Virus record (IMG/VR): IMGVR_UViG_2541047751_000012 | Origin: a virus | Taxonomy: Duplodnaviria > Heunggongvirae > Uroviricota > Caudoviricetes | DNA: 5,451 nucleotides | Reading direction: 5' to 3' (one strand) | Shown: positions 1 through 5,451 of the stretch, piece after piece | Layout: each line of letters starts with the position of its first letter | Position numbering within the stretch: the stretch's first letter is position 1 | Notes under the pieces: generated by a model | The model's database searches: none | Seen by the model: the letters and a program-made list of their open reading frames with translations, nothing else | Told to the model about the DNA's origin: nothing | Translations under genes and position numbers: made by a program

Positions 1-1143
1 CTATGCTGTTTTGATATCTACGATAATCCAGTCTTTACCACGATCATCATTGTATCGGTCGGTCATTTTTCTGGATTTATGACCTAACAACTTTTGCGTA
101 TCCAGACCCTGTTCCCGATATAACCGTTCTGACAGAGATCGCTGCTCATGAAATGTGGGCGCAGTTCCTGGCTCCCATTTTATGCCACATTTTTCCCTGG
201 CCTTTTTAAAAGCCGTTGTAAGAGTATTTGCAGACACCTGGTCTCCTCTGTTTGCTTGAGAGGTAGTGTGACGGTAATGGACCAGATATTTACTAACAAC
301 AGCATCCCTGCACTGAGATATAACTTCACGAAGGGTAATATTCAGAGCATCGCATTTCAGGTTAAGCGGAATAGCAAGTTTTGAACCGGTTTTTTCCTGA
401 GTAATGTGCAACATGTCGTCCCAGATATCAGAGAATTTCAAATTGCAGATATCGCCTAAACGTTGTCCAGTGACAAGAGCAAGTAGCATCCCGCATTTTA
501 AATAGGGCTGCCGTCTGCTTACGCTGTCAAATATTGCCTGCCATTCGGGCAGTGATAATCTTTGGCGGTTTACTCGATTTCGCGGTTGTTTTGTTGCCTG
601 CGCTGGGTTAAATCCTGGCGGAACATGTCCTGCGTGTTGTGCTTCTTTGAAGACGTCGATCAACACCATTCTCACGACTTGCGCCATCCTGTTATGACCT
701 TCAGCCTTTACAGCATCAATTATTTCGGCAATATCAAGTGCGGTAATATCCTTGAGGTGTTGCATTCCACAATGCTCACGGAAAAGACGAATGGGTTTGC
801 CTTTTTGCCGATAGGAGTTGGGTCTTAGTTCATTATGTTGCAGCCTGTCCTCCTGGATAGAAATATATTTATCAAGCCATTCTGTCACCGTAATGTCTGA
901 GCGCCTGCCTTTCATTCTTTCTAGACGCTCATTGACGCTTAATATTTGTCGGGTACGTTGTTCAGCAATAATGGTATTTGCTTCAGTAGCAACTTGTTTT
1001 GCTTCATTCTCATCAGTTCCTAAGCTATGAAAACGACCGGATAGTGGATGTTTGTATTGCCAATATACCTTTCCGGTTCGCTTATCTAATTTGCAATATA
1101 AATTGGGTATAGAGATTTTGTGAGATCGGGGTCTAGCAGCCAT
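1..1143 (-). CDS. int: Lambda-family tyrosine integrase (site-specific recombinase), 380 aa, apparently full length
   Basis: Complete ORF with its stop at the window edge (1-3). The translation tracks lambda Int as I recall it: N-terminal arm-binding region (MAARPRSHK...PNLY vs lambda MGRRRSHERRDLPPNLY) and a C-terminal catalytic region with VTGQRLGD, PTFHEQRSLSERLY and LLGHKS...DRYNDDRGKDW. The start overlaps the 3' end of the upstream excisionase gene by 11 nt. Confidence 0.93.
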   Translation of the reverse strand: MAARPRSHKISIPNLYCKLDKRTGKVYWQYKHPLSGRFHSLGTDENEAKQVATEANTIIAEQRTRQILSVNERLERMKGRRSDITVTEWLDKYISIQEDRLQHNELRPNSYRQKGKPIRLFREHCGMQHLKDITALDIAEIIDAVKAEGHNRMAQVVRMVLIDVFKEAQHAGHVPPGFNPAQATKQPRNRVNRQRLSLPEWQAIFDSVSRRQPYLKCGMLLALVTGQRLGDICNLKFSDIWDDMLHITQEKTGSKLAIPLNLKCDALNITLREVISQCRDAVVSKYLVHYRHTTSQANRGDQVSANTLTTAFKKAREKCGIKWEPGTAPTFHEQRSLSERLYREQGLDTQKLLGHKSRKMTDRYNDDRGKDWIIVDIKTA

Positions 1144-1369
1144 CAGCGATTATCCGTTGGAGTTTTGGGTTTGCGTTTATTGGGAGTTGCGGTTCTGCAA
1201 GCGTTCCTACAAAACGGGAATTTCGGTCAATCATCCAGTAGCGACCAACTTTTATAGCGGGTGGGGCCATCATTTTCCCTTGCGCGTATTTTTTCAGAAC
1301 TCGCTCACTTGGTGCTAAGTCCCCAAATTCTTCTTTAGCCCAGTCCTGTAAAGTGATTAGTCGAGACAT
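1133..1369 (-). CDS. xis: Excisionase (Xis-like recombination directionality factor), 78 aa
   Basis: Small ORF immediately upstream of int, overlapping it by 11 nt as in lambda xis-int. Strong Shine-Dalgarno (AAGAGGAGGA) 4-5 nt before the ATG. The N-terminus (MSRLITLQDW) resembles the lambda Xis start (..LTLQEW..). Family assignment is from position and partial recall. Confidence 0.8.
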   Translation of the reverse strand: MSRLITLQDWAKEEFGDLAPSERVLKKYAQGKMMAPPAIKVGRYWMIDRNSRFVGTLAEPQLPINANPKLQRIIADGC

Positions 1370-1508
1370 TTGTCCTCCTCTTAGCTGCTGAGGGAGTTTG
1401 TGACCGATATATCTGACATGATATTAAGCTCATGGCAGGTACATCTCTTGACTGGTCATAGAGATAAATTTAATGCTGAGAAATGCAGTATTGAATTTAT
1501 CAATTTTT

Positions 1509-1748
1509 CTATTTCCTGCGTATGGCACGTAACTTCTTAATGTGTTCTGCTGTTTCGATCTCTTCAGCTATCCGATCTGCGTCAGCTTTATTCACAGGTT
1601 CAAAGTCATGATTAAAGCGGAACATGCTGGCGATACATGTTCTGCCTTTTCGGATGTAGTGAACTTTGTTGTGAGTGGAACGCAGGATTTTGCAGGGAGT
1701 GCCGTGGTGGTCGACGTACCAGGTGTTAGGGTAAATCACTCTGAACAT
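1509..1748 (-). CDS. Small prophage accessory protein, 79 aa, function unknown (possibly a DUF4222-type protein; uncertain)
   Basis: ORF with a plausible AAGG Shine-Dalgarno 6 nt before the ATG, same strand as the operon, basic C-terminal tail. Sits upstream of xis, where lambdoid phages carry small accessory genes. The family name is an unverified recollection. Confidence 0.6.
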   Translation of the reverse strand: MFRVIYPNTWYVDHHGTPCKILRSTHNKVHYIRKGRTCIASMFRFNHDFEPVNKADADRIAEEIETAEHIKKLRAIRRK

Positions 1749-1773
1749 TCTTGACCTTGTGTTGTGCGGATTG

Positions 1774-2058
1774 TTATTCAGTGCCGATATTTACCTTTAT
1801 CGCGTATACCTTTACCGGTTTATCACCGAAGTGCGGATGTGTGATTGTCTTCACTTCATATCCGTCATACGGAACATCAACTCTGCGGCTGGAATCGTCG
1901 CGCTTCGGATATCCCTTTGTGATAATCAGGCGGTCATGCTTACGGTTAACGAGGCGCTTTTTCCAGTAGTCATTACACAGGCGATACTCTTCCGTTTTCT
2001 CTCCGCGAATCATGGCATCGAAGTATTCACCTTTAACGGCAAGTTGCAGGTTAGCCAC
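1774..2058 (-). CDS. Small protein with an ASCH/PUA-like (DUF3850-like) N-terminal signature, 94 aa if started at the GTG
   Basis: The six-frame ORF extends to 2142 but would overlap the upstream gene by about 90 nt. An in-frame GTG at 2058-2056 is preceded by a perfect AAGGAG with 6-nt spacing and overlaps the upstream stop by 8 nt. The segment EYFDAMIRGEKTEEYRLCNDYW fits the ASCH-like pattern (xYFxAvxxGxKxxExR) as I remember it. Confidence 0.55.
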   Translation of the reverse strand: MANLQLAVKGEYFDAMIRGEKTEEYRLCNDYWKKRLVNRKHDRLIITKGYPKRDDSSRRVDVPYDGYEVKTITHPHFGDKPVKVYAIKVNIGTE

Positions 2059-2791
2059 GGTTAACTCCTTGCTGTGTGGCGTCGAGTAATAAATCCCACA
2101 ACCGCTGAGAGCAATTTCCGCATGTACAGCGTTGACCCACAACGTTTATCGCGTTGCTGATTTCCGGCGTTACCTGTTTAGGAACCATAACCCAACCATC
2201 CGGAGTTACCGGAAGCGAGAACGGCAGCACATCTCTGTGAACAAGTTTTTGCTGTGACAGGTTATCCAGAACTTTCTGTACTGCTGCATCACCGAATACA
2301 CCAAGCGCATCTGCCATAACTCCTACAACCTGATAAGCCTCAGCGCATACCGTGGATAAACCATCCGGAATTACCGGAGAGTTGCCGGGTTCTTTAATGT
2401 GCAAGCGAGGCTCACCATCTTTTGGCTCAGGCCACTGGCGCTCCATGTTGATCTTCAATTTATCTTCCATAGCAACGGTAATTTCAGCATCGCTGATGCC
2501 AGCACGGCGCTGTGCATCCCACAACAGAAACTGCATATCAGCCCACTCGCTAAGATCGTCTGGTTCGGCTGCGGCTTCCAGTGCCTCTTTTGAGAGGTGT
2601 TTCAGTGGACCAATGGGGCCAACGCAGCCAAATGTGGAGTCAGACCATTTGGCATGCTCGTGGCGAATCTGTTCGCGTTCCAGTGATGCCAGTGCAATTC
2701 GTGCTAGTTCCATTTGTTCGCCACGAGTAAGCCCGTTTTCAAGCGGATTTTTAATGAACAATTCAATACGTTCTTTGGTAATAGTGGTCAT
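2051..2791 (-). CDS. Modular prophage protein of unknown function, 246 aa; paralog of the 2999-3778 gene
   Basis: Long ORF with a GAGGA Shine-Dalgarno. Its ATG overlaps the stop of the upstream small gene (ATGA). It shares an N-terminal region (..ELARIALASLEREQ vs ..AYEIALASLEENP) and an NSPVIP motif with the 2999-3778 product. It also contains an internal repeat, PVIPDGL / PVTPDGW. Confidence 0.75.
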   Translation of the reverse strand: MTTITKERIELFIKNPLENGLTRGEQMELARIALASLEREQIRHEHAKWSDSTFGCVGPIGPLKHLSKEALEAAAEPDDLSEWADMQFLLWDAQRRAGISDAEITVAMEDKLKINMERQWPEPKDGEPRLHIKEPGNSPVIPDGLSTVCAEAYQVVGVMADALGVFGDAAVQKVLDNLSQQKLVHRDVLPFSLPVTPDGWVMVPKQVTPEISNAINVVGQRCTCGNCSQRLWDLLLDATQQGVNRG

Positions 2792-2997
2792 GTGTTAATC
2801 CTCAAAACTTTATGCCCGGGCGCAAAAGTACGTGTTTTGTCTTTGCTTATTCGCCACCCGTCTTTACGGGCCTCTTTTGCACAACCAGACCATGACGTAC
2901 CGATATACTCACCGAAGTCTGGCACTGGATATACACCTTCCGTACACTGGCGACAATCACAATAGAGATGCATGGTGTAACTTGCGGCAATAGCCAT
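2788..2997 (-). CDS. Small Cys-rich protein, 69 aa, putative zinc ribbon; function unknown
   Basis: The six-frame ORF reaches 3039, but that would overlap the upstream gene. The ATG at 2997-2995 lies 1 nt after the upstream stop with AAGAGAG just upstream. The product (MAIAASYTMHLYCDCRQC...SGC...) has a CxCxxC cluster plus one more Cys. Its stop overlaps the next gene's ATG (ATGA). Confidence 0.55.
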   Translation of the reverse strand: MAIAASYTMHLYCDCRQCTEGVYPVPDFGEYIGTSWSGCAKEARKDGWRISKDKTRTFAPGHKVLRINT

Positions 2998-2998
2998 A

Positions 2999-3778
2999 TC
3001 ACTCTCTTTTTCCCTGAAGCATGGCAGCGTGGCAGGCATCCTCTACGCCCTTAACTGCATCTGCGCAGTAGTTATAGCGATTGCATTCCACTAACTTCTG
3101 CCTGAGATTTTCAATTGCTTGCGCGACATCAGCCTGTATTACAGGAACTGGCGGAACGGCTGTCTGCTGCTCTCGAACGTCATTAGTCGCTATCGGTTCT
3201 GCTGCCAACTGACTGGCATATTTGTTAATGGTAACGATAAGCTCTTGCTCAGCCTCATCCAGACAATCACCGATACCTCGCCTGTCGCCGTCAAAATCAT
3301 CGAAATCAGCACGAACTCTGGCAAATTTCAGGATTGCGGACAACACCTCACCAGGAATTACCGGAGAGTTGGTTGACGTTTCCGAAATTTCCCGAAAATT
3401 ATTGGTTGACGAATTCGCGTTTTCCCGAAAGTTTCCGGCATGAAGCATAGCCGCGCGGCAGGCGTTCCAGCCTTCATCAAAACCGACTATGCCATTATTT
3501 AAAGTCGGACGAGCATCTGGCACCACCGGCACTGGCTTGGCTATATATAGCGGCTGAACATACCAACCCTTTGATAACCAACTGTCAGCAATGTTTTTAC
3601 TCCTCGTTATTGCCGGAATACCTAAGCCATTGTCTGAATGCAGCCATGCCACCGGATTCTCTTCCAGCGATGCCAGAGCAATTTCATAAGCCCGGCGCTC
3701 AACATTGTCTCGCACATCCAAACTGCTGATACGCTCTTTGATTTCTTTAATCAGTTCTTTGTCGGTAAAAGTGCTCAT
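2999..3778 (-). CDS. Modular prophage protein of unknown function, 259 aa; paralog of the 2051-2791 gene; contains an 11-aa tandem repeat
   Basis: The six-frame ORF starts at 3799, but the ATG at 3778-3776 (MSTFTDKELIK...) has a GGAGA Shine-Dalgarno at about 6 nt and sits 1 nt after the Ea22-like stop. It shares the N-terminal helix and the NSPVIP motif with the 2051-2791 product, with an 18-nt identical DNA core. It carries the internal repeat NFRENANSSTN / NFREISETSTN. Confidence 0.75.
   Translation of the reverse strand: MSTFTDKELIKEIKERISSLDVRDNVERRAYEIALASLEENPVAWLHSDNGLGIPAITRSKNIADSWLSKGWYVQPLYIAKPVPVVPDARPTLNNGIVGFDEGWNACRAAMLHAGNFRENANSSTNNFREISETSTNSPVIPGEVLSAILKFARVRADFDDFDGDRRGIGDCLDEAEQELIVTINKYASQLAAEPIATNDVREQQTAVPPVPVIQADVAQAIENLRQKLVECNRYNYCADAVKGVEDACHAAMLQGKRE
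3369..3434 (-). repeat. Two-copy imperfect 33-bp tandem repeat inside the 2999-3778 CDS
   Basis: ttggttgacgtttccgaaatttcccgaaaatta versus ttggttgacgaattcgcgttttcccgaaagttt, about 24/33 identical and in frame (11 codons each), encoding NFRENANSSTN / NFREISETSTN on the minus strand. Confidence 0.7.
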
Positions 3779-3779
3779 A

Positions 3780-4544
3780 TCAATCTCCATTGGTATCAAT
3801 GTTTACAGCCTGACAAGACTCTTTGAGCACCCAGTCAATAGCGTCTTTCCATGCCTCTGTTTCGACTGGTGGATTTTCACGCTTAACCTGTTCATAGAAG
3901 CGCACTGCTTTAACCAGTCCTTCCGGTACTACTGGTGATGGCTGTTTAGCTTCTAAATCAGCAATTCTGTCAACCACGGCATCGACAGCATCTGAAAAGC
4001 CGAACCAGTTGCTCCACTCCGGCTCATCCCCGGTTGCTGCAAAGTACATATCTGCTAAAGCAGATTCAGCATGGTCACGCTCGTTAATGAGTTGCTCTTC
4101 GCTTTTCTCCAGTTCAGCAATACGCTTACCCCCATCCGAGATAACACCTTCGTAATACTCACGCTGCTCGTTGAGTTTTGATTTTGTCTCCTCAAGCTCA
4201 ACTCTCAGCTTCCCAACAGTAAGAGCAATATCCTCGTTCTCCTGGTCGCGGCGTTTTATGTATTGCTGGTTTCTTTCCCGTTCATCCAGCAGTGCCAGCA
4301 CAGTAGCCGGATTGGCTGCGGCGATGAATTCAGCATTGGCCTGCTGTTCCATTTGGAAATCTTCATCGAAACCGCTTTCTGGATGCGCTCCTTCAATTCT
4401 GCAAATGGGAATATATCCAGCAACTTCACGATGAATTAGCGCATAATCACCATCAAATCGGCTCTCTCCATATTCGAGCGACCACTCACCACACGTTGCT
4501 TTTTCTGCCGCTTCACGCAGTGCCTGATAGTTAATTTCGCTCAC
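3780..4544 (-). CDS. Ead/Ea22-like coiled-coil protein, 254 aa
   Basis: Long ORF whose N-terminus (MSEINYQALREAAEKATCGEWS) matches my recollection of Ea22-like prophage proteins, with a central charged, coiled-coil-like region (ELEETKSKLNEQREYYE...ELEKSEEQL). The start codon is GTG (4544-4542), overlapping the upstream TraR-like stop (GTGA), with GAGAGG upstream. Confidence 0.8.
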   Translation of the reverse strand: MSEINYQALREAAEKATCGEWSLEYGESRFDGDYALIHREVAGYIPICRIEGAHPESGFDEDFQMEQQANAEFIAAANPATVLALLDERERNQQYIKRRDQENEDIALTVGKLRVELEETKSKLNEQREYYEGVISDGGKRIAELEKSEEQLINERDHAESALADMYFAATGDEPEWSNWFGFSDAVDAVVDRIADLEAKQPSPVVPEGLVKAVRFYEQVKRENPPVETEAWKDAIDWVLKESCQAVNIDTNGD

Positions 4545-4762
4545 TTCGAACCTCTCTGTTTACTGATAAGCTCCAGATCCTCCTGGCAACTTGCACAAGT
4601 CCGACAACCCTGAACGACCAGGCGTCTTCGTTCATCTATGGGATCGCCACACTCACAACAATGAGTGGCGGATATAGTCTGGTAGTTCAGACGACGCATT
4701 TTTATTGCTGTATTGCGCTGTAATTCTTCAATTTCTGATGCTGAATCAATGATGTCCGCCAT
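4541..4762 (-). CDS. TraR/DksA-family C4 zinc-finger protein (lambda orf73-like), 73 aa
   Basis: The translation has the TraR-type motif C-x2-C-x14-C-x2-C (..CCECGDPIDERRRLVVQGCRTCASCQ..), which aligns by eye with F-plasmid TraR (..CEACGNPIPEARR...CVECQ..). The size and the position in the early-left region are consistent with lambda orf73. Confidence 0.85.
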   Translation of the reverse strand: MADIIDSASEIEELQRNTAIKMRRLNYQTISATHCCECGDPIDERRRLVVQGCRTCASCQEDLELISKQRGSK

Positions 4763-4810
4763 CTTTCATTAATCCCTGAATTGTTGGTTAATACGCTTGA
4801 GGGTGAATGC

Positions 4811-4845
4811 GAATAATAAAAAAGGAGCCTGTAGCTCCCTGATGA
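4811..4845 (-). terminator. Putative Rho-independent terminator on the minus strand
   Basis: On the minus strand: AGGGAGC-tacag-GCUCC(uu) hairpin (5 G/C-rich pairs plus possible G-U and A-U) followed directly by UUUUUUAUUAUU. On the plus strand the hairpin is preceded by an A-run instead, so it is orientation-specific to the operon direction. Located 16-50 nt after the stop of the 4861 gene. Confidence 0.5.
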
Positions 4846-4860
4846 TTTTGCTTTTCATGT

Positions 4861-5076
4861 TCACCGTTCCTTAAAGACGCCGTTTAACATGCCGATCGCC
4901 AGGCTTAAATGAGTCGGTGTGAATCCCATCAGCGTTACCGTTTCGCGGTGCTTCTTTAGTACGCTACGGCAAATGTCATCGACGTTTTTATCCGGAAACT
5001 GCTGTCTGGCTTTTTTGATTTCAGAATTAGCCTGACGGGCAATGCTGCGAAGGGCGTTTTCTTGCTGAGGTGTCAC
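4861..5076 (-). CDS. Hypothetical small phage protein; 71 aa if started at GTG 5076, or 93 aa if started at ATG 5142
   Basis: The ORF is clear from 4861; the start is ambiguous. The ATG at 5142 has no Shine-Dalgarno and gives a Cys-rich, odd-looking N-terminus (MHFSGSGLHILCAYACRHGACS). The GTG at 5076-5074 overlaps the stop of a 27-aa ORF (GTGA), matching the coupling pattern of the rest of the operon. The C-terminal 70 aa look like a normal soluble protein; I do not recognise the family. Confidence 0.5.
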   Translation of the reverse strand: MTPQQENALRSIARQANSEIKKARQQFPDKNVDDICRSVLKKHRETVTLMGFTPTHLSLAIGMLNGVFKER

Positions 5077-5156
5077 TGAACAAGCCCCATGTCGGCAAGC
5101 ATAAGCACACAGAATATGAAGCCCGCTGCCAGAAAAATGCATTCAGTGGTTGTCAT
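5073..5156 (-). CDS. Candidate 27-aa hydrophobic small protein (MTTTECIFLAAGFIFCVLMLADMGLVQ)
   Basis: Short ORF missing from the six-frame track. Its ATG (5156-5154) overlaps the TGA of the truncated upstream reading frame (ATGA) and its TGA overlaps the GTG of the next gene (GTGA). The product is dominated by one hydrophobic stretch of transmembrane length. No strong Shine-Dalgarno (GAGAGA at about 6-7 nt). Confidence 0.25.
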   Translation of the reverse strand: MTTTECIFLAAGFIFCVLMLADMGLVQ

Positions 5157-5241
5157 ACCTGGTCTCTCTCATCTGCTTCTGCTTTCGCCACCATCATTTC
5201 CAGCTTTTGTGAAAGGGATGTGGCTAACGTATGAAATTCTT
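5153..5241 (-). pseudogene. 3' remnant (about 28 codons) of a minus-strand phage gene, apparently truncated by the IS insertion
   Basis: An open frame (..EFHTLATSLSQKLEMMVAKAEADERDQV*) runs from the IS boundary to a TGA at 5155-5153, with no start codon context at its 5' end. That end abuts the IS left terminus at about 5242. The identity of the disrupted gene is unknown. Confidence 0.3.
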
Positions 5242-5451
5242 TGAACCGCCCCGGGAATCCTGGAGACTAAACTTCCTGAGAAAGAGGTAAACAGGATGAC
5301 TAAAAATACTCGTTTTTCCCCCGAAGTCCGTCAACGGGCAGTCCGTATGGTTCTGGAAAGTCAGAGCGAATATGACTCACAATGGGCGACAATTTGTTCC
5401 ATTGCTCCAAAGATTGGCTGTACGCCGGAGACTCTGCGTGTCTGGGTTCGC
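5242..5451 (+). mobile_element. IS3-family insertion sequence, left end (IS629/IS1203-like from memory); continues beyond the window
   Basis: A terminal sequence TGAACCGCCCCGGGAATCCTGGAGACTAAACTTCC begins at 5242, followed 54 nt later by an orfA-type gene. This matches my recollection of the IS629 left inverted repeat and leader. The change in gene orientation and content at this point is abrupt. Confidence 0.8.
5296..5451 (+). CDS. IS3-family transposase OrfA (helix-turn-helix), N-terminal 52 codons; partial at window end
   Basis: ATG at 5296 preceded by GAAAGAGG at about 8 nt. The translation [52 protein letters not shown] matches the IS629-type OrfA N-terminus as I recall it. Open to the end of the window. 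Confidence 0.85.

Follow-up and report, generated by a model that had tools for sequence, protein, structure and literature searches.

Two small open reading frames (ORFs) lie beside the excisionase gene (xis) in the window, by which we mean the whole stretch of DNA that was analysed (5,451 nt). They raise three questions: whether both are genuine genes, what kind of protein each encodes, and whether they serve the prophage as cargo for lysogenic conversion or anti-defence. All long ORFs between positions 1 and 5240 of the window are carried by the minus strand, where they form a single, tightly packed leftward array with the following features:

1-1143, minus strand: tyrosine integrase of the phage-21 type (icd-specific), an ORF annotated in phage 21 and lying beside icd in CFT073.
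1133-1369, minus strand: excisionase (xis) of the phage-21 type, identified by Pfam Exc, PHROG 629 and the phage 21 annotation.
1370-1508, minus strand: spacer of 139 nt from the DUF4222 gene to xis, with two predicted hairpins.
1509-1748, minus strand: DUF4222 gene, 79 aa, with ATG at 1746-1748 and a weak Shine-Dalgarno sequence (AAGG, 1755-1758).
1774-2058, minus strand: gene for a standalone ASCH-like (PUA-like) domain, 94 aa, with GTG at 2056-2058 and stop at 1774-1776.
2051-2791, minus strand: gene with a DUF550 / dATP-dGTP pyrophosphohydrolase domain, 246 aa (Pfam PF04447, E 8e-42).
2788-3039, minus strand: ORF of 83 aa.
2999-3799, minus strand: ORF of 266 aa.
3780-4544, minus strand: Ea22-like protein, by Pfam/PHROG family assignment.
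4541-4762, minus strand: TraR/DksA zinc-finger protein, by Pfam/PHROG family assignment.
4861-5142, minus strand: ORF of 93 aa.

The DNA of the window is 99.9% identical to that of Escherichia phage ev017 and PhiR57_1, and phage 21 matches 50% of the window at 97% identity, with int, xis and DUF4222 annotated in the same order. Furthermore, an 801-bp stretch spanning both small genes is 100% identical in CFT073, ABU 83972, ATCC 25922 and other strains, and the prophage with this identical stretch adjoins icd in CFT073 and others. At least 80% of the stretch is present in 651 of 5426 complete E. coli genomes. From the matches to ev017, phage 21 and the icd-adjacent prophages it follows that the prophage is lambdoid and phage-21-like, with icd as its integration site, and that the region forms the distal ('b/ea') portion of its leftward early operon.

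The preliminary description had placed two small ORFs next to xis, and both are indeed there on the minus strand, with identical coding sequences in RefSeq. These come from CFT073 and are named 'ASCH domain-containing protein' (WP_001304460.1) for the 94-aa product and 'DUF4222 domain-containing protein' (WP_000490215.1) for the 79-aa product. Both names pre-exist in RefSeq and in phage records, and the genes are already known and common in E. coli prophages. Across the Enterobacterales, clustering at 90% identity sorts the homologues of the 94-aa protein into 642 clusters and those of the 79-aa protein into 111, and an exhaustive search of 50%-identity representatives gave 737 clusters for the ASCH-like family. 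Median dN/dS, calculated pairwise by the Nei-Gojobori method for each relative against the window gene, was 0.26 for the ASCH gene (38 pairs) and 0.13 for the DUF4222 gene (21 pairs), values that point to purifying selection on both. No NCBIfam model matched either protein and a sequence search of PDB chains gave no meaningful match for either one. The identities of the two genes, as ASCH-like and DUF4222 respectively, can nonetheless be given with high confidence on the following grounds.

For the 94-aa protein, an ASCH-like pattern at the N-terminus had been noted in the preliminary description. It corresponds to the first of the two conserved motifs listed below, and the Pfam ASCH model (PF04266) also aligns at residues 6-48, although its 15.5 bits fall short of the 21.2-bit cut-off:

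1981-2004, minus strand: codons for GEKTEEYR (residues 19-26), an exact fit to the ASCH signature GxKxxExR.
1825-1842, minus strand: codons for THPHFG (residues 73-78), a conserved two-histidine motif specific to the family.

Conservation among 60 diverse relatives is high at these sites. Within GEKTEEYR, K21 is invariant and G19, E24 and R26 are each at least 90% conserved. Within THPHFG, the alignment of the 60 diverse members (A3) shows at least 90% conservation of H74 and F77, and alignment A1 has T73, H74, F77 and G78 without variation and H76 at 90% or more. G49-Y50-P51 forms a further conserved family motif. Profile methods add little: weak, sub-threshold ASCH matches occur in 20 of the 60 diverse members and DUF3850 matches in six, a 60-sequence family profile found nothing in the PDB, and hhalign of the family profile with YqfB placed residues 11-27 on YqfB 11-27, covering the motif region only with an E-value of 0.13 that is non-significant alone.

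Structure prediction was more informative. The AlphaFold2 model of the 94-aa protein (pLDDT 83.4, pTM 0.69) has the order beta1 (2-8), alpha1 (10-18), beta2 (23-27), alpha2 (30-37), beta3 (41-48), beta4 (59-63), beta5 (67-72) and beta6 (82-88), so that alpha1 lies between beta1 and beta2 as in PUA-like beta-barrels. ASCH structures are its nearest neighbours, since Foldseek ranks 1-18 are ASCH domains throughout (E 0.01-0.8, TM-scores up to 0.61), including 3IUW, 2Z0T, ZmASCH, 1XNE, YqfB, 1S04 and 1WK2. GEKTEEYR sits at the alpha1-beta2 junction of the model, with helix 10-18 and strand 23-27 on either side, and in solved ASCH domains GxKxxExR at this junction forms a cavity (PMC6803910). The ASCH/PUA-like fold that had been proposed for this protein thus came through the check by structure prediction, and we regard the 94-aa product as a basic, single-domain protein predicted to adopt the ASCH (PUA-like) beta-barrel fold. 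The label 'ASCH' rests on fold and motif, without a match at the Pfam level, and this basis for the name matters for annotation quality.

The 79-aa neighbour had been described as basic and uncharacterised. The first term stands (pI 9.86), but the second does not, because the protein matches Pfam DUF4222 (PF13973) at 67.7 bits against a cut-off of 27 (E 6.4e-19; residues 4-53 on profile positions 2-53 of 53) and this family includes a studied regulator, RgdR (ECs1581). With a PHROG 285 match at E 3e-36 in addition, the protein is by sequence a clear DUF4222 member. In its AlphaFold2 model (pLDDT 85.5), four strands (10-41) together with a short helix and strand build a small barrel over residues 10-51, and a 25-residue C-terminal helix (54-78) follows. 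Foldseek returned SH3-like small barrels at modest E-values (0.03-0.4), among them a bacterial PWWP domain bound to ssDNA, TnsB, and KOW, Tudor and SH3 domains.

RgdR from EHEC O157 activates LEE1 and the T3SS, represses motility and binds DNA non-specifically, and c1493, the orthologue in CFT073, is active as well (PMC3378721, PMC10877973). BLASTP of c1493 (L003:4182-4481) against the window protein gave 25% identity over 68 residues (E 1e-5). The RGD tripeptide, which is important for RgdR activity, occupies residues 20-22 of c1493; the window protein is without it and has P7-N8-T9 at the aligned positions (c1493 residue 24 on query residue 11). On these comparisons the relationship to RgdR is distant. 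The analysis ties the gene on the xis side to the RgdR regulator family.

The two genes do not travel as a unit. We compared two sets of loci, 80 chosen by the ASCH gene and 80 chosen by the DUF4222 gene. In the first set a DUF4222 gene follows the ASCH gene in only 15 loci; in the remainder the ASCH gene stands before other integrase types (34-39% identical) or before other genes. Its upstream neighbour also varies across the 80 loci, with Ea22-like, orf266-like, DUF550 and TraR genes all represented. In the second set the phage-21 xis lies at a fixed distance of +379 in 72 of the 80 loci, TraR directly precedes DUF4222 in most, and the ASCH gene is found in only 12. This low co-occurrence, together with the fixed distance to xis, marks the genes as independent cassettes: DUF4222 goes with the phage-21 int-xis module, and the ASCH gene forms a mosaic cassette of its own.

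When the neighbours of 155 ASCH loci were clustered, nothing recurred except the Ea22-like/orf266 mosaic on the upstream side and integrase or excisionase downstream. Similarly, distant ASCH relatives in high-GC temperate phages (55-72% identical to the reference sequence of the search alignment) have excisionase-like HTH genes or integrases immediately downstream (loci L084, L089, L094, L103 and L145). A fixed two-enzyme nucleotide pathway, in which the DUF550 pyrophosphohydrolase and the ASCH protein would act together, was considered and rejected, as no more than about 15 of 80 related loci have the DUF550 gene upstream and it is no obligate partner. Ten longer family members scanned for domain fusions showed only sub-threshold SH3_18 and RVT_1 matches, which are probably read-through or chimeric ORFs.

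The place of the two genes in the operon bears on whether either is cargo. The ASCH gene overlaps its upstream neighbour by 8 nt and is separated from the DUF4222 gene by a gap of 25 nt. A simple consensus scan of positions 1100-2900, from which weak or non-canonical sites may escape, found no sigma-70-like promoter against 2.7 expected by chance, and no minus-strand terminators were found flanking the two genes. The pair therefore has neither the promoter nor the terminator of its own by which a moron is expressed from a repressed prophage, and this, with the overlapping and abutting genes, makes the architecture that of in-operon delayed-early genes and not of a moron. The b-region genes of lambda are non-essential, and by analogy the in-operon delayed-early genes here would be likewise.

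The suggestion in the preliminary description that these genes are lysogenic-conversion or anti-defence cargo accordingly found no support: the search for promoters was empty, the genes are tightly packed in the leftward early operon, and no PADLOC model matched. With E-values up to 0.1 allowed, PADLOC gave nothing for the two proteins; of the five neighbours scanned, four were likewise negative, and the fifth, the Ea22-like protein, gave the sole hit, a 10-bit JetC match taken as chance. One or both genes could still act in anti-defence, superinfection exclusion or lysogenic conversion; a host defence might, for instance, rely on a modified base or nucleotide signal that the ASCH protein masks or removes. 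PUA-like and ASCH-like domains do take part in phage-host conflicts, where they sense modified bases or act on them as enzymes (one preprint describes a 5hmC glycosylase), the ASCH gene, as a mobile mosaic cassette, is present or absent between otherwise similar prophages, and one distant relative carries a fused PAPS-reductase (PP-loop) domain (L097, PF01507, 23 bits). However, no fusion or neighbour points consistently to a defence partner, and genes of an early lytic operon are not expected to be expressed from a repressed prophage. Taken with the lack of a moron cassette and of a PADLOC match, these points make the cargo explanation unlikely.

Our preferred explanation is that these are two independent, genuine accessory genes, each with its own proposed mechanism, and as a whole we judge it somewhat better than evenly likely to be right. 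For the ASCH protein, we propose by analogy that the Lys/Glu/Arg pocket (K21/E24/R26) would bind a nucleobase, either free or flipped out, with a modified cytosine derivative as the most plausible candidate, and that the protein might possibly also hydrolyse the bound base, as YqfB and EOLA1 act on N4-acetylcytidine. It would be active early after infection or induction and non-essential, with a role in nucleotide or nucleic-acid housekeeping or as a host-interaction factor. Taken by itself, this reading of the protein as a modified-nucleobase binder or hydrolase is tentative, and E. coli ac4C biology offers a phage no obvious reason for such an enzyme.

YqfB hydrolyses N4-acetylcytidine through K21, T24, R26 and E74 (PMC9599836). 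This catalytic set is incomplete in the prophage protein, which keeps K21 and R26 but has Glu at position 24 and, by numbering only, His at residue 74. By comparison, Glu at position 24 is reported to be absolutely conserved in the TRIP4/EOLA1 clade, and free ac4C to be deacetylated by human EOLA1 through K21/E24/R26 (2026 preprint). The glutamate two residues before the motif arginine is present here as the highly conserved E24 (at least 90% in the family), so that the prophage protein carries the Glu-type motif known from the TRIP4/EOLA1 clade and not the Thr-type of YqfB. Murine EOLA1 was reported inactive on ac4C in a study as cited in the 2026 preprint, and because of this negative report the Glu-type triad is not proven to be catalytic in general.

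A bolder proposal is that the phage ASCH-like family, with its 737 clusters, its K21/E24/R26 pocket, its invariant GYP and THPHFG motifs and its frequent place just ahead of xis/int in unrelated temperate phages, is a new class of enzyme that removes or reads a modified cytosine. By analogy its candidate targets could be nucleotides of N4-acyl or 5-substituted cytosine, or else a base within tRNA or DNA. We consider this proposal and its targets improbable, and support for a modified-cytosine enzyme function stays at the level of analogy. If it were true, the phage would be protected, or the host reprogrammed, just after induction or infection, by what would amount to a small counter-defence or nucleotide-sanitising enzyme. 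A family acting on modified cytosines would also provide a compact new tool and a new player in phage-host nucleotide conflicts.

Another possibility is that the ASCH protein binds RNA, or cleaves it as a ribonuclease, like ZmASCH, and so acts on host or phage transcripts instead of on free or flipped modified bases. ZmASCH is among the structural matches, but the nearest ones are minimal ASCH proteins (3iuw, 2z0t and YqfB), and the extra helices of the 140-150-residue ZmASCH are absent from the prophage protein. Moreover, YqfB-type proteins show neither RNA binding nor RNase activity (PMC9599836). An RNA-directed function of this kind is thus a poor prospect compared with the nucleobase pocket.

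For the DUF4222 protein, an RgdR-like action is proposed by analogy, in which it would be a small, low-specificity DNA-binding modulator of transcription; an alternative target within the same proposal would be DNA architecture near the co-inherited xis-int module. We hold the modulator role to be possible, although well short of probable. The co-inheritance could instead mean that the protein is an accessory factor of phage-21 integration and excision, such as an architectural DNA-binding protein or a directionality cofactor. The constant +379 spacing from the phage-21-type xis-int genes, kept while the upstream neighbours vary, would fit such a role, as would the modelled small basic barrel-plus-helix, which resembles many DNA/RNA-binding modules. 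The structured 139-nt stretch that separates the DUF4222 gene from xis would fit as well: its RNA folds at -32 kcal/mol (z -2.65). A terminator-like hairpin lies within it on the plus strand (1463-1501), and an Rfam scan of the whole window matched no family. Mere physical proximity could, however, explain the linkage, and other DUF4222 proteins such as RgdR/c1493 do not lie beside xis-int. We also know of no such integration or excision cofactor in lambdoid Int/Xis systems, and the idea has a low likelihood compared with the RgdR-like role.

The start of the 94-aa gene deserves separate treatment, as databases hold competing versions of 94 aa and 113 aa. The preliminary description had read a GTG start preceded by a ribosome-binding sequence inside the 3' end of the upstream gene:

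2065-2070, minus strand: Shine-Dalgarno sequence AAGGAG, within the 3' end of the 246-aa upstream gene.

Read directly, the minus strand is AAGGAG-TTAACC-GTG-GCT-AAC, which gives a 6-nt spacer (TTAACC) and GTG at 2056-2058, and this agrees with the earlier reading. The TAA of the 246-aa gene (2051-2053) produces the 8-nt overlap with the start of the ASCH gene, a classic overlap layout in which the ASCH gene is translationally coupled to its upstream neighbour. At 80 related viral loci the homologous start codon is GTG in 44 and ATG in 36, with GGAGG or AAGGAG 6-8 nt before it in all 80 regardless of the upstream gene. The DNA farther upstream falls into at least five unrelated contexts, and in 14 of the 80 loci an in-frame stop lies one codon before the start. 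The PHROG 625 alignment begins at residue 1, and an internal start at Met16 would cost the protein its conserved first strand.

Taken together, the conserved start codon, the constant Shine-Dalgarno sequence, the unrelated upstream contexts, the stops and PHROG 625 give good support to the GTG, and translation most likely begins at 2056-2058. Some database entries are N-terminally extended to 113-138 aa (P0001 has 113 aa), and an in-frame TTG is available at 2140-2142. Given that these extensions are mutually unrelated yet all converge on (M/V)ANLQLAV, that no Shine-Dalgarno sequence precedes the TTG, and that dN/dS is well below 1 for both genes, it is highly improbable that the ORFs are spurious or that the 94-aa protein is truly longer (113 or 122 aa) with an upstream start. 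The comparison across loci settles the choice between the database starts.

Among known systems, phage lambda offers a parallel in position, as its non-essential b/ea genes (ea8.5, ea22, orf61 and others) likewise lie between the early-left recombination genes and xis-int. Both regions are mosaic, and the window has Ea22-like neighbours; to our knowledge, lambda lacks both an ASCH gene and a DUF4222 gene in the corresponding place. Phage 21 does have DUF4222, with a neighbour that differs from the ASCH gene of the window. RgdR/c1493 and the window protein have in common that both are small, basic, prophage-encoded members of Pfam DUF4222 with a core similarity at E 1e-5. They differ in length (99 aa against 79 aa), in the motif (RGD against PNT) and, at 25% identity, in much of their sequence. 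RgdR also sits in a P4-like element or satellite beside a primase gene, whereas the window gene belongs to a lambdoid phage and lies beside xis, and the host strains of the window prophage are without LEE, unlike the setting of RgdR.

The ASCH protein can be compared with four known types. YqfB (PDB 9KYF/9KYH, 1TE7) is encoded by a core chromosomal gene and not a prophage, its similarity is not significant (E 0.13), its nucleophile T24 is replaced by E24, and the prophage protein has the conserved GYP and THPHFG motifs in addition. The minimal ASCH proteins of E. faecalis (NP_814290, 3IUW) and P. horikoshii (PH0355, 2Z0T) are 15-19% identical and offer no mechanistic help. The ZmASCH ribonuclease of Zymomonas mobilis (5GUQ) is about 50 residues longer than the prophage protein. 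The human EOLA1/TRIP4-like clade (PDB 5Y7D) has the same GxKxxExR motif at alpha1-beta2, with identical numbering of G19, K21, E24 and R26.

For the ASCH-like gene, public databases hold two competing starts, a GTG giving a product of 94 aa and an upstream, apparently non-canonical ATT giving the N-terminally extended 113-aa entry P0001 (window 2056-2142), and the comparative evidence favours the 94-aa start. Further upstream, the 83-aa ORF (window 2788-3039) encodes a Cys-rich product which is matched by PHROG 926 from residue 15 only, and the RefSeq product for the same ORF in E. coli CFT073 is 69 aa, so that the internal ATG encoding Met15 (about 2995-2997) is probably its true start. The DUF550, 266-aa and Ea22-like proteins of this region (window 2051-4544) have phrog_60 and phrog_660 in common, while phrog_3323 is common to the first two, and all three carry similar N-terminal segments ending in ...ALASLE. 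These shared modules and segments point to a mosaic family of shuffled modules.

On the other side of the two genes, the DUF4222-xis spacing is conserved in 72 of the 80 related loci selected for the DUF4222 gene, and the spacer has the following predicted features:
1370-1508, minus strand: 139-nt spacer from the DUF4222 stop to the xis start, with two predicted hairpins
1463-1501, plus strand: AT-rich, terminator-like 16-bp hairpin inside this spacer
RNA folding gave -32 kcal/mol (z -2.65) for the two hairpins predicted on the transcribed (minus) strand, and no Rfam family was matched by the spacer.

One high-GC viral contig (L097:4001-5146) encodes an in-frame fusion of an ASCH-like domain with a PAPS-reductase/PP-loop domain; the latter (PF01507) scores 23 bits, barely over the cut-off, and the 292-aa protein that precedes the fusion is without a Pfam match. 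This fusion is a single case, and it may be an artefact of sequencing or read-through.

Phage homology in the window reaches its limit at ~5241, beyond which lies one further feature:
5296 (start): IS3-family transposase orfA (HTH_Tnp_1, E 2.5e-6)
In matching genomes the IS is located within or beside a 'DUF1382 family protein' gene, and therefore the prophage early region is interrupted at 5242-5451.

The same prophage in CFT073 (locus NC_004431.1 1395082-1405882) is visibly decaying, with xis split by an IS3 element, the Ea22-like gene split by the IS21-like ISEc10, and several pseudogenes among the neighbours; the ASCH-like and DUF4222 genes are still intact. A second DUF4222 gene of CFT073, c1493, is distantly related to that of the window and is located in a P4-like element (locus 1377764-1393349), only ~16-18 kb from this icd prophage. 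c1493 is the functional RgdR orthologue.

Follow-up and report, generated by a model that had tools for sequence, protein, structure and literature searches.

Three overlapping genes in the exo-xis region of a phage-21-like Escherichia coli prophage: probably hypermosaic accessory DNA without a dedicated three-gene system

Position and proposed expression of the three genes

Three overlapping genes of a lambdoid prophage, encoding two large proteins on either side of a small Cys-rich protein, raise the question of whether they form a functional unit or merely share an address. We call them, from upstream to downstream, geneA, geneB and geneC, and the window is the whole stretch of 5,451 nucleotides that was analyzed. 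Its relevant features are:

4822..4840 (minus): terminator-like hairpin and T-run just upstream of traR (consensus scan only)
4541..4762 (minus): TraR/DksA-type C4 zinc-finger protein, equivalent of lambda Orf73 (PF01258, E 8e-9; TIGR02419; phrog_54)
3780..4544 (minus): Ead/Ea22-like protein (PF13935, E 4e-40)
2999..3778 (minus): geneA, 259 aa, short EaA/DUF551-family mosaic protein lacking DUF551 (family comparison)
2989..3010 (minus): geneB 5' boundary joint, AAAAGAGAGTGAT followed by ATGGCTATT; consensus AAAGGAGAGTGAT followed by ATGGCT
2788..2997 (minus): geneB, 69 aa, small phage protein of phrog_926 (profile match, E 3.6e-36)
2777..2805 (minus): geneB 3' boundary joint, TTGAGGATTAACACATGACCACTATTACC
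2051..2791 (minus): geneC, 246 aa, EaA-type mosaic protein (PF04447, E 8e-42; PHROG matches; alignment A3; comparison with MazZ)
1774..2058 (minus): ASCH-domain protein with GTG start (phrog_625)

The region is the exo-xis (“ea”) segment of an icd-integrated, phage-21-like lambdoid prophage of UPEC E. coli (CFT073, clone D; phage ev017). Near-identical counterparts adjoin icd in CFT073, clone D, and KE51 and also occur in ev017 and PhiR57_1, both deposited as phage genome records; they are flanked by exo/bet/gam on one side and by xis/int on the other. The first-pass annotation of this DNA had thus correctly recognized a pL-side accessory position between xis and the recombination genes, the ea22-like and traR-like genes upstream, and the general character of the region, i.e., modular proteins of uncharacterized function. 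The source for Orf73/TraR is PMC9239242; for Ea22 a pro-lysogenic phenotype has been reported. The Ea22-like protein has an SPVVPEG linker (3924-3935) preceding its C-terminal module, and sequence and profile searches with it yielded nothing significant in the PDB. An IS3-family element breaks DUF1382 at about 5242, CFT073 carries an additional IS21 insertion, and many neighboring fragments are flagged as pseudogenes by PGAP. Within the window there was no Rfam match, no repeat (Tandem Repeats Finder) and no excess of promoter-like sites (consensus scan); the exo-xis region goes unmentioned in the co-transfer paper PMC9836094.

The three open reading frames described previously (2051-2791, 2788-2997 and 2999-3778) are all present on the minus strand, with ATG starts at 2997 for geneB and at 3778 for geneA, and so are the stop/start overlaps between them (ATGA at 2788-2791 and TGA-T-ATG at 2995-3001). 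Translational coupling as a property of this trio, however, did not hold, since the neighbors overlap in the same way: traR/ea22 by GTGA at 4541-4544, ea22/geneA by TGATATG at 3776-3782, and geneC/ASCH at 2051-2058 (GTGGCTAA), where the GTG start of the ASCH gene overlaps the geneC stop, so that coupling runs on beyond the trio and spans six genes, from traR through ASCH. By its likeness to the lambda tL terminators, the hairpin upstream of traR may act as a terminator, in which case the genes downstream would need antiterminated pL transcription. If the analogy with lambda holds, delayed-early transcription from pL would pass through this hairpin and would be followed by stop/start-coupled translation of traR, ea22, geneA, geneB, geneC and ASCH, onward to xis and int.

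Modules and relatives of the three proteins

None of the three proteins could be placed in a characterized family by the first-pass annotation, which regarded the two large ones as paralogs with a common N-terminal segment. Profile searches now assign geneC to PF04447 and geneB to phrog_926, while geneA remained without a Pfam, NCBIfam, or PDB match. The two large genes are composed as follows, in the direction of translation:

geneA (minus)
3662-3778: N-module, ending in the IALASLE joint (3662-3683)
about 3530-3661: small beta-type module
3518-3529: PVPVVP linker
3474-3515: variable patch
3441-3473: GWNACRAAML joint
3369-3433: two NFRE..STN repeats
3353-3370: NSPVIP linker
3038-3352: C-terminal helical module, with a PPVP linker inside (3143-3154)
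3015-3037: CHAAMLQG joint, the protein end

geneC (minus)
2678-2791: N-module, with the IALASLE joint at 2678-2699
2381-2668: DUF550 (PF04447) domain
2366-2383: NSPVIP linker
2213-2365: middle helical module
2195-2212: PVTPDG linker
2054-2194: unusual 54-aa C-terminal module with CTCGNC, replacing the usual DUF551

Both are P22 EaA-type “beads-on-a-string” proteins. In this family, variable modules alternate with short conserved joints in the order MTTxT start, IALASLE(A)EP, PLY..PVPVVP, GWNACRAAML, NSPVIP, PVTPDGW, CHAAMLQG, and QEVNRG end, and members vary from module to module between the joints that they share. The NSPVIP motif noted previously in both proteins is indeed present, at residues 137-142 of each. 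The proposed paralogy was rejected, as BLASTP of geneA against geneC gave a best E of 0.22 and hhalign of the two N-modules aligned only the 10 columns of IALASLE. As far as their sequences go, geneA and geneC have only short junction motifs in common (MTTxT, IALASLE, NSPVIP). At the DNA level, the shared motifs greatly exceed chance, with 22-23-nt matches of 91% identity (expected number 2e-5 to 4e-4; 0 of 200 shuffles).

The PF04447 match of geneC scores 141.8 bits, the gathering cut-off being 23, and aligns residues 42-137 with profile positions 1-96 of 97. The protein is annotated as “EaA” or “DUF550 protein”, “EaA” being the name used for these genes in phage records. Its relatives mostly combine DUF550 with DUF551, and many E. 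coli prophage proteins match its DUF550 core at 98-100% identity. Residues 42-200 do not vary in alignment A3, where the swapped parts are the N-module (three types, that of geneA occurring in P0309) and the module that follows PVTPDGW. Neither the PDB, searched by sequence and profile, nor NCBIfam contained a match to geneC. Its AF2 model has a mean pLDDT of 40, too low for a fold search, because the alignment is shallow; the predicted helices would be compatible with an all-alpha MazG-like fold.

The family of geneA comprises more than 7,000 sequence clusters, mostly of proteins of 390-400 aa with a C-terminal DUF551 (PF04448), with which geneA is 72-93% identical over its full length and has the N-terminal slot MTTxT...IALASLE and the Pro-rich joints in common. 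It gave no PF04448 match in Pfam, stopping at CHAAMLQG where its relatives run on into DUF551. The sole exact match to geneA is G770_01276 of E. coli HVH 109; in all complete genomes with the same prophage the gene is split by a 1-nt deletion, and from these otherwise 99.9% identical prophages the window differs solely in the patch between the PVPVVP and GWNACRAAML joints. GeneA carries no catalytic signature and, being broken in nearly every carrier, would be dispensable for the prophage.

GeneB matches phrog_926 with its residues 1-68 on profile positions 1-68 of 69, and the CxCxxC motif reported for it was recovered as CDCRQC. The family (302 cluster representatives; 45 close clusters) has the consensus LYCDCxxC...ARKxGWxISxD...CxAPGH. 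C13 is invariant, C15, C18, and H62 are kept among close homologs, C40 is variable, and the consensus Cys at position 57 is Thr in the window. C13, C15, C18, and H62 are the probable Zn site, and geneB may be a small Zn-stabilized binding protein. Its AF2 model has a pLDDT of 81; neither its fold nor its sequence found a match in the PDB, NCBIfam gave none, and a Pfam search with 42 relatives returned only noise. Besides the ea region, geneB occurs in nin regions, a P2-like prophage, and P1-like plasmids, and phrog_926 is a widespread yet unstudied family.

Joints, distribution and competing explanations

Homology breakpoints sit at the joints. In a comparison with 97 related loci, joint zones defined in advance and covering 22% of the sequence contained 55% of 333 distinct homology endpoints. 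The significance of this 2.5-fold enrichment is overstated, since the endpoints are not phylogenetically independent. GeneB is likewise a self-contained cassette with conserved boundary sequences. Its 5' joint includes the Shine-Dalgarno sequence, the stop of the upstream gene, and the start codon, and is kept across at least six unrelated families of upstream genes in a neighbor set of 98 sources (85 fetched loci, 13 further ones and the window); its 3' joint consists of the last geneB codons, the ATGA overlap, and the first five codons (MTTIT) of the EaA-type gene. Published work suggests that homologous recombination among co-resident prophages and infecting phages, at joints of 15-30 nt, would swap modules as well as whole small genes, the likely agents being Red-beta/Rad52-type recombinases with their tolerance for short, diverged homology. 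The window is one combination out of thousands, and this module shuffling leads annotation pipelines to mis-call such genes as pseudogenes or to misname them.

How far the three genes travel together was assessed in 5,426 complete E. coli genomes. The contiguous trio occurs in 88, all with the same prophage, compared with 666 for geneB, 512 for the DUF550 allele of geneC, and 798 for the C-terminal module of geneA. A single functional unit, e.g., for exclusion or anti-defence with the Cys-rich protein working with both flanking “paralogs”, had been proposed; the genes do lie side by side in one orientation, with stop/start overlaps between them, and the region is known to carry host-interaction genes. 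However, the trio is found in a single prophage lineage only and is not conserved as a unit across prophages, and geneA is frameshifted in every complete genome with this prophage. The unit also fails on the two grounds for refutation that the first-pass annotation had named: its parts occur independently, in some 500-800 genomes each, and geneC has a confident match to a named family (DUF550). The arrangement of the window recurs in 4 of the 85 fetched geneB loci (5 genomic, 80 viral), and in the fuller set 6 of the 97 loci other than the window have a geneA-type gene upstream of geneB, each time as its split allele. Together with the lack of paralogy, coupling that reaches the neighboring genes, and the absence of any defence-system match by PADLOC among seven proteins of the region, this makes a three-gene unit extremely improbable. 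Decay is a different matter: geneA, and possibly parts of geneC, may be recombination by-products or decaying fragments that are neutral in a degrading prophage. The 1-nt deletion in geneA, the IS3-family and IS21 insertions, the many PGAP pseudogene flags nearby, and the missing DUF551 end in both large proteins are all in line with this, but many genomes carry an unchanged DUF550 core, conservation of geneB is high and includes residues invariant throughout its family, the phage records of ev017 and PhiR57_1 have the same region, and some pseudogene calls are artefacts, PGAP annotating geneC as split although it is intact. We regard such decay as possible though, on balance, rather unlikely. 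Most probably, the three genes represent one stretch of hypermosaic accessory DNA from the early-left (exo-xis) region of a phage-21-like prophage, with no dedicated three-gene system. The value of this outcome is chiefly that of a clean negative and the locus is, overall, ordinary.

A narrower association is that of geneB with the gene that follows it: of 96 informative loci, about 86 have at this place a gene that overlaps geneB by ATGA and starts with an EaA-type N-module. At least five N-module types and many bodies, with or without DUF550, are represented. GeneB might therefore have the EaA-type protein as its functional partner, serving it as regulator, chaperone, or co-factor, with the N-terminal slot as the interface and the C-terminal modules (DUF550, DUF551, and others) as exchangeable effectors. 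A P2-like prophage of Salmonella preserves the pairing, as does Kosakonia at 63% identity. However, EaA-type genes form more than 7,000 clusters compared with the 45 close geneB clusters and do not, therefore, need geneB; four of five distant geneB homologs (Atlantibacter, Dryocola, Buttiauxella, Pantoea) and O157-type loci have unrelated genes downstream; and the sampled loci are closely related (geneB at least 94% identical). Moreover, the adjacency would be automatic if the recombination joint spans the geneB 3' end and the EaA start codon. The near-constant adjacency could reflect function rather than a mere joint, but we consider a partnership of this kind unlikely, and that geneB and its EaA-type neighbor form a two-component module, whose slot and joints let temperate phages swap effectors against host defences, seems quite doubtful to us. 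If true, lambdoid, P2-like, and P1-like elements would carry in their early operons a host-takeover or anti-defence system that is modular and diversified by recombination. More speculatively, the DUF550 or the phrog_926 protein could itself prove to be a host-takeover or anti-defence factor.

Comparison with known systems

The DUF550 domain of geneC is also found in MazZ (DUF5664-DUF550), the dGTP/dATP pyrophosphohydrolase of the Z-genome phage SH-Ab 15497. The two proteins have PF04447 and four acidic residues in common: at 32-34% identity, E69, E82, D85, and D92 are identical and E72 aligns with a His. By analogy with MazG-type enzymes, these four residues would be metal ligands. The DUF550 domain of geneC may be an all-alpha MazG/MazZ-type (d)NTP pyrophosphohydrolase; from dGTP/dATP or related nucleotides it would produce the monophosphate and PPi, tuning nucleotide pools early after induction. 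The activity of MazZ need not be that of DUF550 itself, since DUF550 is fused there to DUF5664, which is an active dNTP pyrophosphohydrolase in its own right (PMC12884076). In MazZ, this N-terminal DUF5664 (PF18909) is accompanied by linkage to purZ/datZ, whereas geneC lacks PF18909 and no PurZ- or DatZ-like neighbor was found, either within the window or in the 13 kb that surround it in ev017. A role of geneC in the Z-genome (2-aminoadenine) pathway was rejected for want of DUF5664, PurZ, and DatZ, and the host phage genome is presumably a normal, A-containing one. The DUF550 family takes its present name from a Z-genome enzyme and is common in lambdoid prophages of the ordinary kind. Literature on the functions of EaA, lambdoid DUF550, and DUF551 yielded only remarks on portable domains and phenotypes of yfdS/yfdT.

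The order of the region, i.e., traR/orf73, ea22, variable genes, xis, and int, is that of the exo-xis segment in lambda and Stx phages (PMC7093339), lambda having ea8.5 at the place of the geneA-geneB-geneC-ASCH-DUF4222 stretch. The EaA and DUF550-DUF551 proteins of lambdoid and P22-like phages have the same N-terminal slot (MTTxT...IALASLE), Pro-rich linkers, and early-left position; geneA and geneC differ from them in lacking DUF551, geneC ending in the rare CTCGNC module instead. GeneB agrees end to end with PHROG 926, to which wider membership, the Cys/His pattern, and the genomic contexts are added here.

The mosaicism of Ea22 with its “portable domains”, and DUF551 as a portable module, have already been described (PMC10834534). 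More generally, temperate phages undergo relaxed homologous recombination by Rad52-like recombinases, in which exchange of small intragenic fragments is more frequent than that of whole modules (De Paepe et al., 2014; PMC3945230). As in our loci, the exchanged segments in that study have short, partly conserved flanks, and intragenic exchanges of a few hundred bp take place among lambdoid prophages and even P1/P2-type elements. We did not find frame-keeping joints in EaA-type genes spelled out in the literature searched. The joints described here differ from those of De Paepe et al. in that they coincide with protein linkers and with gene starts and stops, so that exchanges preserve the reading frames, and the region provides a very clear case of in-frame module shuffling at conserved joints.

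Gene content and position of the region

Every sizeable ORF found in our ORF analysis of the window lies on the minus strand.

Features of the window, in the direction of transcription
5242-5451: IS3-family element at the right end of the window (inverted-repeat end at ~5242, transposase ATG at 5296)
5153-5242: leftover fragment of a DUF1382 gene interrupted by this element
4861-5142, minus: 93-aa ORF, phrog_303 (72 aa in the PGAP version)
4840-4822, minus: terminator-like hairpin (8-bp stem and T-run) between the 93-aa ORF and traR
4541-4762, minus: TraR/DksA zinc-finger gene (traR)
3780-4544, minus: Ead/Ea22-like gene (ea22)
2999-3778, minus: geneA, 259 aa
2788-2997, minus: geneB, 69 aa, small Cys-rich phage protein (phrog_926)
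2051-2791, minus: geneC, 246 aa
1774-2058, minus: ASCH-domain gene
1509-1748, minus: DUF4222 gene
1133-1369, minus: xis
1-1143, minus: int

The icd-adjacent prophage of UPEC/B2 strains (CFT073, clone D i2/i14, KE51, and others) is 99.8-100% identical at the DNA level, with aligned parts covering ~99% of the window, and the phage records ev017 and PhiR57_1, in which the region sits between exo/bet/gam and xis/int, are 99.9% identical. The region is lambda's ‘exo-xis’ region, called ‘ea’ in P22. CFT073 carries an extra IS21-like (ISEc10) insertion in it. No family scored above threshold in a Pfam search with the 93-aa ORF, and neither strand of the window yielded a known RNA family, a defence system or any further hidden feature. 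A plausible role for the hairpin at 4822-4840 is that of a terminator of the tL type, passed by transcription under N antitermination. By analogy with lambda biology, transcription would run from pL through this hairpin, upstream of traR, under antitermination, with translation coupled along the operon.

The three genes are not a unit

The first-pass annotation described geneA and geneC as paralogs flanking geneB in a translationally coupled cassette, a candidate for a functional unit. Much of the description is accurate: the coordinates of the trio, the ATGA overlap at 2788-2791, the TGA-T-ATG junction at 2995-3001, the CDCRQC motif of geneB, and the NSPVIP motif at residues 137-142 of both geneA and geneC were all recovered. 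As a whole, the observation is confirmed in part and its interpretation is partly supported. The coupling is not peculiar to the trio, as the same type of overlap occurs at traR/ea22 (GTGA), ea22/geneA (TGATATG, identical to the geneA/geneB junction), and geneC/ASCH (GTGGCTAA). GeneA and geneC are not paralogs: BLASTP gave no significant match between them (best E 0.22), and a profile-profile comparison of their N-terminal modules aligned ten residues around IALASLE and nothing more. The two genes share two collinear DNA stretches of 22-23 nt that are 91% identical (expected 2e-5 to 7e-5; none in 200 shuffles), and these short matches are not due to chance.

The trio is not a unit, and its parts occur independently. 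Of 5,426 complete E. coli genomes, 666 have the geneB core, 512 this DUF550 allele of geneC, and 798 the C-terminal module of geneA; the contiguous trio occurs in 88, always in the same prophage. The arrangement of the window recurs in 4 of the 85 geneB-encoding loci fetched (5 genome, 80 viral); when the set was enlarged to 98 sources (97 loci and the window), geneA precedes geneB in six besides the window, each with the split allele described below. Six or more unrelated families supply the gene upstream of geneB, among them several Ea22 variants, a 62-aa protein, and geneA-like proteins. Copies of geneB are found, too, in the nin region of Kosakonia and Pantoea lambdoid prophages (between a dnaB-type helicase and ninB/ninE), in a P2-like prophage of Salmonella (with replication/partition genes on one side and the portal gene on the other), and on P1-like plasmids.

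GeneB homologues outside ea regions (positions in the fetched loci)
L096 and L097, 4001-4231
L092, 4001-4192
L093, 4001-4195

Probable exchange of modules at short joints

Members of the EaA-type family (P22 EaA-like mosaic proteins) differ one module at a time between the same short motifs. The alignment of geneC shows no variation over residues 42-200 but swaps of both the N-module and the module following PVTPDGW, and the related protein P0309 combines the geneC body with a geneA-type N-module. Joint zones were set beforehand from gene boundaries, Pro-rich linkers (regular expression), and two repeated motifs (repeat search). Comparison of the window with 97 related loci gave 333 distinct homology endpoints, 55% of which fall in these zones, which make up 22% of the sequence; since the endpoints are non-independent, this enrichment gives qualitative support only. 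GeneB is bordered at each end by conserved DNA, beyond which its neighbors are wholly divergent. Its 5′ joint reads AAAGGAGAGTGAT followed directly by ATGGCT, which explains why the upstream proteins, though unrelated, end in KGE or KGD; its 3′ joint reads TTGAGGATTAACA(A/C)ATGACCACTATTACC.

Downstream, the gene directly 3′ of geneB has an EaA-type N-module and the ATGA overlap in ~86 of 96 informative loci. The N-modules there are of five or more types and the bodies are varied, and the pairing is kept in the P2-like prophage and in Kosakonia. The pairing could reflect function; it is also expected where a recombination joint spans the end of geneB and the start of the EaA-type gene. It is absent from four of the five distant geneB homologues, and EaA-type genes far outnumber geneB. 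A functional basis for the pairing seems unlikely to us.

GeneA was without a match in Pfam, NCBIfam or PDB. Most of its >7,000 relatives are 390-400 aa long and end in DUF551, running on past the CHAAMLQG motif at which geneA terminates. Its ORF is intact in the window but split by a 1-nt deletion in ev017 and in all complete genomes with this prophage, and E. coli HVH 109 is the only recorded source of exactly this 259-aa protein. The deletion adjoins a replaced patch (3474-3515) that lies between the motifs PVPVVP and GWNACRAAML; between these joints (window 3474-3545) the complete genomes have EEKPMPNPLSMYAVDAVAAIAEVR and the window DARPTLNNGIVGFDE, in prophages that are otherwise 99.9% identical. 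The patch resembles a tract of recent gene conversion. We speculate that geneA may carry modules without being catalytic and be dispensable, and that geneB may encode a Zn-stabilised binding protein. A 33-nt direct repeat in geneA (3369-3433; imperfect at 78% identity, below the Tandem Repeats Finder threshold) encodes NFRE..S(S/T)TN twice; relatives have one or two copies.

The DUF550 protein and comparison with known systems

Residues 42-137 of geneC match PF04447 strongly, with 141.8 bits (cut-off 23). This is DUF550, a family now called dATP/dGTP pyrophosphohydrolase; RefSeq names geneC a DUF550 protein and phage records an ‘EaA protein’. In most relatives an N-module, DUF550, a middle module, PVTPDGW, and DUF551 follow in that order, whereas geneC ends in a rare 54-aa module in place of DUF551. 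This module contains a CxCxxC motif (CTCGNC, residues 223-228; window 2107-2124) that recalls CDCRQC of geneB, and another variant of the slot (proteins P0047 and P0315) has a DnaJ-like CxxCxGxG-type motif. A terminator scan flagged a small palindrome, TCCGG-TAATT-CCGGA, in the DNA of the geneC NSPVIP linker (2364-2378, minus strand).

PGAP divided the intact geneC of strain KE51 (locus L001, 5051-5791, equal to window 2051-2791) into a 213-aa DUF550 protein and a ‘pseudogene’ N-terminal fragment, despite DNA identical to that of the window. This split is an annotation artefact caused by the mosaic nature of these proteins, and the same may hold for many of the ‘incomplete’ calls made there. 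Some public names of EaA-type/DUF550-DUF551 proteins (P0392, P0399, P0421; records H46, H121) are also misleading, e.g., ‘dTDP-6-deoxy-L-hexose 3-O-methyltransferase’ and ‘Valyl-tRNA synthetase’.

PF04447 owes its name to MazZ, a protein of the Acinetobacter Z-genome phage SH-Ab 15497 (PMC12884076). MazZ is a DUF5664-DUF550 fusion, whereas geneC lacks DUF5664, a domain that is an active dNTP pyrophosphohydrolase in its own right (PMC12884076). MazZ matches PF04447 with an E of only 5e-8; its identity to geneC is 32-34%, with E69, E82, D85, and D92 common to both. Given this distant relation and the four conserved acidic residues, it is reasonable to infer that geneC may be enzymatically active; by homology, it would hydrolyse dGTP/dATP-like nucleotides soon after induction, giving the monophosphate and pyrophosphate.

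Joint-bounded exchange is familiar from lambdoid mosaicism, in which Rad52-like recombinases drive recombination at short stretches of partial conservation and whole modules are exchanged less often than small intragenic fragments (PMC3945230). For the neighboring Ea22 genes a mosaic, portable-domain nature was published before (PMC10834534). The region, with one DUF550 member and one member of the small-protein family of geneB, is an ordinary but very clear case of something known, the accessory region that lambdoid prophages carry, mosaic and of the EaA/Ea22 type.

Follow-up and report, generated by a model that had tools for sequence, protein, structure and literature searches.

A conserved in-frame linker sequence coincides with mosaic breakpoints in modular genes of enterobacterial prophages

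An 18-nt sequence that occurs twice at one end of a lambdoid prophage is the best-conserved core of an in-frame junction of about 27–30 nt that is present in many enterobacterial prophage genes, where it encodes a proline-rich interdomain linker, GNSPVIPDGW. From the pattern of sequence conservation, breakpoints, and flanking partners, we consider it probable that this patch of DNA acts as a conserved stretch of homology, reused for in-frame domain exchange between otherwise unrelated genes, with conversion keeping the patch uniform.

The DNA analyzed here (the window), 5,451 nt long, comes from a lambdoid prophage of the phage-21-like type and covers its int-xis-early-left end. Positions 1–5241 are 99.9% identical to Escherichia phage ev017 and PhiR57_1; phage homology ends at 5241, and the N terminus of a transposase (PF01527) is encoded on the plus strand from 5296. 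The minus strand is the coding strand for every phage gene of the window, and the genes are as follows.

1–1143, minus strand: integrase
1133–1369, minus strand: excisionase
1509–1748, minus strand: DUF4222 protein
1774–2064, minus strand: 96-aa open reading frame (ORF), an ASCH-domain protein by the ev017 annotation
2051–2791, minus strand: gene 1, 246-aa DUF550 protein
2788–3039, minus strand: 83-aa ORF between genes 1 and 2
2999–3778, minus strand: gene 2, 259 aa from the ATG at 3778, without a Pfam family
3780–4544, minus strand: Ead/Ea22-like protein adjoining gene 2 (PF13935, 138 bits)
4541–4762, minus strand: DksA/TraR zinc-finger protein
4861–5142, minus strand: 93-aa ORF

The two copies of the 18-mer lie in genes 1 and 2, both of which are modular. 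Gene 1 encodes an N-terminal leader, a DUF550/dATP-dGTP pyrophosphohydrolase domain (PF04447; amino acids 42–137, 141.8 bits against a cutoff of 23), a linker, a helical mini-module, a further linker, and a C-terminal module. The order in gene 2 is a related leader, a middle module with WNACRAAMLHAG at its end, an NFRE repeat, a linker, and a C-terminal module. In Pfam searches at the gathering threshold, neither gene matched the Ead/Ea22-like family PF13935 or DUF551 (PF04448). NCBIfam contained no family for any of six window ORFs, and a sequence search of PDB chains gave no match to gene 1 or gene 2. PHROG matches were piecewise, to the common mosaic families phrog_60, 3323, 28084, and 12449, and the only PHROGs matched were "unknown function" families. 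A reading made from the sequence alone had treated the two genes as paralogs. This term is too strong, because a BLASTP comparison of the two proteins was not significant (E = 0.2, with only the short islands NSPVIP and IALASLE aligned) and the DNA flanking the two cores is identical at the random level (11/35 and 10/40 bases). Genes 1 and 2 are instead two members of a modular family that have junction motifs only in common.

The other elements of that description held up on exact matching and translation. The sequence GGAATTACCGGAGAGTTG is present exactly at 2367–2384 and 3354–3371, in both cases on the plus strand, and no additional match was found in the window when up to three mismatches were allowed. 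None of 200 dinucleotide shuffles of the window contained any match, and the 18-nt identity is not due to chance. Read on the minus (coding) strand, both copies are CAACTCTCCGGTAATTCC, which encodes NSPVIP at residues 137–142 of both proteins. Similarity stretches to 23 nt (2362–2384 versus 3349–3371, 91% identical). A third copy, encoding PVTPDGW and previously placed at about 2194–2213, does exist (74% identical to the 23-mer, at 2197–2219), but the junction it belongs to spans 2192–2215, so that the earlier placement is off by approximately 2 nt; it precedes the last module of the 246-aa protein. Core copies 1 and 2 are separated by 987 nt (3 × 329), and all three linker copies are in direct orientation. 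The junction copies and their companion motifs are listed below with the evidence that defines them.

2192–2215, minus strand: third, diverged junction copy, CTT CCG GTA ACT CCG GAT GGT TGG (LPVTPDGW)
2360–2386, minus strand: extended junction 1, GGC AAC TCT CCG GTA ATT CCG GAT GGT (GNSPVIPDG); Pfam boundaries and homology ends
2367–2384, minus strand: core copy 1, (G)NSPVIP, residues 137–142 of the 246-aa protein; exact match and translation
2678–2699, minus strand: IALASLE island, the second sequence common to genes 1 and 2; 91% identical to its partner
3354–3371, minus strand: core copy 2, (T)NSPVIP, residues 137–142 of the 259-aa protein, with its 23-nt version at 3349–3371; exact match
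3369–3433, minus strand: imperfect 33-nt tandem repeat, NFRENANSST/NNFREISETST (78%), directly abutting core copy 2
3441–3463, minus strand: ACRAAML junction motif of gene 2, the next hot spot N-terminal of the core
3662–3683, minus strand: IALASLE partner in gene 2; homology ends at 3657–3662

Beyond the window, the junction follows the consensus GGC AAC TCT CCG GTR ATT CCG GAT GGT TGG (GNSPVIPDGW). The proteins that bear it form a large modular family of unknown function in Enterobacterales, encoded in lambdoid prophages (between xis and exo) and in P1-like phage-plasmids; one P1-like plasmid has a DUF550 module in common with the window at 98%. A scan of IMG/VR located the exact 18-mer in at least 120 viral contigs. 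The 200 nt on either side were clustered at 80% identity, and the 113 listed occurrences with full flanks fell into 51 left and 53 right classes, joined in 80 combinations; a wider, de-duplicated set gave 94 × 94 flank classes among the matches listed, and such class counts vary with the clustering threshold. The DUF550 flank alone was joined to six different partners among the 18-mer matches listed. The exact 23-mer, AACTCTCCGGTRATTCCGGATGG, was found with differing flanks in 23 contigs among the matches listed, representing approximately 19 named species, among them species of Enterobacter, Trabulsiella, Scandinavium, Shimwellia, Pseudocitrobacter, Hafnia, Brenneria, and Ca. Erwinia dacicola. 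We take these species to represent four families of Enterobacterales. A scan for the peptide PVIPDGW alone, encoded by any codons, recovered almost a single DNA sequence, AAC TCT CCG GT(G/A) ATT CCG GAT GGT TGG.

The 163 unique linker-bearing proteins among the matches listed range from 76 to 424 aa and are visibly modular. They begin with an N-terminal leader (MTTITKER...ARIALASLEAEP); at least one middle module follows, for example DUF550 or a module with WNACRAAMLQ at the end. The linker, (A)GNSPVIPDGW, lies between the middle and C-terminal modules, and examples of the latter are DUF551 (WISCSERMPE...THWMPLPxPPQE), VMVPKEPTPEM...AMLAAAP, or Cys-rich. Protein alignment shows that the C-terminal modules are exchanged after PDGW. 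The Pfam borders fall at the same place: PF04447 ends at N137, the N of NSPVIP, and PF04448 (DUF551) begins at the G/W of PDGW, so that extended junction 1 sits between the end of PF04447 and the following module. DUF551 comes directly after the linker in many relatives, where in-frame reading past the linker gives PDGWISCSERMP, the start of DUF551. An AlphaFold2 model of the 246-aa protein was of poor quality (mean pLDDT 39.9; 20 aligned sequences) and placed both linkers in coil between helical segments. The linker peptide itself may be a flexible tether only.

Breakpoints in homologous loci were mapped with sets that had been chosen independently of the core. Gene 1 loci were fetched by the DUF550 peptide (amino acids 45–131) only, which avoids a circular choice (n = 80 listed). 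On the C-terminal side, nucleotide homology ended at 2359–2365 in 53 of the 80 loci and at 2192 in 23 (or 24); two further loci ended elsewhere, and two ran through. Among the listed loci that end, 76 of 78 therefore did so on one of the two linker copies of gene 1. Gene 2 loci were fetched by their C-terminal module only (n = 79 listed). Homology ended exactly at 3371 in 31 of these (31/75 of those ending) and at 3451–3475, the ACRAAML motif, in 44, and four ran through. Many IMG/VR contigs are near-identical prophages, so these raw counts represent fewer independent events than they suggest; to discount clonal copies, we counted the distinct sequence classes beyond each hot spot, which corrects for this in part, and found 16 at core 1 (2359–2365), the most of any hot spot, 10 at 2192, and 6 at 3371. 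Matches in complete E. coli genomes likewise end at window positions 2359–2361, 2192, and 3371.

Breakpoints were not confined to the core. Further hot spots were gene starts, gene ends, and the IALASLE island at 2699, with 18 homology ends at 2699–2701 in gene 1. The ACRAAML motif has an 87% copy at 3015–3037, near the 3′ end of gene 2, and a replacement patch in ev017 begins at this motif. A comparison of proteins that have one module in common and different modules next to it necessarily puts breakpoints at module borders, however the joints were made.

The strongest alternative is constraint at the protein level only, in which the peptide is required, its DNA identity follows from codon preference and descent, and illegitimate joints form anywhere, with selection keeping those at domain borders. 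The position of the motif exactly between Pfam domains speaks for this explanation. Its placement in coil between helices, in the low-confidence model, would also fit, and some joints cut the motif at differing points (GNSPVI|GVD, GNSPVIPD|DVL). On the other side, the same 18-mer joins flanks that are unrelated on both sides, a result that illegitimate joining would not yield, and in one lineage the peptide is only loosely kept (NYPVIPS, NSPLIPG, NSTVIPG, and NSRLIPG).

Across 113 unique contexts, information content was approximately 0.1–0.4 bits at −12 and rose to 0.9–1.6 bits at the codons for G, N, and S, which had not been selected for, and third positions in the linker reached 1.4–1.8 bits, the Val codon excepted. 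For a set of DUF550 genes chosen by protein only (similarity to a Scandinavium-type protein) and not via the 23-mer, the domain DNA was 76–79% identical to the window and the same codon was used at 45% of conserved residues, whereas the G, N, S, P, and I codons of the linker were those of the window in 46 of 48 cases (ten protein-chosen loci with a GNS-type linker). In these ten linkers, the Val codon alone differs (GTG). The reduced synonymous variation anticipated for a recombination linker is thus present at the motif relative to the adjacent, diverged domain. The Ser codon is TCT in 171 of 174 de-duplicated contexts. TCT is a minor Ser codon in E. coli.

Fixation of codons is not unique to the linker; this idea was ruled out by the control motifs ACRAAML, IALASLE, and HWMPLP, in which synonymous variation is also reduced (mean third-position information 1.1–1.35 bits versus 1.5 for the linker). 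The explanation by protein constraint draws some support from this result, and the nucleotide conservation may partly reflect a young, freely exchanging gene pool, and not something particular to the linker, because other motifs are codon-conserved too. In a wider sample, the GTA and GTG alleles of the Val codon were mixed within N-side and C-side classes alike; therefore, exchanges, or recurrent mutation, part the Val site from both flanks.

A natural hybrid gene bears on the same question. Both possible hybrids of the two core regions were built in silico and searched for in 5,426 complete E. coli genomes. The hybrid with the left flank of copy 1, the core, and the right flank of copy 2, which is the product expected of deletion between the two direct repeats, was present at ≥80% coverage in 19 genomes; in about 18 of them the 188-nt match is contiguous, and in one it is split into two pieces 716 bp apart. 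The 5,426 genomes gave no match to the reciprocal hybrid, in which the left flank of copy 2 precedes the core and the right flank of copy 1 follows it. In E. coli 2014C-3011, the hybrid is one ORF, in which NSPVIPDG connects the N-terminal part of gene 2 (leader ... WNACRAAMLQSGNFRENKNSSTNNFREIAETST) to the C-terminal part of gene 1 (LSTVCAEAYQ ... PVTPDGW), with a DUF551 module after that. The hybrid DNA is 100% of copy-1 type through CATCC plus the core and approximately 93% of copy-2 type immediately after it; therefore, the switch took place within the 18 nt. A crossover inside the identity argues against constraint on the protein only, and, taken together with the codon data and the tolerated peptide variants, makes that explanation unlikely. 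Of the sequence-only suggestion that a structurally constrained motif is conserved at the nucleotide level, the part that stands is that the peptide is an interdomain linker at Pfam borders.

The competing suggestion in the sequence-only reading, a recombination linker, is supported by the clustering of breakpoints at the core, the near-fixed synonymous sites, and the crossover in the hybrid, although causation by homology is a step beyond these observations. We propose that the linker DNA would serve as a small portable homology patch. Recombination between two patches, in different phages or prophages or in neighboring genes, would yield a gene whose N-terminal modules come from one parent gene and its C-terminal modules from the other, with the reading frame intact. 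Repeated exchange and conversion could then keep the patch nearly identical, synonymous sites included, while the DNA on either side is unrelated. Such homology-driven exchange would most plausibly proceed via the phage's own Red-beta/RecT-type annealing proteins, and in ev017, the closest phage, exonuclease and RecT-like genes are located farther down the same leftward gene string. The minimal pairing segment is 23–27 bp for Red-beta and 31–34 bp for RecA (De Paepe et al., 2014; PMC3945230). At 27–30 nt, the patch shared by most family pairs compares well with the Red-beta minimum, whereas the window copies are exactly identical over only 18 nt, which is below it. Homologous recombination at this sequence would be a likely cause of the shuffling, and selection may maintain the DNA sequence for its role in exchange.

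A second alternative is that the DNA or RNA element is itself functional, as a site where a site-specific recombinase or a homing endonuclease would initiate the exchanges, as a regulatory RNA structure, or as a binding site. Nucleotide conservation across four bacterial families would be in keeping with such an element, and a small UCCGG-N5-CCGGA hairpin is possible in two copies. However, no Rfam covariance model matched anywhere in the window at E ≤ 1, the fold z-scores were −0.6, −2.4, and −0.8, and the structure is not common to copy 2; the idea of an RNA element was dropped because local folding was neither significant nor consistent and Rfam gave no match. The copies are direct rather than inverted repeats, the window encodes no recombinase other than the phage integrase, which is accompanied by its excisionase (Xis), and variation follows the codon phase, the third position of the Val codon being free to vary, as predicted for coding sequence. 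We regard a functional element of this kind as very unlikely. Least probable of all is a remnant of tandem gene duplication, with genes 1 and 2 as diverged paralogs and the core as their slowest-evolving piece: the genes are nearly adjacent (one 83-aa ORF between them) and in the same direction, with the motif at the same residues and similar N-terminal leaders, but the absence of significant BLASTP similarity and the random identity of the flanks count against it, DUF550 in one gene is matched by an unrelated module at that place in the other, the six synonymous sites of the core would have been saturated by the time the flanks had diverged beyond recognition, and close relatives of each half occur elsewhere in combination with other partners.

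The reading that we prefer, homology-driven exchange at a conserved patch, has precedents in the study of phage mosaicism. Classic examples of boundary sequences sit at gene borders. The linker described here lies inside ORFs, is in frame, and exchanges protein domains rather than genes; its partners number more than 50 on each side, and it is reused in lambdoid prophages, in P1-like plasmids, and in four bacterial families. In both cases a short stretch conserved as DNA lies between unrelated neighbors, at module borders, coincident with mosaic breakpoints, and general or phage-encoded homologous recombination has been proposed to act on it. Short conserved boundary or linker sequences were part of the modular theory of lambdoid phages (Susskind and Botstein) and were described for the nin region (Clark et al., 2001), both as cited in PMC3029335. 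The hypothesis of conserved boundary sequences is well established, but at most mosaic boundaries such sequences are reportedly not identifiable (PMC3029335). The linker version of the modular theory fits the present data and illegitimate joining does not, because one short DNA sequence connects partners that show no relationship on either side.

Mosaicism in blocks at the protein level has been described for Ea22 in lambda and Stx phages, where DUF551 is a portable domain (PMC10834534). Those proteins are encoded in the same exo-xis region, and they too have a common N-terminal part and swapped C-terminal domains, with DUF551 among the modules. The text of that study makes no mention of a linker or of recombination, and the core-bearing genes 1 and 2 are outside the Ead_Ea22 family, whereas their neighbor at 3780–4544 is inside it. 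The work of De Paepe et al. (2014) supplies the likely machinery, Red-beta/RecT acting on short and diverged homologies, and shows that where homology is short or diverged, exchange is mainly the work of Rad52-like phage recombinases (PMC3945230). The homologies in that study were hundreds of bases long, in contrast to a 27–30-nt coding patch here, and it found no recent exchange between the lambda-like and P1-P2-Mu groups (PMC3945230), whereas the DUF550 module of the P1-like plasmid noted above is common to the window at 98%. Shufflons and the Gin/Cin/Min tail-fiber inversion systems also use short repeats within coding sequence to swap C-terminal segments in frame, but theirs are inverted repeats in one locus with an adjacent, dedicated recombinase gene; here the repeats are direct and dispersed among genomes, and there is no dedicated recombinase. 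In the literature searched there was no mention of the peptide motif or of the junction, and work on domain shuffling gave general context only. What is new relative to the boundary-sequence idea is an intragenic, in-frame interdomain linker with 50–90 partner classes on each side in several phage types.

These data bear on an old, unsettled question: does phage mosaicism result from homologous exchange at short stretches of conserved sequence, or from illegitimate joints that selection then sorts? The junction is an unusually clean and abundant case, a coding patch of approximately 30 nt that is combined with over 50 partners on each side, in which crossovers can be mapped and whose length agrees with the Red-type minimal pairing segment. 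It makes the question directly testable. The junction family also explains the inconsistent annotation of "DUF550/DUF551/Ea22-like" genes, and the junction offers a natural design rule for in-frame domain swapping. A further and more doubtful, though possible, extension is that the linker is a maintained recombination signal, part of a natural in-frame "domain-shuffling cassette" system in which second-order selection would act on the approximately 30-nt patch together with IALASLE and ACRAAML, and Red/RecT would continually reassort early-protein effector domains among the lambdoid and P1-like phages of many enterobacterial genera. If this is the case, the reassorted effector domains may be host-takeover or counter-defense factors.

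Beyond the 18-nt core shared by the DUF550 gene (gene 1) and the gene for the 259-aa protein (gene 2), two other short islands recur within or between these genes, and an imperfect tandem repeat lies beside one core copy:

2678-2699 and 3662-3683, IALASLE island (91%)
3015-3037 and 3441-3463, AC(H/R)AAML island (87%)
3369-3433, imperfect 33-nt tandem repeat (78%) coding NFRENANSST/NNFREISETST, directly adjoining the second copy of the core

Breakpoint hot spots, where ends of homology to the window cluster, are located at 2699, 3010-3035 and 3451-3475 and coincide with the IALASLE and AC(H/R)AAML islands, so that the core is one among several junction motifs. The C-terminal part of the Ead/Ea22-like gene (3780-4544) has KQPSPVVPEGLVKAV, related to the PV(I/V/T)P(D/E)G motif; KPVPVVPDA is present in the 259-aa protein, and after some diverged DUF550 domains there is a linker of a second type, (Q)PAPVVP. 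In relatives, ACRAAMLQAG runs straight into NSPVIPDGW, which makes the tandem repeat look as if it had been inserted at the junction.

In Escherichia phage ev017, the nearest phage and otherwise 99.9% identical, window positions 3475-3527 are replaced by a different, longer segment (L476:4975-5050). The replacement is bordered by two junction motifs, ACRAAML/W and PVPVVP, and is thus a micro-mosaic patch. Near this segment, ev017 lacks one base relative to the window, and the corresponding gene is annotated as two CDS. The DUF551 modules of gene 1 relatives have conserved ends, PDGWISCSERMP ... THWMPLPEPPQE (alignment columns about 310-410), and a highly variable middle of differing length, a pattern that resembles a fixed-border cassette.

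The 86-kb E. coli plasmid p1_025985 (NZ_CP043288.1) matches window 2192-3039 at 98.3%; the common region consists of the DUF550 gene with its neighbouring ORF, and homology begins exactly at 2192, the PVTPDGW junction. Beside the match are phd/doc, an S24 peptidase and a pol III theta homologue, which we take to be P1-type genes, and we therefore read the plasmid as a P1-like phage-plasmid. Module exchange thus extends across lambdoid and P1-like elements, something not observed among recent mosaics in PMC3945230.

Homology of the window to ev017 stops at 5241 and is followed by TGAACCGCCCCGGG... (5242-5451). An ORF from 5296 (+) matches PF01527, a transposase HTH domain, and the element is presumably of the IS3 family (IS629/IS1203-like). 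It breaks the early-left operon ahead of the exo/recT genes present in ev017.

An enterobacterial-type DUF550-linker gene is also present on a contig that bears the label Chryseobacterium sp. 18061, and the DNA around its linker is the same as in Scandinavium hiltneri; this Scandinavium-like gene probably reflects assembly contamination or mislabelling.

Shimwellia pseudoproteus DSM 3038 (NZ_WBXP01000006.1) has a CRISPR array (L383:4871-6183) with at least 20 copies of a 28-nt repeat, TTTCTAAGCTGCCTGTACGGCAGTGAAC, which we assume to be type I-F-like, at a period of 60 nt. One of its spacers, the 32-nt AACTCTCCGGTAATTCCGGATGGTTGGATACC (L383:5401-5432), is the linker sequence, NSPVIPDGWIP. By targeting this common linker patch, one spacer could match many different prophages simultaneously.

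Follow-up and report, generated by a model that had tools for sequence, protein, structure and literature searches.

The closest described counterparts of the gene considered here are Orf73 of phage lambda, TraR of the F plasmid and DksA. Purified lambda Orf73 has been shown to compete with DksA for RNA polymerase, to inhibit rrnB P1 without ppGpp (IC50 ~50 nM) and likewise rpsT P2, and to complement a dksA null mutant on minimal medium, while the D3N, D6N and D3A/D6A substitutions cripple the protein, D3 and D6 both being needed (Gopalkrishnan et al., 2022; PMC9239242). When pL drives Orf73 in a defective prophage, pre-rRNA falls by more than 3-fold and growth becomes slower, and after induction the phage yield or burst is 3-4 fold higher with wild-type orf73, non-polar D3A/D6A point mutants giving a lowered yield (PMC9239242). 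Regarding thrABC, argI and rpoH P3, activation is weak, if any, for which two extra cysteines of lambda Orf73 are possibly responsible, and the effect on dnaA transcription is weak as well (IC50 420 nM to 1.7 uM versus ~50 nM for rrnB P1) (PMC9239242). The DxxDxA motif, as defined in the same study, reaches the RNA polymerase active-site region in TraR, in which R48 is directed to the rim helices and R49 to beta' Si3; DksA requires ppGpp for full activity, whereas Orf73 and TraR work unaided, and at lower concentrations (PMC9239242). A review of the exo-xis region reports the same hallmarks for lambda Orf73, together with an AlphaFold model of pLDDT 93, and classes orf73 and ea22 as pro-lysogenic, deletion of orf73 from lambda and Stx phages lowering survival and lysogenisation (PMC8614690). 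Publications thus already cover the gene family, its RNA polymerase-bound structure and what the lambda orthologue does.

The window analysed here is the whole stretch of 5,451 nucleotides of the IMG/VR record IMGVR_UViG_2541047751_000012, to which all coordinates below refer, and in which an initial annotation had proposed a prophage-encoded TraR/DksA-type zinc-finger gene at 4541-4762. In the list of open reading frames, an ORF of 73 codons running from ATG to TGA has precisely these limits, 4541..4762, and lies on the minus strand, its product being MADIIDSASEIEELQRNTAIKMRRLNYQTISATHCCECGDPIDERRRLVVQGCRTCASCQEDLELISKQRGSK; the initial annotation had given no strand. A gene on the opposite strand of this interval is ruled out, the same list containing no overlapping plus-strand ORF of at least 30 aa. 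The minus-strand ORF is very probably the orthologue of lambda orf73, encoding a member of the TraR branch which would act by an Orf73-type mechanism, and the copy found here is most likely an intact but mostly silent gene carried along in a prophage remnant at icd, a reading that we hold with high confidence on the basis of sequence comparisons.

Indeed, 71 of the 73 residues (97%) are identical to those encoded by the lambda counterpart, an unannotated 73-codon ORF located between ea22 and orf61 (L002 2893..3114, minus strand), and such an identity to a biochemically characterised protein settles the assignment. Of the 10 nucleotide differences between the two genes, 8 are synonymous and 2 non-synonymous (dS 0.19, dN 0.012), and the resulting dN/dS of 0.06 clearly points to purifying selection on the orf73 frame. 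The only amino acid differences, H27Y and A29T, lie in codons 27-29 (Y-Q-T; 4676..4684, minus strand), in the segment that separates the N-terminal helix from the zinc finger, at two positions where lambda Orf73 and F TraR do not agree either (A29 and G31 in TraR) and which are therefore not conserved. Assigning the locus to the minus strand as a lambda Orf73 orthologue, with two substitutions at non-conserved positions, is what the present analysis adds on the protein itself. The published assays concern the lambda allele, two residues out of 73 away from the Y27/T29 allele of the window.

Given 97% identity to the tested lambda protein, we infer for the window protein the same mode of action. 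Its N-terminal helix would enter the secondary channel of RNA polymerase and bring D3, D6 and A8 to the active-site region, while the Zn(Cys4) globular domain and R46/R47 would dock onto the rim helices and beta' Si3 and the C-terminal helix would touch beta Si1. At the promoters of rRNA and ribosomal-protein genes, open complexes would be destabilised, ppGpp being dispensable, and host resources would be diverted during lytic growth, raising the burst. The initial annotation had described an RNA polymerase-binding mimic of the combined action of DksA and ppGpp; the inhibitory half of this description agrees with the data on lambda Orf73, while the activation half is weak, if present at all (PMC9239242). 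The experiment it had proposed, in a dksA-null background and on rRNA promoters, has already been published for lambda Orf73 (PMC9239242).

What this activity brings to the phage is more debated. It is conceivable, albeit unlikely in our judgment, that the main role of orf73 is to bias the lysis-lysogeny choice or to block initiation of host replication (the 'bin' phenotype), and not to raise the burst through a shut-down of rRNA synthesis. Such a role would fit with the lowered survival and lysogenisation of lambda and Stx phages deleted for orf73 (PMC8614690) and with the earlier implication of orf73, ea22, ea8.5 and orf55 in the 'bin' block, as cited in PMC9239242. The Gdansk studies likewise describe a pro-lysogenic gene and a lower yield, at odds with the raised burst of PMC9239242, a discrepancy which is discussed in the latter paper. 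Against it stand the weak effect on dnaA (IC50 420 nM to 1.7 uM) and the drop in yield caused by the non-polar D3A/D6A mutations (PMC9239242). Moreover, both roles could stem from one RNA polymerase-binding mechanism, so that the disagreement concerns the physiology and not the molecule.

The context of the gene is that of lambda. The window corresponds to the left arm of a lambdoid prophage, in which all phage genes are oriented leftward. The integrase (1..1143) and excisionase (1133..1369) genes are separated from an ead/Ea22-like gene by a DUF4222 gene, an ASCH gene, a dATP/dGTP pyrophosphohydrolase (DUF550) gene and two small or mosaic ORFs, all of them on the minus strand. The ead/Ea22-like gene itself (254 aa; 3780..4544, minus strand; PF13935 Ead_Ea22, 138 bits) lies directly downstream of orf73, and its GTG start overlaps the orf73 TGA in a minus-strand GTGA (4541..4544) also found in lambda; from orf73 downstream, genes overlap or abut up to the ASCH gene. 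On the upstream side are found an orf61-like gene in its full-length 93-aa form (4861..5142, minus strand), for which the RefSeq call is a shorter 71-aa version, and a 3' fragment of orf63 (DUF1382; 5153..5241, minus strand), cut by an insertion sequence and recorded in Escherichia coli SFAD3 as a pseudogene 'missing N-terminus'; the alignment to lambda orf63 ends at the junction with this element. In comparison with the 93-aa form of Stx phages, lambda Orf61 is a truncated protein (PMC8614690). Read leftward, orf63, orf61, orf73 and ea22 follow the order of the lambda exo-xis block, and the stretch running from the orf63 fragment into the beginning of ea22 shows 92% mean column identity with lambda DNA, end gaps counted.

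An intact relative is provided by phage PhiR57_1, which is base-identical over positions 1-3470 of the window and differs by 1 base over 3570-5242. Upstream, it carries orf60a, exo, bet, gam, kil, cIII, ea10, ral, N, cI and cro, a gene order that places orf73 mid-way in the pL operon of the complete phage. In such a phage, orf73 counts among the delayed-early genes transcribed from pL under antitermination by N (exo, orf60a, orf63, orf61, orf73, ea22 ... xis, int). The proposal that orf73 heads a coupled operon is hence to be amended: the coupling is borne out by the GTGA overlap and the abutting genes, but the gene comes first only after the upstream hairpin and sits mid-operon in intact phages.

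This hairpin, AGGGAGCTACAGGCTCCTT followed by a T-rich tail, occupies 4812..4840 on the minus strand, 60-78 nt upstream of the orf73 ATG, its stem-loop covering 4840..4822 and leading into TTTTATTATT. The stem appears in both the MFE and the centroid folds, and it is the local stem-loop alone that stands out, the fold energy of the 116-nt intergenic RNA as a whole being not unusual (z -0.5). The element had been put forward as a putative terminator, and it is indeed present here and identical in lambda, as it is in phage 21, PhiR70_1 and 933W. In phiSTEC1589-Stx1c, whose Orf73 is 68.5% identical, the GGAGC/GCTCC stem and the T-run are kept with a different loop and unrelated flanks, and this conservation in a divergent phage argues for a function and supports the hairpin as a real feature, a second addition of this analysis. 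We regard it as an unnamed putative terminator, real as a sequence feature; it is not a curated RNA element, as an Rfam scan of the whole window returned no family at the gathering score. Identity with the lambda terminator tL3 was considered and set aside, as tL3 is located inside orf60a, a short way downstream of exo, and not at the hairpin site; a literature search yielded no tL3 coordinates.

The hairpin is spanned by a small ORF of 31 aa (4769..4864, minus strand), which extends from the orf61-like stop to the orf73 start and ends 6 nt before the orf73 ATG. Its start codon is ATG in lambda too, and phage 21 is annotated there with a 29-aa CDS. Ribosome profiling of lambda has identified in the same block a gene for a 31-aa peptide, orf2313, a candidate counterpart of this small ORF (PMC8614690). 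Regarding promoters, a standard scan of the minus strand from the insertion sequence to orf73 found no sigma-70-like site with at least 9 of 12 matches, and a relaxed scan gave one 8/12 site, TTCACC-16-AACAAT (4807..4780, minus strand), downstream of the hairpin; a match of this quality in the sequence is no evidence of a promoter. If N is lacking, any read-through toward orf73 would tend to be blocked by the hairpin.

The right end of the window consists of the left end of an IS3-family element (5242..5451, plus strand), with a terminal repeat beginning TGAACCGCCCCGGG and the ATG of the transposase orfA at 5296, facing away from orf73. It is annotated as an IS3 family transposase with programmed frameshift, and its inverted terminal repeat lies at the junction. 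In the closest complete genome, that of E. coli SFAD3 (100% identity), the prophage element adjoins icd, with int and xis at its left end beside this gene, and past the insertion sequence come two small ORFs, sitDCBA, one further ORF and a duplicated 3' fragment of icd. Beyond the insertion sequence, nothing of the first 13.9 kb of PhiR57_1 is found in SFAD3, exo, N, pL and cI being absent, and the insertion sequence has no target-site duplication in this genome; taken together, the missing phage sequence and the missing duplication indicate an IS-associated deletion. The same arrangement is found, at a window coverage of at least 80%, in 86 complete genomes, including CFT073-type strains. As the window stops inside the insertion sequence at 5451, the loss of pL is read from the closest complete genomes, and the source genome, assuming that it matches them, would lack pL, N and the repressor.

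In the window the operon is cut inside orf63 by the IS3-family element, and the part with pL, N, cI, replication and lysis functions is deleted in the closest complete genomes. Lambda-style expression, from pL with antitermination by N, finds no basis in SFAD3, and in the window the insertion sequence interrupts the operon at 5242. Expression of orf73 at this locus is doubtful on account of this cut and of the loss of pL, N and cI in the closest complete genomes, and the window copy most likely rides along in a prophage remnant at icd, intact yet largely silent. The initial annotation had envisaged that the gene reprograms host transcription from the prophage, which becomes doubtful for the same reasons. 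More generally, the presence of orf73 here does not equate with reprogramming of host transcription, since the copy lies in an IS-truncated remnant devoid, to judge from the nearest genomes, of pL and N, and this calls for caution in inferences drawn from annotation.

The gene is otherwise widespread. Of 5426 complete E. coli genomes, 3294 contain a match to the 222-nt orf73, a single genome having as many as six copies, and these copies are annotated 'TraR/DksA family transcriptional regulator'. By tblastn, 432 phage records contain a homologue, 191 of them at 60% identity or more and mostly from lambdoid and Stx phages, with distant homologues in Klebsiella, Salmonella, Vibrio and Pseudomonas phages. 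The exact protein is also encoded by the Stx1a phage EH2115, and the exact gene DNA is present in phages ev017 and PhiR57_1, with an identity that spans window positions 4400-4900.

These data bear on the improbable scenario of a domesticated regulator, transcribed from a dedicated promoter located downstream of the hairpin and ahead of the ATG and acting as a ppGpp-independent brake on rRNA synthesis outside the phage cycle in lineages with the icd island. The orf73 ORF is intact, the remnant has been kept with the same IS junction in the 86 complete genomes, CFT073-type strains among them, and the 8/12 site at 4807..4780 could serve as a weak candidate promoter. However, this site is weak, and a transcript starting from it would have a leader of just ~10 nt, the stricter scan of the minus strand was empty, and constitutive expression would be costly given that Orf73 slows growth when expressed. 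In addition, over 4400-4900 the copy is base-identical to its counterparts in ev017 and PhiR57_1, both of them intact phages, and selection acting within the remnant has had no time to leave a trace. A more elaborate version, in which orf73 would have been co-opted in the icd-remnant lineages through transcription from the weak promoter-like site, perhaps with translational coupling to the 31-aa ORF, as a ppGpp-independent brake on host ribosome synthesis whose activity Y27/T29 might tune, is likewise improbable.

At the protein level, membership in the TraR/DksA family is supported by several comparisons. The Pfam model PF01258 (zf-dskA_traR) matches residues 33-64, that is the zinc finger only, with 35.7 bits for a gathering score of 24.9, and phrog_54 ('DksA-like zinc-finger protein') matches the full length (E 1.5e-24). 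RefSeq labels identical DNA as WP_000763378.1, 'TraR/DksA family transcriptional regulator'. A chance ORF is ruled out by these Pfam and phrog_54 matches, by the 97% identity to lambda Orf73 and by the dN/dS of 0.06. Solved structures are limited, among the matches, to F TraR (5w1s_M, 6n57_M) and E. coli YbiI (2kgo); with phmmer, residues 1-64 align on TraR 1-66 of 5w1s_M (E 4.5e-5), while the YbiI match covers residues 31-65, the zinc finger only. The protein scores 54.2 bits with the NCBIfam model TIGR02419 for the TraR subfamily, just below the cutoff of 59.7, and is, by sequence score, borderline for this subfamily. With NF010268, the F-TraR equivalog model, it reaches 27.7 bits, far below the cutoff of 108, which rules out the status of F-TraR equivalog and leaves the protein a member of the TraR family.

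The motifs and the size of the protein are those of the TraR branch: 73 aa aligned end to end with TraR, no DksA coiled coil, a DxxDxA motif, a CxxC-x17-CxxC zinc finger and the arginine pair R46/R47. DksA proper, with its ~150 aa and a coiled coil bearing the acidic tip, is not matched by a protein of 73 aa in which the motif is carried by a single predicted N-terminal helix. A three-way alignment of the window protein, lambda Orf73 and F TraR shows invariant positions including D3, D6, A8, C35, C38, C56, C59, E44, R46 and R47. The DxxDxA motif (DIIDSA, codons 3-8; 4739..4756, minus strand) thus retains D3, D6 and A8, and the acidic N-terminal residues on which the initial annotation had made its family call depend are present. 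With the Cys4 motif, PF01258 and the near-identity to lambda Orf73, the call of a TraR/DksA-type zinc-finger gene is confirmed. In the zinc finger (codons 35-59; 4586..4660, minus strand), C35, C38, C56 and C59 are the predicted ligands, aligned with the TraR cysteines; a motif search places the cysteines of the protein at residues 35, 36, 38, 53, 56 and 59, C36 and C53 being extra. These are the same two extra cysteines as in lambda Orf73. R46 and R47 (codons at 4622..4627, minus strand) align with the TraR residues R48 and R49, directed to the rim helices and beta' Si3, respectively. Residues 60-73, where a helix contacting beta Si1 would be expected, are present, E64 being aligned with TraR E66 by MAFFT. 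A single-sequence AlphaFold2 model, computed with no alignment, reached a pLDDT of 53.7 and a pTM of 0.26, too low to be informative on the fold, with a helix at residues 57-69 where pLDDT is below 50. That the protein is a zinc-ribbon of the DksA/TraR superfamily acting outside the RNA polymerase secondary channel, as YbiI-like paralogues may do, would account for a Pfam domain limited to residues 33-64 and for the match to chromosomal YbiI (2kgo), but is extremely improbable in view of the full-length TraR match including DxxDxA, of a YbiI match restricted to 31-65 and of the 97% identity to a protein shown to bind RNA polymerase.

Compared with known systems, the window protein is nearest to lambda Orf73 (= Orf2310), with which it shares an equal length, the same six cysteines, DxxDxA and the E44-x-x-R47-L48 stretch, a near-identity that includes both extra cysteines, 36 and 53. 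The two loci have in common the neighbours orf63, orf61, the small ORF with its hairpin, and ea22 around orf73, as well as the GTGA overlap with ea22. They differ by the downstream ea22-like product, of 182 aa in lambda and 254 aa here, which diverges after its N-terminal half, by the upstream orf61, which is here the intact 93-aa form, and by the truncation of the operon by an insertion sequence, pL and N being absent in the nearest complete genome. DksA has the same Pfam C4 zinc finger and an acidic DxxDxA tip directed toward the RNA polymerase active site, and is a rival of Orf73 for one binding site on the enzyme; it is about twice as long, with the tip carried on a coiled coil. With F TraR (PDB 5W1S, 6N57), the window protein shares a length of 73 aa with a predicted architecture of a single helix, a zinc finger and a helix, D3/D6/A8, CxxC-x17-CxxC and the R-R pair, and TraR uses the same RNA polymerase site for a ppGpp-independent inhibition, as has been demonstrated for lambda Orf73. 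Identity between TraR and the window protein is only 34%, with a gap of two residues in helix 1, two extra cysteines in Orf73 and, following the R-R pair, a K in TraR in place of L, and promoters activated by TraR are activated weakly, if at all, by lambda Orf73. Finally, traR belongs to the tra operon of a plasmid, whereas orf73 is a gene of a phage early operon.

The minus-strand sequence upstream of orf73, the lambda Orf73 orthologue, contains a terminator-like hairpin (4812..4840) made of a GGAGC/GCTCC stem and a T-run. Sequence comparison indicates that both elements are also conserved in phiSTEC1589-Stx1c (about 555..585 of the L007 sequence), while the gene and the spacer located upstream of orf73 in this phage are unrelated to those of the window and the small ORF found in the window is missing. 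As the stem and T-run are kept despite this unrelated upstream gene and spacer, the hairpin moves together with orf73 and marks a module boundary. The small ORF itself, encoding the 31-aa peptide MNMKSKIIRELQAPFLLFAFTLKRINQQFRD (4769..4864, minus strand), has its start joined to the stop of the orf61-like gene by a GTGA overlap and ends 6 nt upstream of the orf73 ATG, its reading frame in the window passing right across the hairpin. Reading of this ORF across the stem could modulate termination or couple orf73 translation.

Of note, a 97.3%-identical Orf73 is encoded at 30315-30533 in MW057783.1, a 48,361-bp record titled 'Campylobacter phage CJLB-4', whose length and orf73 coordinate both equal those of lambda. 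This record looks like a lambda-type sequence bearing a Campylobacter label, possibly by contamination.

Regarding the ORF at 2999..3799 (minus strand), a mosaic patch of ~90 bp (about 3474..3560) departs from the near-identical intact phage PhiR57_1 and from SFAD3, the closest complete E. coli genome, which are otherwise identical. The patch is 26 bp shorter in the window and joins two ORFs of PhiR57_1 and SFAD3, annotated as a pseudogene in RefSeq, into a single 266-aa ORF. Matches to it at ~97% occur in 597 complete E. coli genomes, where they fall in DUF551 genes belonging to other prophages. Among the listed complete genomes, the 15 that match best all lack the combination of this variant with the remaining window. 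The exo-xis variable region holds a 246-aa gene with a strong match to the dATP/dGTP pyrophosphohydrolase domain (PF04447, formerly DUF550; 2051..2791, minus strand), while its SFAD3 counterpart is split, one piece being a pseudogene.

At the other end, orf63 is cut by an IS3-family element (5242..5451, plus strand; 11268..12580 of the L001 sequence), whose transposase is made by programmed frameshifting and for which no target duplication common to both flanks was found in SFAD3. Beyond this element, the remainder of the prophage is absent from SFAD3 and the int-to-orf61 segment is fused with a sitABCD iron/manganese transporter island, whose end is a duplicated icd fragment.

Finally, the orf61-like gene is present in an intact 93-aa form (4861..5142, minus strand), whereas lambda (L002, 3213..3525) possesses a frameshifted form consisting of the 61-aa orf61 and the next 60-codon ORF. 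The alignment places the frameshift at an A7 run in lambda versus A6 in the window, which fits the published description of lambda Orf61 as apparently truncated (PMC8614690). At the position of the 31-aa ORF, lambda keeps the ATG start codon and phage 21 has an annotated 29-aa CDS; according to a review, ribosome profiling of lambda has identified in the exo-xis block a gene for a 31-aa peptide, orf2313 (PMC8614690).

Follow-up and report, generated by a model that had tools for sequence, protein, structure and literature searches.

Does the DNA between orf63 and orf61 in the left early operon of lambdoid prophages encode the beginning of a single 93-aa protein, or does it encode a separate 27-residue peptide that is followed by a 71-aa protein? 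We examined this question in a window (the term is used here for the whole stretch of 5,451 nucleotides that was analyzed), the minus strand of which is the left (pL) early operon of a lambdoid prophage, in its exo-xis region. On this strand lie integrase (1-1143), excisionase (1133-1369), several accessory genes, an Ea22-like gene (3780-4544), orf73, which encodes a TraR/DksA-type protein (4541-4762), the orf61 homologue (4861-5076) and orf63 (DUF1382), of which the C-terminal 29 codons and the stop are left (5153-5241, minus strand). The orf63 remnant was identified by translation, by a PGAP pseudogene annotation and by alignment with lambda. It is truncated by the left end of an IS3-family element (5242-5451, plus strand), which begins with TGAACCGCCCCGGG, has its orfA ATG at 5296 and is called "IS3 family transposase" by PGAP; from the terminal sequence, we take this element to be IS629-like. 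Homology to other phages ends at 5241, that is, at the IS junction, and the N-terminal portion of orf63 in E. coli HM670 is found beyond the IS. Because the IS lies inside orf63, the pL operon of this prophage is broken just upstream of the region in question. E. coli O2:H1 HM670 matches positions 4500-5243 with 100% identity, and phages ev017 and PhiR57_1 match positions 4500-5241, also with 100% identity; phage lambda is about 97% identical over the latter stretch. The exo-xis region, which influences Stx-prophage induction in EHEC, has been the subject of the Wegrzyn and Donaldson laboratories (PMC8614690, PMC6213356, PMC4195576). It is not needed for plaque formation (PMC10695390), which is what an accessory early gene would show.

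The small ORF, which we propose as a new gene, consists of 27 codons plus TGA (5073-5156, minus strand) and encodes MTTTECIFLAAGFIFCVLMLADMGLVQ; its lambda counterpart is located at 30925-31008 (complement, stop included). At the upstream end, the small-ORF ATG (5156-5154) overlaps the orf63 TGA (5155-5153) in an ATGA (5153-5156, minus strand). At the downstream end, the small-ORF TGA (5075-5073) overlaps the GTG (5076-5074) of orf61 in a GTGA (5073-5076, minus strand), and this 4-nt overlap reads ATGA in most relatives, lambda included. An earlier note on this DNA had claimed the ORF together with both overlaps, and its coordinates and sequences were exact on re-check. The note had also held that such an arrangement fits the stop/start coupling of the operon; a 4-nt overlap is indeed annotated elsewhere, for example, between orf73 and the Ea22-like gene (4541-4544). 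Upstream of ATG 5156, at -14 to -8, there is a weak Shine-Dalgarno-like GAGAGAG (5164-5170, minus strand), the anti-SD duplex of which (-5.6 kcal/mol) is comparable to that of orf73 (-4.9 kcal/mol). By a rough post hoc estimate, an open frame that bridges both genes with both 4-nt overlaps would arise by chance in about 0.7% of cases. The comparative evidence described below shows that the joined open frame and its overlaps are more than chance.

The earlier note had proposed a comparison of synonymous and non-synonymous changes as a check. Therefore, two sets of loci were collected. The first contained 227 loci from IMG/VR and genomes, and the second, independent set contained 117-120 metagenome contigs, which were anchored on a 26-mer inside orf61 and outside the small ORF. 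The combined set comprised 344 loci, mostly with 95-100% identity. Every distinct allele contributed a single count, and the counts were limited to the non-overlapped part (5152-5077). To obtain the expectation, 27% synonymous, every possible single-base change was considered, with weights that reflect the transition bias seen in the data. In the first set, 15 of 29 alleles were synonymous in the small-ORF frame (p=0.004), as were 10 of the 13 alleles seen at least three times (p=0.00025). The metagenome set alone gave 9/19 (p=0.04), and 8/12 when an allele had to be seen twice or more (p=0.004). When all 344 loci were combined, 15 of 32 alleles were synonymous (p=0.011), as were 12 of the 20 that were seen at least twice (p=0.0016); divergence is low in this test, the alleles number only 32 and some singletons are sequencing errors. 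Nine alleles were seen at least seven times, and eight of these are synonymous and one (T3A) is non-synonymous.

The excess was observed in this sense frame alone. The frame of the 93-aa extension showed none over 5142-5077 (9/32 in total, 5/20 for alleles seen at least twice and 2/13 for alleles seen at least three times), and the third sense frame also showed none (7/32). As positive controls, the 71-aa form of orf61 gave 28/63 (p=0.0026) and orf73 gave 43/102; the synonymous excess in the small ORF is as strong as that in these two genes. Furthermore, the identical peptide is encoded by 83 of 97 metagenome copies, and the good-quality loci among the 344 contain no indels in the small ORF. 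Three gapped loci were artefacts, namely deletions every 60 nt or error-rich assemblies. The small ORF of lambda is intact, and its three substitutions relative to the window are all synonymous. D22 of the peptide is variable (D22G in genome L244). Judged by these alleles, the small ORF is under frame-specific purifying selection, and it is highly probable that it is a selected coding gene.

Gene boundaries are the typical sites of recombination in lambdoid phages, and the mosaic junctions in this region are informative about both ends of the small ORF. Homology to the window starts exactly at ATG 5156 in nine IMG/VR loci, in 12 metagenome loci and in the genome L243. At those junctions, a phage Dam methyltransferase gene stands in for orf63, its TGA overlaps the small-ORF ATG, and the small ORF is preceded by a strong GGGAGG (anti-SD duplex -10.3 kcal/mol). 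In total, four upstream gene ends that differ from one another retain the ATGA, namely three C-terminal variants of orf63 (…DQV, …DPA and …RELA) and the Dam methyltransferase. L244, for example, carries an orf63 variant of 89% identity and the overlap is kept. At the other end, an unrelated 250-aa gene in L109 stops 7 nt ahead of the same 71-aa start and the small ORF is absent. Thus, the mosaic evidence indicates that the small ORF behaves as a module of its own and that the 71-aa start is real.

The small ORF is, on the other hand, not present in every arrangement. L087 (Escherichia sp. E1V33) has a DndB-family gene upstream, its junction is inside the small ORF and 14 nt are missing; an ATGA start that overlaps the upstream stop then reads the 93-aa frame through to orf61. 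One lineage carries an IS66 insertion within the small ORF. Divergent DUF1382 genes (75-81% identity) are directly followed by Ea22-like genes with no small ORF between them, and the small ORF also stands behind the Dam methyltransferase without orf63, so that its partnership with Orf63 (DUF1382) is not an obligate one. The exceptions of L109, L087 and the DUF1382/Ea22-like pairs mean that the small ORF is not obligatory for either neighbour. It should be mentioned that the slot between orf60a/exo and orf61 is a variable cargo site, in which orf63, the Dam methyltransferase (L243), the DndB-family gene (L087; Pfam E=1.9e-46, and DndB by PADLOC) and the 250-aa family-less protein (L109) were observed.

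The start of orf61 was then considered. The orf61 homologue in the window is a three-helix protein of 71 aa (RefSeq WP_000188870.1; 4861-5076, minus strand), which is the PGAP call in the identical genome HM670. The 93-aa ORF of the mechanical listing runs from ATG 5142 to 4861; GTG 5076 is its codon 23, and the N-terminal extension, which we reject, is MHFSGSGLHILCAYACRHGACS (5077-5142, minus strand). The earlier note had claimed that ATG 5142 lacks a Shine-Dalgarno sequence, and this was borne out: the best anti-SD duplex there is only -3.8 kcal/mol and is located 13 nt upstream. In 286 of the 344 loci, the G at 5076 is replaced by A, so the start codon is ATG; it is GTG in the window and ATG in lambda. 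AlphaFold2 predicted a confident three-helix bundle for the 71-aa form (pLDDT 88, pTM 0.73), and for the 93-aa form it gave an unchanged core with pLDDT of 44-52 for residues 1-20; the alignments were shallow in both cases. The model that the earlier note preferred, a 27-aa ORF followed by a 71-aa protein, is well supported on these comparisons by the frame-specific selection without indels, the junction at ATG 5156, the kept ATGA and the alternation of ATG and GTG at 5076. The true Orf61 would accordingly be the 71-aa protein, as the L109 arrangement and the low-confidence residues 1-20 also suggest.

If instead the 93-aa model were correct, translation would start at ATG 5142 and the 27-aa ORF would be a chance alternative frame. 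This start is a frequent choice of gene callers (family P0002, 93 aa, 1695 member sequences) and is annotated for Phi24B (vb_24B_7c), for 933W and in many phage records. Moreover, L087, in which the ATG overlapping the upstream stop reads this frame into orf61, is a case of the kind that the earlier note had named as contrary to its model, namely a broken small ORF with an open 93-aa frame. Such a case was found once; the other broken copies are rare, degraded or mosaic. However, the extension shows no synonymous excess (only 2 of 13 alleles seen at least three times) and has neither a usable Shine-Dalgarno sequence nor a confident fold. PGAP chooses a different start, V23 of the 93-aa protein is ATG in most relatives, and mosaic variants retain the 71-aa part alone. 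We therefore regard the 93-aa model as very unlikely. The conservation could also be due to a gene on the opposite strand or to an RNA element rather than to the sense peptide. An antisense ORF of 51 aa (5089-5244, plus strand) shares its third-codon positions with the small ORF, and 12 of 32 alleles are synonymous in its frame (p=0.05); this excess arises because the two ORFs have their wobble positions in common. Codon-phase tests thus need an antisense control. The alleles that discriminate between the two frames favor the sense frame by four to zero, and one of them, present in nine loci, abolishes the antisense ATG. In addition, the antisense ORF would extend across orf63, whose protein has a solved structure, and a consensus scan found no promoter-like site on the plus strand across the small ORF (the single plus-strand site was at 4788-4817). 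As for RNA, the region is less stably folded than shuffled controls (z=+1.66) and an Rfam search of the region gave no match. An antisense gene was rejected on the discriminating alleles and a structured or known RNA on the fold and Rfam results, and conservation from either source is considered extremely improbable.

A different kind of rival accepts that the small ORF is translated and denies a role to its product. In other words, the act of translation would carry ribosomes to orf61, and the peptide itself would be functionless and degraded. This explanation suits the stop/start overlaps of 4 nt at both ends and the exact fit of the ORF in the gap. It is also in line with the weak Shine-Dalgarno sequence of orf61 (anti-SD duplex -4.7 kcal/mol at GTG 5076 in the window and -3.9 kcal/mol in lambda), with a peptide that has no homologue or family, and with mosaics in which orf61 directly follows another gene and the ORF is dispensable. 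A relay of this type would, however, constrain only the start, the stop and a stop-free frame, and yet the frequent alleles are synonymous by eight to one, the peptide is identical in most metagenome copies and, as described below, its hydrophobicity is beyond chance. We consider this explanation improbable, though less so than the two above.

We therefore return to the small ORF as a gene with a product. The 84-nt ORF is probably a genuine coding cistron of the pL early operon, which lies between orf63 and orf61 and would be chain-coupled to them. From the features of the DNA, we infer its translation, the coupling, the membrane location of the peptide and any effect on the host. In the proposed mechanism, ribosomes that end translation of orf63 (or of the Dam methyltransferase gene) at UGA would restart at the overlapping AUG (AUGA), and the weak GAGAGAG would assist this restart. 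The 27-residue peptide would be made, and termination at the UGA that overlaps the AUG or GUG of orf61 would hand ribosomes over to orf61, the own Shine-Dalgarno sequence of which is weak. Given a hand-over at both overlaps, orf63, the small ORF and orf61 would form a translationally coupled chain. Soon after infection or induction, the single helix C6-V26 would then most likely insert in the inner membrane, and there the peptide would affect a membrane target of the host or the phage.

The earlier note had suggested a transmembrane check, and the peptide was found to be strongly hydrophobic (GRAVY 1.62). The 21-residue window C6-V26, which is long enough to cross a bilayer, has a mean Kyte-Doolittle value of 2.42, and its dG summed on the Hessa scale is about -0.1 kcal/mol; these are simple scales and not a trained predictor. 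Just 0.4% of the 27-aa windows taken from all stop-free stretches in the window match this hydrophobicity. The peptide has a net charge of -2 and contains no K or R residues; the basic residues that flank a helix according to the positive-inside rule are thus absent from the 27-aa peptide, which is atypical for a membrane anchor. On balance, the peptide may well be membrane-embedded.

Family searches with the peptide gave no assignment. A Pfam scan with E up to 10 found no family, the one NCBIfam match, to MtrF, was sub-threshold (E=0.034), the best PHROGs match had E=0.68, and PADLOC and PDB sequence searches gave no match. The peptide also did not match the Kil family or families of type I toxins (Hok, Ldr, TisB, Ibs and similar). 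A type I toxin would come with an antisense RNA, and the absence of plus-strand promoter-like sites across the small ORF in the consensus scan is weak evidence against one. Kil is a soluble protein of about 47 aa, which acts on FtsZ via ZipA and is not a hydrophobic helix. In lambda, Kil is a small peptide of the pL operon that blocks FtsZ ring assembly (PMC3961180). The small ORF is like Kil, with which the earlier note had compared such peptides, in that it encodes a small early pL-operon peptide, and is unlike Kil in its hydrophobic helix and in having no Pfam family. A toxic or Kil-like action of the peptide is unlikely. Known small single-helix proteins of the inner membrane include AcrZ, MgtS and KdpF. 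Inner-membrane proteins of E. coli of this kind (<50 aa, single helix) that were missed by annotation have been described by Hemm et al. 2008 (cited in PMC4195576). The peptide resembles this class in size, in its one hydrophobic helix and in falling below gene-caller limits, so that it is recognisable only by conservation and start-site context; it differs in that it is phage-encoded, is without the usual basic flanks and shows no family similarity.

The distribution of the small ORF was surveyed. A 131-nt query centred on it matched 3142 of 5426 complete E. coli genomes; in 3140 of these, query coverage was at least 80%, and the matches amount to 4248 places altogether. About 58% of the complete E. 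coli genomes thus carry copies. The small ORF is present in phages lambda, 933W, VT2-Sakai and Stx2 II, and in the first three of these the peptide is identical to that of the window. In tblastn searches, the peptide matched 176 phage records, all of which are E. coli lambdoid or Stx phages except for one weak chance match, and 138 of the 176 encode the identical peptide; the lambda match spans 30928-31008. On the plasmid side, there were 38 plasmid or mis-assigned records. Only near-identical copies of the E. coli lambdoid type were obtained, and no more distant relatives were detected by tblastn against phages and plasmids. The families of orf61 and orf63 are equally narrow. On the evidence of these searches, the small-ORF family is confined to Escherichia-type lambdoid phages and has no deep conservation.

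Several apparent exceptions were traced to the data. Seeming orf61 homologues of 50-80% identity were rejected as deeper relatives, being assembly or frameshift artefacts or mosaics. In the stored sequences of L106 and L131, one-base deletions occur every 60 nt, which is a file or line-end artefact; these deletions create false "divergent" protein homologues such as P0069. A scan of genome contigs gave mostly lambda spike-in contamination. Assemblies labelled Shewanella, Bradyrhizobium, Paenibacillus, Kitasatospora, Oceanobacillus and others (L088-L101) carry the region, and their matches are 214 bp instead of 213 bp, with an extra base as in lambda. These are most likely contamination with lambda control DNA.

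The earlier note had called the 27-aa ORF unannotated. This is correct, as it was annotated in none of the records inspected; the 71-aa form is already in RefSeq and PGAP (4861-5076). Under the 71-aa model, the small ORF falls in a 77-nt "intergenic" gap. Gene callers of the Prodigal type have a minimum gene length of 90 nt, and the locus is an example of how a gene of 84 nt goes unannotated. The peptide sequence was not found in the searched literature, in which we also found no initiation-site profiling study of lambda. If the small ORF is a gene, lambda, the most intensively annotated phage, gains one early gene, as do its relatives.

Three incompatible models of orf61 are in circulation, namely the lambda annotation (30839-31024), the 93-aa model and the 71-aa model. 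The 93-aa ORF from the ATG equivalent to 5142 is annotated in several GenBank phage records, and the start equivalent to 5076 is used by PGAP/RefSeq and in PhiR70_1. In lambda, orf61 is annotated from a start inside orf63. Furthermore, lambda and the lambda-derived L001, L003 and L248 have one extra A in the A-run that corresponds to positions 5010-5016 of the window. This extra A shifts the frame of lambda Orf61 after residue 22, and PGAP flags the gene as "frameshifted". Thus, the annotated lambda orf61 is a chimera of frames: 10 codons are out of frame in orf63, 22 are out of frame through the small ORF, 22 are genuine Orf61 codons and the remainder is a frameshifted tail. The annotated orf61 and 93-aa homologues (Phi24B vb_24B_7c and the L0070/L0071 region of 933W) use the same DNA as the small ORF in another frame. 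The small ORF is a separate cistron, and the published orf61 frame upstream of residue 23 is, by the comparative data, not under selection. We conclude that the lambda orf61 model and the 93-aa model of Phi24B, which are used in much of the literature, are mis-drawn.

This conclusion affects how published data are read. The Phi24B Orf61 has been taken as a protein of 93 aa, and its residues 1-23 did not fit models consistently (PMC8614690); orf61 was insoluble when over-expressed (PMC6213356). Both observations are consistent with a wrong N-terminus, and a mis-drawn start, if our model is true, could explain them. The gene is expressed early from pL and has been linked to lysis/lysogeny phenotypes (PMC6213356, PMC8614690). 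Since the published orf61 models span the whole small ORF, their deletion mutants would remove it. For lambda, the coordinates and the published account (PMC6213356) indicate that deletion of the annotated orf61 would take away the whole small ORF. If so, delta-orf61 mutants lost two genes, plus, in lambda, the last 20 nt of orf63. It is possible, albeit doubtful, that the membrane-embedded peptide of lambda and Stx phages may be a functional early effector, which would explain part of the phenotypes attributed to orf61 (lysis/lysogeny bias, delayed induction of Stx prophages and effects on host survival), or that it is a helical ligand in the cleft of the Orf63 dimer. Modelling predicts a short helical ligand for the hydrophobic cleft of this dimer (PMC10869804). 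The co-occurrence of the small ORF with Orf63 (DUF1382 genes) gave no support for the peptide as this ligand.

Some further observations were made on the neighbouring sequences. For the 71-aa protein, PGAP occasionally gives the name ZapA; this identity was rejected because PF05164 scored 16.1 bits against a cut-off of 23.8. NCBIfam gave no family for the protein, and no PDB entry matched its three-helix model at E up to 0.001 in a Foldseek search. A homeodomain identity was rejected, since it had no Pfam support at threshold and none from Foldseek. Residues 51-66 (GFTPTHLSLAIGMLNG) resemble the core of an ankyrin repeat (phmmer against a PDB ankyrin, E=3e-4; DARPins, 0.03-0.07).

Downstream of orf61, there is a second small ORF of 31 aa (MNMKSKIIRELQAPFLLFAFTLKRINQQFRD; 4769-4864, minus strand), the start of which overlaps the orf61 stop (GTGA in the window and ATGA in lambda). 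It crosses an intrinsic terminator hairpin (4822-4840, minus strand) and showed no synonymous excess (12/36). Ribosome profiling of lambda by Liu et al. 2013 yielded the new ORFs orf2311 (7 aa) and orf2313 (31 aa), according to a review (PMC8614690); the 27-aa ORF is not among the new ORFs that the review gives for the region, which counts against its translation. [quoted passage not shown] The 31-aa ORF at 4769-4864 is probably orf2313.

Follow-up and report, generated by a model that had tools for sequence, protein, structure and literature searches.

IS629 and the lambda exo-xis region

The best described counterparts of the insertion reported here are the IS629 elements of O157:H7 and STEC prophages. 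IS1203 and IS3411 are recognised isoforms of this element, its target duplications are 3–4 bp long, and 62% of the IS629 copies in O157 are located in prophages (PMC3271280). The locus studied here has the same 1310-bp element, the same OrfA/OrfB layout, a duplication in the same size range and the same preference for prophage DNA. It differs from the STEC cases in its host, which belongs to an ExPEC-type lineage (relatives CFT073, clone D and ATCC 25922), and in its target, a site between codons 35 and 36 of orf63 that was found occupied in five finished genomes only.

The gene that was hit also has well studied relatives. Experiments with lambda and phi24B have given Orf63 a pro-lytic activity, seen as faster and more efficient induction (PMC5575149, PMC10869804). 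Deletion of orf63 in these phages leaves lytic growth in place, while induction comes later and is weaker and host survival is higher (PMC5575149). In lambda, Orf63 is dimeric and tightly intertwined, built from two helices and a strand; residue E36 is conserved, and the substitution E36K unfolds the protein (PMC10869804). Both the engineered deletions (Dydecka et al. 2017, PMC5575149) and the NMR structure 8DSB (PMC10869804) concern the same DUF1382 family and the same position in the exo-xis region as the gene discussed here. With respect to the structure, the insertion divides the protein between residues 35 and 36, beside the conserved E36 and where helix alpha-2 starts. In contrast to the engineered deletions, the present knock-out arose naturally by insertion and may have polar effects; it sits in a prophage with further lesions and is known from sequence.

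Two further kinds of event provide points of comparison. In rearrangements caused by recombination between IS copies, identical inverted elements border the rearranged block; likewise, two 100%-identical inverted IS629 copies flank an inverted block in the scaffold studied here, and their duplications are mismatched. The established inversions of this type differ in that the one considered here rests on a gapped draft scaffold. Deletions adjacent to an IS have a parallel in the relative SFAD3, which carries a deletion joint with a single IS and without a target duplication. Classical polar IS insertions in the early operons of lambda are suppressed by N. The present locus shares with them an IS inside an N-antiterminated early operon; the gene hit here, as read from the DNA alone, is distal and dispensable.

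Identity of the insertion sequence

The window (the whole stretch of DNA analysed, 5,451 nt) is an exact substring of the draft scaffold KE699784.1 (GCA_000457515.1), and its minus strand holds the left arm of a lambdoid prophage together with a run of small accessory genes. We consider it highly probable that a 1310-bp IS629 transposed into the lambda orf63 homologue of this lambdoid prophage, located at icd in an ExPEC-type E. coli. The first base of the IS3-family element is window position 5242, with the sequence TGAACCGCCCCGGGAATCCTGGAG..., and the alignment of IS-free relatives to the window, at 99.9% identity, ends exactly at 5241. The left 210 bp of the element (5242–5451, plus strand) comprise the left terminal inverted repeat, a 54-nt leader and codons 1–52 of orfA, and are truncated by the end of the window. 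These 210 bp match elements of E. coli CFT073 and of the ECOR38 phage-21 int record at 210/210 positions, and an element annotated as 'IS3 family IS629' (LC567824.1) at 208/210. Because the near-identity extends over the whole visible stretch, the match is not a chance one, and with the full-length comparison given below the element is classed as IS629 proper. The sequence-only reading, which had called it an IS3-family, IS629-like element, was therefore correct, and it placed the left end of the IS (5242) and the edge of the adjoining frame (5153) accurately to the base.

Within the window, orfA starts with an ATG at 5296, and its first 52 codons match Pfam HTH_Tnp_1 above the cut-off (E = 9e-6); no Rfam model matched anywhere in the window. 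The window holds 210 bp of the IS and the remainder of its own copy falls in an assembly gap, so that length and integrity are taken from identical sister copies. At the identical junction in the E. coli O2:H1 strain HM670, the full-length IS is 1310 bp long, and the 1310-bp copies of the sister genomes are 99.5% identical, with the same boundaries, to the annotated IS629 of phage Stx2_499 / LC567824.1, well above the 95% taken as the threshold for assignment to a named IS629. The HM670 copy encodes an OrfA of 108 aa, with HTH_Tnp_1, and an OrfB of 296 aa that matches the rve (DDE) domain at E = 8e-28 and the NCBIfam IS3 transposase model NF033516 at 314.6 bits (cut-off 160). In the sister copy orfA and orfB lie in the 0 and -1 frames, a slippery AAAAAAA run is found ahead of the orfA stop, and the ALIL pseudoknot RF01497 is recognised at 120 bits. 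The ends read TG...CA and form imperfect terminal inverted repeats, with 23 of the first 25 terminal bases complementary between left and right; the left end was read in the window itself, the right end both in HM670 and in the scaffold from which the window comes.

The left junction of the IS occurs at 100% identity in five of the 5426 complete E. coli genomes. The trinucleotide CTT at 5239–5241 is the left copy of a 3-bp target-site duplication, whose right copy was read in finished sister genomes such as HM670. The insertion point lies between codons 35 and 36 of orf63, with CTT duplicated and clean in four finished sister genomes. In a three-way alignment, the empty site of 'clone D i14' aligned base for base to both IS junctions, again with CTT duplicated. 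The 3-bp target duplication for which the sequence-only reading had suggested looking is thus this CTT. At orf63 in HM670 the duplication is CTT/CTT, and the other IS629 copies are bordered by GAC, ACC, ATC and ATA. The draft contig DBBREN010000039.1 (GCA_044944065.1) has as its position 1 the equivalent of window position 5239, the insertion site; its strain is probably another carrier of orf63::IS629, in which the contig was broken at the repeat.

The interrupted gene

The minus strand from 5239 to 5156 reads EFHTLATSLSQKLEMMVAKAEADERDQV and is followed by a stop codon at 5155–5153. No start codon precedes the IS, which bears out the earlier description of an open frame that adjoins the element and lacks its 5' start. 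This feature (5153–5241, minus strand) is the 3' remnant of an orf63 homologue (DUF1382), made up of codons 36–63 and the stop, and its IS-free allele is the 63-aa protein WP_000548537.1. When the IS and one CTT are removed, a 63-aa protein is restored: MHKASPVELRTSIEMAHSLAQIGVRFVPIPVETDEEFHTLATSLSQKLEMMVAKAEADERDQV.

A site in non-coding DNA, with the start-less frame as a chance ORF, might be considered from the remnant alone, which scores 23.8 bits against DUF1382, just below the 27-bit cut-off. The reconstructed protein scores 106.4 bits against the same model (Pfam PF07131, cut-off 27) and is identical to lambda Orf63, for which a structure has been solved (PDB 8DSB), at 58 of 62 positions (94%). 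Clone D i14 has an annotated 63-aa 'DUF1382 family protein' that spans the insertion site, and the uninterrupted 400-bp site occurs in 2880 of 5426 complete genomes, with the DUF1382 annotation among the matches listed. A chance frame is refuted by these four lines of evidence (the clone D i14 annotation, the 8DSB match, the DUF1382 score and the genome survey), and we regard it as next to impossible. Clone D i14, ATCC 25922 and an O18:H1 strain are among the IS-free relatives that match up to 5241, and the order exo, DUF1317 (orf61), DUF1382 (orf63), orf60a-like gene, TraR (orf73), ea22 is that of lambda DE3 in BL21(DE3). The comparison with IS-free relatives that had been proposed thus rules out an intergenic position of the IS: as had been suggested, the element cuts a coding frame of a leftward (pL-type) lambdoid operon, annotated in IS-free homologues as an intact 63-aa DUF1382 gene. 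By its homology with lambda orf63, the disrupted gene belongs to the exo-xis region and is small and dispensable.

The split leaves a 5' piece of 35 codons, which in HM670 runs on into the antisense IS as an 88-aa chimera, and the start-less 3' piece of 28 codons found in the window. RefSeq annotation of the sister genomes already contains a split DUF1382 pseudogene and an IS3-family transposase. Since the lambda dimer requires helix alpha-2, which starts at about residue 34–36, we infer that head and tail should both be non-functional and that Orf63 function is lost. Taken alone, such a lesion is expected, by analogy with the lambda and phi24B deletions, to be mild: induction would be delayed and weakened, and the phage would not be killed. 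The suggestion that a gene further upstream, in the recombination or early-regulatory module, had been disrupted did not hold; it is the start-less frame itself that was hit, and the genes from exo to N are intact.

Operon context and transcription

On the minus strand, the window begins with a phage-21-type integrase gene (1–1143) and an excisionase gene (1133–1369); an Ea22-like gene (3780–4544) and an intact orf73 homologue with a TraR/DksA zinc finger (4541–4762) lie closer to the IS. The position of lambda orf60a is taken by an intact 71-aa gene (4861–5076, minus strand; WP_000188870.1), which is downstream of the IS in the operon. Between this gene and orf73, a terminator-like hairpin with a T-run is predicted on the minus strand at 4822–4840; a terminator has been predicted at the same position, between orf60a and orf73, in lambda and phi24B (PMC4195576). 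The first frame downstream of the IS is an unannotated, hydrophobic candidate ORF of 27 codons, MTTTECIFLAAGFIFCVLMLADMGLVQ (5073–5156, minus strand). It is overlap-coupled on both sides, through ATGA with the orf63 stop and through GTGA with the start of the next gene. Neither the 71-aa orf60a-like protein nor the 27-aa ORF had a family match in Pfam and NCBIfam searches.

Upstream of the insertion, exo, bet, gam, kil, cIII, ral and N are all intact. The N antiterminator, encoded at the head of the operon, is a 90-aa protein in HM670 (PF25694 N_peptide, E = 1.5e-32), and the same gene was called in the window's own scaffold; pL and nutL fall outside the window. The transposase gene runs antiparallel to the leftward operon. 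When the element and its two junctions were scanned for promoter and terminator consensus sequences, no sigma-70-like promoter was predicted in the IS or at its ends on either strand; on the operon strand the scans found one weak, terminator-like hairpin of 5 bp at the right end of the IS.

These observations bear on the sequence-only reading, according to which the insertion separates the downstream accessory genes from pL, or drives them by outward transcription, and in this way makes the prophage cryptic. A 1.3-kb IS within an operon is classically polar, the weak hairpin at its right end lies on the operon strand, and the prophage is defective in this lineage. The outward variant found no support: the IS is antiparallel, no outward promoter is predicted, and, once the promoter scans had returned no promoter-like site, the idea that the IS drives the downstream genes was abandoned. 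As for severing, the N antiterminator is present in the operon, and phages without the IS already have the terminator-like hairpin ahead of the downstream genes (PMC4195576). Because this hairpin (4840 to 4822) precedes the genes beyond the orf60a homologue, their expression from pL would always need a terminator-resistant polymerase. Given that the operon encodes N and that the downstream genes already lie behind the hairpin, a simple insertion therefore need not sever them from pL, and N-antiterminated leftward transcription could, on the gene content of the operon, proceed across the IS. N-modified polymerase reportedly overrides IS polarity, a finding attributed to Adhya, Gottesman and de Crombrugghe in 1974. 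Nor does the orf63 lesion account for the state of the prophage, since lytic growth of lambda and phi24B is not blocked by deletion of orf63 (PMC5575149), and the inactivating lesions lie elsewhere: O::IS629, to which HM670 adds J::IS629 and a terminase stop codon. Overall, we consider it improbable that the insertion rendered the prophage cryptic by cutting off or redirecting transcription. Separation from the natural promoter would apply only if the inversion discussed below is real, or in the SFAD3 deletion.

The source scaffold and a putative inversion

The window ends 2 bp ahead of a 770-N gap inside the IS (positions 7557–8326 of scaffold extract L010). Past the gap, the scaffold continues with 155 bp of the IS629 right end, which adjoin the 5' part of the replication gene O and not, as in a simple insertion, the front half of orf63. 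The O'-cII-cro-cI-N-exo block of the scaffold, which was read up to exo only, is 100% identical to HM670 over the adjoining 7.2+ kb and reversed in orientation. In HM670 itself, O is interrupted by a second IS629, inverted and 100% identical to the orf63 copy, with GAC as its target duplication. The scaffold that contains the window shows CTT to the left of the IS and GTC to its right, while the two HM670 copies have CTT/CTT and GAC/GAC; the GTC flank is the reverse complement of the GAC duplication in O.

The arrangement could be genuine, with the inverted orf63::IS629 and O::IS629 copies having recombined and the IS in the window forming one joint of the inversion. KE699784.1 does join the IS right end to O', with the adjoining 7.2+ kb matching inverted HM670 sequence at 100%, the flanks CTT and GTC are mismatched exactly as inversion by IS x IS recombination predicts, and the two copies are mutually inverted and 100% identical in a sister genome. 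The same pattern is expected, however, from a scaffolder that mis-orients a segment bounded by collapsed inverted repeats. The join crosses a 770-N gap in a repeat, both arrangements share the four junction sequences, and the orientation is decidable only by read pairs that span the IS; because of the gap, an inversion and a scaffolding error are indistinguishable. A synthetic query for the orf63'-IS629-O' joint was found in 0 of 5426 complete E. coli genomes, which include four finished relatives with both copies. The draft also has a strain-unique patch at 3476–3516, possibly a paralogue-related assembly effect. A search for a second example through the neighbourhoods of Ea22-like proteins found none and returned mostly IS-free neighbourhoods. 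On balance, a real inversion is a serious possibility, and one that we judge slightly the less probable of the two outcomes.

If the inversion is true, orf63', the orf60a-like gene, orf73, ea22, xis and int follow pR-cro-cII-O', and 'O-P-ren-nin-Q follow pL-N-...-exo-orf61-'orf63. The phrase 'severed from natural promoter' would then be literally correct. The distal arms of the early operons might in that case have been swapped, so that the prophage would be rewired and locked in while retaining sitABCD, iss and the porin gene; we hold this outcome to be plausible, if short of an even chance.

The patch at 3476–3516 lies in an ORF at 2999–3799 (minus strand). Its 39 bp are wholly unlike the 65-bp patch of all finished relatives and resemble, at ∼95%, DUF551-type paralogues of other prophages. 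The ORF is intact in the window (259/266 aa), and in the relatives it is annotated as a frameshifted pseudogene. Its 259-aa version (2999–3778) is on record for a single contig, KE699784.1, and look-ups with the 266-aa and 263-aa versions gave no match. Gene conversion, mosaicism or a paralogue-related assembly effect could explain the patch.

Decay of the prophage and other IS629 insertions

The prophage is defective in the source assembly in either orientation. The O'-IS629 junction is present and the replication initiator gene is split, so the prophage is not fully functional. The sequence-only reading, which had considered it cryptic or defective, was thus right as to the outcome; the cause is the splitting of O by a second IS629 and not the hit in orf63. 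Finished relatives show nested lesions: orf63::IS629 is found in five (n = 5), O::IS629 in four of the five, and J::IS629 in HM670 only, where the tail gene is split with an ACC duplication. The large terminase subunit of HM670 also has an internal stop codon; O, terminase and J are intact in the IS-free relative clone D i14. The further IS629 copies of HM670 (locus 4978–6287 and 33832–35141) are 100% identical, one lying in O (TSD GAC) and one in J. SFAD3 (NZ_CP176645.1, locus ∼46138–47537) has the orf63'-IS629 junction, and on the right its IS is fused to the 3' end of a gene for a tail fibre ('head spike fiber'). This copy is without a target duplication; ∼38–41 kb of the prophage are deleted, and int...orf63' and sitABCD are retained. 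The orf63 copy was probably the first in a series of IS629 events by which the element is being dismantled.

From these comparisons, the following history can be proposed. IS629 inserted between codons 35 and 36 and duplicated CTT, with its transposase antiparallel to the leftward operon, so splitting orf63 into a 35-codon head and a start-less 28-codon tail, with the presumable loss of Orf63 function. The upstream recombination and early regulatory genes stayed intact, and N-modified transcription could have crossed the IS. The orf63 copy later served as a recombination substrate; the source assembly has a second, inverted IS629 in O. In the scaffold, flanks are exchanged between the two copies and the ∼8.4-kb 'orf63-exo-N-cI-cro-cII-O' block is inverted. 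In SFAD3, the same copy borders the ∼38–41 kb deletion.

Insertions of the same type were also seen at nearby positions. In CFT073, the same prophage has an IS629 in xis (locus 4233–5542, TSD ATC) and an ISEc10 in ea22 (8443–10858), with orf63 intact. The phage-21-type int of ECOR38 (AF017626.1), 99% identical to the int of the window, is split by an IS629 (TSD ATA). Two unrelated prophages carry independent IS629/IS1203 insertions, in EC96 within orf63 (locus 2837–4146, window-equivalent 5172–5178) and in 8_140198 within orf61 (locus 3345–4654), 141–143 bp to the right of the window site, and both elements point the same way as the window copy. We considered, and set aside, a hot spot for IS629 targeting and selection favouring orf63 loss, as the independent hits are too few and IS629 is generally prone to insert in prophages.

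The prophage carries several cargo genes (HM670 locus 10507–14480 and 38524–41973): an ompC-like porin gene, iss (bor-like), a TonB-family gene and sitABCD, the last of which adjoins the right attachment site within icd. The interval that separates N from the cI-like repressor (locus L001, 15730–17036) contains genes for a DUF1828 protein and a 185-aa hypothetical protein, a pair at the position of lambda rexAB that may be an accessory or exclusion module.

Significance

The event described here is a textbook IS629 insertion into prophage DNA and a case of ordinary prophage decay, which is already known and is nothing new in kind. Beyond annotation it matters little, and its mildly interesting point is whether the scaffolded inversion is genuine. 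For those who work with draft assemblies, it illustrates that a window ending in a repeat may end at a scaffold gap, and that the neighbouring sequence in the draft may not be the true neighbour. The insertion adds a natural knock-out allele of orf63, a little-understood pro-lytic gene. It also shows an ExPEC prophage at icd, with sitABCD, iss and a porin gene, being immobilised stepwise by one IS, for which inversion or deletion between the IS copies may come next.
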